Shown here: positions 1-64,000 of the stretch, one piece after another
Numbering within the stretch: position 1 is the first letter of the stretch
How the letters are laid out: each line of letters starts with the position of its first letter
Sequence record: NC_019399.1
Origin: Escherichia phage vB_EcoM_ACG-C40
Strand: one strand, 5' to 3'
Length of the DNA: 64,000 nucleotides
Made by a program: the position numbers and the translations under genes
The notes under the pieces: model-generated
The model's database searches: none
Seen by the model: the letters and a program-made list of their open reading frames with translations, nothing else
What the model was told of the DNA's origin: nothing

Positions 1-88
1 TATCAAAGGCGGGAAGAATACATTCATCGATAGTAGATGGACGATATTTCTGTTCAAGAATGTGTTCTTTTTCATTTACGGTAATCAT
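1..88 (-). CDS. 44: clamp loader subunit gp44, N-terminal fragment (continues beyond window)
   Basis: ATG at 88 with GAGGAAA SD; hand translation MITVNEKEHILEQKYRPSTIDECILPAFD matches T4 gp44 N-terminus as recalled. Confidence 0.7.
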   Translation of the reverse strand, partial: MITVNEKEHILEQKYRPSTIDECILPAFD

Positions 89-120
89 AATTTCCTCATT
101 CAAGTTTTAGTGTAAATTAT

Positions 121-138
121 AAAGGGCCGAAGCCCTTT
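121..138 (-). other. intercistronic hairpin GGGC-UUCG-GCCC between genes 45 and 44
   Basis: aaagggccgaagcccttt; on the minus transcript a C(UUCG)G tetraloop. Confidence 0.5.
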
Positions 139-139
139 A

Positions 140-826
140 TTAAAAATCGTGGGTAGAATCAGCTTCAAGAGCTACCACATAATTCGCGTGTTCACCTTCA
201 AATTTAGCAGCACCTTGTTTACCTTTTGCCCAGAGCAGAAGTTTATAATTTCCTGGTTGCATTTTCATATTTGCCATATTGATAATGAAATTAAATGTAT
301 TTTCACCATCATAATCACCAAGAGTCAAAGAATATTTAACACGGGTCAGAGCAGAATCTTCTACTTTATTAAAACCGTTAATTACGATTTTACCTTCTTT
401 TACCGTGATAGCAATTGTATCAATTTGCAGACCACGAGATACACGCAACAGTTGTTGAAGGTCTTCAGCTTTAATTTCAGTAACAACAGATGCTACCGGG
501 AATGGAATTGGTTTATTAGGAGCAACTACTGTACTCGGATCGGCTGCTGGCCAAAAAATTGTTGAGCGGGCATCAGCAATTTTAATATTTCCATCTTCTG
601 ACTGGGAAATTTCTGCATCATCATTAACTAGAGACAGAATACCGAGAAAACCGTTCAAATCGTAAATTGCTACATCAAAATCAATAACGTCAGAAATATT
701 TGCTTCCGCATAAGTTGTACCATTAACTGCGCGAGTCATAATAAATTGACCGGATTTAAGCATAATGCCAGAGTTAATAGTAGCGAAATTTTTAAGCAGA
801 GCAGTAGTATCTTTAGACAGTTTCAT
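140..826 (-). CDS. 45: sliding clamp gp45
   Basis: 228 aa, same length and near-identical to T4 gp45 as recalled; ATG start. Confidence 0.95.
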   Translation of the reverse strand: MKLSKDTTALLKNFATINSGIMLKSGQFIMTRAVNGTTYAEANISDVIDFDVAIYDLNGFLGILSLVNDDAEISQSEDGNIKIADARSTIFWPAADPSTVVAPNKPIPFPVASVVTEIKAEDLQQLLRVSRGLQIDTIAITVKEGKIVINGFNKVEDSALTRVKYSLTLGDYDGENTFNFIINMANMKMQPGNYKLLLWAKGKQGAAKFEGEHANYVVALEADSTHDF

Positions 827-881
827 GTAATTTCCTTCAATTCAAATGAGATTTAATTTTATAACTAATTAAATAAAGCAA

Positions 882-1271
882 TTAACGATTAAAATCAGCT
901 GCGATTGTTTCGGCAACAATTTGAGCAGCAACAATCAGACGTTCATCTGCATTGCCGCAATATTCATCTTCAAGGCGTTCACCACATGAAGTCATAATAA
1001 ATTTAGCACCGGCGTTTAGAGATTCTGTAGTATGTTTGCGCATTAGTTCAATCCATTTATTACTTACTTCACGATCGATAGCTTCATAATACGCATGACG
1101 AGCAGGTGCAGATTTAATTTTGTTCTGAATAACTTCCATTGCGTTATCAGAAAGAGACAAAACCCATGCTCGACGAATTTTATTTTGGTTTTGTGGATTT
1201 GATTCAGAACGCACGTGTTTTGGCTGAATATCTTTTACATCAACAGTATAATTCACAGTAATTTTAGTCAT
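882..1271 (-). CDS. rpbA: RNA polymerase-binding protein RpbA
   Basis: 129 aa immediately upstream of gene 45, as in T4. Confidence 0.8.
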
Positions 1272-1280
1272 AATACACCT

Positions 1281-1469
1281 TTAGTCATAATAATCAGTAA
1301 CAGTCCAAGCTTCATTTCTATTGGACATTATTTTTGTATATTCTGATTTAAATGCATTCCTAAGCATAGATTCAGTAACTATATGCTCTTCATTAGAAAA
1401 ATTATTTCTCAGAATATATCGTTTTATTTCAGGAATAGTTAATAGATGCTGTCCAGTTGAATATTCCAT
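1281..1469 (-). CDS. hypothetical protein 45.2-like
   Basis: 62 aa ORF between rpbA and 46, T4 synteny. Confidence 0.6.
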   Translation of the reverse strand: MEYSTGQHLLTIPEIKRYILRNNFSNEEHIVTESMLRNAFKSEYTKIMSNRNEAWTVTDYYD

Positions 1470-1524
1470 GTTTTTCCTCCATAGAGATTATACTCTAATA
1501 AATTAAAGCATAATCTCTTATAAA

Positions 1525-3207
1525 TTAAACCATTACAGTAAATCGACCAACTTTCTTCATTTGAAGATGCTGACCATATTCTTGCGGGTCATGGTCTTTA
1601 TGCGAAATTATAAAAACATTAGTGTTTTTCATTGAATTTATAATATTAGCTACACCTTTAATACCTTCGGCATCAAATGACCCATCAAACACTTCATCAA
1701 GAATTAATGTACTAATACTAACACCAGATACGATAGAAGCAATATCACGCCAAGTAAATAAAAGAGCAATATCAATTCGTGCCTTTTCACCTTCACTAAA
1801 TGAAGCATAACTAAAATCTTCACGACCACGGGATTTAATTGTCTCATTAAATTCTTCATCTAATGTAAACACATAATCCGCTTCCATTATTTTAAGATAA
1901 TGGTTAATCTGCTTATTAAATAATGGAATGTACTTTTTAATAATAGCACCTTTAATACCAGAATCTTTGAGCATATCAGTCAAAATTCCTCGGTGGTATT
2001 TTTCCATTACTAAATTAGTTTTTGTCTTAACAATTTTATCAAGTTCTTCTTGAAGCAGTGCTATTTCATCAGCATGGTCAATAAACTCAGAAGATGCTTT
2101 TTCTATAGCCGCTTTAACCTTTTTAGCTTTATCTACTGCTGCGATCAGAGATTGCTTTTTATTGCGAATATCATTTGCCAACGACTGTTGGGTTTTAATA
2201 TTATCTCGGTATTCATCAACAAGAACTTTTAAATTATCACGGTGTGTTGAAAGCTGTTCAAACGAATGCGTACATTCAGAAACTTTATCTTTAATTTTAG
2301 AAACAACTTTATCACCGGAACTCAATTGTGACAAACAGGTTGGACATAATCCACCTTCGTGATACATATTAATGACTTTATTATACGAGTCAATTTTTGA
2401 TTTAATTAAAACTGCTTCTTGACCGATTTTATTAAATGCATCAGTCGGGTCTTCATCTAAAACAATATTAACTAATCTTTCATTAGCTTTTTCTATTTCC
2501 GATTTTAGCGTTCTAGCTTCTTTTGCCAAATCATCATACATATTTTGCAGACGAGTAAGATTGTCACCCGTTAATTTTTTCTGGCGTTCAACGTTATCAT
2601 TATATATTTTAATTTGTTGGATAATACTATCTTTTTTAACTTCAAGCACTTGGTTTTGTGAATTTAATTCACGTATTAGTGCTTTATTAAGCTTATCCAT
2701 TTCAGCTAATGTTCCTACCTCAAGCAGGTCTTCCACAAGCTTTCTTCGCGCAGGGGTCGACAAACCCATGAAAGGGGTATACCCTGCTGTACCAAGGACA
2801 ACAATCTGCTTGAAACTGGCATATGACATTCCGATAAGCTGTTCAAATTCTGCTTGGAAATCTTTACTGCTGGCAGATTCATTAAGACGTGTACCGTTAA
2901 CGGTGATTTCGAAAACGTTTGGTTTTTGTCCTCTTTTGATATAGTACTTTTTCTCATCATATTCCATCCACAGTTCAACTAAAAGTTCTTTCTTATTTGT
3001 GCTGTTTATTAATTGACCTTTCTTTACATCACGAAATGGCTTGCCAAAAAGCCCAAATGTGATGGCTTCTAGCATAGTAGACTTACCACCGCCATTTCGT
3101 CCAGTAATAAGAGTTTTTTGAACCTTATCTAATTGAATGTCAATCCCATTTTGACCAACTGACATTATATTTTTATATTTTACTCTATTAAGTTTAAAAT
3201 TCTTCAC
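1525..3207 (-). CDS. 46: recombination endonuclease subunit gp46 (SbcC/Rad50-like ATPase)
   Basis: 560 aa; Walker A GRNGGGKST; long coiled coil; GTG start with AAGGA SD. Confidence 0.92.
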   Translation of the reverse strand: MKNFKLNRVKYKNIMSVGQNGIDIQLDKVQKTLITGRNGGGKSTMLEAITFGLFGKPFRDVKKGQLINSTNKKELLVELWMEYDEKKYYIKRGQKPNVFEITVNGTRLNESASSKDFQAEFEQLIGMSYASFKQIVVLGTAGYTPFMGLSTPARRKLVEDLLEVGTLAEMDKLNKALIRELNSQNQVLEVKKDSIIQQIKIYNDNVERQKKLTGDNLTRLQNMYDDLAKEARTLKSEIEKANERLVNIVLDEDPTDAFNKIGQEAVLIKSKIDSYNKVINMYHEGGLCPTCLSQLSSGDKVVSKIKDKVSECTHSFEQLSTHRDNLKVLVDEYRDNIKTQQSLANDIRNKKQSLIAAVDKAKKVKAAIEKASSEFIDHADEIALLQEELDKIVKTKTNLVMEKYHRGILTDMLKDSGIKGAIIKKYIPLFNKQINHYLKIMEADYVFTLDEEFNETIKSRGREDFSYASFSEGEKARIDIALLFTWRDIASIVSGVSISTLILDEVFDGSFDAEGIKGVANIINSMKNTNVFIISHKDHDPQEYGQHLQMKKVGRFTVMV

Positions 3208-3467
3208 AAAAGATTCCTTTTAATGTATCTTTTAGACCATTCTATCATATCATCATAATCTAAAAAGTATTCATCAAATTCAGCCATGCAAACAACACCT
3301 TGTGCTGTTTTTGATGTAATATAAATTATTCCAACATATCTAGAATCTTCTTCGGTATAATCAATGTTTGCTATGAATTCATCGTTAATGTCAAATGTCG
3401 AAAACTTCACAGTATGCATCCTTAATACAAGATACAGCCATATCTCGTAATGATTTAGGTGTGTCAT
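3204..3467 (-). CDS. hypothetical protein (46.1-like); start uncertain
   Basis: ORF between 47 and 46; overlaps the next ORF in another frame, alternative ATG at 3419. Confidence 0.45.
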   Translation of the reverse strand: MTHLNHYEIWLYLVLRMHTVKFSTFDINDEFIANIDYTEEDSRYVGIIYITSKTAQGVVCMAEFDEYFLDYDDMIEWSKRYIKRNLL

Positions 3468-3654
3468 TATCTAAAATGTTGAAGTTAAAAGATACAGCCC
3501 AGTCAGTGCAGACCGTGACCTTTTTAATACAATTATCTTCAACTTCTAGTGGTTCAAACCAATATTCAATAATTTCTTTATGCCCAATATCATCTTTTAC
3601 TTCGCATTCAAAATGCTGACTCATCATAACATTTTTAAATTCATCAAAAGTCAT
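3391..3654 (-). CDS. hypothetical protein (46.2-like)
   Basis: 87 aa ORF directly downstream of gene 47. Confidence 0.45.
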   Translation of the reverse strand: MTFDEFKNVMMSQHFECEVKDDIGHKEIIEYWFEPLEVEDNCIKKVTVCTDWAVSFNFNILDNDTPKSLRDMAVSCIKDAYCEVFDI

Positions 3655-4670
3655 TGTGTTGCCTCTACATATAACTGATTTGCATATTGAATAAGTGCTT
3701 CACGGTCAGAATCGGTGATGTCTGGAATTGCATTAATGTATTCTTCCATCAATGTCTGAAGCGATTGAACTTCAACTTCTTCACTGTCATCTGACTCGAC
3801 AGAGTTATCAATCTTTGACACAACTCGTAATGAATGCACAACTTTTTCTAGTTCAGATTCGAACTTCGTCAGATTTTTGTCTACTTCAGTTACTATAACA
3901 CGTACTGATAGATTTGTAAAATCTTTATAGTCAATTTTTCCTTTAAATGGATAATGAATTCTACGATGCCAGGTAGTATTGTTTGGAATAAATTCCATTC
4001 GTTCTGTTTCTGTATCAAACATCCAGAACCCACGAGGGTCATTCTCGTCACCTGCTGTTAGTGTCCATGGTGTCCCAATATATCTGACGTTAGCAGCCTC
4101 AGAAATAGTATGGAAGTGACCAGACCACACTTCTTTATAAGTCTTAAGGAAATCAGGTTCAAGACCATGAGATTTCATTCCTTTATAAAAATAAAATCCA
4201 TTCAGTTCCCAGTGACCAACACAAAAAGAAGCAGATGAAGTTTTGATATGCTCAAGAATTTCACCAGTATTTTCTTCGCACATCCAAGGAATCAAATCAA
4301 TCAAACATCCGTCAAAATCTACTGTAGTAGGCTTATCATATACTTTAACATTAGGATATTTAGCCAAAAGCTCAGTAGAGGCATTTGGATGCATTACATT
4401 TTTGTAGTGAAGATCGTGATTTCCTACAATAGTATGTAATGTGATTCCAGCACCATCAAGCATTTGAACTATTTCACGGGCAAACTCCATAGTTTTATGC
4501 GTGATTGCTTTTCGCACATCAAAAATATCACCGTATTGAATCCAGGTAGTAATTCCATTTTTCTTAGAATATTCTATTGCTTGTTTAATTCCATCAATTT
4601 GAATACCGCGAATCCACTCATCATCAGCTTTAACGCCTAAATGCCAATCACCTAAATTTAAAATTTTCAT
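3651..4670 (-). CDS. 47: recombination endonuclease subunit gp47 (SbcD/Mre11-like phosphoesterase)
   Basis: 339 aa; metallophosphatase motifs DWHLG, GDIFD, GNHD. Confidence 0.93.
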   Translation of the reverse strand: MKILNLGDWHLGVKADDEWIRGIQIDGIKQAIEYSKKNGITTWIQYGDIFDVRKAITHKTMEFAREIVQMLDGAGITLHTIVGNHDLHYKNVMHPNASTELLAKYPNVKVYDKPTTVDFDGCLIDLIPWMCEENTGEILEHIKTSSASFCVGHWELNGFYFYKGMKSHGLEPDFLKTYKEVWSGHFHTISEAANVRYIGTPWTLTAGDENDPRGFWMFDTETERMEFIPNNTTWHRRIHYPFKGKIDYKDFTNLSVRVIVTEVDKNLTKFESELEKVVHSLRVVSKIDNSVESDDSEEVEVQSLQTLMEEYINAIPDITDSDREALIQYANQLYVEATQ

Positions 4671-4807
4671 ATATCAAGAACCGTCATTGAAATGCAAAAT
4701 AAAATTATTGAAATAAATCCATCTGGAGTGCTAAAGAACCCAATCCAACATGCTCTAGTGAATAGATAAAATGCAAGAAAAAGTATCACATATCCAAGAA
4801 ATATCAT
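4667..4807 (-). CDS. small hydrophobic ORF (47.1-like), 46 aa
   Basis: hand translation MIFLGYVILFLAFYLF...; stop overlaps the gene 47 ATG; not in ORF track. Confidence 0.4.
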   Translation of the reverse strand: MIFLGYVILFLAFYLFTRACWIGFFSTPDGFISIILFCISMTVLDI

Positions 4808-4830
4808 TATATCAAACTCCGTATAAAGCT

Positions 4831-4848
4831 AAAGGGCCGAAGCCCTTT
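4831..4848 (-). other. UUCG-tetraloop hairpin downstream of a-gt
   Basis: aaagggccgaagcccttt. Confidence 0.5.
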
Positions 4849-6049
4849 ATTTTGTAATAATGTCAAACTGTTCTTTAAAGCAGAAGCTTGAATCTTGATG
4901 CTGATACAAAAATTCATATGCTTTTTCTCGCTCACGGTCATAAAGAGCTCGGTCAGATGACAGTTCTTTAATACGTTCAAATGTTGATTCCATGTCATTT
5001 TCATCAAACCAAATGATACCGCTATCATGCGAGGTCAAAGGAGTATTATCAACACGGAATTTTAAATTTTCGCCAGTAGATTTCCAGAAAACAGGAATTG
5101 TACCGCAAGCACCTAATTCAAGATGAGTATATTCTAAAGAACGTTGTAGATATTTTTTATCCAACTTACTCAACTGATAACCAAAACCGGATTTACTCAT
5201 ACGTTCAAGCATTTCGCTATTTACATAACGGTCAAGAATTTGCGTTGGCAAATTAGGAGCAATTTTAATTTGGTCTACTTGATGAAGACGATAATACTCG
5301 TATGGAATTCCTTTTTCTTTAATAAGAATGAACGCTGGAGAACGTTCCAGACCTTCCATAATAGTACTTAGTCCTGCAGGTTTAAGATGTTTTTCATGAA
5401 AATCAAACATCTGATAAAAACCTTTCCATGTAGTCGTACGACCAATCCAACGGTTGATATTCATGTTAATTTCAGAAACATCTTTCCAGTAGGTTGACCG
5501 AACCTTCGCAATATCCATAGGAGGCTGAAAGTTATATACTGTCGGTGCTTCTTCAATATCATCAAACAGAGAAACAGTTTCTGGATACCATTCTTTCATC
5601 AGAACTTTATTAAAATCACCATTATCAGAATGACTAAAAATAACATCAGCTCGACGAACAGTTTCTTCTAATCCCAAATTTCGACGCAAAGAAAGAGAAG
5701 AATGGTCATGTTGATAAACTACAACACGAATAGAAGGTTTAATATTATCTAAAAGTTTTTTATAGTTATTAATCGTGGCTTCTTGAACGGAAGTAGCAGG
5801 AACAGAATTAATAATTAGAATATCACAATCATTAATCAGTTTAAGTGCTTTATCGTATTCTTTAGCTAAAATAACTGGAATTGAAAATGATTTGTGGTCA
5901 TGAGAACTTGTACGAGTAAATGATTTATCTTTAGCATAAACCAAAGTTACTTCATGACCATTTTTAATAAACCAATCACGTTGCTCGAGTGAGAATTTTG
6001 TTACACCACAACCTTCAAGACCCCGAGCCAGAAAAATGCATACTTTCAT
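4847..6049 (-). CDS. a-gt: DNA alpha-glucosyltransferase
   Basis: 400 aa, near-identical to T4 alpha-GT as recalled. Confidence 0.93.
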   Translation of the reverse strand: MKVCIFLARGLEGCGVTKFSLEQRDWFIKNGHEVTLVYAKDKSFTRTSSHDHKSFSIPVILAKEYDKALKLINDCDILIINSVPATSVQEATINNYKKLLDNIKPSIRVVVYQHDHSSLSLRRNLGLEETVRRADVIFSHSDNGDFNKVLMKEWYPETVSLFDDIEEAPTVYNFQPPMDIAKVRSTYWKDVSEINMNINRWIGRTTTWKGFYQMFDFHEKHLKPAGLSTIMEGLERSPAFILIKEKGIPYEYYRLHQVDQIKIAPNLPTQILDRYVNSEMLERMSKSGFGYQLSKLDKKYLQRSLEYTHLELGACGTIPVFWKSTGENLKFRVDNTPLTSHDSGIIWFDENDMESTFERIKELSSDRALYDREREKAYEFLYQHQDSSFCFKEQFDIITK

Positions 6050-6099
6050 TTAATATCCTCTTTGTTTTGGTTTATTTTACCAAAAATTTATAAAGCAAT

Positions 6100-6119
6100 A
6101 TAGGAGCCGAAGCTCCTAT
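6100..6119 (-). other. UUCG-tetraloop hairpin
   Basis: ataggagccgaagctcctat. Confidence 0.45.
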
Positions 6120-6292
6120 CCACATAATACGCCATACAAAGGCTCATTAGAGCTTCTAAATTTTCTGCGCCTATATGTTATAGTTCCTTCTGCTTTAGCT
6201 TTATCGTAAGACTCTTTAAAGCGTCTCATCATTTCTACTTTAGAGGAACGAATTTTATTATAATCTATTTCAGAAGTCTGGGTGTTCATCTT

Positions 6293-6496
6293 TCATAACT
6301 GCCACCATTTTTTGACTTGATAAGAATCAACCCACACTTTCATATTAGGGTCTGCTCTTACAATAGGAGGATTAACTTCTTTAATTGAACTATCATGGTA
6401 TTCTTTTTCAGAAATTTTCACACAAAGATGACCATTCAAAGATTCAGTAAATCCTGCATTAATTTTAAGACGCTTGAATTTTACGTGTGTAAGCAT
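6293..6496 (-). CDS. hypothetical protein
   Basis: track ORF starts at TTG; first ATG at 6496 has a GAGGA SD. Confidence 0.45.
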   Translation of the reverse strand: MLTHVKFKRLKINAGFTESLNGHLCVKISEKEYHDSSIKEVNPPIVRADPNMKVWVDSYQVKKWWQL

Positions 6497-6782
6497 CAAT
6501 CATATCCTCAATTTGCGATCTAGTAGTCTTCCAAAGAATACTGATGAGTTCATCGTTATATGGCTGTTTTAGAATATCCCGACTTTTCTTGATAGCATAT
6601 TCGTATTGAGCAAAATTATTGTTTTCAGCTGCAATCTGAGCGTGCTTATAAAGACGATTCAGTTCGCGTTTGTTTTTAGACAATAACTTATTTGCTTTTC
6701 TTTCTGCTTCAAGACGGTTCTTTTCTTCAATAGAAGAAATAAGCTTTTCCACTTCATCATTAATTTCGGGTTTATCAGTCAT
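6465..6782 (-). CDS. hypothetical coiled-coil protein
   Basis: 105 aa ORF in the a-gt to 55 interval. Confidence 0.5.
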   Translation of the reverse strand: MTDKPEINDEVEKLISSIEEKNRLEAERKANKLLSKNKRELNRLYKHAQIAAENNNFAQYEYAIKKSRDILKQPYNDELISILWKTTRSQIEDMIDAYTRKIQAS

Positions 6783-6783
6783 A

Positions 6784-7002
6784 TTATTTCTCTAATATAA
6801 AATAAAAATCATCATCTGTTAAATGATACCGATAGTTTAATTCTACACCATTAGATTTAAAAGCGGTATCATACGGATTTTCTGGGTCAATATCAATGTC
6901 AAGAGCTAAAACTTCCCTGAGATACATTTTAAGTAAATAGGGAATAGCTTCAACTTCAGGTATTTCTTCCAAGAATCCGGAGAGGTTAATCGTTAGCCTC
7001 AT
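6784..7002 (-). CDS. hypothetical protein
   Basis: 72 aa ORF; start overlaps the gene 55 stop. Confidence 0.5.
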
Positions 7003-7543
7003 ATAAAAAATCCAAACTAGGAGAATCGTCTACAACACTTTTCTTTTCAGCCCCCGGTGTTCTATAGGTTGATTCTTCGTAATGCGTCATTTTATCGTAG
7101 ATGTCTTGAATAAAAGTTTCATCTACTAACGCAACCATATCGTCGTCACGACTGTCATAGACATTGTGAACGAAGTAACTATATTTCTTTGCAACTTCCT
7201 TACGTTCTTTTTTAATACGTTGGACGAATGCATTAAAACAAGCTTGAGTTATATATGCATGTGGGTTTTTATATTTCGTTTCATCAAAATTATGAAGCCC
7301 CTTAATAGAAGCTTCTATACCATCTGCAATCATTTCTTGTTTCCAAGACTGGGTGTATCCTGAAAAGTTGAAACGTTTAGATAAGCCTTCTGCAATAAGC
7401 ATAATGGCTAATCCGATAGTATCATTCTGACGAACTACTTTATTTGGGTCTTTATTATTTGCTAATTCTGTTTTCCAATCAATAATAGCTTGTAAAAGCT
7501 CTTTATTGTTTACGTAATTATATTTAGGCTTAGTTTCTGACAT
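6986..7543 (-). CDS. 55: late-transcription sigma factor gp55
   Basis: [10 protein letters not shown]... 185 aa from ATG 7543 with GAGGTG SD; track ORF extends to an upstream GTG. Confidence 0.92.
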
Positions 7544-7621
7544 TTTCACCTCTTAGCTCAATTCATAGATCTATTATATCATAATATTTGAAGATCTATC
7601 TTAAAGCATAGAGGATATCAG

Positions 7622-7891
7622 TTATCTAAGTAAGCAGTATGCTTGGAACACTTTCTCCATCATCTTTTTAAATTCATGAATATCTATGTAATGATCAGTA
7701 ATATCAGCGCGACGTAAAAAGTCTAAAAACTTTTTATGGGTGTTAGAATATGCGCTTTCATTTAATTCAGAAACATGACTTTCCCAATATCCAACACCAG
7801 TCTTATTTGGGAAAAATGAAATTCTCATGTATTGGTTAACATAGAAAATACCAAAATTTTCAATAGCAATAGAAATATCAATTAATTTCAT
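7622..7891 (-). CDS. hypothetical protein (55.x)
   Basis: 89 aa ORF. Confidence 0.45.
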   Translation of the reverse strand: MKLIDISIAIENFGIFYVNQYMRISFFPNKTGVGYWESHVSELNESAYSNTHKKFLDFLRRADITDHYIDIHEFKKMMEKVFQAYCLLR

Positions 7892-8103
7892 ACATTCATC
7901 AACTTAGCCGCTTCAAGAGCTGCATCTAGTGAATCAAATTGGTCAACATATTCAATCAATTCGCCATAATTGGCATATAACCACCATTGGCTAAATTCAT
8001 ACTCAAGGATGAATCCGTTTCCTTCAATTTGAGTTAAACCAATGCCATTTGTATTTACTTCATACCCAGCAAGACGTAAATCGTTAATAAGAGCTTCGTT
8101 CAT
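7888..8103 (-). CDS. hypothetical protein (55.x)
   Basis: 71 aa ORF, start/stop overlap with neighbours. Confidence 0.45.
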   Translation of the reverse strand: MNEALINDLRLAGYEVNTNGIGLTQIEGNGFILEYEFSQWWLYANYGELIEYVDQFDSLDAALEAAKLMNV

Positions 8104-8105
8104 AA

Positions 8106-8432
8106 TTATACCTTAGTAATTTTCAGGTCTGCAAATTTTTTCTTGCGTTGATTTTTCATACGACGAATAGTTTTATCGGAAATTTCATGCTTTTGATAAG
8201 CTTTAGATTCTACACCAAAAGCTTTAACATCAAATTCTGACAAGATATATTGAACCAACAATTCACGGACAGTATTGCGTCCAATCTTCTGATCATTCTG
8301 TTTCATCATTTGATGAAGATCTTTTTCCCATTTATCCAAAATTTGAGGAGTTACAATATCGCCTTTTTCTAGCAAAGAAACTACTTTATCATATGCGTAA
8401 GAATTAATGACGTTTTTAATTTGAATAGTCAT
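8106..8432 (-). CDS. hypothetical protein (55.x)
   Basis: 108 aa ORF. Confidence 0.45.
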   Translation of the reverse strand: MTIQIKNVINSYAYDKVVSLLEKGDIVTPQILDKWEKDLHQMMKQNDQKIGRNTVRELLVQYILSEFDVKAFGVESKAYQKHEISDKTIRRMKNQRKKKFADLKITKV

Positions 8433-8470
8433 ACATTATCCTCAATTACGTTAAAATTTTATTATCCAAA

Positions 8471-8486
8471 AAGGGCCGAAGCCCTT
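8471..8486 (-). terminator. UUCG hairpin followed by a U-run on the minus transcript
   Basis: aagggccgaagccctt; minus strand reads GGGCUUCGGCCC then UUUUUGG. Confidence 0.5.
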
Positions 8487-8685
8487 AGCTAAACTTTTTG
8501 GCACCCTTCCAGCCTTCGTACATCATTGCGGCTGATATTAATATTGCTCCTGAGCAACTTGAATATTTGTGATTCCAAAACCAGTTTAGAAAAACTTCGT
8601 CATCAATACCTTGTGCTATCATATTTTCAAAGAACTGACGACGAGCTTCAGCAATTCGCTGCGATAATTTAGATTCAGGATTCAT
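8485..8685 (-). CDS. hypothetical protein
   Basis: 66 aa ORF. Confidence 0.4.
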   Translation of the reverse strand: MNPESKLSQRIAEARRQFFENMIAQGIDDEVFLNWFWNHKYSSCSGAILISAAMMYEGWKGAKKFS

Positions 8686-8817
8686 TTAAATTTCCCAATT
8701 GCCATTTTCATCAATGAATTTAATCCAGTCATTTACTGACCACTTAGTTGTATCGCCTTTTGGAGTAACATTTAAAGTATATAGCCCTTGCTTAAAAAGC
8801 ATTCGTTTGATATTCAT
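8686..8817 (-). CDS. small hypothetical protein (start trimmed to ATG 8817)
   Basis: GAGGAAA SD before ATG 8817; the track extension overlaps the upstream ORF. Confidence 0.35.
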   Translation of the reverse strand: MNIKRMLFKQGLYTLNVTPKGDTTKWSVNDWIKFIDENGNWEI

Positions 8818-8824
8818 ATTTTCC

Positions 8825-9118
8825 TCAGCTGTAACGATAACACTCATTTGATTTACGTTTAGCAACTCGTTGAGAAGTATTATAATCAAAATCATCGTCA
8901 ATGTAAACAGATTTTTTCAACTTTCTTACTTCACCACGTAATTGACGATTTAGCTCATCTTTAACTTCTGAATCAATGCCTTTCATTCTACGCCATTTAT
9001 CTGAGCGAAAAATGTTTTCAACCATATCTTTATGACTTACCCCATCAGGAGCTTTACGCTTTCCGAAATAGTCATAATCACGCACTTTTAAGTCTTTACG
9101 ACGATACGTTTTACCCAT
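8825..9118 (-). CDS. hypothetical basic protein (start trimmed to ATG 9118)
   Basis: AAGGAAA SD before ATG 9118. Confidence 0.4.
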   Translation of the reverse strand: MGKTYRRKDLKVRDYDYFGKRKAPDGVSHKDMVENIFRSDKWRRMKGIDSEVKDELNRQLRGEVRKLKKSVYIDDDFDYNTSQRVAKRKSNECYRYS

Positions 9119-9293
9119 GGAGTTTAATTTCCTTAGCAATTGAACTAAATGCAGCACGATCGCAAATCATGCGTTTATGTAACTTGAGTATAATATAGCA
9201 AACTTCAAAACTATTTACATGAGTAACACGAACAGCATTACCATTCACGAGATAATACTGTCCCTTTTTAATTTCTTTATCAACCACAACCAT
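9111..9293 (-). CDS. hypothetical protein
   Basis: 60 aa; GAGGAA SD; early promoter directly upstream. Confidence 0.45.
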   Translation of the reverse strand: MVVVDKEIKKGQYYLVNGNAVRVTHVNSFEVCYIILKLHKRMICDRAAFSSIAKEIKLHG

Positions 9294-9323
9294 ATCAATT
9301 CCTCAAAGGTAATTCATGTGTTA

Positions 9324-9353
9324 ATAATACCACAGTTTGAGCTCGTTGTAAAC
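9324..9353 (-). promoter_or_regulatory. early promoter (GTTTAC, 18-bp spacer, TATTAT)
   Basis: minus-strand GTTTAC from 9348..9353, -10 from 9324..9329. Confidence 0.6.
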
Positions 9354-9451
9354 AACTTTGTGAAAATTATTTTAGGGAATGATAAGAAGGGAACGATAGC
9401 TTAAAATGATAATATACAGAATGTAAGAAAGAAAGGCCCAGAGGGCCCGTC

Positions 9452-9760
9452 TTAGTCTTCTATGATATCCCTATCATATCCAAGTGAAATGAGAGTTTCT
9501 TTGAAGTGTTTAATGTTCTTTTGTCTAGAATCATTAATGAAAATGACTGGATAACGAATGTTAAGAGATGTGAATCCAGCGCGTTTAGCAAGAGATACAA
9601 TCAGTGGACGATCATACTCAATCTTACCATTATTTGTAAGAACCTTATAGAAAGTAAAAGGAGCATTGAGCTCCTTTAGAAGTTTTGTAACTGATTGACA
9701 TCCAGGACAACGACCAACTTCATCTGGAATTCCATAGACTTCAATCTTATTTTGTTTCAC
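9452..9760 (-). CDS. nrdH: glutaredoxin-like protein NrdH
   Basis: 102 aa with CPGCQ redox motif; GTG start. Confidence 0.8.
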   Translation of the reverse strand: MKQNKIEVYGIPDEVGRCPGCQSVTKLLKELNAPFTFYKVLTNNGKIEYDRPLIVSLAKRAGFTSLNIRYPVIFINDSRQKNIKHFKETLISLGYDRDIIED

Positions 9761-9762
9761 AA

Positions 9763-9975
9763 CTATTCCTTACTAAGAGCAGCATTCAGTTTGTTAGTAA
9801 TTTTATCCAGACGCTCATTGAACTCACTAGAAGATAAGCCCTTTTCTGGAGAAATTAAACTAATCACGAAAAATATAGCAATAAAAGGAATAAGGAAAAT
9901 AGCTCCAACTGCCATAAACAGAAAGAATGTTACAGTTGTAAGAAAATCAGCTAAACCTTTACGAAATTTATACAT
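9763..9975 (-). CDS. small membrane protein
   Basis: 70 aa with a hydrophobic core (FFLFMAVGAIFLIPFIAIFFVISLI). Confidence 0.5.
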   Translation of the reverse strand: MYKFRKGLADFLTTVTFFLFMAVGAIFLIPFIAIFFVISLISPEKGLSSSEFNERLDKITNKLNAALSKE

Positions 9976-10090
9976 ATTTTACCCTTAATTGATTAACCAA
10001 GCATTGATAAGCACTAAACTATACTGCGAATAAAATTCTGGACCAAAATGAAAAATCATATCATTTATAGTATCCATAATGTAATTCAAT

Positions 10091-10561
10091 TTAATCATGT
10101 TTCCACACCCCATCGGTATTTGACCAAAGCCGCTGATTATCTGATCCTCGCCACAGCTTTTTGGTCGGAAGATTTTTCTCATACTTCCCATCAATAATAA
10201 CATCAACATATTTAAGCATTTCTAGTTGTTTAATATCTTCAAACTTATATCCTGTCCACAACCAAATGCTTTTATTGGGATAAAGATTTTTTACTGTTTG
10301 AACAATGCAATGAATAACATCTCGGTTATCAGGATAGAGAGGGTCTCCTCCAGTTATAGTTAATCCTTCTATATAATCATTATTCAAACATTCAATCAAT
10401 TGTTCTAGTGTTTCACCAGTGAATGGAATACCATTTCTAGCATTCCATGTTGATTTATTATAACACCCTTCACATTTATGCAAACAACCTGTAACGAAAA
10501 GAACTGTCCTGCATCCAGGACCATTAACAAAGCAGCACGGGTATATTCTGTCATAATTCAT
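10091..10561 (-). CDS. nrdG: anaerobic ribonucleotide reductase activating protein NrdG (radical SAM)
   Basis: 156 aa from ATG 10561; Cys cluster CLHKCEGCYN; ATGA overlap with the upstream stop. Confidence 0.88.
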   Translation of the reverse strand: MNYDRIYPCCFVNGPGCRTVLFVTGCLHKCEGCYNKSTWNARNGIPFTGETLEQLIECLNNDYIEGLTITGGDPLYPDNRDVIHCIVQTVKNLYPNKSIWLWTGYKFEDIKQLEMLKYVDVIIDGKYEKNLPTKKLWRGSDNQRLWSNTDGVWKHD

Positions 10562-11388
10562 AATAATATCCAATTTTTCCAAGCTTCATCAGTAGAATTA
10601 CAGCGTTTTAGTATAAGATGTCTAGAAACTTTTATGGCATTTGAGCACTTTTTAATTGAATCATATTTAATACCGTCAACTGAAACGGTTTTGCTAGTTG
10701 GAGAAATTTTTCCATACATTGGATTTTTTGAACCAACTTGAAGTCCTTTTAAAGCTTTTGAAAGCTTTTGTCTAGATTCCAATGACATGGGAGAATTCTT
10801 TTTACCTTCAATAATTCGCTTGCGATGAAGTTCGCGTTCTTCTTCACTCAAAGAATTGTAATATTTTTTAACACCGTTTGATATAGATAATTTATCTTTC
10901 TCAGACCGCTCTCCAGCTAATTTACTTCTAACATCTTTTCGCTTCATAGCTATGCTTACGGCTTTATTTAAATTTGCTTGATGCTCTGGCGTACGTTTAT
11001 ATTTCTTTAAAGCACGTGAAATAGCTATTTTAGTTTCTTCTGTTCTCTTTTTACCTTTATTTGCTAAACTATTTTTGCGGCGATGTTCAAGTGTCTGTTC
11101 ATAGGCAGTTCCACCTTTTCCACCAGGTTTAATATTATATGTATTTTCTTTTAGACAATACTCTTCGGTTACAAGTTCAGCTTCTTTATCATACATCTGT
11201 TTTTCATTATCAAAAACATGTAAAATTTCTTTATTAAAATTTTTTCTACCATATTTTAATAAAGCGGCACGAATCAATGTTCCTGACCCCATATAACCGT
11301 CATTTATGTTATCGGTGCTATGCGCACCGATATATTCCTTTGAATTAATTATATTTGTTATTTTATAAATTATATAATACCTATGCAT
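10558..11388 (-). mobile_element. freestanding GIY-YIG homing endonuclease (Seg-like) between nrdD and nrdG
   Basis: 276 aa; N-terminal YIIYKITN...KEYIGAHS motif; basic repeat-rich C-terminus. Confidence 0.7.
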
Positions 11389-13198
11389 GTTTTACTCGTT
11401 TTACCATTTCTTTCATTTTACCTAAATTCCATGGAACAACGCTAGGAGTTCCAAGATATCCGCATGTTCTTCTTATTGTATTCATCTTTTTAGGATCAGT
11501 TTCTCCACAAATAGAACAAATAAATCCGTTTTCAGTAGGAGTCATTTCATGGGTGCTTCCGCATGTAAAACATTTATCTACTGGCATATTAACACCAAAA
11601 TAATCTAAATGTTGTGCAGCATAATCCCATACGGCCTCAAGACCCTTTAAGTTATTTTTCATATCAGGAAGTTCAACATAAGAAATGTGACCACCTGTCG
11701 CAATGAAATGATATGGTGCTTCTCGAGAAATCTTTTCAAACGGAGTAATATTTTCTTCTACTGAAACATGGAAACTGTTAGTGTACCAGCCTTTATCAGT
11801 AACATCTTTTACACTTCCATATTTTTCAGTATCAAGTTTACAGAAGCGATAACAAAGGTTTTCAGCGGGAGTAGAATACAAGCTAAAAGCAAAACCGGTT
11901 CTTTCAGTCCACTGTTTAAGACGAGCATTCATTTTAGTTAAAATTTCCTGTCCAATATCACGACCGACAAGAATATTCAATTCGTGAATACCAATGTATC
12001 CTAGGGACACTGAACTTCTACCGTTTTTAAATAACTCAATTATATCGTCATCAGGTTTAAGACGAACCCCGAATGCACCTTCTTGGTAAAGAATAGGAGC
12101 AACAGTAGCTTTAACTCCTTTTAAGGAACTAATTCTACACATCAAAGCTTCAAAACACAAATCCATACGTTCATTGAATAATTCAACAAATTTCTGTTCG
12201 TTAAATTGTGTTCCAATATAAGAATCTAATGCAATACGAGGAAGATTCAGTGTTACAACACCAAGATTATTACGTCCATCAAGAATTTCATTACCAGTCG
12301 AATCTTTCCATACGCTCAAGAAACTACGGCAACCCATTGGAGAAACAGGAACAGATGAACCAGTGATAGCTTTATTGTTCTTAGCTGAAATAATATCAGG
12401 ATACATCCTTTTGCTTGCACACTCTAGAGCAAGCTGCTTAATATCATAGTTCGGATCGTCTTTGTAAAGATTAACACCTTCTTCAACGAACATAACAAGC
12501 TTAGGGAAAATAGGAGTTATCCCATCACGACCGAGACCTTTAATACGATTTTTCAGAATTGCTTTCTGAATCATTCGTTCAGTCCAGTCAGTTCCTGTAC
12601 CAAATGTAATTGTTACAAAAGGCGTTTGTCCGTTTGAACTAAAGAGAGTATTTACTTCATATTCATAAGCTTGGAATGCATCGTATACATCTTTTTCTGT
12701 TTTAGATTGAGCATAATTCAACGCATCAGCGATTTGCCATTTTTCTGCATCCTCAATATGTTTTGCATAGGTGCGTTTAACATAAGGAGAAAGTACTTTA
12801 TCTACATTCGCAAAAGTCGTTCCGCCGTATTGGTGGGAAGCAACTTGCGCAGTAATTTGTGCCATAATTGCAGTAGCAACACCGATTGATTTAGGAGTTT
12901 CAATCTGTGCATTACCGAGCTTAAATCCGTTCTCAAGCATTCCTTTTAAATCTACTAAACAACAATTAGTAAATGGAAGAGCAGGGGAATAATCAATATC
13001 GTGGAAATGGATAATTCCGCTTTCATGCGCTTTCATAATAAAAGACGGGACCATATTTTTGGCAATGTGTTTAGACACAATACCAGCCATAAGGTCCCGT
13101 TGAGTTGGAAAAACACGAGAATCTTTATTAGCATTCTCGTTTAAAAGGTCTTTATTAGTTTTATGAATCAATCCTTCAATTTCTTTTTCAATTGTCAT
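11381..13198 (-). CDS. nrdD: anaerobic ribonucleoside-triphosphate reductase NrdD (intronless)
   Basis: 605 aa continuous ORF; C-terminal glycyl-radical motif RRTCGYLG; C-x2-C...C-x2-C zinc site. Confidence 0.93.
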   Translation of the reverse strand: MTIEKEIEGLIHKTNKDLLNENANKDSRVFPTQRDLMAGIVSKHIAKNMVPSFIMKAHESGIIHFHDIDYSPALPFTNCCLVDLKGMLENGFKLGNAQIETPKSIGVATAIMAQITAQVASHQYGGTTFANVDKVLSPYVKRTYAKHIEDAEKWQIADALNYAQSKTEKDVYDAFQAYEYEVNTLFSSNGQTPFVTITFGTGTDWTERMIQKAILKNRIKGLGRDGITPIFPKLVMFVEEGVNLYKDDPNYDIKQLALECASKRMYPDIISAKNNKAITGSSVPVSPMGCRSFLSVWKDSTGNEILDGRNNLGVVTLNLPRIALDSYIGTQFNEQKFVELFNERMDLCFEALMCRISSLKGVKATVAPILYQEGAFGVRLKPDDDIIELFKNGRSSVSLGYIGIHELNILVGRDIGQEILTKMNARLKQWTERTGFAFSLYSTPAENLCYRFCKLDTEKYGSVKDVTDKGWYTNSFHVSVEENITPFEKISREAPYHFIATGGHISYVELPDMKNNLKGLEAVWDYAAQHLDYFGVNMPVDKCFTCGSTHEMTPTENGFICSICGETDPKKMNTIRRTCGYLGTPSVVPWNLGKMKEMVKRVKHA

Positions 13199-13668
13199 TT
13201 TAAACTCTTTCTAAGCTGCTTCTTAAATGAAGCTATTAATTGTGTTTTGGTGTCAGATTCATTATATTCAAATCCTCTTTGAAGCATCTCGGCCATCATT
13301 TCCTCTTTTCCTAAACGAGAAAATTCCTTTGATTTATCTCCAACGAAGTTAGGGTGAATATTATTTTGGGTGTAATCGGATTTTAAATAAGTAAGTAAAT
13401 TTTCTAACCATTCAAGATAATCAACACCTTGTCCCTTTAAGCCAGAACGATTAAATTTGTGCTTCATTTGACCTTCTGCGGCATTGCATAGATTACAAAG
13501 CAATCCACGTACCTTTCCTGCTTTTGGTCCATTTAATTCATGGTCATGATCGAGGTGATTAGCTTGAACATCAGGATTTAGTTCTCGTTGGCAAATTAAG
13601 CATTTACCATTTTGTGCATCATAAAATTTCTGTTTTTCTTCTTTATATAATTTGCCAGTCAATAACAT
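13195..13668 (-). CDS. 49: endonuclease VII (Holliday junction resolvase) gp49
   Basis: 157 aa; CxxC...HLDHDHE...CNLCN. Confidence 0.93.
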   Translation of the reverse strand: MLLTGKLYKEEKQKFYDAQNGKCLICQRELNPDVQANHLDHDHELNGPKAGKVRGLLCNLCNAAEGQMKHKFNRSGLKGQGVDYLEWLENLLTYLKSDYTQNNIHPNFVGDKSKEFSRLGKEEMMAEMLQRGFEYNESDTKTQLIASFKKQLRKSLK

Positions 13669-13709
13669 AATAAACCCTTACCTTAAATAGATAAGGGTAT
13701 TTATTATTT

Positions 13710-14195
13710 TCAAGTATTGTAAAACATTTGATTCAATCGCTTATATTGCCGAATCTTTTGGTCAGAAAAAGAAATTTGAGTTTCAAGCCATTCAATGTAC
13801 TCTGCGGCAGCTTGCATCAGGTTACCTTCATAGCCATCGTTATTTTCTTGTGCAGCTAATTTAGCTAATGCGTATGAAATACGTTCACCTTGAAAATCGG
13901 CTTTAGGTATTTGAACATCTTGACTAGTTCGCTCTACAACTTCTTCAATTTCGCCATTTTCGACTGATTCAGTATTCCACAAACACCAATACGTAATTGG
14001 CTTATCGTAGATGTTAATAATCTTTCCGTCGGAAAGTTCAATTTCAATAATTCCAGTATCAGGTTCTATATCATCTTCACATTCTTTTGCAAGTTCACGA
14101 ACTTTAAAGACAGTACCTGCACTAAGTTCCGGCCAGTAATTACACAGCCCTATATCAGCACGATTAATTCTAAACCACTTATCTACTGTAATCAT
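13710..14195 (-). CDS. pin: protease inhibitor Pin (by synteny and length)
   Basis: 161 aa from ATG 14195; track ORF extends to an upstream TTG. Confidence 0.55.
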   Translation of the reverse strand: MITVDKWFRINRADIGLCNYWPELSAGTVFKVRELAKECEDDIEPDTGIIEIELSDGKIINIYDKPITYWCLWNTESVENGEIEEVVERTSQDVQIPKADFQGERISYALAKLAAQENNDGYEGNLMQAAAEYIEWLETQISFSDQKIRQYKRLNQMFYNT

Positions 14196-14285
14196 GTCCC
14201 ATCTCCATATCAATTAAGTCATTTATTGTAGGTTCATTATATACTGTTTCTTCATCAGTGTAAACCGGTTCTTTCGGCTCTGGCT

Positions 14286-14528
14286 CTACAGTTTCCCATC
14301 TAACCGCCCACCAGGGTTTAACCCCCGAAGCTTATTAAGTTCTTCATAATCAATCCAGGATTCTAGTCCTGATGGCAAATCAGATTCAATTTCCCAAAGA
14401 AGTTCTTCAATTTTATGAAGACGATCTAATTCTTCAGCTGGAATAGTAACCATTGATGGAGTTCTTGATACACTAATATCGTAAATCATATTTACTCCAG
14501 TTTGACCATACAATCGCCGTATTTCCAC
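14286..14528 (-). CDS. hypothetical protein (49.x)
   Basis: 80 aa ORF. Confidence 0.4.
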   Translation of the reverse strand: MEIRRLYGQTGVNMIYDISVSRTPSMVTIPAEELDRLHKIEELLWEIESDLPSGLESWIDYEELNKLRGLNPGGRLDGKL

Positions 14529-14707
14529 TTAGAAATAGACTTTTCGCCATTAGAATAATAAACTTCAAGTTTAGCACGGTTATTTTTAATTTGAATAACC
14601 TTGGCTGTCATCAAAGTTCCATACCCATAGTAAACTGCAACTTCATCACCTACATATACCGCGCTTCCGCGGTAGTCATGGATATAATCAGTTCCTTCGA
14701 GCATCAT
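14492..14707 (-). CDS. hypothetical protein (49.x)
   Basis: 71 aa ORF. Confidence 0.4.
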   Translation of the reverse strand: MMLEGTDYIHDYRGSAVYVGDEVAVYYGYGTLMTAKVIQIKNNRAKLEVYYSNGEKSISKWKYGDCMVKLE

Positions 14708-14967
14708 TTGAAGTATTCCCGCAATTGGTCAAATCCACCAATATGACTTCTATCAGGAGCAAATACCTGAGGCATTGTCAAGCCGATTTGAGTATCACGA
14801 CCTAGTTTAGTCAGAAGCTCAGCAATTTTCTCATCATCAAAAACACCTTTTTCCGGCATAATGTTGATAAATTCAAATGGCTGTTTCTTCACGGTCAAAA
14901 GACGTTTTGCATTATCGCAATACACGCATTTATGGATGTTGCTATCATAACCATATACTTTAAACAT
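14704..14967 (-). CDS. nrdC: thioredoxin/glutaredoxin NrdC
   Basis: 87 aa with CVYC active site. Confidence 0.9.
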   Translation of the reverse strand: MFKVYGYDSNIHKCVYCDNAKRLLTVKKQPFEFINIMPEKGVFDDEKIAELLTKLGRDTQIGLTMPQVFAPDRSHIGGFDQLREYFK

Positions 14968-14968
14968 A

Positions 14969-15226
14969 TTATTCCTTAATTCCTAGTACTTGTTTAAAAG
15001 TCTCGTCGTAATCAAGACTTTGGCCCGTTTGTTCTTTATGTTTGTATATAATATCACTTACTTCTGATAGCATATTTTTATATGAACGAGTTAAAGCAGA
15101 TTTAAGCACGCTGTATCTATCAGGAAATTTACCATGTTCATTATAATAAGCTATTGCTAATTCACGGACTGCCTTTTCAGCAGTCTCCATATATTCTTTA
15201 CGCTTTGTCATTTTCTTCTCGGTCAA
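14969..15226 (-). CDS. hypothetical protein (nrdC.1-like)
   Basis: 85 aa ORF. Confidence 0.5.
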
Positions 15227-15512
15227 ATCGGTGTTTACAATGGCGACATTTATAACGAAGAATACTAGTCTGCCAATGAATCAATTGAACCTGTTCAGTT
15301 CCACATTCAGGGCAATTAGGAACGTTTTTAGAAGCCCTTTCACGACGTTCAACCATGACCATTACAGAATCCCAATTAACAGGAGGGCTATAATCATCAC
15401 AACCATAAATCTTTCCACGCATTTCCAAATTGTCTTCTTCACCAGCCATAATAATTTTAATTAGACTAGAATTACTTGAAGCTGCAATGTCTTCTAATAA
15501 ACGCTTTTTCAT
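15198..15512 (-). CDS. zinc-ribbon protein (nrdC.2-like)
   Basis: 104 aa; CPECGTE...CRHCKHRF. Confidence 0.5.
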
Positions 15513-15707
15513 TTCAATACCTCAATAGCATTACGTAAACCATTTGCTTTTGCATTAAGAGCTTTTAACAATTTGGTGTGTTCTGCAATTTGGGCTTCAA
15601 CTTCAATCAAACGGGCATTGAGATATTCACGTTCTTCACTCAGATTATCAACCTTTTCTACTTTAGGCTCTTTTACAACTGTCTTATATGTATTAGGGTT
15701 CTTCAGT

Positions 15708-15923
15708 TTAATTAGAATGCGTGAGCTGTTCGCGAGCAGTCATTTGCGTAATATATCCAGCTTTATCAAAATGTCGCAGCCATTCACTGCTATTCATATA
15801 CTTAAAGTGAATGGAACTATTAACTCTATCAGGGTCTAAATTATTTTCGCACAAAAATGTCATAGCATCACGAGTATAGCTGGCATTACGAACCATATCT
15901 TCAATTTGAGAACGAGTTTTCAT
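15708..15923 (-). CDS. hypothetical protein
   Basis: 71 aa ORF; followed by an open frame without ATG (see findings). Confidence 0.4.
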   Translation of the reverse strand: MKTRSQIEDMVRNASYTRDAMTFLCENNLDPDRVNSSIHFKYMNSSEWLRHFDKAGYITQMTAREQLTHSN

Positions 15924-15931
15924 GGTGTTCC

Positions 15932-16819
15932 TTAAGATTTAAGTAAATCAACAATTTTAATTAACTTTTCACGCTCAGATTTAGCTTTACTACTCAATCC
16001 AGATAGTCTAAAAATTTCATCATCATATTGTTGAATAGAAATATTCAGCTCTTCAATCTGTTTATTAAAATAATCAATTTGTTCAGAATGTTTTTCGTTA
16101 CTACGAACTGGTACAGGTTTTGTAGGCAATGTAGTTGAACTGGATTCATTCGGGCGATAAATTAAAATACAACTTGAACCAATAGGGCATTTTGCACCAG
16201 ATGAATATTCTAATGTTCCAGCTTCTTTTAAAACTTCAAAAGCTAAACAGAGATGATGCCCCATATTAACATAATCTGTAGAGTGAGCTCTGATGTAATA
16301 ATCATCGCCACGAATACTAAATTTAAAGCATTTAAGGTCTTCTGTATTATTGGTCTTAAAAATCATTTGTTTATCTAGACCTTTAGCTAATCGAGCACCT
16401 AATGCTAATAATCGTCGTTGATTTTCCCACAAATCTGCGATCATTTGGTCAAATGATAATTTCGGCATTAGTCGACCATAAAGGTCATATCCTTTATTAT
16501 AATTGCGAAGGATTTCACTCGCATTAATACGAGACAACGCTCCAATTTTATTAAGGGCTTTCATGATGCGATTAGATAAAAGCATTCCAGACCCGTTTGT
16601 TCGTTGTAAATGTTTTTCTAATCCAAATCCAATATCAACTTTAAACTTATCTAAAATTTCGGCGTGAACATCTCTGTCAATAACATTCAAATCCAAAGTT
16701 GGGTTAAATCTATGAAAAAATTTATCTGGCTCTCCACGACGAAGTACAGTCCATTCATTTAATTTTTTATTAACTAAAGATTTAATTACTGCATTGACAT
16801 TATTAATTACTACTGACAT
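15932..16819 (-). CDS. hypothetical protein, about 295 aa
   Basis: track ORF starts at TTG; ATG 16819 has an SD. Confidence 0.55.
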   Translation of the reverse strand: MSVVINNVNAVIKSLVNKKLNEWTVLRRGEPDKFFHRFNPTLDLNVIDRDVHAEILDKFKVDIGFGLEKHLQRTNGSGMLLSNRIMKALNKIGALSRINASEILRNYNKGYDLYGRLMPKLSFDQMIADLWENQRRLLALGARLAKGLDKQMIFKTNNTEDLKCFKFSIRGDDYYIRAHSTDYVNMGHHLCLAFEVLKEAGTLEYSSGAKCPIGSSCILIYRPNESSSTTLPTKPVPVRSNEKHSEQIDYFNKQIEELNISIQQYDDEIFRLSGLSSKAKSEREKLIKIVDLLKS

Positions 16820-16830
16820 ATTTTTCTCAC

Positions 16831-17235
16831 TCAATTTTCAATTTTACTAAATACACAGAATATGATGGAAAAGACTATATAAGCACCGCATACAGATTGA
16901 ACTAATACCATTCCAAAGAACCAAACAATATTATCAAACAATGTCTGTTTTACGTCGAAAGGACGTAAACTTACAGTAATATTATCGCCTTTTTCTATTG
17001 ATGAATACATCTCTGGTGAAATATATTCACTAAATCTATAACCGTCTTTGAGTTCATATACAGCAATAAATGATAAACTAGACCCCTTTCCTTGAGTTCC
17101 TGTAAGGGTATTAACTACAGTAACATCATAATCTTTATAATGCATATAATCATTAATTGCGTAATAACCATATGCAACTACTACACATAAACAACATATC
17201 AATAAATTCAATCTTTTAATTATCAACTGTTTCAT
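16831..17235 (-). CDS. membrane protein
   Basis: 134 aa; hydrophobic segments at both ends. Confidence 0.5.
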   Translation of the reverse strand: MKQLIIKRLNLLICCLCVVVAYGYYAINDYMHYKDYDVTVVNTLTGTQGKGSSLSFIAVYELKDGYRFSEYISPEMYSSIEKGDNITVSLRPFDVKQTLFDNIVWFFGMVLVQSVCGAYIVFSIIFCVFSKIEN

Positions 17236-17290
17236 AATAATCTCAGTTAAAAGGGCTTAGAACCATTATACCATCCTTGGTATAAAGCGG

Positions 17291-17818
17291 TTATGCGAGT
17301 ACCGTCTTTAACCGTTCTTCAAACTTCCGAAGAGTATTTTGGCGTTCAGCTCTTTGCTTTTTGTAAGTTTCAATACGCTCTGAAATGAGAGCGTATCGTT
17401 CATTTACTGATTCTTTCATAAAATCAGGAATTTCACGAGAAGCTTTAATCTCGTCAAATTTATCAATAACAGCTTGCTCTTCAGCAATTAAGTTATCATA
17501 CATCAAAATATCTTTCTTGATGAACTCAATATCTTCTTGAGTTACACGAGATAATTTAGATGCTTTATCCTTTTTGTACTGTTCGTTAGTATCACGAGAC
17601 CAGTGTAATGTACGATTTTTATTCGTATTCTTGTAAATTTCTACAATACCAATCTCATCGATAATAACGATCCAATTCCAACGGGATTTGTAAATTTGTC
17701 CTCCATCAACAGTGATTTCACCTCCGATTGAGATGTCATTAAAGAACTTGCTTTGTGCTTCAGATTTAAATTTACCATCGTTGTAATTTACCAAGTTGAA
17801 AATATCTTTAGCGTTCAT
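17291..17818 (-). CDS. hypothetical protein
   Basis: 175 aa; early promoter upstream. Confidence 0.5.
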   Translation of the reverse strand: MNAKDIFNLVNYNDGKFKSEAQSKFFNDISIGGEITVDGGQIYKSRWNWIVIIDEIGIVEIYKNTNKNRTLHWSRDTNEQYKKDKASKLSRVTQEDIEFIKKDILMYDNLIAEEQAVIDKFDEIKASREIPDFMKESVNERYALISERIETYKKQRAERQNTLRKFEERLKTVLA

Positions 17819-17845
17819 TTTTGTTCCTCCGTAGTTGATAGTTGT

Positions 17846-17875
17846 ATAGTACCACAGAGGAACGGTCTTGTAAAC
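17846..17875 (-). promoter_or_regulatory. early promoter (GTTTAC, 18 bp, TACTAT)
   Basis: gtaaac at 17870..17875 and atagta at 17846..17851 on the plus strand. Confidence 0.6.
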
Positions 17876-17877
17876 AA

Positions 17878-18183
17878 CTAAAAGAAACTTCTTTCACAAT
17901 TTTTTCCACTGAACCAAGCGCTCACTGCTTTCTTAGTCTCAGGAGCAGTGTTATCCATAAACCATTCAAAGGCAGCCTTTTTATGATTCTGGAGGGCTTC
18001 TCGGGCTTTAATCTGCTCACGGTCTATTAACACTAACATATGAGCCTTTCTTGTCACCATGGGCTTCTTATGATTTTTTGAATATTCCCAATCATTTGTC
18101 CATCGCATCGTTGTTGCGAATTGAAGTACAGCTTCTTTAATCTTAGTTTCGTAAATTTCACGAGCCTTTGAGTATAACATCAT
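17878..18183 (-). CDS. hypothetical protein
   Basis: GGAGGT SD before the ATG at 18183/18180; track start at 18192 lacks an SD. Confidence 0.45.
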   Translation of the reverse strand: MMLYSKAREIYETKIKEAVLQFATTMRWTNDWEYSKNHKKPMVTRKAHMLVLIDREQIKAREALQNHKKAAFEWFMDNTAPETKKAVSAWFSGKNCERSFF

Positions 18184-18282
18184 TACCTCCATTTACCAGT
18201 TTAATTCTAGTCATCTTTTTGATGGCAGTCCATATAATCTATTTCTGAACTGCCTTTTTGTCTTAGAAGTCCTCTTATGAAT

Positions 18283-19251
18283 TTATTTCAGAAGAGTAAC
18301 CTCAGCAATTTCTTCCCAACCGTTTTTGTCGGTCATAATAAAGTCAGCAAGATAAAGAGCAGTACGCAGTGAAACATTACGTAAACGGTTAACATTGACT
18401 TTCATCCATGATAATGCTTTATAAGTTTCTTCATCAGAAAGACCGCGCTTTTGCATCATGTCGGTTGAAAGAATAACATCTTCAACCCTGACCATAATTT
18501 CTTCATTAGTGTGAACACCCAAATCTAAATAAACTGAGCGGGACACTAATGCTTGTAAATGTGGAGCAAGTTTAGTACCACGGTCTAATTCGCGGTCAAT
18601 GTCAACGTTTGTGATAAAAACAATCGTTCCTTTAAATTCAAACTCACGCTCAATGCCTTTTTCTTCTAAGTAAGAAGATGCAGTGCTCCAGCAGACTTTA
18701 CGGGTCTCTCCAGTGTCCAGAGCAGCTTTCAGAAGATTAAGAATGTCCATATCAGAGAAAACATCCACATCATCAATCAAAAGGACAGAATTCTCTTCAC
18801 GATTATTCCAAAGCTGCTCATAAAGACCAATACCAGAGATTTTACCATTAATGCTTTTATATTCAATGTATCCATTATCATTTGCTTTATTTAAAGCTTT
18901 ATCTAAAGAATACGTTTTACCAATACCCGCCGCACCAGAGATAATTAATGAACGAATGTTTCCGTTAATAATACCATTCGTCATCATTCCCATAACATTA
19001 AATCTTTTATTAATGCGGGTTTTCATATCTTCATATGATTCTTTAACTTCTTCAACTTTTACACCATCATATGAAATGTCTGATTTGTAAACCCAAACAC
19101 CGCGACGCTTACCGTCAATTTCAACAAAAACTTTACCATCTCCTTGTGCATCTACCGGAGCATTATCTGGGAACCATTCGCCTAAGAGCTCAAAAGTTCC
19201 AGAGATTTCTTTACCAAAGTAGATACCCTTATTGATAGTTACAGTTTTCAT
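18283..19251 (-). CDS. P-loop ATPase with N-terminal extra domain
   Basis: Walker A SGAAGIGKT and Walker B LLIDDVD; ATG 19251 has a GGAG SD (track start is GTG). Confidence 0.6.
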   Translation of the reverse strand: MKTVTINKGIYFGKEISGTFELLGEWFPDNAPVDAQGDGKVFVEIDGKRRGVWVYKSDISYDGVKVEEVKESYEDMKTRINKRFNVMGMMTNGIINGNIRSLIISGAAGIGKTYSLDKALNKANDNGYIEYKSINGKISGIGLYEQLWNNREENSVLLIDDVDVFSDMDILNLLKAALDTGETRKVCWSTASSYLEEKGIEREFEFKGTIVFITNVDIDRELDRGTKLAPHLQALVSRSVYLDLGVHTNEEIMVRVEDVILSTDMMQKRGLSDEETYKALSWMKVNVNRLRNVSLRTALYLADFIMTDKNGWEEIAEVTLLK

Positions 19252-19320
19252 TTTATTCTCCAATTTCACATTTGTTTTGATAGGGTAATAGTATCACACT
19301 ACTACCCTGCTGTAAACAAT

Positions 19321-19584
19321 TTATTTTAATGTTTGCCAAATTTTTACTGCTTCGCGACGAGATACTTCTACAGCTCCAAGTTCTACAGCTTTTTGGCGTC
19401 GCCGAGCGTGTAAGTCATAATGTTTAATGCGTTTATCTTGAAACCAAGAACGTTTCATTCCTATTGCTTCTGCCATTTCGTGAAGCTCTTCAATATCTCC
19501 ATCAGTGAACATATGACAATTTTTAGTTGGATGACCGCGAAGTTTCCATCCATGATTCATTAAAACATCTACGTAAACTGTCAT
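19321..19584 (-). CDS. hypothetical protein (MTVYVD...GW...CHM motif)
   Basis: 87 aa; ATGA-coupled to the upstream small ORF. Confidence 0.45.
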   Translation of the reverse strand: MTVYVDVLMNHGWKLRGHPTKNCHMFTDGDIEELHEMAEAIGMKRSWFQDKRIKHYDLHARRRQKAVELGAVEVSRREAVKIWQTLK

Positions 19585-19730
19585 TGATTCTTCTCCAAAT
19601 AAGTTTCGATAATTTTCTGGGCGAGATAAACCGCGTTATCTTCAGTTGCGTCTTCTAAGAAACTTTCAAAACACTCTGAAATTTCTTCTGTATCAATCAA
19701 CTTTTTTACTTCAATTGGTGTAATTTTCAT
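19581..19730 (-). CDS. small acidic ORF, 49 aa
   Basis: hand translation MKITPIEVKKLIDTEE...; stop overlaps the next ATG; not in ORF track. Confidence 0.35.
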   Translation of the reverse strand: MKITPIEVKKLIDTEEISECFESFLEDATEDNAVYLAQKIIETYLEKNQ

Positions 19731-19758
19731 TTTGTTTTCCGTTTAAGTGTTTGTTTTG

Positions 19759-19788
19759 ATAGTTGTATAGTACCATAAAGCTTTATGC
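19759..19788 (-). promoter_or_regulatory. early promoter (GTTTAC, 18 bp, TACTAT)
   Basis: gtaaac 19783..19788; atagta 19759..19764. Confidence 0.6.
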
Positions 19789-19826
19789 TTGTAAACAATT
19801 TTGTGAAAAATTTTTGAAATAAAAAA

Positions 19827-19845
19827 GGGGACCTCTAGGGCCCCC
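19827..19845 (-). terminator. intrinsic terminator (hairpin plus U6)
   Basis: ggggacctctagggcccc then a T-run on the minus strand. Confidence 0.55.
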
Positions 19846-19854
19846 TTTATGCTT

Positions 19855-20340
19855 TTATTCCATTTCTATTATATGCATGCTCTTTTTGCTATCAAAATAT
19901 ATGTTTTTAACTGTTAACTCCGAATTAATTGGCAATAAAAACTCTCTTTCATAATCCACCATAGAAAGATTATCATAAAGCTTATTAAGCTTATCATCAT
20001 CAATCTGGCCAGATTCTTCAATTGCGATTAAATTTTCTAAAATTTCAATCATAGCAGTTGAATAGTCAAAAACGTTTGCATTTTTTAACACTATTAAAAC
20101 ATTAGTCATATAGCGTTCTGCTGCAAATGTTTCAGCTATATGAGATTCACTACTAAAGGAAGTTATTCTTTTAAATTTGATTCTCCTATTAACTTCAAAC
20201 TTATGAGATAGTACTTCCTCTATTGCAAGTCCTCTAAAAAGCATGTCTTTAATCTCAAGTTTGTCTTTAATGTAATCATTAACACGCTTATGATTAAAAT
20301 CATTAATTTTGTTGCCAAGGCATTTCATTAAAATATGCAT
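19855..20340 (-). CDS. hypothetical protein, about 161 aa
   Basis: ATG 20340 with SD; track start is TTG; own promoter and terminator. Confidence 0.5.
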   Translation of the reverse strand: MHILMKCLGNKINDFNHKRVNDYIKDKLEIKDMLFRGLAIEEVLSHKFEVNRRIKFKRITSFSSESHIAETFAAERYMTNVLIVLKNANVFDYSTAMIEILENLIAIEESGQIDDDKLNKLYDNLSMVDYEREFLLPINSELTVKNIYFDSKKSMHIIEME

Positions 20341-20387
20341 TGTGTTTCTCTTCAATTTTTAAAGAACGATTAATTAACTACAAATAT

Positions 20388-20417
20388 ATTATAATATGCT
20401 TTATGATAGAAGTAAAC
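20388..20417 (-). promoter_or_regulatory. early promoter (GTTTAC, 18 bp, TATAAT)
   Basis: gtaaac 20412..20417; attata 20388..20393. Confidence 0.6.
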
Positions 20418-20448
20418 AATTTTGTGAAAAATTTTTGAAATAAAAAAG

Positions 20449-20463
20449 AGAGCCCGAAGGCTC
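20449..20463 (-). terminator. intrinsic terminator (GAGCC-UUCG-GGCUC plus U-run)
   Basis: gagcccgaaggctc followed by TTTTTTATTT on the minus strand. Confidence 0.6.
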
Positions 20464-20467
20464 CCTA

Positions 20468-21481
20468 TCATTTATAATAACTTCGGTGGTTTTCAAGATA
20501 AACCCTCTCAAGGAAGTCATCCCAAAAACCCATGTCTACTTTTTGCTGCATACCGTTCTTAGAAGCTTCAGTAGATGCTGCTTCTACTTGATCGACCACA
20601 TCTTCCAAAAACTCTTGAACCGTTTTAAATGGATGTTTACCCAACTTCACGTCGAGAATAAATGGAGCATCTTGGAGTGGATAAACCAAGTCACCAGTTT
20701 TGTAAATTTCCAATAGTTGGAGTCCACCACGGCAAGCATGACTCAGAGCTTTCCAGTCAATACCTTCATTGGCTTCGGCCTTACGAGCACGTTCACCGTA
20801 TTCAGCATCTAATTTGTTCAGTGACTGCTTAAGCTCAATAAGAGAAAGCGTTGTCTGATATTTACGACCCAACACTGTGTAGAACGTCTGTGGGCCTGTT
20901 TTCTCATGATTATGGAACACCCATTCACAGAATTCGTTTTCTGGAAGACGATGCTTAATATCTTCAACTTTAGTACGACGCTGCTTAATAGAACCATCTT
21001 CTTGGTAATCAACCCATTGCTCAGGGATTTGATTAACTACTTTCAATACATCACGTAATGCAGCCAAACGAGAACCCTTAACGCCGTATTTAGAAGCTTG
21101 CTTACGGACATATCCTAAATAGGATTTCATGTTAGTCGTATAAAAACGAGAACGGTTGTCTTGAATAAACTTCCACACATCAGGCAAATCAGATTTAACC
21201 ACTAGTTCAGGTGGAGTGTGAAGCATATCCAATGCTACAGTTTCACCATCTGCTGCTAATTTAAAGAAATACTTAAGACTATACAATTCGTGGTCAATAT
21301 CATCTTTAGTGTTTTTAGATGATGTGTTGTTAGTGTTTTTACTCATGTGCTCTTTAACATTTCCGATAAGAATATCACGAGCAGGAGGAACAAAGATTTC
21401 TTTAAAATCTACATCAGATTCTGGGGTAGAAGTTCCATAAAGATGACTACCAAAATAGCTTTTCATTACTGTTTTCATCAT
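20468..21481 (-). CDS. Pol-beta-superfamily nucleotidyltransferase-like protein
   Basis: 337 aa; N-terminal FGSHLYGTSTPESDVDF (GS...DxD) plus a downstream Asp (ALDMLH). Confidence 0.6.
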   Translation of the reverse strand: MMKTVMKSYFGSHLYGTSTPESDVDFKEIFVPPARDILIGNVKEHMSKNTNNTSSKNTKDDIDHELYSLKYFFKLAADGETVALDMLHTPPELVVKSDLPDVWKFIQDNRSRFYTTNMKSYLGYVRKQASKYGVKGSRLAALRDVLKVVNQIPEQWVDYQEDGSIKQRRTKVEDIKHRLPENEFCEWVFHNHEKTGPQTFYTVLGRKYQTTLSLIELKQSLNKLDAEYGERARKAEANEGIDWKALSHACRGGLQLLEIYKTGDLVYPLQDAPFILDVKLGKHPFKTVQEFLEDVVDQVEAASTEASKNGMQQKVDMGFWDDFLERVYLENHRSYYK

Positions 21482-21939
21482 TCAGCCTTATATTCAATAA
21501 CAGGACATACTTTAGCTTTACGAGCTTTTAAAAATTCAACGATAATCGATTTCTTGGGTTGAATAGGAGGTAAACCTTTATACGCCCTATCAATATTTTC
21601 TACGTGTAAAGCATAATCCTTTTTCCATTTATAATCTTTATATTTTTCACGCAGTTGTGCAGGAATAACAAATGAACCGATAATAAGTAAAACAAGCAAA
21701 ATGGCAAGTATAAATGCTGATGGAATAAGAGTCCATAAACTACCAAAAATAAGCCATTTCTGTATGATTTCTGCGCAGATGATAGTTAGACCTACGAGTA
21801 TAGTACATCCGAAAAAAGAAACGAAAAATGTAGGGATAACAATAGACCAAAAGTATGCGCACAGCGTCTTAGGTCGTTGCCATTCATCGTTAAACAATTT
21901 GAATAATTTATAGTGCCAAGAGTTTTCATTAATAATCAT
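21478..21939 (-). CDS. polytopic membrane protein
   Basis: 153 aa; several hydrophobic helices; ATGA-coupled to the NTase gene. Confidence 0.5.
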   Translation of the reverse strand: MIINENSWHYKLFKLFNDEWQRPKTLCAYFWSIVIPTFFVSFFGCTILVGLTIICAEIIQKWLIFGSLWTLIPSAFILAILLVLLIIGSFVIPAQLREKYKDYKWKKDYALHVENIDRAYKGLPPIQPKKSIIVEFLKARKAKVCPVIEYKAE

Positions 21940-21941
21940 AA

Positions 21942-22463
21942 TTATCCTTTCATTGAAGGCGTAACGGTTGTTAAATACTTAATCATAGCTTCAGCTTCTG
22001 ATTTTGACAATGAAATTTCTCCATTGTTTTGACGAATAGAAATAAAATCCGGATGACGGTCACCACCAGCTTTTAAAACACACATATAAGTATCAACTTC
22101 GCCTTCAATATTTGAAATGATTGAAGCAGTTCCACATGAATGTGGTTTTTGATAAATCAATACAGCTTTTCTTCCACCGTTTGACTGTTCATAAACTTTT
22201 AATACATCAAACAAATCACTTCTTTTATCAATAGCTAAAATGTTATTTTCATCTTCAATGTTAAATCCTTCGGATACTTCATAAAGTGTCACCCATAAAT
22301 CGCCAATATCAATAACAGCGTTCACTTTTCCATGACTTTCAAGAGCATGACAAATTTTCTTGATTTCGTCATAACTCATTTTAATAATATCATCTCCTTG
22401 AATAAGGAAGATGTCATTTTTAAATTCAACACGAATTAAACCACTTCCACTTGAAATAAACAT
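21942..22463 (-). CDS. hypothetical protein, paralog A
   Basis: 173 aa; C-terminus SKSEAEAMIKYLTTVTPSM resembles the next ORF. Confidence 0.5.
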   Translation of the reverse strand: MFISSGSGLIRVEFKNDIFLIQGDDIIKMSYDEIKKICHALESHGKVNAVIDIGDLWVTLYEVSEGFNIEDENNILAIDKRSDLFDVLKVYEQSNGGRKAVLIYQKPHSCGTASIISNIEGEVDTYMCVLKAGGDRHPDFISIRQNNGEISLSKSEAEAMIKYLTTVTPSMKG

Positions 22464-22469
22464 ATTTCC

Positions 22470-23003
22470 TCACTTTGAAATCATAGTTGGAATGACAGAA
22501 TCGAGATAAGTCTTTAGCGCAATAGCTTCGTCTTTGGTAAATGTGACAATATACGATCGAAAATCATCAATTTGACGAATAGTTAAGACATCACCATCTT
22601 CATAGCATTTTGATACGTTTAAAACAGTTTCATCATTCTGATTGCAAGCGTTAGTAATAATAGCATTGCAATTTTTGAGCCATTTTAAACTATGTTTTCT
22701 TTCATTAGAATAATAAAAATATTTAATCTTATCTATAAAACTATCCCAATGGATAACTGATAAACACATTGACTCACTTTTAATATTAAATCCTGGGCAT
22801 GAAGAATAAAAATGAATTTTGTGCTCATCATTGATGCTTACTATTTTATCAGTATAAGGATATTCAATTTGGGTTAAATGAATGATTTCACTAGGCGTAA
22901 AATATAGCATATCGTCTTCTTGCGTCAAACGATACATGTTATTTACTTTTTCTATAGCCAATTCACCAAAAAGCGGACTAACTTCTAATACTAATCGTTT
23001 CAT
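22470..23003 (-). CDS. hypothetical protein, paralog B
   Basis: ATG 23003 with AAAGGA SD; C-terminus TKDEAIALKTYLDSVIPTM. Confidence 0.5.
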   Translation of the reverse strand: MKRLVLEVSPLFGELAIEKVNNMYRLTQEDDMLYFTPSEIIHLTQIEYPYTDKIVSINDEHKIHFYSSCPGFNIKSESMCLSVIHWDSFIDKIKYFYYSNERKHSLKWLKNCNAIITNACNQNDETVLNVSKCYEDGDVLTIRQIDDFRSYIVTFTKDEAIALKTYLDSVIPTMISK

Positions 23004-23004
23004 A

Positions 23005-23271
23005 TTAATCCTTTTTATTGGCACGAATTTGTTCTAAAATTTTAGAATATTCCTTTGTATCAGATTTACGTACAATTGATACACTATAAGGCATACTATC
23101 GGTGTCTTTTATAAAGCGTTCCAAATGACACTCTAACAAAATTTCTGGATTATAAATCGTGTACATCAAATTACCTGTTGCTCCACGATATTGGCAGATT
23201 TCTACTGATTGAACACCATTCCATAATTTTGTTAAAACTAAATCACCTACTTCTAATTTAGGAAAGCCCAT
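23005..23271 (-). CDS. hypothetical protein
   Basis: track ORF starts at TTG; first ATG at 23271. Confidence 0.4.
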   Translation of the reverse strand: MGFPKLEVGDLVLTKLWNGVQSVEICQYRGATGNLMYTIYNPEILLECHLERFIKDTDSMPYSVSIVRKSDTKEYSKILEQIRANKKD

Positions 23272-23272
23272 G

Positions 23273-23458
23273 TTATTCACCAATTAAAGTTTCAATATAA
23301 GAATCAAGATTTACTTTAGCTTCTTCCATAAGAGTTTTGTATTTAATCTTGTTAGCATGTCCGGAGAAAGCTGATTCATCAATAATTGTTGATGTATGAA
23401 CAGCTTTACTATACGTCTCAATTAATTCTCTTAATTTAAAAGCCTGCTCACTTGTCAT
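23273..23458 (-). CDS. hypothetical protein
   Basis: 61 aa ORF downstream of a promoter. Confidence 0.4.
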   Translation of the reverse strand: MTSEQAFKLRELIETYSKAVHTSTIIDESAFSGHANKIKYKTLMEEAKVNLDSYIETLIGE

Positions 23459-23590
23459 TACATACTCCTTTGAATAATATCAATAATGTTGTTCACCAGA
23501 TTATAAGTAAACATTGGGTAATTATATTGAATCATCACATACACAACAAACAAAACTTTCATTCTCTTCTCCTTGGCAGTCGACAAGATT

Positions 23591-23620
23591 ACTATACCAT
23601 AACCTTGCCAACTTGTAAAC
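23591..23620 (-). promoter_or_regulatory. early promoter (GTTTAC, 18 bp, TATAGT)
   Basis: gtaaac 23615..23620; actata 23591..23596. Confidence 0.5.
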
Positions 23621-23623
23621 CAT

Positions 23624-23796
23624 TAAATGACGTTTTCGATAAAATTCTGAAGCTTTGTATGAGCATCAACCATGATTTTCATTTCTTCCTTTGCGAAAGC
23701 TGTACCTCTTTCCCGAGCAGAATACTCATAGTCAGAAACTGCATTAGCATATTCTTCAATTAGCTTCATTAAAAACATCTGCTTTTCAGTTTTCAT
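23624..23796 (-). CDS. small ORF, 57 aa
   Basis: hand translation MKTEKQMFLMKLIEEYANAV...; AGGTGG SD; not in ORF track. Confidence 0.35.
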
Positions 23797-23980
23797 TATT
23801 CCACCTAATCATTTCAAGATATTGAACTAACTTAGCTTTGGATTTATCCAAATCCTTTTTAGCTGCTTCTATACCGTCGTATGAATATCCTTCACAATGC
23901 TCAACTGCTAATTGGTATGAATCTATTTCAATATCACGTGCTAATTTAATAATTTTTTCAAACTGTTCACGTGTTAGCAT
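23786..23980 (-). CDS. hypothetical protein
   Basis: 64 aa ORF. Confidence 0.4.
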   Translation of the reverse strand: MLTREQFEKIIKLARDIEIDSYQLAVEHCEGYSYDGIEAAKKDLDKSKAKLVQYLEMIRWNNEN

Positions 23981-23982
23981 AA

Positions 23983-24222
23983 TTAAACTCTCGTATTATG
24001 ATCGATAATTTCATCAAGAAACATATCTAACGCTTCTAAAGCATTATCAACTTTAGCTTCAAATTTTTCAATACCTTTATTTGCAATGCCTGCCGAAAAC
24101 CAAGCAAAGTCACTAAGTTCCTCATCTGCTTTGCGAATTAAAGCTACCAATTCTTTAATTTTATCTGCTTGTTCAATTCTAGTCATTATTCCACCACATA
24201 TGAAAGAGAGAATATTGCACAC
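23983..24222 (-). CDS. hypothetical protein
   Basis: 79 aa ORF. Confidence 0.4.
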
Positions 24223-24374
24223 GCCATATGAGTTGCAGCTTCATCACACATATCATAACGTTTCTTAAGAAGTTCTACAAGTTCTTCACTAGTAACTTCA
24301 TCCATGTCGACGAAAAAATCACCATTAATGATGACGTAGATATTTCCTTCTTGATTAAGTGCTTCAATTTTCAT
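24186..24374 (-). CDS. hypothetical acidic protein
   Basis: ATG 24374 with AAAGAGGAG SD; the track's TTG start lies inside the promoter. Confidence 0.45.
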
Positions 24375-24402
24375 GATGTTCTCCTCTTTATCCGATAGTT
24401 GT

Positions 24403-24432
24403 ATAGTATCACAGCTCAAATGGAAAGTAAAC
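24403..24432 (-). promoter_or_regulatory. early promoter (GTTTAC, 18 bp, TACTAT)
   Basis: gtaaac 24427..24432; atagta 24403..24408. Confidence 0.6.
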
Positions 24433-24447
24433 CGGTAAAATGAAAAA

Positions 24448-24465
24448 AGTCTCCCGAAGGAGACT
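24448..24465 (-). terminator. intrinsic terminator (UCUCC-UUCG-GGAGA plus U-run)
   Basis: agtctcccgaaggagact then TTTTTTC on the minus strand. Confidence 0.6.
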
Positions 24466-24469
24466 AATG

Positions 24470-24856
24470 TTATTCGAGGGAAAGAAGATACTTACTCTGG
24501 TAAAACATTCCAGTAATATCATCTATCGTGCTTTGAATAGCTGGAGGCATTTCTTTGTAAATTCTGTTAGATTGGTCTAGTATGCGATCAATCATTTTAA
24601 TTGTGTCGGTAGGAAGTTTACTGGCATCTGGAATTGAAGGTGTGTATTTTCTACCAGAATACCCCAAATATTGCTCACCAAATTTATCAATCAAATCTGG
24701 CAACTCGGAGAAAATAAAATCGTATGCTTTGTGTCTAGCATAACTTTTAGTTTCAAAATGTGCAGAATGAAAATAAGCTTGTGCAGCCATTAATAAACCC
24801 AAGTATTCATCTGCCTTTGAAGGTTTTCCACTTTGTGAAAAGTCGCTGAATTTCAT
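24470..24856 (-). CDS. hypothetical protein (rI.-1 position)
   Basis: 128 aa ORF downstream of rI. Confidence 0.5.
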
Positions 24857-25146
24857 TCAGTCTCCAATTTAATGTTCATAATTCTAGCGTATGATTGTGC
24901 CATCTCCGCGCCTCGTTCTATACATTCAAAATCAGAAGAGCACGGGTCATTTTTATAGGTCGTTCTCATAAAACTATAGAATTGTTCAGACGATTCTACG
25001 CTTTTATTTTCAAAAAGCATATAAACGCGCCTAATACCAGATTCCATAAATTTATCAAAATGAGGATCGACATTCGCTTCAATCGATGGAGATAAAACAA
25101 ATGACAATCCTAGCATGGCAAATAGTGCCGTTGCTTTTAAGGCCAT
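24853..25146 (-). CDS. rI: lysis-inhibition regulator rI
   Basis: 97 aa; N-terminal signal/anchor MALKATALFAMLGLSFVLSPS; matches T4 rI as recalled. Confidence 0.85.
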   Translation of the reverse strand: MALKATALFAMLGLSFVLSPSIEANVDPHFDKFMESGIRRVYMLFENKSVESSEQFYSFMRTTYKNDPCSSDFECIERGAEMAQSYARIMNIKLETE

Positions 25147-25158
25147 AAAGGCCTCCTA

Positions 25159-25371
25159 TCATTTTTGCCCTGTATTTACTTTATGCCGATGCACGGCCTT
25201 AACTTTATCAAGGTATTTTTCAAAATTTCGCAATCTAGTATAGTCTGCCGGAGATTGGTTGAGTGATACTTCTCGACGCAAAGCTGAAATGATATTTCCA
25301 ACTTCCCTACGAATTTCATCTAATTGAAGAACAGTAAGATTGCGAAGTTGCTTTTCAGTTAATTGTAGCAT
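25159..25371 (-). CDS. hypothetical protein (rI.1-like)
   Basis: 70 aa ORF. Confidence 0.45.
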
Positions 25372-25413
25372 ATATACCCCTTTAGTTAGATAAACCTATT
25401 TATAACTTTTGCA

Positions 25414-25995
25414 CTAACCAAGCTTTTTAGTTAATTCATTCCAATGTTTTCTACACAAAGAAACATAAATTTCATCACCAATACAGATTTGATTACCTTC
25501 TTTAACTGGTGTTCCATCTTCCATTAATCGAGCTGTCATAATCGCTTTTTTACCACAATGACAAACTGCCTTTAGTTCAATAAGTTTATCTGCAATCGCT
25601 AAAAGTTCTTTAGAACCTTCAAACAATTTTCCGGCGAAATCAGTCCTTAATCCATAAGCCATAACAGGAACATTATATGTATCAACAATTCGACTCAATT
25701 GATGCACTTGTTCAGTTTTTAAAAACTGAGCTTCATCTACAAATACGCAATGAATATCTTTTTGTGCTTCAGCCCATTTATAGAACTCGAAAATATCCAT
25801 ATCATCTGTAATAATATTCGCTTCCTGTTTAATTCCAATGCGAGAAACGACTTCGCAGACAGAATCGCGAGTATCAATAGCAGGCTTAAGAACTAATACA
25901 CTCATTCCACGTTCTTTATAATTATGTGCAGCAGTCAAAAGAGAAGCAGATTTTCCAGCATTCATTGCTGCATAAGTAAAAATTAAACTCGCCAT
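25414..25995 (-). CDS. tk: thymidine kinase
   Basis: 193 aa; P-loop AMNAGKS; C-terminal Cys pairs. Confidence 0.93.
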   Translation of the reverse strand: MASLIFTYAAMNAGKSASLLTAAHNYKERGMSVLVLKPAIDTRDSVCEVVSRIGIKQEANIITDDMDIFEFYKWAEAQKDIHCVFVDEAQFLKTEQVHQLSRIVDTYNVPVMAYGLRTDFAGKLFEGSKELLAIADKLIELKAVCHCGKKAIMTARLMEDGTPVKEGNQICIGDEIYVSLCRKHWNELTKKLG

Positions 25996-26004
25996 ATCAC
26001 CTTC

Positions 26005-26190
26005 TTAAAGCGTATTCACATAAGCTATTAATTCATTTTCTTTCTTATCAAACCGATCAGCAAATTCTTCCTGCTGTTCGGGAGATAACGGGCCGTATTC
26101 ATCATAAAAGGTGTTTGCTTCTGTATGCTCATCTAGAAGTTCATGGATAAGCTCAAATAATTTATCTTTTTGTTCTTTACTCAGACTCAT
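26005..26190 (-). CDS. hypothetical acidic protein (tk.1-like)
   Basis: 61 aa ORF. Confidence 0.45.
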   Translation of the reverse strand: MSLSKEQKDKLFELIHELLDEHTEANTFYDEYGPLSPEQQEEFADRFDKKENELIAYVNTL

Positions 26191-26360
26191 ATATTAATTT
26201 CCAAAAGTTTTAAAATAATTCGCTTTTGCTTAAATATTTCCACAGTTAAATGATCAGTATCTTTTTGACCAATTCCAATGGCAAAACCTTTATTAACAGC
26301 GAGTTCAATTAAATTATCAAGCTCACGTAACACTTCATACTGTAACTCAAAACTATTCAT
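26187..26360 (-). CDS. small ORF, 57 aa
   Basis: hand translation MNSFELQYEVLRELDNLIELAVNKG...; ATGA-coupled at both ends; not in ORF track. Confidence 0.35.
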   Translation of the reverse strand: MNSFELQYEVLRELDNLIELAVNKGFAIGIGQKDTDHLTVEIFKQKRIILKLLEINI

Positions 26361-26569
26361 TTCGGTTTACCTTCTTTAACGAAATCTGGATAAGGATAAA
26401 ATCCCGAATAAAATCCTTCACCTTTATGATTGATGCATCCTTTATTAGAACAATAGCACCAATAATCGAAATCACAAGCCATTTCATCGTTGCATAAAGC
26501 AAAAACAACTGGCCATTTACACTTTTCACAATGGGCATTTTTAAGAATACTAGTTTGGCTCATAACCAT
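26357..26569 (-). CDS. Cys-rich small protein (putative zinc binding)
   Basis: 70 aa; CEKCK...CNDEMACDFDYWCYCSNKGC. Confidence 0.5.
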   Translation of the reverse strand: MVMSQTSILKNAHCEKCKWPVVFALCNDEMACDFDYWCYCSNKGCINHKGEGFYSGFYPYPDFVKEGKPK

Positions 26570-26787
26570 GTAACCTTTAAGCAGTATTCTTCTACATGCT
26601 GTTTACGACCTTTCTTATCAATAAAGGTATATTCAACGAATGTTCCAATGTAGTCTTTATCTACATCATGTAGGCTATTAATTGGGCATTTAGTACGGCA
26701 AATGCGTTCCCATTGACGAATAATTACTGCCTTATTCTTTGGGTCATATGGATGTGGATAATGTATATTCATAATAACGGTTCCCAA
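26560..26787 (-). CDS. hypothetical protein
   Basis: 75 aa ORF. Confidence 0.45.
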   Translation of the reverse strand: MGTVIMNIHYPHPYDPKNKAVIIRQWERICRTKCPINSLHDVDKDYIGTFVEYTFIDKKGRKQHVEEYCLKVTWL

Positions 26788-27236
26788 TCAACAATCACAA
26801 TTTCTAATTTAGAGGAATATGTATCTAAAATCCCCTCAATAATATCCCAGTTCCCTTTACCTATGCCTGCACCAATCCTAGGCATATAGATTGTAGGTTT
26901 AATCAGTTTATTTTCACCAAACTCATTTAATTCTAACATACAATTCATTAAAGCGGAATACTCAAAATTTGGCCCTGGTTGAAATTGAGTATAAAGGTTG
27001 AAGCAATACGCTTTATGAGTCCTAAAGTATTTTTCATAGACTGAGTAAGAACCGAGTTTAGTTACATCACCCCATTCAGTCTGTAATTTATCAGCTTCCA
27101 AAATTTTAGGGAAAGCTTTGGTTAATTGACCCGCTACGCCTGAACCCATAGTATGAAAACAATTGCATCCATGCGCAATATTTTTACCTTCAGCGAAAAG
27201 GGCGACAATATCGCCCTTGATATATTTTACAATCAT
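26769..27236 (-). CDS. macro-domain-like protein (putative ADP-ribose binding/hydrolase)
   Basis: 155 aa; GDI...IAHGCNC...MGSGVAGQL, ...FQPGP..., ...RIGAGIGKGNW pattern resembles macro-domain motifs. Confidence 0.5.
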   Translation of the reverse strand: MIVKYIKGDIVALFAEGKNIAHGCNCFHTMGSGVAGQLTKAFPKILEADKLQTEWGDVTKLGSYSVYEKYFRTHKAYCFNLYTQFQPGPNFEYSALMNCMLELNEFGENKLIKPTIYMPRIGAGIGKGNWDIIEGILDTYSSKLEIVIVDWEPLL

Positions 27237-27574
27237 CTAGTACTCAATCCTCGATTATAAGAATCTACCAAACGGTCAACCATTGAATGACAAGCGGCTT
27301 TATCTTTCTCCTCCGCAACTGAACATTCTAAGGTATTCCACTTTTTAGCATATCGTTTTAATAATGTATCGTTTTTGTATCTGCTTGATTTATCTCTTTC
27401 TCCGTCTTTATATGCATATATTAATTTCTGTGCAAATTCAGCTTGGCATGCTTTATTTTTCCCACAATAATCTGCCGCAGTGCGGTTTACATATTCTCTA
27501 ATTTCAGTATATGATGTATCTGCTAACGCAGAAAATGAAATTAATCCTATACATAAAACCAAAATTTTAGTCAT
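27233..27574 (-). CDS. secreted Cys-containing protein (possibly vs by position)
   Basis: 113 aa; N-terminal signal peptide MTKILVLCIGLISFSALA. Confidence 0.45.
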   Translation of the reverse strand: MTKILVLCIGLISFSALADTSYTEIREYVNRTAADYCGKNKACQAEFAQKLIYAYKDGERDKSSRYKNDTLLKRYAKKWNTLECSVAEEKDKAACHSMVDRLVDSYNRGLSTR

Positions 27575-27577
27575 TTA

Positions 27578-28111
27578 CTATTCCAAAAGTTTATTATTTT
27601 TAAGGTAATTAGCCTTTTCTAGGACTTCAGAAGCATATTTAGAACCTGCTTTAACATTCCATCCCGAATTATAAGAGGATATTGCTTTTCTTATATCGCC
27701 CTTATGTATATTTAACCAATAAGAAAGTTCAATGTACGCCCAGGAAGCTGAATTGGATCGTTTATTCAACATTCTTTTTATTTCAGCATCGGTCATATTA
27801 TAACCAAGTTCCTTAACTCTTGCTCGCATAGTAGGCAAATAATTTTGGAACATTCCATAAGCGTGATGCTTTGGTTTAGATTTTAAATTAACTCCGCCAG
27901 AGCTTTCTTGCCATAAAATAGCAGCCATTATATGACCTAATCCGCTCTTGTGGATATTTTTGTGTGTTTTATATTTTCCATCCTTAGAAAATTGTTCCCC
28001 GAATTGATACGCGTAACGCATGTTATCGAGTTGGACATTACTGAAAGTATGCTCGGAGCTATGTGCCATCATTGAAATGGCCAATAGACCAGCGAGTAGT
28101 GCTTTTCTCAT
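27578..28111 (-). CDS. periplasmic lytic-transglycosylase-like protein (SLT domain)
   Basis: 177 aa; signal peptide; WQESSG, YGMFQ and YNSG motifs. Confidence 0.55.
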   Translation of the reverse strand: MRKALLAGLLAISMMAHSSEHTFSNVQLDNMRYAYQFGEQFSKDGKYKTHKNIHKSGLGHIMAAILWQESSGGVNLKSKPKHHAYGMFQNYLPTMRARVKELGYNMTDAEIKRMLNKRSNSASWAYIELSYWLNIHKGDIRKAISSYNSGWNVKAGSKYASEVLEKANYLKNNKLLE

Positions 28112-28118
28112 GCTTACC

Positions 28119-28580
28119 TCATTGAGTTTTAATTACTGCTTTAGAAGCCTTTCCTGGTAAACGACGACTGTTGATAATTGCCATCCTGCATTGAAGTGAC
28201 GGGTTTTTGAACTTCTCATTAGGCTTACAAACCGTAAATCCAAGCCAAAGATTTCCATCTGTGATTTCTAAACGTCCAGGACGATATTCAACCCCATCAA
28301 TAAAATCCTCGTCAATGTCAGGACGCGGAGGCATACTCAGGAATTCATTAACTTCTAAAACATGGTCTTTTATTTTATGGAATAATTCAAAAACATATGT
28401 CTCATCAATCTCCCGTTGAATTGCACGATCAAGAAGATGCTGAGAATATTTTAGATGAAACGATGAGACCCCTGCTGCTTTTGATGCCTCACGAATCTCA
28501 TTGTTAATTTGACGAAACTCCGACTCAAAGTGACGACGAAGCTTATTTCTACGGATAAAAACTTCTGTATTGATAGTCAT
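28119..28580 (-). CDS. regB: site-specific RNA endonuclease RegB
   Basis: 153 aa; matches T4 RegB length and sequence as recalled. Confidence 0.8.
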   Translation of the reverse strand: MTINTEVFIRRNKLRRHFESEFRQINNEIREASKAAGVSSFHLKYSQHLLDRAIQREIDETYVFELFHKIKDHVLEVNEFLSMPPRPDIDEDFIDGVEYRPGRLEITDGNLWLGFTVCKPNEKFKNPSLQCRMAIINSRRLPGKASKAVIKTQ

Positions 28581-28639
28581 GTTATTCTCCTCTTAACTGA
28601 TAGAAAAATTATACCACAGTCAAGAGGAAAAGTAAACAG

Positions 28640-28918
28640 TTATTCTTTAAATCTAATCAATTTATTCATAGACTTTGTAACTTCTGCACGAACCTCATGT
28701 AAGTTTTTAAGCTGTTCAAGACGTTGCTCATAGTAAGCAATTTCATCTTCTTCGAGGCAGTCCTGTGAATCTTCTTTAAGATAACGTGCATAGTCCTGGA
28801 AAGCTTTACGGACTACTTCCTGGAAGTCATCAAGACTTTGAATTTTCTTAGGAGCAACAGATACACGACGAGGGGCAGTATAATACTCATAACCAAACCC
28901 TGCGCTTAATTGAGCCAT
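28640..28918 (-). CDS. hypothetical protein
   Basis: ATG 28918 overlaps the upstream stop (TAATG); track start is GTG. Confidence 0.45.
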
Positions 28919-29184
28919 TAGTATTTTTCCTCTGGTTGGAACACTGCGCGACAAGCCCACATACTGGCTTCTTTGAGTTTCATTTTAGCAATAGTTAACT
29001 GATCGAGGCTTTCGGCGTAATTCTTCGCGAGTTCATCATCTTCACAGCTATCAAATGCTTCCCAGAATTCATCATATAAAGCATCAAAGATAAGCCCTAA
29101 ACGAACTTCAGCATCTTTGATAGCATTCACTTTACTGATTTTATCGTCAGTATGTGGTTTATAACCTTTAATGTCTTCAATCAT
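28918..29184 (-). CDS. hypothetical acidic protein
   Basis: 88 aa ORF. Confidence 0.45.
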
Positions 29185-29398
29185 ATTTTACTTCCTCACC
29201 TGTTCCCAAATCATATTCAACTAAACGAATAGGTTCATGAATGCCATATCCTTGAACAGAAATTTCTGTCGTAGGATAAATTCCATTAATATCACCCATG
29301 TTCCATGCTTCGTTAAATTGCTGTTCGCCTGAATTACTAAACCACTCGGCGAAAGCATTTAGCACATCTTCAGAACCTTCAATAATTATCTTTGCCAT
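29177..29398 (-). CDS. hypothetical acidic protein
   Basis: 73 aa ORF, TAATG-coupled to the GrcA-like gene. Confidence 0.45.
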   Translation of the reverse strand: MAKIIIEGSEDVLNAFAEWFSNSGEQQFNEAWNMGDINGIYPTTEISVQGYGIHEPIRLVEYDLGTGEEVKYD

Positions 29399-29760
29399 TA
29401 CAAACTCTCGGTGAAGGTACGAGCGATAACGTCGCGCTGCTGTTCCGGAGTCAGAGAGTTAAAGCGAACTGCATAACCGGATACACGGATGGTCAGCTGC
29501 GGATATTTTTCCGGATGCTTAACTGCATCTTCCAGAGTTTCACGACGCAGAACGTTAACGTTCAGGTGTTGACCACCTTCAATTTTAACTGTAGGCTGTT
29601 GCTCAATTTCAATTTCACGGGCATGCAAACCATAGAAAATTTCTGGGTCTACAAAAGAGTCCTCTTTAAAGGTTTTAGAGACAATAATTCGTGCTTGAAT
29701 ACCATCTTCAAAATAAATAGTACCTTTATGTGTGCCTTCAAGAATTTGATATGCTTTCAT
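29398..29760 (-). CDS. autonomous glycyl-radical cofactor (GrcA/YfiD-like; T4 Y06I-like)
   Basis: 120 aa; C-terminal half matches E. coli GrcA as recalled, including [13 protein letters not shown]. Confidence 0.85.
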
Positions 29761-29766
29761 ATAACC

Positions 29767-30096
29767 TCAATTAGAAAATAAATTTATCCAAGATTGTTCT
29801 TTAATTAAAAATGGCTCAGAATCATATGCCATTAAACTCTGTGTGATTAGTCCTTTAAAAGGCCCATCAATAAATTCCATGGTAAAATATGGAATTTTAT
29901 TCATTAGCCGTGCATTAGGAGCCGTGCACAAAACTCTGCATCCTTTGAATACGCCTTTTTGTAATTTGTATTGCTTGGGATAAAATTCGCTCAAAATGTT
30001 ATTATTTGCTAAAATTTCAAAATGATTCACCAATTTATTTTTAATAGTTTTTGGTGAAAAATAAAGATATTCGAAAAGCTGAGTGTCTGTCATCAT
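29767..30096 (-). CDS. hypothetical protein, 109 aa
   Basis: ATG 30096 overlaps the ATPase stop (ATGA); track ORF extends upstream. Confidence 0.5.
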   Translation of the reverse strand: MMTDTQLFEYLYFSPKTIKNKLVNHFEILANNNILSEFYPKQYKLQKGVFKGCRVLCTAPNARLMNKIPYFTMEFIDGPFKGLITQSLMAYDSEPFLIKEQSWINLFSN

Positions 30097-30683
30097 TGCA
30101 TTCCAATCACAAAAAATTGAGGACGAGTAATACCACCAATACAGCATTTACTATTGCAGCAATATTGCACAGTTTCAATATGGACACTATAAATCTTATC
30201 CATATCAGGAGATTTAACAGGCTCATCGATTATATACAAAATTCGAGAAAGCGATAAACCTCTGAACTTGCTACCTCTATTACCAACAAAACTACGGACA
30301 GAATCAGTAAATAAACGGAATCGAATATCATCGCTAGAATAACGAGAAAATTCTTTTTTAATGCGGCCCACAGAAATTTTAGCGTAAGCTGAAGTATTAG
30401 AAAGAACAATAACTGTTCCACCATCATACAACCAATTAGCGGCAAAATTAGTTACTGCAGTTGATTTACCGGATTGTCTGCCACCATCTAAACGAAGTGT
30501 ACAATATTCTTTAAATAAATACGACGAATCAGGTACATAAAATCCACTATTACAAATTTCTTCTACTCTAGCGTCAGAATGGTGTGTAAAAGCATTCATC
30601 AGGGATAGATAAGGACCAGTTAAAAATGTTCTCATTTTATTCTCTCTAAATTTGGGCCATTCCATGGCGCATGAATTGTCCAT
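30093..30683 (-). CDS. small P-loop NTPase (RecA/KaiC-like Walker A and B); start uncertain (M1 or M17)
   Basis: Walker A LDGGRQSGKST and Walker B ILYIIDEP. Confidence 0.55.
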   Translation of the reverse strand: MDNSCAMEWPKFRENKMRTFLTGPYLSLMNAFTHHSDARVEEICNSGFYVPDSSYLFKEYCTLRLDGGRQSGKSTAVTNFAANWLYDGGTVIVLSNTSAYAKISVGRIKKEFSRYSSDDIRFRLFTDSVRSFVGNRGSKFRGLSLSRILYIIDEPVKSPDMDKIYSVHIETVQYCCNSKCCIGGITRPQFFVIGMQ

Positions 30684-30776
30684 TTCTGTATTTACCCATT
30701 ACCGCACTTGGGCTCGACCTTATTACAGGTTGGCGGGAATCCCTCACAGAATCATGAGGTCCAGCTTGTTCCCATA

Positions 30777-31250
30777 TTATTTGAACGATTTAACGTACTG
30801 AATAGAACCTTTACTATTTACAAAGGCAATTTTACCATTTTTATTATACATGGTAGCAGTACGCTGATAGCCATAAGTTTGCTTACCAGATTGATAACCA
30901 ACTAATGCAAAATTATCTTCACCCATTTTATTCTGTTTAGCGCGAATGCGTTCATGACCATGTGCCATAAGAACCTTAGCATCACCAGTTACAATGGATC
31001 GACGAGTTTTTTCATCTTCAACTGTATTAACAAAGTCGTCAAATGAATCAAATTTAGCATGAGATTTATTATACAGTTTTCCATCTACTGCATAATTATA
31101 TCCCTGTACATCCATCTCAACTTCTGTACCATCATCCAATACAGCAGTAATTTTCTGTCCTTTTTTAAATTTCAAAAGATCAGTAAAAGATTCAGCAATA
31201 ATTTGAGAATTAATAGCTGCTTCAGTGATAAATTCTTGATATGTTTTCAT
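30777..31250 (-). CDS. internal protein (IPIII/IPII-like) with capsid-targeting leader
   Basis: 157 aa; N-terminus MKTYQEFITE matches the T4 internal-protein leader; own early promoter. Confidence 0.7.
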   Translation of the reverse strand: MKTYQEFITEAAINSQIIAESFTDLLKFKKGQKITAVLDDGTEVEMDVQGYNYAVDGKLYNKSHAKFDSFDDFVNTVEDEKTRRSIVTGDAKVLMAHGHERIRAKQNKMGEDNFALVGYQSGKQTYGYQRTATMYNKNGKIAFVNSKGSIQYVKSFK

Positions 31251-31304
31251 ATGTTTCCTTTAAATATTTTAATTAGTAATTTGTCTCTTCAAGCAACTGT
31301 GAAT

Positions 31305-31334
31305 ATACTATCACAATTCTAGGAGAAAGTAAAC
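31305..31334 (-). promoter_or_regulatory. early promoter (GTTTAC, 18 bp, TAGTAT)
   Basis: gtaaac 31329..31334; atacta 31305..31310. Confidence 0.55.
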
Positions 31335-31338
31335 AACT

Positions 31339-32307
<969 letters not shown>

Positions 32308-32326
<19 letters not shown>

Positions 32327-32796
32327 TCAGTGATAAAGTTATTTAAATTTTGAGTATATTTCTTTTCATCAAAAATCTTTTGTTGTCTGCGTAGCCGCCA
32401 TGGCATTTCAATGAACGTGTACCATATCCCAGATAATATTGATGCTGTAAAAATATTAACAAGTATGGTTAAAAGAATCCAATCTCCCGTTCTGTCTACT
32501 GGACTTTCTCCAAAGAAGCAAAATACAAATGATGTCACAGGAAAACTAATAATATACCACAGAATCATAATCTTATCTGTGAACCAATCAGTGTTCGTTA
32601 ACTTAGCACGACCATTTTGAATACACACGAATTTATCATCTGTTACAGTAGATGGCTTAACTGCTTGATATCCCATTCTAAACTCCCTAATCAGCAAATT
32701 TTTCATATCTTCGGAACAGCCATTCCAGTCAACTCTATCAACTGAAATGCCATCATCCCCATCATCTAAATCATACCAGCGAGTTTTTAAAATCAT
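32308..32796 (-). CDS. membrane protein, paralog family member 3
   Basis: 162 aa; TM helices; C-terminal motif ...FITECRKLK. Confidence 0.5.
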
Positions 32797-33167
32797 TTGA
32801 TTTTCCTACAATCATTCACGAATTCTTTCATTGATTCATTTTCAATATAAGACATGTAGTTATTATATTCTTTTAATTGTATTTTGTAATCCTTTTTTCT
32901 TTGCCAATTTATTTTAAAATTATCATAATGAAAATATAAAATAATACCAAAGAATGAAAATAATGAAATCGCTATAGTATAATGAAGTTCACTCCAAACT
33001 TCTATTATATCTACTATACCGCTGACATTACTGCGGATGTTTAAAATAATACAGTCAATCATTAATCCAATAAGACTACCCGCAAGAGCTGCAGCCAACG
33101 CCACAGCAAAAATTAAAAATGACTCAGAAAACGAATATTTGACTTTATTTAGTTTTGGCTTTTGCAT
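32793..33167 (-). CDS. membrane protein, paralog family member 2
   Basis: 124 aa; TM helices; C-terminal ...FVNDCRKIK. Confidence 0.5.
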   Translation of the reverse strand: MQKPKLNKVKYSFSESFLIFAVALAAALAGSLIGLMIDCIILNIRSNVSGIVDIIEVWSELHYTIAISLFSFFGIILYFHYDNFKINWQRKKDYKIQLKEYNNYMSYIENESMKEFVNDCRKIK

Positions 33168-33562
33168 CGTGATTCCTTAACAAATTTCATAATTTCATCA
33201 AATTCATACGCGGCAAGTTTAAGCTGATGTTCCTTTTTAATCTTTTTACACTGTGCTTTCCAATCACGTACACGTTTACGATAATGTCTTCCTTGATACC
33301 AATATCCTATCCAATTTACAGGTACTAATAAAAGTGGAACTATTAATGGAAGAATTAGCATTAACACAAGTATTTCGCCAGAATCAATATCAGTCATAAC
33401 ATCTAAAACACCTCCAATAATCAATAGAATTACAAATGATATGAGTATAACAGGACCTATTAACACATCAGTAGAAATTATCTGACGCTTTGGTTCATAC
33501 TTCACAGGTTTACTTGGAAGGTATAGTGATGGTTTTGACATATTCTCTACATTCCTTAACAA
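33149..33562 (-). CDS. membrane protein, paralog family member 1
   Basis: 137 aa; TM helices; C-terminal ...FVKESRCK. Confidence 0.5.
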   Translation of the reverse strand: MLRNVENMSKPSLYLPSKPVKYEPKRQIISTDVLIGPVILISFVILLIIGGVLDVMTDIDSGEILVLMLILPLIVPLLLVPVNWIGYWYQGRHYRKRVRDWKAQCKKIKKEHQLKLAAYEFDEIMKFVKESRCKSQN

Positions 33563-34124
33563 ATTTTTCTAGTAATAAATCGCTTTCAAAACTAGGATTT
33601 TCCACGAATTTATCAAAAAGATCATCAACAATAGTTAAGATATTCTTTTTACTAAGAATACGTTTATTTTCATGCTTCGTTTCAGAATCAACTATAAGAG
33701 TAAAGAAATATTTCTTTCCCTGAAATTTTACTGTAGTATCAATATAGAATAAATTTGACTTTTGTAAGTTACGTTTAAACCATGCGTCACTTAAACTATA
33801 AACACCGAGATAATCAAAATCGTCGTTTAAATAACATACTGTCCATTCAGGAGAAATGAAATCAGTAAATTCAACATCAAAATCACACGTCAATGAATGA
33901 ATTGATTCAATACTGTTAATAAGTATTCCAGGACGTATTAAAGACTTTTTACCTCTGGAAAATCTTCCAGAAAGACTTTCATTAGTTTCATATGAAGAAC
34001 CCCAATAATAATTACGCCCTTCTGCCATACGTTTAAGAGCATTTAATAATTGGTCTGGAACATCAACTTGTCTTTGGAATTCTTCAAACATTGAATTGAA
34101 ATCACTTTGCATTTTCATTTTCAT
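33510..34124 (-). CDS. hypothetical protein sharing the paralog C-terminal motif
   Basis: 204 aa; C-terminal ...EKFVKECREYVK; GGAG SD. Confidence 0.5.
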   Translation of the reverse strand: MKMKMQSDFNSMFEEFQRQVDVPDQLLNALKRMAEGRNYYWGSSYETNESLSGRFSRGKKSLIRPGILINSIESIHSLTCDFDVEFTDFISPEWTVCYLNDDFDYLGVYSLSDAWFKRNLQKSNLFYIDTTVKFQGKKYFFTLIVDSETKHENKRILSKKNILTIVDDLFDKFVENPSFESDLLLEKFVKECREYVKTITIPSK

Positions 34125-34141
34125 TCCTATTTACTCCAAGT

Positions 34142-34163
34142 ATAAGGGGCCGAAGCCCCTTAT
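34142..34163 (-). other. UUCG-tetraloop hairpin
   Basis: ataaggggccgaagccccttat. Confidence 0.45.
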
Positions 34164-34165
34164 CA

Positions 34166-34759
34166 TTATTTCAGAGAATTAATGTATTCCTGAACATCGG
34201 CAGAGGTAGTTTCAACCCCAGAAATATTACCGTTAAAGGTTTCAACTCGAGCAAGGGTATCTTCAATATCAACCTTAGTCAGTGCTGCAATTTCAACTAC
34301 ATCATCAGCAGTACTAATTCCAAGGGCATTTGCTGCACGAGTTTCACGGATATATTCCAATTTAACCGCAAGTTCTTGACGAGCATCATCTAACTCAACT
34401 ACTTTCTTGGCGATTTCAATTCGCATTTCAGCATAACCGTCAGCCTTAGTAGTCAACTGCTCAGCTGTTCGACGATATAGCAAACCGAGTTTAGCATGCA
34501 TTGTTACATCTTGGCCTTCGGAAAGAAGTTTACGAATTTCACGCTCTTTTGATTCGGCCTGTCGATTCTTTTCGATAACAAGTTCACGAATACGTTTTTC
34601 TTCGTTAATAGATTTAACAGAAGCAGTTTTTAGATCTTTAATTTTATCAAGTAGTTTTGCTGCTGCGGCAGTATACTGTTCTTCGACAGATAGATTTTTA
34701 GCCATAGCAGAACCAAGTTTAGTGCGAATAAACTCAACAATTTTCTTCAGTGTGTTCAT
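34166..34759 (-). CDS. coiled-coil protein, possibly PspA/IM30-like
   Basis: 197 aa; N-terminal amphipathic segment then long heptad-like charged helices. Confidence 0.4.
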
Positions 34760-34863
34760 AGTATTTCCTTAGGTTGATTAAGATTTAAAATCCGTAAAAG
34801 TAGTATTATACTCTATCATCAAGTTACAGGCTCATAATATCTCAATCATGAGCCTGTGTAAAC

Positions 34864-35127
34864 TTATTTCATATTATTGAAATATTCTTCAGCAATTTCA
34901 TCATTATCATGATAAACTTTAGAAGACAGTTTAACATAACTTTCAGCAGTGAACATGTTAATCACAACCTTTACAGTATACCACTGACCGTCTTCATTAC
35001 CCATTACTGCATAAGTTTCAAACATCGGATGGTCAGGACCGATAACTTTAATATCATTCACTGTACGACCGAAATCTTCTGAAACACATTTCATAAAGAA
35101 GTTGAACAGCTCACCGTAATTATCCAT
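34864..35127 (-). CDS. hypothetical protein, 87 aa
   Basis: ATG 35127 with GGAG SD; the track's TTG start lies inside the promoter. Confidence 0.45.
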   Translation of the reverse strand: MDNYGELFNFFMKCVSEDFGRTVNDIKVIGPDHPMFETYAVMGNEDGQWYTVKVVINMFTAESYVKLSSKVYHDNDEIAEEYFNNMK

Positions 35128-35170
35128 TTCATTCTCCAAGTTGTTTTCTGTATCAGTAGTTGATAGTTGT

Positions 35171-35200
35171 ATAGTACCATGGAAGGACAAGGATGTAAAC
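35171..35200 (-). promoter_or_regulatory. early promoter (GTTTAC, 18 bp, TACTAT)
   Basis: gtaaac 35195..35200; atagta 35171..35176. Confidence 0.6.
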
Positions 35201-35340
35201 CGTTTTGTGAAAAAATTTTTAAAAAGTTTTGGGGAATTCTAGGGCAGGGAGGGGAAATCAAAGGATAGGATAATATATTATAAAGGGTAGAAACTAAATG
35301 ATGTCTAGAGAGGCCTGGAAAGGCCTAGATACCAAAAAGC

Positions 35341-35360
35341 CCCAACCTTTCGGTTGGGGC
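35341..35360 (-). terminator. intrinsic terminator closing the tRNA/small-RNA transcription unit
   Basis: minus strand CCCCAACC-GAAA-GGTTGGGG followed by CUUUUUGG. Confidence 0.6.
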
Positions 35361-35362
35361 TA

Positions 35363-35662
35363 AGCCTTGCGGCAACCTTGTCGGGGTTCCACCTGCTAAG
35401 GCAAGTGTTTGTACGAAACGCCGGGATTCGAACCCGGTTATTAAGCAGTTGACGCTACTCAATATTTTTTAAAAGGCCATATCTCGACCATATCCGAACG
35501 TTCCGTCAAAAACGCTACTCGGCTTACGGCAAAGATATTTCCTCGAATCGATAATTCGGTGCGCCGTTTCTGCTGTGATGTAAGGGGACATTAACAAAAC
35601 ATAAAGATTTATTAATGCCAGTCCTTAAACAGGGAACATCAGTCCGACGACTTACCGGTAGC
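35363..35662 (-). ncRNA. candidate stable small RNA(s), possibly T4 species 1/2 (rnaC/rnaD) equivalents
   Basis: about 300 nt non-coding; tRNA-like T-arm CCGGGTTCGAATCCCGG on the minus strand; GAGTAGCGT repeated twice. Confidence 0.35.
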
Positions 35663-35673
35663 GACCCGGTTTC

Positions 35674-36024
35674 TTAATATTCTTTTAAAGCATCAATCTG
35701 TTCACGGCGTTTACGCCATAAATCAATTGCTTCATACGCAGATTCAGCATTTCGAATTAGCCGGCATTTATGTAAAGACTTATGATTTTGATATTGTGTA
35801 GATAATGGAATTGTATCTAAAAGGTCTTTACGATCAAAGTATTCGTAACCATCTAAACCAAATGAACGATTTTTGAGAAATTGCCAATGGCCAAATTCAT
35901 TTTCAACATAAACATAATCTGCATGCTGATAAAGTAAATTAATTACACGTTCAGAAATAGCAGTATCATTATGATTAAAATAGAATGTTAAATCATGAAC
36001 TACTAAATAAACATTACCTTTCAT
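35674..36024 (-). CDS. hypothetical protein co-transcribed with the tRNAs
   Basis: 116 aa; ATG 18 nt downstream of the tRNA-Arg 3' end with GAGGAAAA SD. Confidence 0.5.
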   Translation of the reverse strand: MKGNVYLVVHDLTFYFNHNDTAISERVINLLYQHADYVYVENEFGHWQFLKNRSFGLDGYEYFDRKDLLDTIPLSTQYQNHKSLHKCRLIRNAESAYEAIDLWRKRREQIDALKEY

Positions 36025-36042
36025 ATTTTCCTCACTTATAAT

Positions 36043-36118
36043 TGGTCGAGGCAGTAGGGATCGAACCTACGACCCAGGACTTAGAAGGTCCTTGCTCTTC
36101 CTTCTGAGCTATGCCCCG
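36043..36118 (-). tRNA. tRNA-Arg (anticodon UCU)
   Basis: hand-folded cloverleaf; 7-bp acceptor, GCTC/GAGC D-stem, loop CTTCTAA, T-loop TTCGATC, CCA encoded. Confidence 0.8.
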
Positions 36119-36122
36119 TAAT

Positions 36123-36198
36123 TGGGGTGACCGATGGGAGTCGAACCCATGACTACGAGAATCACAATCTCGAGTTCTACCAACTGAACTACGGCCAC
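36123..36198 (-). tRNA. tRNA-His (anticodon GUG)
   Basis: cloverleaf with loop TTGTGAT, discriminator C, CCA encoded; no encoded G-1. Confidence 0.65.
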
Positions 36199-36312
36199 AT
36201 TAATACCTACTCCAACAATCATGATGTCTTCACACGAAATTAAGAGAAGAGTGATCAGTTCAACCCCTATAATCGCGTCAAGTAGATATTAATGTGACAG
36301 TTGTCACAAATT

Positions 36313-36387
36313 TGGCGGACGTGATAGGATTCGAACCTATAACCAATCGCTTAACAGGCGATCGCTCTGCCATTGAGCTACACATCC
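36313..36387 (-). tRNA. tRNA-Asn (anticodon GUU)
   Basis: perfect anticodon stem ATCGC/GCGAT, loop CTGTTAA, T-loop TTCGAAT, CCA encoded. Confidence 0.7.
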
Positions 36388-36391
36388 AAAT

Positions 36392-36478
36392 TGGTGGGGA
36401 GTGATGGAGTCGAACCACCCGAGTCGCAATGACAATGAATTTACAGTCCACACCGCTACCTCTACGGGATAACTCCCC
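36392..36478 (-). tRNA. tRNA-Tyr (anticodon GUA), class II
   Basis: 87 nt; acceptor GGGGAGT/ACTCCCC; loop CTGTAAA; long variable arm; T-loop TTCGACT. Confidence 0.65.
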
Positions 36479-36490
36479 TAATTCATAATT

Positions 36491-36565
36491 TGGTGGCCCT
36501 GGGTGGAATTGAACCACCATCTGGCGATTATGAGTCGCTTGCTTGAACCTTCCAGCTACAGGGCC
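36491..36565 (-). tRNA. tRNA with CAU anticodon (Ile2 by T4 position, or Met)
   Basis: acceptor GGCCCTG/CAGGGCC; loop CTCATAA; CCA encoded. Confidence 0.7.
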
Positions 36566-36566
36566 T

Positions 36567-36642
36567 TGGTGCTGATTGACGGAATCGAACCGCCGACCTT
36601 CTCATTACAAGTGAGTTGCTCTACCTACTGAGCTAAATCAGC
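36567..36642 (-). tRNA. tRNA-Thr (anticodon UGU)
   Basis: 76 nt cloverleaf; loop CTTGTAA; T-loop TTCGATT. Confidence 0.8.
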
Positions 36643-36647
36643 AAAAC

Positions 36648-36737
36648 TGGCGGAGGCGATAGGATTTGAACCTATGAGTCGCCGGAGCGACTGCCGGTTT
36701 TCAAGACCGGTGCATTAAACCACTCTGCCACACCTCC
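36648..36737 (-). tRNA. tRNA-Ser (anticodon UGA), class II
   Basis: 90 nt; loop CTTGAAA; long variable arm; 2 nt from the tRNA-Pro 3' end. Confidence 0.8.
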
Positions 36738-36739
36738 AG

Positions 36740-36813
36740 TCTCCATACAAGGATTTGAACCTTGGACCTCCTGATCCCAAATCAGGCGCTCTACCAAACT
36801 GAGCTACACGGAG
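36740..36813 (-). tRNA. tRNA-Pro (anticodon UGG); CCA not encoded
   Basis: loop TTTGGGA; T-loop TTCAAAT; 3' end followed by CT then tRNA-Ser, a dimeric precursor arrangement. Confidence 0.8.
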
Positions 36814-36823
36814 TAAATTGAAT

Positions 36824-36897
<74 letters not shown>

Positions 36898-36902
36898 AAA
36901 TT

Positions 36903-36989
36903 TGGTGCGAGAAGTGGGACTCGAACCCACAAGGAAATCATTCCGCAGCATTTTAAGTGCTGTGCCTTTACCAATTTGACCATTCTCGC
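36903..36989 (-). tRNA. tRNA-Leu (anticodon UAA), class II
   Basis: 87 nt; GCGAGAATGGTCAAATTGG...; loop CTTAAAA; long variable arm. Confidence 0.85.
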
Positions 36990-36995
36990 GTTATA

Positions 36996-37604
36996 TTATT
37001 TATTACGTGAAAAAGACTGTTCTATCAATTCTGGACACTTTCGTTCTATCCATTTTCTAGCTTTTTGTGGGCTTATACCTATTATTTTAGCAGCTTTACT
37101 AACCCATCCAAATTTAGAATAATCGATTTTAACTAATTCTTCGTAAATTTCATCAGTTAAAATCTTTTCATTAATATTTACCAGTAAATGATATAATTTG
37201 TTATCATTAGCAATTTTAATGAATCTTTTATAGTTTCCGCCTTTACTTAAACCTAATGAAGTAATTGCAGATGATATAGTAGCCGAATTTAATAATGCGT
37301 TTAAAATTTCTTCATCACTAACATTATAACGCTTTTTATTATTTTTAATATTTTTACCAGCAAAAGTATCAGTTTGCGAATGACAGTTTGGACATAATAA
37401 TCTTAAATTTGATTTAAGATGATTTTTGTTATTTCCATCAATATGGTCTAATTGTAGAACAATATGCTTATTTTGCCATTTTGAAATTTTACAAATTGCA
37501 CACTCATATGGAAAAATATTTTCTTTTATTATTTTGTCTTTTAGCTTTCCTGTACTAAAATTTGGATGTTTTCCTTCAAAAATTTCAGCTAATTTAGTAT
37601 CCAT
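36996..37604 (-). mobile_element. freestanding HNH homing endonuclease (Mob-like) next to the tRNA cluster; start uncertain
   Basis: HNH motif LQLDHIDGNNKNHLKSNLRLLCPNCH; C-terminal helix-turn-helix-like GISPQKARKWI; track start is TTG. Confidence 0.65.
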
Positions 37605-37714
37605 AATATGATTCCCAATTATTAACAAAGGCTCTCAAGCAAGAACCCTTGATGATAGAGGGTATTAATCAGTGCGGTATGAGTTAATAATAACAAATAA
37701 TTCTTAAAGCATAT

Positions 37715-38002
37715 TTACCATTTATGATGATACATACTTACGATGCATTCAAGACCCAAAGGATTCTTGAAAATATCATATTCAAGAGGACCTTTTTCTG
37801 TTTCAATAAAGAAATCAAAATTTACTGTATTAAATTTACGGTCTTCCTTTACTAATTTAACTTGAGAAGATGAACGGTCAATGTAAACCTTTTCAACTTC
37901 AAAACATGTTAAAATGCCATAATCATCAATCAAGGCTTTAGCTGCATCTTGATCATATTTATATCCATTTTCAATGGATGATACTTTAGCATAAAGAATC
38001 AT
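37715..38002 (-). CDS. hypothetical protein
   Basis: 95 aa ORF. Confidence 0.45.
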   Translation of the reverse strand: MILYAKVSSIENGYKYDQDAAKALIDDYGILTCFEVEKVYIDRSSSQVKLVKEDRKFNTVNFDFFIETEKGPLEYDIFKNPLGLECIVSMYHHKW

Positions 38003-38004
38003 TA

Positions 38005-38403
38005 TCAGCCTTCATCAACAATAGTGTGAGTATTAGCATTTACGATTTGCCACCAATCAAAGCGATTAGAATCCATCGGTTTGTTTTCATTTTCTTTGAT
38101 AATGTCACGGAGTTCATCTTCAGAGAATGCTTTAGCAATTAAATCGGTATACCCACCACGGGGATAATAATTATCACCTGCAAACAAAAGGAAATTTACC
38201 TTCCCGGAAGCAACATATGCTTCCTTAGGATACTTGTTTCCTGCGTGGTCAACCACTTCAATATAACGGTAAGGAATATCGGTTCTTTCAACCCATTGCC
38301 ATGCCGCCGCAGGGGAATCGAAAGCATCTACACCTAAACGATTATCTTCATCTTTAGACGGATTATTTTCGTAATCCGCATATACATAATATTCAACGTT
38401 CAT
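38005..38403 (-). CDS. hypothetical acidic protein
   Basis: 132 aa ORF. Confidence 0.45.
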   Translation of the reverse strand: MNVEYYVYADYENNPSKDEDNRLGVDAFDSPAAAWQWVERTDIPYRYIEVVDHAGNKYPKEAYVASGKVNFLLFAGDNYYPRGGYTDLIAKAFSEDELRDIIKENENKPMDSNRFDWWQIVNANTHTIVDEG

Positions 38404-38588
38404 TATTCACCTTTAGAAATTTTATCCATAACAATAGCAATTAAACCAATTAAAAATGCTACTACAAGTGAAAACACATTTTCTGCTGTAGTCAATAATC
38501 CACATATAAATCCAACAAACATTGAAAAACTAAAAGCGGAAGCAGAAATTGCAATAGCAACATTTCGAATTAATTCACAACGTTTCAT
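38403..38588 (-). CDS. small membrane protein
   Basis: 61 aa, two hydrophobic helices; own early promoter. Confidence 0.45.
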   Translation of the reverse strand: MKRCELIRNVAIAISASAFSFSMFVGFICGLLTTAENVFSLVVAFLIGLIAIVMDKISKGE

Positions 38589-38616
38589 TTTATTCTCCTC
38601 AGTAGTAGATAGGGTA

Positions 38617-38646
38617 ATAGTATCACTACCCTATCTAAAAGTAAAC
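38617..38646 (-). promoter_or_regulatory. early promoter (GTTTAC, 18 bp, TACTAT) with a palindrome around -10
   Basis: gtaaac 38641..38646; atagta 38617..38622 inside gatagggta...taccctatc. Confidence 0.6.
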
Positions 38647-38880
38647 TTATTTTTTACGAAAAATTGATTTATTTTCTGCTGCCCATTTTTCAATAACTGC
38701 AGCAGGACCAGTAACAACAATTTTATCACCGTAATCTTCTGCGGCGAGTTGACCGAAATTATCTAATGCATCACGAAGAACTCCATGAGGCATTTCACCC
38801 ATTTTATCTTTCTTGCCAGTGTAAATAAACTCAACTTTTACATCAGCAGTTTCAGCAATAAATTCTTGGTAAGTTTTCAT
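38647..38880 (-). CDS. internal protein I-like (capsid-targeted), 77 aa
   Basis: N-terminus MKTYQEFIAE from ATG 38880 with GGAAA SD; ipI position upstream of 57B. Confidence 0.7.
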   Translation of the reverse strand: MKTYQEFIAETADVKVEFIYTGKKDKMGEMPHGVLRDALDNFGQLAAEDYGDKIVVTGPAAVIEKWAAENKSIFRKK

Positions 38881-38914
38881 TTTGATTTCCATTTGGTTTT
38901 GTTTTGATAGGGTA

Positions 38915-38944
38915 ATAGTATCACAACTAAAACCCTATGTAAAC
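38915..38944 (-). promoter_or_regulatory. early promoter (GTTTAC, 18 bp, TACTAT)
   Basis: gtaaac 38939..38944; atagta 38915..38920; part of a repeat with the next promoter. Confidence 0.6.
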
Positions 38945-38956
38945 AACTTTGTGAAA

Positions 38957-39214
38957 TTATTTTAAATCTTCTAATCGTTTCTTCATCTTAGAACCATTTT
39001 TAGCAATTTCTCCTGCATCGGAGCATAATGCTAAAAGTGCTTTAACTTTAGTTTGGTCTCCTTTAAAAGATGAAGGATCGACCGCAGCAGCAAGTTCTTT
39101 AATACGAGAGAAAAGACGCTCAGCTTCAGCTAAAGCCATTCCAAGCTTTACTTCCATACCGTGGGAAGATTCAGTGATAGTAGTTTTTGTAGCAAACTCT
39201 TTGAAAGTTTTCAT
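38957..39214 (-). CDS. internal-protein-like ORF with variant targeting leader
   Basis: 85 aa; N-terminus MKTFKEFATKTTITE; own promoter. Confidence 0.55.
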   Translation of the reverse strand: MKTFKEFATKTTITESSHGMEVKLGMALAEAERLFSRIKELAAAVDPSSFKGDQTKVKALLALCSDAGEIAKNGSKMKKRLEDLK

Positions 39215-39244
39215 TTTTATTTTCCTAATTAATTTGATGAGGTA

Positions 39245-39274
39245 ATAGTATCACTACCTCATCAGTATGTAAAC
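39245..39274 (-). promoter_or_regulatory. early promoter (GTTTAC, 18 bp, TACTAT) with a palindrome around -10
   Basis: gtaaac 39269..39274; atagta 39245..39250 inside gatgaggta...tacctcatc. Confidence 0.6.
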
Positions 39275-39286
39275 AACTTTGTGAAA

Positions 39287-39983
<697 letters not shown>

Positions 39984-39984
<1 letters not shown>

Positions 39985-40709
39985 TATAGTACCTTTAGTG
40001 TATTTTTAATTTTAGAAAAAAGTTCTTCAAGAGAACCATCGTTTGTAATTACTAAATCGCCATCACGAATTGGCAATCCAGCTTCTGTAATATGTGTATC
40101 ATTGGATTTTTGACCAGGACGAACTACATGAATTACTGTAGCACCCATCGCCCTAGCCGCATCCATTTCATGATCTTGACGAGTATCAGGAACGATATAA
40201 TAATCATAACCTGAGTTAAATTTATCAAGATAATCTAAAGCAAATAATTTTACCCAGTACATGCGGTCGAAGTTATTAACAATCAAATCCGTACCTAGGG
40301 CTTGCATCAGACGACGGACTGACCATTGATCTTCAATATTATTTATAACGTCAATAATCTTGTTAAATGCTACGGAATTAACTGATTCTTGTCCTTCGTC
40401 ATCAAAAACAAACACACCCTTAATTGGGCTTTTACCATTAAGATAGCAAAATGCTTGTTCCATAATCGTGATTACTTCTAATTTAGTCAGATTTAAATTA
40501 GTTTCACGATCATAGTCAATTCCTTCAAACTCTTTACGAGTTAAGCAAGGATAGTCAGTGTTTGCTGCAAATACGCCCCATGCATAAGCCAATGCATCCT
40601 TAATAGGACCTGCAAGTTGGTATTTAACTGCAGAATAATTGCTCATGATAAAATCAGCAGTAGTATCTTTTCCACTACGCTTTACACCGCTTAAAAAGAT
40701 TAGTTTCAT
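39984..40709 (-). CDS. 1: dNMP kinase gp1
   Basis: 241 aa from ATG 40709 (MKLIFLSGVKRSGKDT P-loop) with AGGAGA SD; track ORF is extended upstream. Confidence 0.9.
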
Positions 40710-40758
40710 GTGTTTCTCCTCAAATTTAATTAAGATTATAACACACAAAACTGAAGCA

Positions 40759-41289
40759 TTAAACTTCCGCTATAATTTTTCCATCTTTTTCTACTTGAAA
40801 ATACGTATAAGGAATCGTTGCAGTACATACTAAAGCCGGGTCTGAATCTTCTGTGTAGCTAAATTCTACTTCAGACAGGTCAGAAACCCAAGGCTTATAA
40901 AAATTTATTGACATCACGATTTCAGTTTTGCTATTATCTAAGATGTAAAGCGTAATGTACTCAGGACCTGTTTTTTGGGCAGTATTTTCACCTGTAAGAT
41001 AGTTGCTAGTTCCTAGCATCCATTCATACATTCCTATCCATGACTTAAGTTCTTCATCAACTATAAATCTCACGATGAGTGGATCGTACTCAAATGTAGC
41101 ACCTGGACGTTGTGCTCGGCCCAGTCCAAACGGCCCAGTCACGGTATCAGTAACAGGTATTCTAATTCCTGGAATAGGAACTGACTGAGCATTTAAAGTA
41201 AAAGCAGATGTAGTATTACTATGTGGTATTGATACTACAAAGTTAGTTGTATTTGCTTGGTTAAAAATTTGTTGCAGTGCTTGCGACAT
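40759..41289 (-). CDS. 3: tail completion/sheath stabiliser gp3
   Basis: 176 aa from ATG 41289 (MSQALQQIFNQ...); track ORF is extended upstream. Confidence 0.85.
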   Translation of the reverse strand: MSQALQQIFNQANTTNFVVSIPHSNTTSAFTLNAQSVPIPGIRIPVTDTVTGPFGLGRAQRPGATFEYDPLIVRFIVDEELKSWIGMYEWMLGTSNYLTGENTAQKTGPEYITLYILDNSKTEIVMSINFYKPWVSDLSEVEFSYTEDSDPALVCTATIPYTYFQVEKDGKIIAEV

Positions 41290-41395
41290 ATATTCCTCAT
41301 AATGCTTTATAACTGTTGGTGGTATAATGGGTCTAAGTCCCTTCCATTCAATTCCATTTAGAACAAACAACAGAAAAGAATGGAAGATAATAGAA

Positions 41396-42220
41396 TTAGA
41401 TATTTGACCAGACTTTGTTTGCAGAGAAACGTTTTCCTTTTGAAACGAACTGCTGAAGTGGCATTAACACAACGTTCGCCCAGTCTTTCGGGGCGATTTC
41501 AACAAGGCTACCCATAATATTACCAGGTATATATGCCTTAATCATTTGGTCTGCACCCCTAAATCCTTTCACTTGACTCCAATCAATTTTTAATTTCGTT
41601 TTATTAGTAATAGTAGGTGTATTTGCATATTGCTTTAAAAGCTCTTCTAGAAACTGTTGACGAGCTTTAGGTGGAATATAGTGCAAGTTTAATCCGTACA
41701 TTAAATTGTGCTTACCTAAACCAAGGTAAATTATCAAAGGAAATTTATCCCAGTAAGGAAGAGTTTCCTTGTGTTTAGCATCATAAGCAAAAGCATATAT
41801 TCGTCCCGGCTGCGGGCGAACAACTTTATGTCCTTTTACTTGCTTAATAGTTTCAGCAAACCATTTTCTAGTTTTATTATTAATTGCTGCGCCTTCATTA
41901 CGAATTTTATCACGCAATGTTTGTCTGAATGAATTTATCATAAGCAGTTGTCTTTCTTGCTTATTGAGTTTATTCATTGGTTTTGATTCAAGCTTTTGAA
42001 TCTTTTCAGCTGTTTTAATTCCTGAAGCATATTTTGACATTGCTGAAGTAAACGTAGAGTATTTAATTCCTCTTTCTTCAGCAAATTGCTTTCCTGTCAT
42101 TCCTTTTGCTTTGGCCTTTTTATATTCAAGACCTATCTGAATCCATTTCTTTTCGTTTAATGATTGCTTAACCTTTGGAACTTGGGGAGTGCTTTCATTA
42201 ATTATTTGAAAAATAGCCAT
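41396..42220 (-). CDS. 2: DNA-end protector protein gp2
   Basis: 274 aa; T4 synteny (57A-1-3-2-4). Confidence 0.85.
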
Positions 42221-42672
42221 TATGCCCCCTTAAAGCCAAGAGCTCGTAATCCATCTTCTGTTAGAATTCTAAATTTTATTCCACGCTTTTCAGCTAAAGA
42301 TTGTGCTGCTTTCCATTTATCAGTGTTCACAGACCAGGTATAAATTTCATTCATAAATCTTTTCTTCGCTGCGGTCGTTAGATGTGCTGGTTTAACTGGT
42401 GGTTGTGTTTCTTTTTTAGGTTTTATTTCAATAAAAAATTCTTGTCCAGAAGAATCTTTCATCCAAATATCCATGAAGTATCTACGTTTTTTCCCTTCTG
42501 CATTACAAAAATAAGGAATTACTGCTGTTTCACTACCCCATGCAATAATTTCTGGATTTTTATCTAACCATTCAAAAAAGAATTTTTCCCAATTTGATCT
42601 ATACGTAATTTTTTTAGGGTCACCTCTATACTTTGATATATTTTTAGGAACCCATTTTCCAGAATATGCCAT
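42220..42672 (-). CDS. 4: head completion protein gp4
   Basis: 150 aa; start/stop overlap with gene 2. Confidence 0.85.
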
Positions 42673-42683
42673 TGGATTCTCCT

Positions 42684-42691
42684 TATAAATA
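42684..42691 (+). promoter_or_regulatory. late promoter TATAAATA for gene 53
   Basis: tataaata about 29 nt upstream of the ATG at 42720. Confidence 0.55.
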
Positions 42692-42698
42692 GATAATA

Positions 42699-42706
42699 TA
42701 TTTATA
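42699..42706 (-). promoter_or_regulatory. late promoter TATAAATA for genes 4/2
   Basis: plus-strand tatttata, 27 nt upstream of the gene 4 ATG. Confidence 0.5.
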
Positions 42707-42719
42707 AACAGGAGGGCCC

Positions 42720-43310
42720 ATGCTCTTTACATTTTTTGATCCGATTGAATATGCGGCCAAAACGGTGAATAAAAACGCGCCGACTATTCCTATGACAGAT
42801 ATTTTTAGAAACTATAAAGACTATTTTAAGCGTGCTCTTGCGGGATATCGCTTACGTACTTATTACATTAAAGGTTCACCACGCCCGGAAGAATTAGCAA
42901 ATGCTATATATGGAAATCCACAGCTGTATTGGGTTTTATTGATGTGTAATGATAATTATGACCCGTATTATGGATGGATTACTTCACAAGAAGCTGCTTA
43001 TCAAGCATCTATACAAAAATACAAAAACGTAGGTGGAGACCAGATAGTATATCATGTGAATGAGAACGGTGAAAAATTTTATAATTTAATATCATACGAT
43101 GATAATCCATATGTTTGGTATGATAAAGGCGATAAAGCTAGAAAATATCCTCAATATGAAGGAGCACTTGCTGCGGTCGATACGTATGAAGCGGCTGTTC
43201 TTGAAAATGAAAAACTTCGTCAAATAAAAATAATAGCAAAATCAGACATCAATTCATTTATGAACGACCTTATACGTATAATGGAGAAATCTTATGGAAA
43301 TGATAAGTAA
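42720..43310 (+). CDS. 53: baseplate wedge protein gp53
   Basis: 196 aa; T4 synteny. Confidence 0.88.
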   Translation: MLFTFFDPIEYAAKTVNKNAPTIPMTDIFRNYKDYFKRALAGYRLRTYYIKGSPRPEELANAIYGNPQLYWVLLMCNDNYDPYYGWITSQEAAYQASIQKYKNVGGDQIVYHVNENGEKFYNLISYDDNPYVWYDKGDKARKYPQYEGALAAVDTYEAAVLENEKLRQIKIIAKSDINSFMNDLIRIMEKSYGNDK

Positions 43311-45024
43311 TAACCTCAACTGGTTTGTTGGTGTTGTTGAAGATAGAATGGACCCATTAAAATTAGGTCGTGTTCGTGTTCGTGTGGTTGGTTTGCATCC
43401 ACCTCAAAGAGCACAAGGTGATGTAATGGGTATTCCAACTGAAAAATTACCATGGATGTCAGTTATTCAACCTATAACTTCTGCAGCAATGTCTGGAATT
43501 GGAGGTTCTGTTACTGGACCGGTAGAAGGAACTAGAGTTTATGGTCATTTTTTAGACAAATGGAAAACTAACGGAATTGTCCTTGGCACGTATGGTGGAA
43601 TAGTTCGCGAAAAACCGAATAGACTTGAAGGATTTTCTGACCCAACTGGGCAATATCCTAGACGTTTAGGAAATGACACGAACGTACTAAACCAAGGCGG
43701 AGAAGTAGGATATGATTCGTCTTCTAACATTATCCAAGATAGTAACTTAGACACCGCAATAAATCCCGATGATAGACCACTATCAGAGATTCCAACCGAT
43801 GATAATCCAAATATGTCAATGGCTGAAATGCTTCGCCGTGATGAAGGATTAAGACTAAAAGTTTATTGGGATACAGAAGGATATCCGACAATTGGTATTG
43901 GTCATCTTATCATGAAGCAGCCAGTTCGTGATATGAACCAAATTAATAAAGTTTTATCAAAACAAGTTGGTCGTGAAATTACCGGAAATCCAGGTTCTAT
44001 TACAATGGAAGAAGCGGTAACTTTATTTGAACGCGATTTGGCTGATATGCAACGTGACATTAAATCACATTCTAAAGTAGGACCAGTCTGGCAAGCTGTC
44101 AACCGTTCTCGTCAAATGGCATTAGAAAATATGGCATTTCAGATGGGTGTTGGTGGTGTAGCTAAATTTAACACAATGTTAACTGCTATGTTAGCCGGAG
44201 ATTGGGAAAAAGCATATAAAGCTGGTCGTGATTCATTGTGGTATCAACAAACAAAAGGCCGTGCATCCCGTGTTACCATGATTATTCTTACCGGAAATTT
44301 GGAATCATATGGTGTTGAAGTGAAAACTCCGGCTAGGTCTTTATCGGCAATGGCTGCGACTGCAGCTAAATCTTCTGACCCTGCTGACCCTCCTATTCCA
44401 AATGACTCGAGAATTTTATTCAAAGAACCAGTTTCTTCATATAAAGGCGAATATCCTTATGTGCATACAATGGAAACTGAAAGCGGACATATTCAGGAAT
44501 TTGATGATACTCCTGGGCAAGAACGATACAGATTAGTTCATCCGACTGGAACTTATGAAGAAGTATCACCGTCAGGAAGAAGAACAAGAAAAACTGTCGA
44601 TAATTTGTATGATATAACCAACGCTGATGGTAATTTTTTGGTAGCCGGTGATAAAAAGACTAACGTCGGTGGATCAGAAATTTATTACAACATGGATAAT
44701 CGTCTTCACCAAATAGATGGAAGCAATACAATATTTGTACGTGGAGACGAAACGAAAACTGTTGAAGGTAATGGAACTATCCTAGTCAAAGGTAATGTTA
44801 CTATTGTAGTTGAAGGTAATGCTGACATTACAGTTAAAGGAGATGCTACCACTTTAGTTGAAGGAAATCAAACTAACACAGTAAATGGAAATCTTTCTTG
44901 GAAAGTTGCTGGGACAGTTGATTGGGACGTTGGTGGTGATTGGACAGAAAAAATGGCATCTATGAGTTCTATTTCATCTGGTCAATACACAATTGATGGT
45001 AGCCGTATAGACGTAGGTTTATAA
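43294..45024 (+). CDS. 5: baseplate hub / tail-associated lysozyme gp5
   Basis: 576 aa; central lysozyme domain (EMLRRDEGLRLKVYWDTEGYPTIGIGHL); C-terminal VEGN beta-helix repeats. Confidence 0.95.
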   Translation: MEMISNNLNWFVGVVEDRMDPLKLGRVRVRVVGLHPPQRAQGDVMGIPTEKLPWMSVIQPITSAAMSGIGGSVTGPVEGTRVYGHFLDKWKTNGIVLGTYGGIVREKPNRLEGFSDPTGQYPRRLGNDTNVLNQGGEVGYDSSSNIIQDSNLDTAINPDDRPLSEIPTDDNPNMSMAEMLRRDEGLRLKVYWDTEGYPTIGIGHLIMKQPVRDMNQINKVLSKQVGREITGNPGSITMEEAVTLFERDLADMQRDIKSHSKVGPVWQAVNRSRQMALENMAFQMGVGGVAKFNTMLTAMLAGDWEKAYKAGRDSLWYQQTKGRASRVTMIILTGNLESYGVEVKTPARSLSAMAATAAKSSDPADPPIPNDSRILFKEPVSSYKGEYPYVHTMETESGHIQEFDDTPGQERYRLVHPTGTYEEVSPSGRRTRKTVDNLYDITNADGNFLVAGDKKTNVGGSEIYYNMDNRLHQIDGSNTIFVRGDETKTVEGNGTILVKGNVTIVVEGNADITVKGDATTLVEGNQTNTVNGNLSWKVAGTVDWDVGGDWTEKMASMSSISSGQYTIDGSRIDVGL

Positions 45025-45027
45025 ATA
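45020..45027 (+). promoter_or_regulatory. late promoter TATAAATA overlapping the gp5 stop codon
   Basis: tataaata at 45020..45027, then GAGGTGA SD and ATG 45044. Confidence 0.5.
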
Positions 45028-45043
45028 ATTCCAGAGGTGAATT

Positions 45044-45910
45044 ATGAAAAAATCTAACACAGTTCAATTTAGATACATATATAAAACAACCGTTACTAAT
45101 CCGAAAGGATTAGTACGGGTTTATATTGGTAAACATGAATCTAGATATTTTGATTTAGAAAATGATAAGTATAGAGGTTCCGGTGATTATATTAAAAAGA
45201 TACGTAATAAACCTGGTTATAAAATAGATTTTGAAATAATTGAATTTGTTTCTACTTATGAAATTCTCAATTCAAGAGAAAGATATTGGATTTCGAAATA
45301 TAAATCATCTGATATTCTATGTACCAATATAAAATCCGGCGGTGATGGTTTTTCATCCGAAGATTTGAAGAGAATGTGGTCTAATCCTGAATATAGGAAA
45401 GCTCAATTGAAGGCATTAGCTAAATCAACGTCAACTAAAGAATTTTCAGAGAAAATATCTAAAATAAACAAAGAAAGATGCGCATCGCCAGAATATCGAA
45501 AGAAAATGAGTAATGCGATGAAAACTGCTTTTGAAAATGATCCAACATTAAAAATTCGTATTTCTAATACCGTTAAATCTTTATGGAAATCCGATGAATA
45601 TAGAAACAAATTAATCAATCATCCAGGAAAAATAGAAGGAACGAAACAATCATGGAATGATCCTTTGATAAGAAAATCGAGATTAGATGCTAGAAATAAA
45701 AAACTAAGATCAGTTGAACCTTGGATTAGTATAGAAAAAGTCAAAAAACTTTGGGAGGATTTGGGAAAACCACATCCACAGAAATACAAATGGTTTAGAG
45801 AAAAAGCAATTGAACACGACCTCCCGGATGTAAGTTATAACGCAATTTTAAAAGCGTTGAAAAAATGTGATTATAAATTTACATCATTAGAGAATTCAAC
45901 AATTGGCTAA
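45044..45910 (+). mobile_element. GIY-YIG homing endonuclease (Seg-like) inserted after gene 5
   Basis: 288 aa; N-terminal YIYKTT...VYIGKHES; three repeats of the SNPEYRK type. Confidence 0.7.
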
Positions 45911-45920
45911 TATACTTCCA

Positions 45921-46439
45921 ATGAGCGCTGATTTAGGAGAATCCATGGAAGGTTCTTCTATCGACGTCACCTTTACCGCTCAATTAGAAACAGGTGAAAC
46001 GTTAGTATCTATAAATATAACTAGTTACGAAGAAACTCCTGGGGTTTTAGTAGAAGAAAATCGCTTATACGGAACATATGAATCTGTGTTTGGATTTGGA
46101 AATGACGCGTTGAAATATCGTTTAGGCGATGAATTTAAAACTGCTGCTTCATGGGAAGAACTTCCTACTGATTCTGATACTCAGTTGTATTTATGGAAAG
46201 CTCCTCAAAACCTCCAGAAGACATTCACTTACGAAGTAACATTAATATATGACTACCAAGAACAAAGTGAATCTGGAGGTTCTGGCAGTAATTCTAGGTC
46301 ATCTTCTGATACTACTGAACCGACAGATCCTCCTGCTCCAGTAAGAAAAACTCTCGTTAAAAATTATACTAAAACTATAGTTGGAAATTGGAGTCGTTGG
46401 GCTAATAAATTAAGAAGCTATGTGTATGAGAGGTCATAG
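45921..46439 (+). CDS. hypothetical baseplate-region protein (5.1-like)
   Basis: track start is TTG inside the endonuclease gene; first ATG at 45921. Confidence 0.55.
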   Translation: MSADLGESMEGSSIDVTFTAQLETGETLVSINITSYEETPGVLVEENRLYGTYESVFGFGNDALKYRLGDEFKTAASWEELPTDSDTQLYLWKAPQNLQKTFTYEVTLIYDYQEQSESGGSGSNSRSSSDTTEPTDPPAPVRKTLVKNYTKTIVGNWSRWANKLRSYVYERS

Positions 46440-46733
46440 ATGTCAGGATTAAGTTATGATAAATGTGTTACTGCTGGTCATGAAGCATGGCCTCCAACAG
46501 TTGTGAATGCTACACAAAGTAAAGTATTCACTGGAGGAATTGCTGTTCTCGTAGCAGGTGATCTAATTACAGAACATACAGAAATTAAAAAGCCATATGA
46601 AACACATGGCGGAGTGACACAACCCAGAACTTCTAAGGTATATGTCACTGGAAAGAAAGCTGTTCAAATGGCTGATCCAATATCATGCGGTGATACTGTG
46701 GCTCAGGCATCATCTAAAGTATTCATTAAATAG
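46440..46733 (+). CDS. 5.4: PAAR-repeat spike tip protein gp5.4
   Basis: 97 aa directly upstream of gene 6. Confidence 0.8.
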
Positions 46734-46741
46734 GATTTAAA

Positions 46742-48724
46742 ATGGCAAATACCCCTGTAAATTATCAATTAACAAGAACAGCAAATGCTATTCCCGAGAT
46801 ATTCGTCGGGGGTACGTTTGCTGAAATAAAACAAAACCTCATTGAATGGCTTAATGGCCAAAATGAATTTTTGGATTATGATTTTGAAGGCTCAAGATTA
46901 AACGTTCTGTGTGACCTTTTAGCTTATAATACATTGTACATTCAACAGTTTGGTAATGCTGCTGTGTATGAAAGCTTTATGCGTACTGCTAACTTACGAA
47001 GTTCAGTTGTTCAAGCTGCACAAGATAACGGATATTTACCTACTTCAAAATCCGCTGCGCAGACCGAAATTATGTTAACATGCACCGACGCATTGAATAG
47101 GAATTACATTACTATTCCTCGCGGAACTCGCTTTTTAGCATATGCAAAAGATACTTCTGTTAATCCATATAACTTCGTTTCTACCGAAGACGTTATTGCT
47201 ATTCGTGATAAAAATAACCAATATTTTCCGCGTTTAAAATTGGCCCAGGGACGTATAGTAAGAACTGAAATCATTTATGATAAATTAACACCTATTATCA
47301 TTTATGATAAAAATATTGATAGAAACCAGGTTAAATTATACGTTGATGGAGCAGAATGGATTAACTGGACAAGAAAGTCAATGGTTCATGCTGGTTCTAC
47401 ATCGACAATTTACTACATGCGTGAAACTATTGATGGAAATACTGAATTCTATTTTGGTGAAGGTGAAATTTCTGTTAATGCTTCTGAAGGAGCTTTGACC
47501 GCTAATTATATCGGAGGTCTTAAACCTACTCAGAACTCTACGATTGTTATTGAGTACATCAGTACTAATGGTGCTGACGCGAACGGAGCAGTCGGATTTT
47601 CATACGCAGATACATTAACAAATATAACTGTCATCAATATTAATGAAAATCCAAACGATGACCCAGATTTTGTTGGGGCAGATGGCGGCGGTGATCCAGA
47701 AGATATTGAGCGTATCCGCGAATTGGGTACTATTAAACGCGAAACCCAGCAACGCTGCGTAACTGCGACTGACTATGATACATTCGTTTCAGAGAGATTT
47801 GGTTCTATTATTCAAGCAGTTCAGACTTTCACTGATTCTACTAAACCTGGTTATGCATTTATTGCTGCTAAACCTAAATCAGGTCTGTATTTAACTACTG
47901 TACAGCGTGAAGATATTAAAAATTATCTCAAAGACTATAATTTAGCTCCTATTACGCCATCAATTATTTCTCCTAATTATCTTTTTATTAAGACTAATTT
48001 AAAAGTCACATATGCTTTAAATAAGCTGCAAGAATCCGAACAGTGGCTCGAAGGTCAAATAATTGATAAAATTGATCGTTATTATACCGAAGACGTAGAA
48101 ATTTTTAATTCATCTTTCGCTAAATCTAAGATGTTGACATATGTAGATGATGCAGATCATTCTATCATTGGCTCATCCGCGACAATTCAAATTGTTCGTG
48201 AAGTACAAAACTTCTATAAAACGCCTGAAGCAGGTATTAAATACAATAATCAAATAAAAGATCGTTCTATGGAATCTAATACGTTTTCATTTAATTCTGG
48301 ACGAAAGGTTGTAAATCCTGATACTGGTTTAGAAGAAGATGTATTATATGACGTTCGCATAGTATCAACAGACCGAGATTCTAAAGGAATTGGTAAAGTT
48401 ATTATTGGTCCATTTGCTTCTGGCGATGTTACAGAAAATGAAAACATTCAGCCATATACAGGCAACGATTTTAACAAATTAGCAAATTCTGATGGACGCG
48501 ACAAATACTATGTTATCGGTGAAATAAATTATCCAGCTGATGTGATTTATTGGAATATCGCTAAAATTAATTTAACATCTGAAAAATTTGAAGTTCAGAC
48601 CATCGAATTATATTCTGACCCAACCGATGATGTTATCTTTACTCGCGACGGTTCACTGATTGTATTTGAAAATGACTTACGTCCACAATACTTAACTATC
48701 GATTTGGAGCCTATATCACAATGA
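46742..48724 (+). CDS. 6: baseplate wedge protein gp6
   Basis: 660 aa; T4 synteny and length. Confidence 0.92.
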   Translation: MANTPVNYQLTRTANAIPEIFVGGTFAEIKQNLIEWLNGQNEFLDYDFEGSRLNVLCDLLAYNTLYIQQFGNAAVYESFMRTANLRSSVVQAAQDNGYLPTSKSAAQTEIMLTCTDALNRNYITIPRGTRFLAYAKDTSVNPYNFVSTEDVIAIRDKNNQYFPRLKLAQGRIVRTEIIYDKLTPIIIYDKNIDRNQVKLYVDGAEWINWTRKSMVHAGSTSTIYYMRETIDGNTEFYFGEGEISVNASEGALTANYIGGLKPTQNSTIVIEYISTNGADANGAVGFSYADTLTNITVININENPNDDPDFVGADGGGDPEDIERIRELGTIKRETQQRCVTATDYDTFVSERFGSIIQAVQTFTDSTKPGYAFIAAKPKSGLYLTTVQREDIKNYLKDYNLAPITPSIISPNYLFIKTNLKVTYALNKLQESEQWLEGQIIDKIDRYYTEDVEIFNSSFAKSKMLTYVDDADHSIIGSSATIQIVREVQNFYKTPEAGIKYNNQIKDRSMESNTFSFNSGRKVVNPDTGLEEDVLYDVRIVSTDRDSKGIGKVIIGPFASGDVTENENIQPYTGNDFNKLANSDGRDKYYVIGEINYPADVIYWNIAKINLTSEKFEVQTIELYSDPTDDVIFTRDGSLIVFENDLRPQYLTIDLEPISQ

Positions 48725-51700
48725 CAGTAAAAGCACCTTCAGTCACTAGTCTCAGAATTTCCAAGTTATCCGCAAATCAGGTGCAAGTACGCTGGGATGA
48801 CGTTGGTGCTAATTTCTACTATTTTGTAGAAATCGCTGAGACAAAAACGAACTCGGGGGAAAATCTCCCGAGTAATCAATACAGATGGATTAACTTAGGA
48901 TATACTGCAAATAACAGCTTCTTTTTTGACGATGCTGACCCATTGACATCATACATTATTAGAGTAGCTACAGCTGCACAAGATTTTGAGCAGTCTGATT
49001 GGATTTATACCGAAGAGTTTGAAACTTTTGCTACAAATGCTTATACATTTCAAAACATGATTGAAATGCAATTAGCTAATAAATTCATTCAGGAAAAATT
49101 TACTCTTAATAATTCTGACTATGTTAATTTTAATAATGACACTATAATGGCTGCATTGATGAATGAATCATTCCAATTCAGCCCATCATATGCTGATGTT
49201 TCATCAATAAGTAATTTTATTATTGGTGAAAATGAGTATCATGAAATACAAGGTTCTATTCAGCAAGTATGTAAGGATATTAATCGAGTTTATTTGATGG
49301 AATCAGAAGGGATTCTATATCTTTTTGAGCGTTATCAACCTGTAGTTAAAGTATCCAATGATAAAGGTCAAACCTGGAAAGCTGTAAAGCTCTTCAATGA
49401 CCGTGTAGGATATCCTTTATCTAAGACTGTATATTACCAATCTGCGAGCACAACATATGTTCTAGGATACGACAAGATTTTCTATGGCCGCAAATCGACT
49501 GACGTTAGATGGTCAGCAGATGATGTCAGATTCAGTTCGCAGGATATAACATTTGCTAAACTTGGCGACCAGTTACATTTAGGATTTGATGTAGAAATCT
49601 TTGGTACTTATGCGACTTTACCAGCGAATGTATATCGTATAGCTGAAGCCATTACTTGTACGGATGATTATATCTATGTTGTTGCCAGAGATAAAGTTAG
49701 ATATATAAAAACGAGCAATGCACCTATAGATTCTGATCCATTATCTCCAACATATTCGGAAAGGCTATTTGAATCTGATACAATGACTATAACTGGAAAT
49801 CCTAAAGCAGTATGCTATAAAATGGATTCTATTGGTGATAAAGTTTTTGCTCTTATTATCGGTGAAGTTGAAACATTAAATGCTAATCCTAGAACGTCAA
49901 AAATAATTGATTCTACTGATAAAGGAATATATGTTTTAAATCATGACACAAAAACGTGGAAAAGAGTTTTTGGCAACACTGAAGAAGAAAGAAGACGTAT
50001 TCAACCTGGGTATGCGAATATGTCAACTGATGGTAAATTAGTTTCTCTATCTTCGAGTAATTTTAAATTTTTAAATGATAACGTTGTTAATGACCCTGAA
50101 ACTGTAGCAAAATATCAGTTAATCGGTGCCGTTAAATATGAATTTCCTCGTGAATGGTTAGCTGATAAGCATTATCATATGATGGCATTTATAGCAGATG
50201 AAAAGTCTGATTGGGAAACTTTTACGCCTCAGCCAATGAAATACTACGCAGAACCGTTCTTTAATTGGTCTAAAAAATCTAACACACGCTGTTGGATAAA
50301 CAACTCTAATAGAGCTGTAGTAGTTTATGCTGATTTAAAATACACTAAAGTTATAGAAAATATTCCGGAAACATCACCAGATAGATTAGTTCATGAATAC
50401 TGGGATGATGGTGATTGTACGATAGTAATGCCAAATGTTAAATTCACGGGATTTAAAAAATATGCGTCTGGGATGCTTTTTTATAAATCTTCTGGTGAAA
50501 TAATTTCTTATTATGATTTTAACTATCGTGTGAGAGATACAGTAGAAATTATTTGGAAGCCGACTGGAGTATTTTTAAAAGCATTTTTACAAAACCAAGA
50601 GCATGAGACTCCTTGGTCGCCAGAAGAAGAGCATGGATTAGCTGACCCTGATTTAAGACCATTAATTGGCACAATGATGCCTGATTCTTATTTGTTGCAG
50701 GATTCGAATTTTGAGGCATTTTGTGAAGCATATATTCAATATCTTTCTGACGGATACGGAACTCAGTATAATAATTTACGAAATTTAATTCGTAATCAGT
50801 ATCCACGAGAAGAGCATGCGTGGGAATATTTGTGGTCAGAGATATATAAAAGAAACATTTATTTAAATGCTGACAAACGTGATGCTGTTGCAAGATTTTT
50901 TGAATCACGTAGTTATGATTTTTATTCTACTAAAGGAATTGAAGCATCATACAAATTTCTTTTTAAAGTTCTTTATAATGAAGAAGTTGAAATTGAAATT
51001 GAATCTGGAGCTGGTACTGAATATGATATAATCGTTCAATCTGATTCTTTGACTGAGGATTTAGTAGGACAAACGATTTATACAGCTACAGGAAGATGTA
51101 ATGTTACTTATATAGAAAGAAGTTATTCTAATGGTAAATTGCAATGGACCGTGACTATACATAATCTTTTGGGGCGTTTAATAGCAGGGCAAGAAGTTAA
51201 AGCAGAAAGACTTCCTAGTTTTGAAGGCGAAATTATTCGTGGGGTTAAAGGAAAGGATTTGCTTCAAAATAATATAGACTATATTAATAGAAGTCGATCA
51301 TATTATGTAATGAAAATTAAATCCAATTTACCTTCTTCTCGTTGGAAATCTGACGTTATTCGTTTTGTTCATCCAGTAGGATTTGGATTTATAGCAATCA
51401 CGCTTTTAACTATGTTTATTAATGTCGGTTTAACTCTTAAACACACAGAGACAATAATTAATAAATATAAAAACTACAAATGGGATTCTGGATTGCCTAC
51501 TGAATATGCTGATAGAGTAGCTAAATTAACTCCAACTGGCGAAATTGAACATGATTCAGTAACAGGAGAAGCAATTTATGAACCTGGCCCAATGGCTGGT
51601 GTAAAATATCCTCTTCCTGATGACTATAATGCTGAAAATAATAATTCAATATTTCAAGGTCAATTGCCTTCTGAACGACGCAAGTTAATGAGTCCTCTAT

Positions 51701-51819
51701 TTGACGCATCTGGAACAACATTTGCACAATTTAGGGATTTAGTTAATAAACGTCTAAAAGATAATATAGGAAATCCAAGAGACCCTGAAAATCCAACACA
51801 GGTTAAAATAGATGAATGA
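48721..51819 (+). CDS. 7: baseplate wedge protein gp7
   Basis: 1032 aa. Confidence 0.92.
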   Translation: MTVKAPSVTSLRISKLSANQVQVRWDDVGANFYYFVEIAETKTNSGENLPSNQYRWINLGYTANNSFFFDDADPLTSYIIRVATAAQDFEQSDWIYTEEFETFATNAYTFQNMIEMQLANKFIQEKFTLNNSDYVNFNNDTIMAALMNESFQFSPSYADVSSISNFIIGENEYHEIQGSIQQVCKDINRVYLMESEGILYLFERYQPVVKVSNDKGQTWKAVKLFNDRVGYPLSKTVYYQSASTTYVLGYDKIFYGRKSTDVRWSADDVRFSSQDITFAKLGDQLHLGFDVEIFGTYATLPANVYRIAEAITCTDDYIYVVARDKVRYIKTSNAPIDSDPLSPTYSERLFESDTMTITGNPKAVCYKMDSIGDKVFALIIGEVETLNANPRTSKIIDSTDKGIYVLNHDTKTWKRVFGNTEEERRRIQPGYANMSTDGKLVSLSSSNFKFLNDNVVNDPETVAKYQLIGAVKYEFPREWLADKHYHMMAFIADEKSDWETFTPQPMKYYAEPFFNWSKKSNTRCWINNSNRAVVVYADLKYTKVIENIPETSPDRLVHEYWDDGDCTIVMPNVKFTGFKKYASGMLFYKSSGEIISYYDFNYRVRDTVEIIWKPTGVFLKAFLQNQEHETPWSPEEEHGLADPDLRPLIGTMMPDSYLLQDSNFEAFCEAYIQYLSDGYGTQYNNLRNLIRNQYPREEHAWEYLWSEIYKRNIYLNADKRDAVARFFESRSYDFYSTKGIEASYKFLFKVLYNEEVEIEIESGAGTEYDIIVQSDSLTEDLVGQTIYTATGRCNVTYIERSYSNGKLQWTVTIHNLLGRLIAGQEVKAERLPSFEGEIIRGVKGKDLLQNNIDYINRSRSYYVMKIKSNLPSSRWKSDVIRFVHPVGFGFIAITLLTMFINVGLTLKHTETIINKYKNYKWDSGLPTEYADRVAKLTPTGEIEHDSVTGEAIYEPGPMAGVKYPLPDDYNAENNNSIFQGQLPSERRKLMSPLFDASGTTFAQFRDLVNKRLKDNIGNPRDPENPTQVKIDE

Positions 51820-52816
51820 TTCAAGTGTTATCTATCGTGCGATAGTTACTTCAAAATTTAGAACAGAAAAAATGTTGAATTTTTATAATTCAATTGGGAG
51901 TGGTCCGGATAAAAACACTATCTTTATCACATTTGGAAGATCAGAACCGTGGTCATCAAATGAAAATGAGGTGGGCTTTGCCCCACCTTATCCAACCGAT
52001 TCTGTATTAGGCGTAACTGACATGTGGACGCATATGATGGGAACAGTAAAAGTTCTTCCATCAATGCTTGACGCTGTTATTCCTCGCAGAGATTGGGGAG
52101 ATACTAGATATCCGGATCCATACACATTTAGAATTAACGATATTGTAGTGTGTAACTCAGCTCCTTACAACGCTACTGAATCAGGCGCAGGCTGGTTAGT
52201 ATATCGTTGTTTAGATGTTCCTGATACCGGAATGTGTTCAATAGCATCTTTAACTAATAAGGATGAATGCCTCAAATTAGGCGGAAAATGGACTCCTTCT
52301 GTTAGGTCAATGACTCCTCCTGAAGGTCGAGGAGATGCGGAAGGAACAATCGAACCTGGAGACGGATATGTTTGGGAATATCTTTTTGAGATTCCGCCCG
52401 ATGTATCTATAAATAGATGCACAAATGAATATATCGTAGTTCCTTGGCCTGAGGAATTAAAAGAAGATCCAACTAGATGGGGGTATGAAGATAATCTCAC
52501 TTGGCAACAAGATGATTTTGGATTAATTTACCGGGTTAAGGCAAATACTATCCGTTTTAAAGCATATTTAGATTCAGTTTACTTTCCTGATGCTGCATTG
52601 CCAGGAAATAAAGGATTTAGACAAATATCAATAATCACAAATCCTCTTGAAGCTAAAGCTCATCCAAATGACCCAAATGTTAAAGCTGAAAAGGATTATT
52701 ATGATCCAGAAGATTTAATGAGGCATTCGGGCGAAATGATTTATATGGAAAATAGGCCACCTATTATCATGGCAATGGATCAGACAGAAGAAATCAATAT
52801 TCTGTTTACATTTTAA
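51812..52816 (+). CDS. 8: baseplate wedge protein gp8
   Basis: 334 aa. Confidence 0.92.
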   Translation: MNDSSVIYRAIVTSKFRTEKMLNFYNSIGSGPDKNTIFITFGRSEPWSSNENEVGFAPPYPTDSVLGVTDMWTHMMGTVKVLPSMLDAVIPRRDWGDTRYPDPYTFRINDIVVCNSAPYNATESGAGWLVYRCLDVPDTGMCSIASLTNKDECLKLGGKWTPSVRSMTPPEGRGDAEGTIEPGDGYVWEYLFEIPPDVSINRCTNEYIVVPWPEELKEDPTRWGYEDNLTWQQDDFGLIYRVKANTIRFKAYLDSVYFPDAALPGNKGFRQISIITNPLEAKAHPNDPNVKAEKDYYDPEDLMRHSGEMIYMENRPPIIMAMDQTEEINILFTF

Positions 52817-52820
52817 ATTA

Positions 52821-52845
52821 AGGGAGCCCATGGGCTCCCTTTTTC
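52821..52845 (+). terminator. intrinsic terminator after gene 8
   Basis: gggagcccatgggctccc followed by tttttc. Confidence 0.6.
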
Positions 52846-52847
52846 TT

Positions 52848-52855
52848 TATAAATA
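52848..52855 (+). promoter_or_regulatory. late promoter TATAAATA for gene 9
   Basis: tataaata 25 nt upstream of the ATG at 52880. Confidence 0.55.
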
Positions 52856-52879
52856 CTATAAACTCATAAGGAAACCGCT

Positions 52880-53746
52880 ATGTTCATTCAAGAACCAAAG
52901 AAATTGATTGATACCGGCGAAATTGGTAACGCTTCTACTGGTGATATCTTATTCGACGGTGGTAATAAAATTAATAGTGATTTTAACGCAATTTATAATG
53001 CGTTTGGCGATCAGCGTAAAATGGCAGTAGCAAATGGCACTGGAGCAGATGGTCAAATTATCCATGCTACTGGATATTATCAAAAGCACTCTATCGCGGA
53101 GTACGCAACTCCAGTGAAAGTTGGCACTAGACATGATATTGATACCTCTACTGTAGGTGTTAAAGTTATTATTGAAAGAGGAGAACTTGGCGATTGTGTT
53201 GAATTCATTAACTCTAATGGATCAATATCAGTTACTAATCCTTTAACGATTCAGGCTATTGATTCAATTAAAGGCGTTTCAGGTAATTTAGTAGTAACTA
53301 GTCCATATAGTAAAGTTACTTTACGTTGTATTTCATCTGATAATTCTACGTCGGTTTGGAATTATTCTATTGAAAGTATGTTTGGTCAAAAGGAATCACC
53401 TGCTGAAGGTACATGGAATATTTCTACATCTGGGTCAGTTGACATTCCACTATTTCATCGTACTGAATATAACATGGCTAAATTGTTAGTTACATGCCAA
53501 TCAGTAGATGGAAGAAAAATTAAAACGGCAGAAATAAATATTCTTGTAGATACTGTTAATTCAGCGGTCATTTCTTCTGAATATGCTGTCATGCGGGTTG
53601 GAAATGAAACAGAAGAAGACGAAATCGCTAATATTGCATTTAGTATTAAAACAAATTATGTAACAGCGACTATAAGTTCTTCAACTGTCGGTATGAGAGC
53701 AGCAGTTAAAGTTATCGCTACGCAGAAAATCGGGGTGGCTCAATAA
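52880..53746 (+). CDS. 9: baseplate wedge, long tail fibre socket gp9
   Basis: 288 aa. Confidence 0.92.
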   Translation: MFIQEPKKLIDTGEIGNASTGDILFDGGNKINSDFNAIYNAFGDQRKMAVANGTGADGQIIHATGYYQKHSIAEYATPVKVGTRHDIDTSTVGVKVIIERGELGDCVEFINSNGSISVTNPLTIQAIDSIKGVSGNLVVTSPYSKVTLRCISSDNSTSVWNYSIESMFGQKESPAEGTWNISTSGSVDIPLFHRTEYNMAKLLVTCQSVDGRKIKTAEINILVDTVNSAVISSEYAVMRVGNETEEDEIANIAFSIKTNYVTATISSSTVGMRAAVKVIATQKIGVAQ

Positions 53747-55551
53747 TGAAACAAAATATTAATATCGGTAATGTTGTTGATGATGGTACCGGTGACTACC
53801 TGCGTAAAGGTGGTATAAAAATAAATGAAAACTTTGATGAACTTTATTATGAACTTGGCGATGGAGATGTTCCATATTCAGCCGGTGCCTGGAAAACTTA
53901 TAATGCTTCATCCGGTCAAACATTAAAAGCTAAGTGGGGAAAATCATACGCTATTAATACCTCTTCTGGAAGAGTAACTTTACAACTTCCTAAAGGAACT
54001 GTTAATGATTATAATAAAGTAATTAGAGCTAGGGATGTATTTGCAACATGGAACATTAATCCAGTTACTTTAGTAGCTGCTTCTGGGGATACAATTAAAG
54101 GGTCGTCATCGTCAGTTGAAATTAATATTCAATTTAGTGATTTAGAGCTCGTTTATTGTGCTCCAGGACGTTGGGAATATGTCAAAAACAAACAAATTGA
54201 CAAAATTATTAGTTCAGATATTAGTAATGTAGCACGTAAAGAATTTTTAGTCGAAGTTCAAGGACAAACAGACTTTTTAGATGTTTTCCGCGGAACTAGC
54301 TATAATGTTAATAACATCCGAGTAAAACACCGTGGTAATGAATTATATTACGGCGATGTATTTAGTGAAAACAGTGACTTTGGCTCTCCTGGGGAAAATG
54401 AAGGAGAATTGATTCCTCTTGATGGATTTAATATTAGGTTAAGACAGCCTTGTAATATTGGTGACACTGTTCAAATTGAAACATTTATGGATGGTATATC
54501 ACAATGGAGAAGTTCATATACAAGACGCCAAATAAAAGTATTAGATTCAAAATTAACGTCAAAAACTTCTTTAGAAGGAAGTATTTACGTTACTGATTTA
54601 TCAACAATGAAATCAATTCCATTCTCTGCATTTGGATTAATTCCTGGAGAACCTATTAATCCTAATTCTCTTGAAGTTCGTTTTAATGGAATTTTACAAC
54701 AACAGGCTGGAACAGCAGGATATCCTCTGTTTTTGTGTGAAGGTGCTAACTCAGATACGCAAGCAGGATGTATATCTCTTGGTGGTGAATGGAAAGAATC
54801 TAACACAGATTATTCTATAGAATATGAAGATGGAAAACCTGTCAGTCTTTTATTTGATAGAAAATTTGAATCAGGTGATATAATCGTTATAACATGGTTT
54901 AATAATGATTTAGGAACTCTTTTAGAAAAAGATGACATTATTGAATTAACTGATGACCGTTATGTTAGTAAAGGATCATCTACTGAAGTTACTGGGGATG
55001 TAGCCTTAACAGATTTTGATAAAATCGGTTGGCCAAATGTTGAAAAAGTTGATTCTTATACTAGAACGTATAATTCAATATCATCTATTTTCGATAGCAT
55101 TTATCCCGTAGGTTCAATTTATGAAAATGCTATAAACCCAAATAATCCGGTGACTTATATGGGGTTTGGTTCGTGGAAATTATTTGGTAAAGGACAAGTT
55201 TTAGTAGGATGGAATGATGATGTTACAGATCCAAACTTTGCATTAAACAATAATGATTTAGATTCTAGCGGAAATCCTTCACACACTGCCGGTGGAACAG
55301 TTGGAACAACGTCAGTAACGCTTGAAAATGCAAATCTTCCTGCGACTAAAACTGACGAAAGAGTTTTAATTGAAGATGAAAATGGATCAGTTATTATTGG
55401 AGGTTGTCAATATGACCCAGATGAAACTGGTCCTATATATACAAAATATCGTGAAGACTATGCAACAACAAACTCTTCACATACTCCTCCTACTAATATT
55501 AGTAATATTCAACCGTCTATTACTGTATACCGTTGGATAAGGATTGCATAA
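53746..55551 (+). CDS. 10: baseplate wedge / short tail fibre attachment gp10
   Basis: 601 aa. Confidence 0.92.
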
Positions 55552-56210
55552 TGAGTTTACTTAATAATAAAGCGGGAGTTATTTCCCGCTTAGCGGATTT
55601 TCTTGGTTTTAGAACTAAGAAAAATGATATTTCGATTATGAATAATCAGCCAGTAGGCGCTGTAACAATTTCACAAATATCAAAAGGTTTTTATGATTCA
55701 AATGTAGAATCTGCTATCAATGACGTTAGAAATATGGCAGAGCAACCGGTTGGAGCTGTATTAGTTAATATAAGCGGCGTATCTCCTACTGGCGTGCAAC
55801 AAACCGACTATTGGTCATTTGAAGGAACTGTTACTGATACTTCAGTCAAATCAGGTGACCCAGTTATTGTTAACATGTTTGGTATTCCAGTTAAAGCTAC
55901 TAATGGAATGACTTCAATTGAATTTACTAGTGCCGTTAGAATAGCTCTACAGGAAATGGTTGTAAAATTTATTGCAATTGATTCATTTGAAGACCATCCT
56001 ACCATAGGAAATAAAATACAAGTTAAGTATTTAGATAACCAAGAACATATCTTAGAACAATACTCTGATAAAGGAATTACTTTCAAACAGGAAATAATTT
56101 CTCCTTCTAAACCTGGGTATGGAACTTGGCAATTATTAGGTGCGCAAACTGTTACGCTAGATAGTCACACACAACCTACAGTATTTTATTATTTTGAGAG
56201 AGTAGCATGA
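55551..56210 (+). CDS. 11: baseplate wedge / tail pin gp11
   Basis: 219 aa from ATG 55551 ([10 protein letters not shown]...), TAATG overlap with gp10; track start is upstream. Confidence 0.9.
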
Positions 56211-57757
56211 GTAACAATACATATCAGCACGTATCAAATGAATCAAAATATGTTAAATTCGATCCTACTGGATCGAATTTTCCTGGCACTGTTACGACAG
56301 TACAGTCTGCATTATCAAAAATAAGTAATATCGGCGTAAATGGTATTCCTGATGCAACTATGGAAGTTAAAGGAATAGCAATGATTGCGTCAGAGCAAGA
56401 GGTTTTAGATGGAACTAATAATTCTAAAATCGTTACACCAGCTACATTAGCAACAAGATTATTGTATCCAAATGCTACTGAAACTAAATATGGTTTAACG
56501 CGTTATTCAACAAATGAAGAAACATTAAAAGGCTCAGATAATAATTCATCAATAACACCACAAAAACTGAAATACCACACTGACGATGTGTTCAAAAATA
56601 GATATTCGTCTGAGTCATCAAACGGGGTTATTAAAATATCATCTACACCTGCAGCTTTGGCTGGAGTTGATGATACTACTGCGATGACTCCGCTAAAAAC
56701 CCAAAAACTTGCAATGAAATTAATTTCGCAAATAGCTCCTTCAGAAGACACTGCAACAGAATCGGTGAGAGGAGTAGTTCAATTATCTACTGTTGCACAA
56801 ATTCGTCAAGGAACTCTCCGCGAAGGATATGCAATTTCCCCGTATACCTTTATGAATTCTGTTGCAACACATGAATATAGGGGTGTTATACGCCTAGGAA
56901 CGCAGACTGAAATTAATAATAATTTGGGTGGTGTTGCAGTAACAGGTGAAACACTAAATGGTCGAGGAGCTACCGGTTCTATGCGTGGAGTAGTTAAATT
57001 AACGACACAAGCCGGTATTGCCCCTGAAGGTGATAGCTCTGGAGCATTAGCATGGAACGCAGATGTAATTAATACTCGTGGTGGACAAACTATTAATGGT
57101 TCTTTAAATTTAGACCATCTTACAGCAAATGGAATTTGGTCACGCGGTGGAATGTGGAAAAATGGCGATCAACCTGTTGCCACTGAAAGATATGCGTCCG
57201 AACGAGTTCCGGTTGGAACTATTATGATGTTTGCGGGTGATTCAGCACCTCCAGGTTGGATTATGTGTCATGGTGGAACCGTGTCAGGTGACCAATTTCC
57301 TGATTATAGAAACGTAGTTGGAACAAGATTTGGTGGCGATTGGAATAATCCTGGCGTTCCTGATATGCGGGGTCTTTTCGTCAGAGGAGCCGGCACAGGC
57401 GGTCATATTTTAAATCAACGTGGACAAGATGGCTATGGAAAGGATAGACTGGGCGTAGGATGTGACGGAATGCATGTTGGTGGTGTTCAGGCACAACAAA
57501 TGTCATACCATAAACATGCTGGTGGTTGGGGTGAATATAACAGAAGTGAAGGCCCATTTGGCGCGTCAGTTTATCAAGGATATCTTGGAACTAGAAAATA
57601 TTCCGACTGGGATAATTCTTCATACTTCACTAATGATGGATTTGAATTAGGTGGACCGAGAGATGCTCATGGTACACTTAATCGTGAAGGATTAATTGGT
57701 TATGAAACTAGACCATGGAATATATCATTAAACTATATTATTAAAGTTCATTACTAA
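56207..57757 (+). CDS. 12: short tail fibre gp12
   Basis: 516 aa. Confidence 0.9.
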
Positions 57758-57766
57758 GGATTACAA

Positions 57767-59224
57767 ATGATTGAATTAAAAGAGTTACCTTTTGTTGATA
57801 GCGTTCCTGACGAAGGTCAGGAACGTATTTCATGGATTAAAAATGGTGAAGAAATATTAGGAGCTAGTACTAAGTATGGAAATGATGGATCAATGAATAG
57901 ACCAATTGTTTCCGTGTTTAAAAACGTCGAAGTTCTTGATGAAAATGTGGGAATTCTTAAAACTGCCATTGAAACATCACAGAAAGATATTAAAACAATT
58001 CAAGGAGTTTTAGATGTATCAGGAGATATAGAAGCACTATCGCAGATCAGTGTTAATAAAAATGACATATCGAATTTAAAGACACTTACCAGTGAACACA
58101 CTGATATATTAACTGGAACTAATAATACAGTTGACAAAATTATTGCTGATATAGGTCCATTTAATGATGAAGAAAACTCTGTTTATAGAACAATTAGAAA
58201 TGATTTATTGTGGATTAAACAGGAATTAGGACAATATTCTGGCCAAGACATTAACGGTCTTCCTGTTGTTGGTAATGCTAGCACAGGAATGAAACACAGA
58301 ATAATAACAAATAGTACATTATTATCTTCACAGGGCATTCGTTTAAGCGAATTAGAAAATAAATTTACTGAATCTGACGTAGGATCATTAACTGTTGAAG
58401 TTGGTAAATTACGTGATGAACTTGGTAATAAACCAGTAGATTTTGGGCCAAATATTTATAATAGATTAAACACCATAGATGATAAACAAACTTTAATAAT
58501 TTCTGATATAGCAGAAATTAAATCTTCTATTGGATACCCAGAAAATGTTTCTATAATAACAGAAATTAATAATAACAAAAGTAGCATTGAAGCTATTAAT
58601 AATGAATTAAATCAGAGTGAAGGTGTTAAACAGCGCTTAACGGCTATTGAAACTTCTATAGGTTCAGATGATATTCCTTCTAGTATTAAAGGAAAAATTA
58701 AAAATCACACAACTTCTATTGAGTCTTTAAACGGAATTGTTGGTGAAAACACTTCGTCTGGTTTAAGAGCGAATGTTTCGTGGTTAAATCAAATTGTTGG
58801 AACTGACTCCAGCGGAGGACAACCGTCTCCTTCTGGATCTCTATTAAATAAAGTTTCAGTGCTTGAAGGAGAAGTTTCAGTTTTAAACAATAATGTTCAA
58901 AATATACAAGTTGAAATAGGAAATAATAGAACAGGAATTAAAGGTCAAGTTATTGAACTTACTTCACTTATAAATGGAAATAATCCTGACGGATCAACTG
59001 TTGAAGAACGAGGATTAACTAATTCTATAAAAACGAATGAAACCAACATTGCGGCAGTCACACATGAAGTAAATACAGCTAAAGACAATATATCCTCTTT
59101 ACAGAGCAGCGTTCAAGCTCTACAAGAAGCAGGTTATATTCCTGAAGCTCCAAAAGATGGCCAAGCTTACGTTCGTAAAGACGGCGAATGGGTACTACTT
59201 TCTACCTTTTTATCACCAGCATAA
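57767..59224 (+). CDS. wac: fibritin (whisker) wac
   Basis: 485 aa coiled coil ending in the foldon [27 protein letters not shown]. Confidence 0.95.
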
Positions 59225-59226
59225 CA

Positions 59227-59242
59227 TGGGGCCGCAAGGCCC
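59227..59242 (+). other. hairpin with GCAA loop between wac and gene 13
   Basis: ggggccgcaaggcccc; no U-run, so more likely an RNA stability or processing element than a terminator. Confidence 0.4.
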
Positions 59243-59255
59243 CAAAGGATTTTAA

Positions 59256-60957
<1,702 letters not shown>

Positions 60958-60998
60958 TAAATATTATAAACTAATTAAAGCCCAGATTAGGAGAAATC

Positions 60999-64000
<3,002 letters not shown>

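Follow-up and report, generated by a model that had tools for sequence, protein, structure and literature searches.

The distal part of the tRNA operon of Escherichia phage vB_EcoM_ACG-C40 (NC_019399.1) lies within the 64,000-nucleotide stretch of DNA that was analyzed here (hereafter the window). It includes a minus-strand array of ten tRNA genes (36043–36989), viz., Leu, Gly, Pro, Ser, Thr, Met, Tyr, Asn, His, and Arg as called by ARAGORN, nine of which also pass the Rfam gathering score and constitute the only gathering-level Rfam matches in the window. Beyond tRNA-Arg(UCU) lie a 116-aa ORF (35674–36024; phrog_3355, function not assigned) and then, all on the minus strand, the ortholog of T4 rnaD (species 2 RNA; ~120 nt, 35558–35677, mapped onto the T4 and RB68 rnaD coordinates), a 6-nt spacer GAAUUA (35552–35557, from the alignment to the T4 annotation), the ortholog of T4 rnaC (species 1 RNA; 140 nt, tRNA-like, 35412–35551, delineated by homology to T4 rnaC and with the covariance model R1), a 3' trailer folding into small hairpins (35362–35411), which the T4 annotation does not include in the mature RNAs, and the intrinsic terminator of the tRNA operon with a 10-bp stem, a GAAA loop, and a U run (35333–35361). 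The last of these, which an initial annotation made from the sequence alone had placed at the flank of the segment, was recovered by both a terminator scan (at 35338–35361) and folding. A structured leader comparable to these RNAs precedes tRNA-His.

Over its whole length the segment can be aligned with the rnaD and rnaC genes of T4, and the order (rnaD then rnaC), the strand, and the terminator are all shared. In the T4 reference (NC_000866) these are misc_RNA features named rnaD ('species 2 RNA') and rnaC ('species 1 RNA') directly downstream of tRNA-Arg (T4s001 and T4s002 for rnaC and rnaD), and the same sequences are annotated in GenBank as ncRNA rnaC and rnaD in RB68 and as rnaC in Kha5h. 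The proposal in the initial annotation that the segment is the counterpart of the T4 species 1 and 2 RNAs is therefore upheld, and the alignment to the T4 region that it recommended as a check gives 137 identical positions out of 140 over the full length of rnaC (97.9%) and 86.8% identity for rnaD (98.3% to RB68). Within rnaD, virtually no difference from T4 is seen in the first 45 nt or the last 21 nt, and the apical hairpin accounts for most of the divergence; the trailer and terminator (35338–35411) are 94.6% identical to T4. The covariance model R1 scores rnaC at 146.5 bits (35410–35552), and its minimum free energy is −50.2 kcal/mol (z=−4.0). A megablast search of 35300–35700 against 50,697 phage records retrieved 762 matching records, almost all from Tequatrovirus (T4-like coliphages), with RB51, RB68, Sf24, and Kha5h as the closest (~98% identity), and the phage is a Tequatrovirus of the RB51/RB68/Sf24 type. 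These are thus already known genes that are expected in a T4-type phage and ordinary as a genome feature.

Two aspects of the initial placement need amendment. Its position just downstream of tRNA-Arg is true of T4, where rnaD begins 1 nt after that tRNA, and the gene order is kept here, but the 116-aa ORF intervenes in the window and its TAA stop codon (35674–35676) overlaps the first nucleotides of rnaD; this ORF is absent in T4 and present in T2, RB68, and Sf24. Likewise, of the interval first delimited (35363–35662), the RNA-coding part is 35412–35677, so that rnaD runs 15 nt past its right edge, while its left end is trailer. The ends of rnaC and rnaD are coordinates transferred from the T4 annotation and may be off by 1–3 nt.

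Many GenBank records of other phages give a 'hypothetical protein' at this place, and ORFs of 42 and 45 aa do overlap the interval. However, both have TTG starts, the window differs from its near-identical closest relatives by single-base indels (ATGTCCCC versus ATG-CCCC, and A6 versus A5) that fall inside these ORFs and break their frames, the annotated CDSs vary in strand and frame between phages, and the substitutions follow the paired columns of the RNAs. The initial impression that the segment has no credible ORF was thus correct, and the probability that it encodes a small protein is negligible. Across hundreds of T4-like genomes rnaC and rnaD are either unannotated or buried under such spurious CDSs.

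A search with the curated Rfam covariance models, which had also been suggested in the initial annotation, matched neither rnaC nor rnaD to any family: over 35150–36050 there is no gathering-level match, with E-values of 0.6–7 and bit scores well under the family thresholds, and the weak matches at E≤10 (snoR53, adapt33, RT-6, isrK, anti-hemB, and tRNA-Sec) were rejected as chance-level. The canonical tRNA model (RF00005; gathering score 29 bits) has no match at the interval even at E≤10, the best match from its clan being tRNA-Sec (16.8 bits, E=2.6; gathering score 47), and the interval likewise has no match to the tmRNA or YrlA families. Rfam lacks a model for either rnaC or rnaD; the present alignment and model could serve to close this gap.

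A comparative fold of rnaC

We found no earlier description of a comparative structural model of rnaC in the searchable literature; the new part of this work is structural, namely a fold of rnaC that is well supported by comparison across genera. An alignment (A5) of 17 distinct sequences from at least eight genera supports a predicted tRNA-like four-way junction. RNAalifold predicts 40 pairs from these sequences, 22 of them with compensatory change. When the pairs are counted explicitly, 97.9% of the cells are paired, as against 38–47% when the 3' partners are slid by 1–3 columns, and 23 of 45 pairs change on both sides. In 500 shuffles the observed values were never reached for four of five measures; for the remaining one, further pair types, they were reached in 13.

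The ends of the RNA are predicted to form a 7-bp acceptor-like stem, in which the 5' strand CGAUUCG (35544–35550) pairs with the 3' strand CGUUUCG (35414–35420). In 13 of the 17 sequences the A-U at its third position is replaced by G-C, and the two U·U oppositions in its middle are invariant. The next element on the 3' side is a T arm, CCGGG-UUCGAAU-CCCGG (35421–35437), with a canonical T-loop sequence and a stem whose middle pair is variously G-C, U-A, A-U, or U-G across genera; it is the T-arm-like sequence that the initial annotation had picked out on the minus strand. The acceptor-like and T stems (helices 1 and 8) are 100% paired, with one compensatory pair each. The stem is followed by a U at the discriminator position (35413) and then by ACA, a triplet that is the same in 15 of the 17 sequences and is CCA in the two from Marfavirus; judged by its sequence, this is the layout of a discriminator base with a near-CCA tail. 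The triplet lies just past the annotated 3' end of rnaC. At the other end, RNase P cleavage as predicted from geometry would fall one base inside the annotated 5' U.

Between these elements, two arms that differ from those of a tRNA are predicted. The first, H1, is 70 nt long (35474–35543), occupies the position of the D arm, and shows compensatory change in 14 of 20 pairs (helices 2–5); although its sequence comes in two unrelated versions, its length is 70–71 nt in all 17 sequences. An A/U-rich single-stranded linker (UUUAAAAAA, 35465–35473) of 7–10 nt follows, always ending in AAAA, and the next base, the U that begins the second arm (35464), is invariant. This second arm, H2, sits at the position of the anticodon arm (35439–35464), is 26 nt long in 17/17 sequences (a 10-bp stem with a 6-nt loop), displays compensatory change in six of the nine counted pairs, and is separated from the T arm by a single A.

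Two other features noted in the rnaC sequence are not conserved. ARAGORN reports a 'tRNA-???' at 35411–35506, in which the internal segment ACGGAACG would pair with the 3' end; we rejected this candidate, as three of its eight pairs are broken in 6–13 of the 17 homologs without compensatory change. The repeated motif highlighted in the initial annotation, GAGTAGCGT, does occur exactly twice in the window, both times on the minus strand (35452–35460 and 35512–35520), against a chance expectation of 0.13, with two matches reached in 2 of 100 shuffles. It is not a conserved element, the first copy being missing in rnaC of the Gelderland-, Marfa-, and Kanagawa-type.

The apical loops of the two arms, UUGACG in H1 (35504–35509) and CGUCAA in H2 (35449–35454), are exact reverse complements, and all six pairs that they could form are kept in 17/17 sequences. 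Both loops are invariant while the stems beneath them turn over, save in the Marfavirus phages F48 and EI, where they change together to UUGGCG and CGCCAA, converting an A-U into a G-C pair; the same altered combination is seen again in three independent metagenomic contigs. In contig L053 the whole H2 stem is different and the H2 loop is retained. The calculated energies of the matched loop pairings are −5.5 and −7.6 kcal/mol, whereas the half-changed combinations give −4.9 and −0.4 kcal/mol, i.e., weaker or unpaired. Pattern scans of IMG/VR and the JGI metagenomes yielded no second covariation event, with only copies of the Tequatro-, Karam-, Kanagawa-, and Marfa-types. These sequence patterns, with the covariation counting as a single evolutionary event, suggest that the H1 and H2 loops form a kissing interaction, and an intermolecular pairing that joins two rnaC molecules in a dimer fits them equally well. 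If the contact is intramolecular, the 5 bp of the upper H1 stem, the 6 bp of the kiss, and the 10 bp of H2 sum to roughly the length of the lower part of H1, and we propose, with moderate support, that the kissing loops and the fixed arm lengths would make H1 and H2 a closed, rigid ring of set size. Kissing complexes of hairpin loops of 6–7 nt that are complementary throughout are known from HIV TAR-TAR* and ColE1 RNA I/II; the 6-nt rnaC loops are likewise complementary over their full length, but both are in one RNA and are predicted to close a ring.

The initial description of tRNA-like elements in the segment applies to rnaC and not to rnaD. Like a canonical tRNA, rnaC has its two ends joined in a stem of 7 bp that stacks on a T stem of 5 bp, with UUCGAAU as the loop, and it occurs in tRNA arrays at tRNA-like spacing. 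Its Marfavirus copies in addition encode U-CCA after the stem. Unlike a canonical tRNA, it has neither a D arm nor an anticodon arm made up of 5 bp and a 7-nt loop, bears H1 and H2 instead, and has the two U·U oppositions in its acceptor stem. An acceptor/T-arm module fused to a large non-tRNA domain and processed by tRNA enzymes is also found in the tRNA-like domain of tmRNA and in bacterial YrlA, and by analogy rnaC may be viewed as a comparable union of such a module with a large non-tRNA domain. It differs from tmRNA in having A-U or G-C in place of the G3·U70 pair and in the lack of a tag frame, and ARAGORN reports no tmRNA. The ends of YrlA lie in its Ro-binding stem, in contrast to those of rnaC, which form the acceptor-like stem.

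The rnaD core and its exchangeable tip

For rnaD, an alignment of 13 distinct sequences (A6) was used. The RNA is modeled as a 5' hairpin followed by a long irregular rod, with a near-invariant core and an exchangeable tip. The 5' hairpin P0 (35654–35670) has a 5-bp stem (ACCGG/CCGGU) and a 7-nt loop (GUCGCUA) that is invariant in the 13 sequences; its closing pair varies between A-U, G-U, and G-C, and the remaining pairs do not vary. Read on the opposite strand, P0 was flagged as terminator-like by the terminator scan. The rod is closed by a 7-bp stem, P1, in which nt 27–33 (GUCGUCG, 35645–35651) pair with the 3' end of the RNA (CGGCGCAC, 35559–35566, with one bulged C and followed by the 3'-terminal C); P1 is 100% paired in all 13 sequences, with a change from U-A to U-G in T6. 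The base after the terminal ...CACC is G here and A in T4, where it gives ...CACCA. Identity within the 45-nt 5' core stays at 96–100% as the sequence around it diverges, and the last 21 nt at the 3' end hardly vary. The apical hairpin (35584–35624) is, by contrast to this core, variable: it comes in three unrelated sequence versions, found respectively in the window, T4, P8, and VR5, in T2 and M719, and in VR25 and IME08, and their distribution cuts across genus boundaries.

In the pair count for rnaD, 97.2% of the cells are paired versus 29–49% when slid, and both-sided change affects only 5 of 22 pairs, with some covariation in two short inner helices. Since the core is too conserved and few of its pairs change on both sides, the central junction remains ambiguous in the model. 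Several more specific resemblances were rejected. A hammerhead-like arrangement (CUGAUG...GAAAC) does not fit in helix order, has U in place of A9, and has no Rfam ribozyme match; a K-turn in the internal loop would be non-canonical, with its G-A dinucleotide not adjacent to the stem; P0 resembles an anticodon stem-loop only weakly, sharing the 5-bp stem, 7-nt loop, and U at loop position 2 and having U at position 37; and the potential pairing of the loop sequence CGCUAC with two GUAGCG copies in rnaC amounts to 6 nt, with the rnaC sites inside stems.

Distribution of rnaC and rnaD as separable modules

Using sensitive BLAST searches and pattern scans of IMG/VR and metagenomes, we recovered rnaC from Tequatro-, Gapriver-, Karam-, Gelderland-, Winkler-, Kanagawa-, Moon-, and Marfavirus, and rnaD from Tequatro-, Gapriver-, and Dhakavirus together with a few unclassified relatives. 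The two are separable modules, each of which occurs without the other. In the Dhakavirus IME08, rnaD is followed directly by the trailer, with no rnaC. Outside Tequatrovirus, rnaC occupies a 149–155-nt gap between tRNA-Trp and tRNA-Gly in COW86c, RZH, VPA32, and Melville and the gap between tRNA-Phe and tRNA-Trp in the Winklervirus LC53; more generally, it resides in internal slots of the tRNA arrays in Karam-, Gelderland-, and Winklervirus and after a protein gene in Kanagawavirus. The covariance model detected no second copy of rnaC in the window and none in phages lacking rnaC, and no rnaC-like 3' module was found in 185,579 bacterial and archaeal species genomes.

This distribution bears on the possibility that the two RNAs act in cis on the tRNA precursor, either as 3' caps against 3' exonucleases or as guides of cleavage by RNase III, E, or P. 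Such roles would suit the arrangement in Tequatrovirus, where both come last in the operon, immediately ahead of the terminator, and could be reconciled with the reported need of their dimeric precursor for RNase III (see below) and with the leader before tRNA-His. Nevertheless, the internal and post-protein-gene locations of rnaC, the occurrence of each RNA without its partner, and the fact that a protective cap needs neither invariant loops nor an exact arm length make a cis-acting role improbable.

The tRNA parts in rnaC, its half-recognition by ARAGORN, the degenerate T loop of the LC53 copy (UGCAUCC), and the lack of rnaC in Dhakavirus might alternatively be read as signs that it is a decaying pseudo-tRNA, with rnaD as spacer or leader debris of the operon, both of them functionless and processed merely because of where they lie. 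The tRNA clusters of T4-type phages are indeed highly mosaic and rearranged by homing endonucleases (PMC2330249), and SegB and HNH genes are present. Yet a relic would not be expected to retain 23 pairs with compensatory change, two 6-nt loops without variation, and arms constant in length to within 1 nt across at least eight genera, or to hold the rnaD 5' core nearly unchanged amid diverging flanks. Of the alternative readings, this one and the coding one conflict most with the covariation, the unvarying loops, and the constant lengths, and we consider decay very improbable.

Processing and candidate functions

Species 1 RNA was reportedly sequenced in the mid-1970s. Early T4 work is said to have described a dimeric precursor of species 2 and species 1, to have examined it in mutants of RNase III and of RNase P, and to have found that RNase III is required for its processing. 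Transcription of the T4 tRNA operon crosses the whole cluster and stops after the species I gene, and the primary transcript of ~1.75 kb is the precursor of eight tRNAs together with the species I and II RNAs (PMC2330249). What these RNAs do has been a standing question since the 1970s, to which the comparative fold brings testable handles, and the literature that we searched assigns no function to rnaC or rnaD: a 2010 review gives the roles of RNAC and RNAD as unknown and states that no trans-acting sRNA of T4 had been characterized (PMC3014915), and a 2022 study, in which RNAC was detected by Northern blot, classes both as late RNAs 'of yet unknown functions' (PMC9697503).

As the best explanation of the locus we propose, with high though not complete confidence, that the interval holds the orthologs of T4 rnaD and rnaC, stable ncRNAs cut from the 3' end of a long tRNA-operon transcript, of which rnaC is tRNA-like with putative kissing loops and may act as a mimic, the last being the weakest step. 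The placement of rnaC between tRNA genes in other genera indicates that it is very probably matured like a tRNA. The acceptor/T minihelix would make it a substrate of the host tRNA maturation machinery, with RNase P acting at the 5' end and exonucleolytic trimming at the 3' end, as would be expected from the substrate rules of these enzymes, the minihelix itself, and the placement with tRNA-like spacers; its T loop would probably also be modified by host tRNA enzymes. Such a status as a tRNA-maturation substrate would explain both why rnaC fits into any slot of a tRNA array and how it builds up as a discrete stable RNA.

Abundant late RNAs such as rnaC and rnaD of T4 (PMC9697503) could also be trans-acting base-pairing sRNAs of the Hfq or ProQ type, directed by short seeds to host or phage mRNAs. 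The invariant single-stranded A/U-rich linker of rnaC, the invariant 7-nt loop and purine-rich 5' tail of rnaD, and the exchangeable rnaD tip as a potential specificity element would all be compatible with this. On the other hand, the annotated mature RNAs do not finish in a terminator hairpin with a U tail, as Hfq sRNAs typically do: the terminator lies 50 nt downstream of the annotated rnaC 3' end, and rnaD is without one. The unpaired hexamers that are best conserved in rnaC, moreover, complement one another and are thus not free. A search of 5,426 E. coli genomes for a host homolog or a long antisense target returned only a chance-level match of 27 nt (E=3), a result that concerns extended matches and not short seeds. 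Together with the statement in the 2010 review noted above (PMC3014915), these points make an sRNA role distinctly unlikely.

For rnaC as a tRNA-like molecule, we tentatively suggest that it might mimic a tRNA in order to occupy or titrate a host factor that recognizes tRNAs, such as a tRNA-directed defense nuclease or a processing or modification enzyme; we regard this as possible, while according it less than even weight. tRNAs are increasingly recognized as targets of immunity (PMC12851939). Anticodon nucleases would be poorly decoyed by rnaC, which has no 7-nt anticodon-like loop; a factor recognizing the elbow or the acceptor end is the better fit. The invariant self-complementary loops, the fixed arm lengths, the tandem U·U pairs, and the placement in tRNA slots provide handles on rnaC for mutants and pull-downs. 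Deletions of the T4 tRNA region are viable on laboratory strains, which implies that any function of rnaC or rnaD would be conditional.

A more elaborate version is unlikely as a whole. In it, rnaC would be a portable, ring-closed tRNA mimic whose acceptor/T minihelix draws in the host tRNA machinery and whose kissing arms form a rigid body that does not decode, deployed by the phage to decoy or inhibit a host factor recognizing the elbow or acceptor end (e.g., a defense nuclease), and rnaD would be a second, host-specific effector with its tip setting the specificity.

For rnaD itself, our suggestion, speculative like that of mimicry by rnaC, is that it takes part in a host-specific interaction by way of its exchangeable tip; the invariant core and this tip are the corresponding handles on rnaD. 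Two points may be listed for a host-related role of rnaD: the swapping of its apical hairpin across genera, and a 2025 evolution experiment (PMC12685909), in which three lines of a T4-like phage were adapted to a semi-permissive E. coli host and every line acquired the single convergent SNP, which lies inside rnaD. The association of this BW1 SNP with adaptation is a correlation from a single study; by our coordinate arithmetic from the figures of that paper, the SNP falls in or near the variable apical part of rnaD.

The tRNA-His insertion and its leader

The segment at 36123-36312, comprising tRNA-His and the 114-nt leader that precedes it, is an insertion relative to the related phages RB68 (locus L001), Kha5h (L002), and Sf24 (L003), in all of which tRNA-Asn and tRNA-Arg lie 4 nt apart. 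The order Asn-leader-His-Arg is present in about 195 other phage records. The leader itself, i.e., the spacer between tRNA-Asn and tRNA-His (36199-36312, minus strand), stands out by its stable fold (-32.7 kcal/mol, z = -3.7) and its conservation, being also kept directly 5' of tRNA-His in the arrays of Karam-, Winkler-, Gelderland-, and Moonvirus. Its stem of ~18 bp, whose 3' strand extends into the first nucleotides of tRNA-His, displays compensatory change at 7 pairs. None of the phage records examined carries an annotation for this spacer. It may serve as a structured processing leader that is cut as an RNase III-like substrate; alternatively, it may be a stable RNA in its own right, the third after rnaC and rnaD.

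Other differences around the tRNA cluster

Directly upstream of tRNA-Leu, the window codes for an HNH homing endonuclease (36999-37628, minus strand; phrog_14736, E = 6e-124), and the same position is occupied by tRNA-Gln in T4, RB68, Kha5h, and Sf24. No tRNA-Gln was found in the window, and the HNH gene in its place appears to mark a further rearrangement of the cluster driven by an endonuclease.

At the other end of the region, e.8 is separated from the rnaC terminator by an additional segment of ~550 bp with a 157-aa ORF in RB68, RB51, and many other relatives; this segment is missing from both the window and Sf24. The RB68 locus (L001 2570-3043, RB68_138) was compared with ~35300-35340 of the window. 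Because the window lacks this segment of its relatives, most megablast matches are split into two pieces.

Between tRNA-Arg and rnaD lies a 116-aa ORF (35674-36024, minus strand; phrog_3355), whose stop codon falls within the first nucleotides of rnaD. This ORF is present in T2, RB68, and Sf24 and absent from T4, T6, IME08, and VR25; in Yersinia phage P8 and in M719, an 80-codon ORF (240 bp with the stop codon) occupies this position.

Natural variants of rnaC and rnaD

The rnaC of Serratia phage LC53 (Winklervirus; L028 2425-2567) has the T loop UGCAUCC rather than UUCGAAU, and retains all helices and both loops despite this change. This variant argues that the canonical T loop of rnaC is not indispensable in every lineage. 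A divergent rnaD is encoded by Escherichia phage UPEC01 (Gaprivervirus; L035 ~1501-1620), with a continuous GCCUG/CAGGC helix in place of the conserved internal loop (GACUGAUG ... CAGAAA), and thereby offers a natural variant of use in testing the rnaD junction.

Annotation over the RNAs and in the array gaps

Many T4-like phages have GenBank records in which rnaC or rnaD is covered by 'hypothetical protein' CDSs that vary in strand and frame (e.g., in related-phage loci L006 2420-2605, L027 2516-2653, L032 504-632, and L033 416-553); these are probably annotation artefacts. In phages of the genera Karam-, Gelderland-, and Winklervirus, the tRNA arrays contain several other unannotated gaps of 100-250 nt (L005 1510-1753 and 1830-1987; L009 1966-2178; L028 512-752), which might harbor further structured RNAs.

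Follow-up and report, generated by a model that had tools for sequence, protein, structure and literature searches.

The window, a stretch of 64,000 nt, is a portion of a Tequatrovirus (T4-like) genome. Along its minus strand gene 1 (dNMP kinase), 57A, 57B, an internal-protein gene, trna.4, trna.3 and trna.2 precede an ORF that is already annotated as HNH endonuclease by RefSeq, and this ORF is followed by a cluster of ten tRNA genes (Leu, Gly, Pro, Ser, Thr, Met/Ile2(CAU), Tyr, Asn, His and Arg). The HNH ORF is free-standing and occupies the intergenic slot between trna.2 and tRNA-Leu. Its GC content is 25.6 %, compared with 34.7 % in the window. A second HNH-like ORF was not found within the 64-kb window, and an Rfam scan of positions 35000-37800 revealed no intron-like RNA family around the HNH ORF. 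The features of the locus are, in ascending coordinates:

36043..36897, minus strand: remaining tRNA cluster with Gly, Pro, Ser, Thr, Met/Ile2(CAU), Tyr, Asn, a 114-nt gap, His and Arg
36903..36989, minus strand: tRNA-Leu(UAA), the downstream neighbour of the ORF (tRNA scan)
36990..36995, minus strand: spacer TATAAC, 6 nt from the stop codon to tRNA-Leu (alignment)
36996..37604, minus strand: HNH endonuclease ORF, 202 aa plus stop (N-terminus conserved in homologues; a TTG-extended ORF reaches 37628)
37038..37154, minus strand: second putative C-terminal helix-turn-helix module, residues 151-189, WVSKAAKIIGISPQKARKWIER (weak Pfam matches and AlphaFold)
37182..37316, minus strand: first C-terminal three-helix module, residues 97-141, presumed DNA-binding (AlphaFold and weak fold matches)
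37365..37508, minus strand: predicted HNH nuclease core, residues 33-80, with the zinc ligands C35, C38, C71 and C74 and the catalytic residues H54, N66 and H75 (alignments, Pfam, AlphaFold)
37611..37617, minus strand: TGGGAAT, a 7-nt remnant of the 5' acceptor strand of tRNA-Gln (alignment with T4, KMB26, G2540-3, T2 and AR1)
37627..37650, minus strand: hairpin with a 9-bp stem, AAGGGTTCT/AGAGCCTTT, and a 6-nt loop with TTGCTT (RNA fold)
37687..37711, minus strand: match to the MotA-type middle-promoter consensus, TGCTTTA-N12-TATTAT, between the trna.2 stop and the HNH ORF (pattern search)
37715..38002, minus strand: trna.2 homologue, the upstream flanking gene, present also in HNH-minus phages

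An ORF of roughly 200 aa had been noticed in a sequence-only reading of this DNA, and it is real. The ORF listing extends it over 36996..37628 on the minus strand with 210 aa if a TTG start is taken; the ATG at 37604 yields 202 aa, is the start chosen by RefSeq, and marks the point from which the N-termini of the homologues are conserved in the alignment. The same reading had placed the end of the ORF 7 nt before tRNA-Leu on the same strand. The position stands, the spacer has to be corrected to 6 nt, because the last base of the stop codon is 36996 and the first base of tRNA-Leu(UAA) is 36989.

The window was aligned base by base with phages T4, T2, AR1, KMB26 and G2540-3, and the flanks are colinear and nearly identical in all of them. 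In these phages tRNA-Gln lies between the trna.2 intergenic region and tRNA-Leu, separated from the latter by 1 nt, so that for T4 the sequence-only reading was right to place tRNA-Gln directly 5' of tRNA-Leu. In the window nucleotides 8-71 of tRNA-Gln are gone and about 620 nt with the HNH ORF take their place; the synteny comparison with T4-like genomes retaining tRNA-Gln, which the sequence-only reading had proposed, thus finds colinear flanks and the ORF at the site of the tRNA. The 7-nt stub is followed by CATATT, the ORF and TATAA, and homology restarts at C plus GCGAGAATGG, the 5' end of tRNA-Leu. This final C of the spacer (AGC in phiD1/a51-type alleles) is common to the tRNA-Gln 3' end plus spacer in the alignment. 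Correspondingly, the right junction of phiD1-, a51- and slur03-type alleles retains AG, in phiD1 and a51 AGC, from the end of tRNA-Gln and the spacer. Beyond the ORF the insert comprises 6 nt on the 5' side and 3-5 nt on the 3' side. Because of these junction positions the insert is seen as a nearly bare ORF, gained at the expense of nucleotides 8-71 of tRNA-Gln, and the persisting 7-nt stub gives the direction of the event, the overwriting of a tRNA and not the insertion of one. ARAGORN detected no tRNA-Gln anywhere in the 64-kb window, and a permissive Rfam scan of 35000-37800 revealed no tRNA remnant in the ORF region, its matches being tRNAs alone. The RefSeq genomes of Ozark and slur03, both carriers of the ORF, encode ten tRNAs genome-wide, all in the cluster and none for Gln. 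Judged from the aligned genomes, the HNH ORF has physically replaced the tRNA-Gln body. What had been suggested as a possible link to the loss of tRNA-Gln is a direct one, since the ORF replaces nucleotides 8-71 and the carriers Ozark and slur03 lack the tRNA.

The 202-aa protein contains the motif LQLDH54...N66LRLLC71PNC74H75 together with C35xxC38. C35, C38, H54, N66, C71, C74 and H75 are invariant in alignments of 8 and 40 sequences, which include relatives down to about 35 % identity; the HNH motif claimed from the letters is present with its catalytic and zinc residues. Profile searches for an HNH fold placed the protein among HNH endonucleases: PHROG 14736 ('HNH endonuclease') was matched over the full length with E=5e-124 and 13 further HNH PHROGs more weakly. 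The match to Pfam HNH (PF01844) at aa 45-77 reached 17.3 bits and is under the gathering threshold of 21.4. Among 40 close relatives 29 match PF01844 and 26 match PF13392 (E<=0.01), so that the sub-threshold score of this protein reflects divergence from the model and not a missing domain. An AlphaFold model based on 40 homologues (mean pLDDT 90) presents a beta-beta-alpha core with strands 51-54 and 67-70 and helix 72-75, furthermore an N-terminal helix and, beyond a flexible linker around residue 90, two modules of three helices each (97-141 and 151-189). In the first module, helices were modelled at 97-105, 110-116 and 124-134 with pLDDT >88, and weak Myb/homeodomain-like fold matches were obtained. 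The second module, with helices 151-158, 167-175 and 179-189, had weak Pfam matches to HTH_29, P22_Cro and HTH_17 at aa 164-192; the C-terminal helix-turn-helix-like segment of the sequence-only reading is recovered in these matches and in the helical modules of the model. Sequence searches against solved structures, with the single protein or with the 40-sequence profile, gave no meaningful match. According to alignments and model, the protein has an intact zinc-stabilised HNH core, then two small helix-turn-helix-like modules of DNA-binding appearance.

The closest characterised relative is hegA/F-TflIV of phage T5, with 35 % identity over 170 aa in BLASTP (E=2e-22, query 16-184) and E=5e-15 in tblastn. 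The similarity spans the HNH core and the C-terminal helix-turn-helix, the module 151-189 being alignable with T5 hegA. Like the HNH ORF, hegA is free-standing and shares its strand with the phage tRNA cluster around it, where tRNA-Ile2 lies 24 nt upstream. Unlike the HNH ORF it has an N-terminal extension of about 55 aa, lacks the first helical module (aa 97-141) and belongs to another phage family, where Ile2 is upstream and the stop codon abuts no tRNA. GenBank records of related phages label hegA, and once also this HNH ORF, as F-TflIV. The F-Tfl genes are located in the tRNA region of T5 (PMC3326045), and the three T5 F-Tfl H-N-H enzymes are site-specific endonucleases according to the title of Akulenko 2004 (cited in PMC5714182, PMC3326045 and PMC10644984). 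F-TflIV has been listed among the His-Me finger nucleases together with homing endonucleases. Among T5-like phages hegA is sporadic (PMC3326045, PMC10644984), as the HNH ORF is in its own group. For HNH genes contained in tRNA clusters of mycobacteriophages and other phages, Morgado and Vicente (2019, PMC6409571) proposed that they disseminate tRNA sets or make them more diverse; that study describes a general association, without base-level replacement events as seen for the HNH ORF. Our literature search found no paper on the HNH gene, on a base-level replacement of tRNA-Gln, on parallel replacements in other genera or on a preference for tRNA-Leu boundaries.

Free-standing homing endonuclease genes are well known in T-even phages, segB in the same tRNA cluster included, and such polymorphism is typical there. 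T4 SegB resembles the HNH ORF as a free-standing gene inside a T-even tRNA cluster with its stop codon beside a tRNA 5' end. The fold is unrelated: the endonuclease of the T4 tRNA region, segB, is a GIY-YIG enzyme, as the sequence-only reading had stated, and not HNH. Among the Pfam and PHROG results for the 202-aa protein no match to the GIY-YIG family was present. Homing and activity are proven for SegB, whereas for the HNH ORF they are predicted from sequence. The homing of SegB replaces neighbouring tRNA genes and changes the tRNA repertoire (PMC2330249). MobA-E of T4 belong to the HNH superfamily and have the same lifestyle in the same phage group, and in these enzymes a distinct C-terminal DNA-binding region is fused to the HNH core (PMC2988022). 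The insertion sites differ: the mob genes are found at nucleotide-metabolism and topoisomerase genes, the HNH ORF at tRNAs. Homology to the Mob proteins was rejected, with MobB, MobC, MobD, MobE and the fragments of MobA and I-TevIII not significant in BLASTP and phmmer (best hit MobE, E=0.06). The suggestion of a mobile endonuclease other than segB is borne out to the extent that the protein has no GIY-YIG match and is distinct from T4 MobB-E as well.

The DNA of the HNH ORF was present in 62 phage records at >=95 % identity, while 446 phage records had the intact allele trna.2-tRNA-Gln-tRNA-Leu. About 12 % of the T4-like coliphages are carriers, approximately one in eight; the gene is sporadic, as expected by the sequence-only reading, and not a conserved core gene. 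The carriers differ in their surroundings. An ORF of 516 nt about 100 nt upstream is present or absent, downstream follow either segB (in phage HY03, which has both segB and the HNH ORF) or Tyr-Asn-His-Arg, and an ORF of 351 nt after tRNA-Arg is present or absent. Among six carriers the ORF is 99.2 % identical, compared with 97.0 % for trna.2, 98.1 % for 57B and 97.9 % for the Leu-Thr tRNA block. The flanks are as similar within carriers as between carriers and non-carriers and do not cluster by gene status; their haplotypes switch within about 85 nt of the HNH gene. No flank polymorphism separates HNH-plus from HNH-minus phages within 100 nt upstream or 400 nt downstream, and tRNA-Leu of HNH-plus and HNH-minus phages has no HNH-specific difference. 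The junctions are base-identical in the six carriers examined, point differences aside. The ORF is unbroken and full length in all 62 records with an amino-acid identity of >=95 %, and the variable codons comprise 8 with synonymous changes only versus 2 amino-acid changes, both in the linker. A uniform gene with an intact ORF on many backgrounds fits a functional, recently spreading selfish gene, the mobility of which we infer from these patterns. Could the ORF be a decaying, inactive remnant of a homing endonuclease, kept only since its deletion would disturb the tRNA operon? T4 does carry defective HNH elements, the mobA fragment and I-TevIII, and the Pfam HNH score is sub-threshold. Yet the absence of any truncated ORF among the 62 records, catalytic and zinc residues that are invariant across relatives of 35-68 % identity, and the ratio of 8 synonymous to 2 non-synonymous changes all speak for a maintained protein, and we consider a remnant highly improbable.

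In other T4-like genera, the slot with the same synteny (gp1, 57A, 57B, ..., HNH, tRNAs) is taken by three diverged homologues. In a Marfavirus-like contig a 68 %-identical homologue is an exact replacement of the tRNA-Asn that follows tRNA-Gln in the Klebsiella phages PhiKpNIH-6 and PWKp18. This locus keeps tRNA-Gln next to the gene, with one change in the T-loop, G57A, and Rfam finds tRNAs alone in it. A target wholly within tRNA-Gln is not general, because the Marfavirus-like locus retains this tRNA. A target inside tRNA-Gln from which a variant tRNA-Gln protects the Marfavirus-like carrier was rejected: the same variant is present in HNH-less PhiKpNIH-6 (98.6 % identity) and only G57A differs. 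In two Roskildevirus-like contigs 58 %-identical homologues replace tRNA-Gln and about 130 nt in comparison to Erwinia phage Cronus; here the last six codons and the stop of the gene lie in sequence common to the empty allele. More distant relatives with 43-45 % identity are also inside tRNA clusters: in two the stop codon overlaps the start of tRNA-Lys, the third is located 39 nt after tRNA-Gln and 7 nt before tRNA-Asp. Altogether, relatives of the HNH ORF were found in phage tRNA clusters in eight further contexts besides the window and T5.

These parallel events bear on a reading without mobility, in which the gene encodes an accessory nuclease passed on vertically after one acquisition by a Tequatrovirus sublineage, concurrent with the tRNA-Gln deletion. 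Its patchy distribution would then result from ordinary homologous recombination among co-infecting phages, and its role would be in competition or exclusion, or there is none now. The freely recombining flanks with haplotypes switching within about 85 nt of the gene are in line with such a history, and so is the base identity of the junctions in six carriers, consistent with a single origin. The gene is, however, more uniform than its flanks and sits on several flank architectures; two other genera lost tRNAs to related genes in independent events; the literature presents T5 hegA/F-TflIV as an endonuclease of the homing type with site specificity; and the catalytic residues are held by purifying selection. 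On balance we judge vertical inheritance of a non-mobile nuclease unlikely. From the sequence comparisons we think it probable that the free-standing ORF encodes an HNH homing endonuclease and belongs to the T5 hegA/F-TflIV-like lineage, and that it entered the Tequatrovirus tRNA cluster at its head, where it took the place of the tRNA-Gln body. The endonuclease activity and the homing of the 202-aa protein are likewise deduced from its sequence.

A scan of IMG/VR with the family alignment yielded 80 viral metagenome loci, 77 of them distinct. A tRNA was located within 2.5 kb in 73 of the 80 loci, and 88 % of the 524 tRNA calls in the 77 distinct loci shared the strand of the HNH gene. A tRNA started at most 20 nt from the stop codon in 23 loci, often overlapping it. 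This abutting tRNA was tRNA-Leu in 14 of the 23 cases, nine with the anticodon UAA, at a Leu background of 13 % (binomial p ~1e-7 with kinship ignored; some of the ARAGORN 'Leu' calls of 75-77 nt may be mistyped). A stop codon directly before tRNA-Leu(UAA), as in the window with 6 nt, is the commonest arrangement of the clade; what is conserved about the slot therefore seems to be the 5' boundary of tRNA-Leu, not tRNA-Gln as such. In Tequatrovirus, it appears, tRNA-Gln just happens to occupy the place before this boundary.

The near-universal association with tRNA clusters (73/80 loci) might also point to RNA as substrate. The HNH nuclease would then cleave host or phage tRNAs or their precursors, and phage tRNAs could replace depleted host species, explaining the residence of the clade in tRNA clusters. 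A precedent is Septu: PtuB, an HNH nuclease, belongs to this defence system, for which cleavage of tRNA-Tyr has been reported (PMC13096335). Against this stand the C-terminal modules resembling DNA-binding helix-turn-helix domains, the title of Akulenko 2004, which calls F-TflIV a site-specific endonuclease, the grouping of F-TflIV with homing endonucleases, and the exact swap of a gene for a tRNA at the DNA level, which is the expected footprint of DNA homing. We give an RNA-acting nuclease hardly any credence and continue with the homing endonuclease.

As promoter of the gene, the sequence-only reading had suggested a MotA-box-like TTGCTT with TAATAA as a candidate -10 element. Both strings exist on the minus strand, at 37642..37637 and 37624..37619, but they do not make up a consensus MotA promoter. 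The box was rejected as non-consensus, not conserved in T4, which has TTGTTA at this place, and situated in the loop of the hairpin 37627..37650. In 12 genomes the stem of this hairpin is invariant and the loop variable, in HNH-plus and HNH-minus phages alike. A sigma-70 scan detected nothing relevant around 37642-37637. This candidate is probably not the functional promoter. The pattern TGCTTTA-N12-TATTAT has 15 matches in the window versus 2.4 expected, and 12 of them are on the minus strand, the strand of the early and middle genes. The match at 37711..37687 begins just past the trna.2 stop and its sequence is identical in 11 of the 12 genomes. By analogy it is likely the promoter of a transcript of the HNH gene and the tRNAs: in T4, a middle promoter situated immediately before the tRNA cluster is reported to drive most of the transcription of that cluster, segB included (PMC2330249). 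The tRNA-Gln stub contributes GGGA, 8 nt upstream of the ATG, a possible weak Shine-Dalgarno sequence. A hairpin sequestering the ribosome binding site, as in other T4 homing endonuclease genes, was considered and rejected; the 5' region folds no better than shuffled sequences (z=-0.34), with no strong pairing around the ATG.

We propose that transcription from the MotA-type middle promoter 37711-37687 would yield the tRNA-cluster precursor with the HNH ORF as its first cistron. The RNase P cut at the 5' end of tRNA-Leu would sever the mRNA 6 nt past the stop codon and thereby keep expression low; for segB, a limitation of expression by processing at the tRNA beside its stop codon has been proposed (PMC2330249). 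In a mixed infection the enzyme would nick or cut the HNH-less allele at or near the tRNA-Gln/tRNA-Leu junction, and recombinational repair off the HNH-bearing genome would copy the ORF in and delete tRNA-Gln. Since the relatives prefer the position directly 5' of tRNA-Leu, the homing site probably includes the 5' boundary of tRNA-Leu, with tRNA-Gln as collateral damage. Self-immunity by sequence would need the lost tRNA-Gln segment or the junction in the recognition site, because the flanks and tRNA-Leu are without carrier-specific differences. As an alternative to self-immunity the enzyme may nick or cut both alleles. Some HNH homing enzymes, e.g., I-HmuI, cut or nick both alleles. A wider proposal is a widespread HNH clade specialised for phage tRNA clusters, which would home to the tRNA-Leu(UAA) 5' boundary across T4-like, T5-like and uncultured phages, overwrite any upstream tRNA, act as a general driver of tRNA gain and loss, and have its mRNA 3' end set by RNase P at the abutting tRNA. 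We put this forward as a tentative and rather doubtful generalization; an extension in which the enzyme acts also on the tRNA itself is even less likely.

Phage tRNA genes are increasingly seen as counter-measures against tRNA-cleaving host defences, and what adds or removes them therefore matters. At this locus a selfish nuclease gene overwriting one tRNA, that for Gln, is visible to the base in a well-studied phage group, and its relatives overwrite Gln or Asn likewise in two other genera. Should tRNA-Leu boundaries indeed be the homing sites of the clade, the 202-aa enzyme with T4 and T2 as recipients would offer a simple and tractable system for studying how homing endonucleases reshape phage tRNA repertoires, a system that could also provide a new HNH specificity.

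At the tRNA-Gln/tRNA-Leu locus, which carries either an intact tRNA-Gln (T4, T2, AR1, KMB26) or the HNH gene (the window, Ozark, slur03, a51), Shigella phage Sf25 presented a third allele.

L009 (Sf25), 1590-1690: Gln/Leu hybrid allele, equivalent to about 36903-37617 of the window.

An 80-nt deletion has produced a fusion in which tRNA-Gln supplies the 5' acceptor and D-arm and tRNA-Leu the remainder; the fusion point lies in D-arm sequences that are alike in both tRNAs. The anticodon of the resulting Gln/Leu hybrid tRNA is UAA, that of tRNA-Leu; the HNH gene is absent there.

Two observations concern the 3' side of the HNH gene in more distant carriers.

L006 (Roskildevirus-like carrier), 4590-4612: end of the HNH ORF, last six codons and stop, CGAACAAAACCTATGTGA, common to L018 (Erwinia phage Cronus).
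L005 (Marfavirus-like carrier), 4607-5009: GC-rich non-coding stretch of about 400 nt after the HNH gene, with an equivalent in L016 and L017.

Since CGAACAAAACCTATGTGA of the Roskildevirus-like carriers occurs also in Cronus, which has no HNH gene, the invading ORF ends within resident flank sequence. L006 has no tRNA-His; in Cronus, tRNA-His is located ahead of tRNA-Ser. The Marfavirus-like stretch opens with GCGAGACCAAGCTGGTAA, similar to the 5' end of tRNA-Leu, GCGAGAATGGTCAAATTGGTAA. ARAGORN and Rfam recognised no RNA in this stretch (L005 4607-5009), possibly a stable RNA or what is left of a degenerate tRNA.

Within the tRNA cluster of the window and on either side of it, three further features were observed.

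37627-37650, minus strand: 9-bp hairpin, AAGGGTTCT / AGAGCCTTT, just upstream of the tRNA cluster.
36199-36312, minus strand: non-tRNA gap of 114 nt between tRNA-Asn and tRNA-His.
35411-35506, minus strand: 96-nt "tRNA-???" with an odd anticodon, called by ARAGORN.

The hairpin stem was invariant across the 12 genomes compared, with and without the HNH gene, and the 6-nt loop varied (TGCTTG, TGCTTA, TGTTAG, TGTTTG). The MotA-type middle-promoter consensus TGCTTYA-N11-13-TANNNT had 15 matches in the whole window versus 2.4 expected from shuffling, 12 of them on the minus strand (e.g., 40758-40733, 13286-13261 and 6097-6074); excess and strand bias fit a T4-like early/middle gene region. The Asn-His gap, which contains the inverted repeat TGTGACAACTGTCACA, is likewise seen in the annotations of Ozark, slur03, a51 and AR1, while in KMB26, Sf25 and T2 tRNA-His is absent and tRNA-Asn is directly followed by tRNA-Arg. 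The "tRNA-???" is situated downstream of a 116-aa ORF, itself after tRNA-Arg. An Rfam search found no tRNA at this site, which may be a false call or the counterpart of stable RNAs from the rnaC/rnaD region of T4.

Two loci carried other known or possible homing endonuclease genes among tRNAs.

L015 (phage AR1), 3354-4004: seg-type homing endonuclease gene, annotated segD, between tRNA-Gly and tRNA-Ser.
L022 (metagenomic phage tRNA cluster), 3313-3936: endonuclease-like gene additional to the HNH homologue, matched faintly by Pfam to SegE GIY-YIG.

The AR1 gene occupies the tRNA-Pro position of other Tequatrovirus genomes, the window included, so the Tequatrovirus cluster has apparently had a tRNA replaced by another homing endonuclease gene besides the HNH one. 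In L022 the HNH homologue is followed by two tRNA-Lys genes and then the endonuclease-like gene; one tRNA cluster would thus hold two homing endonuclease genes from different families.
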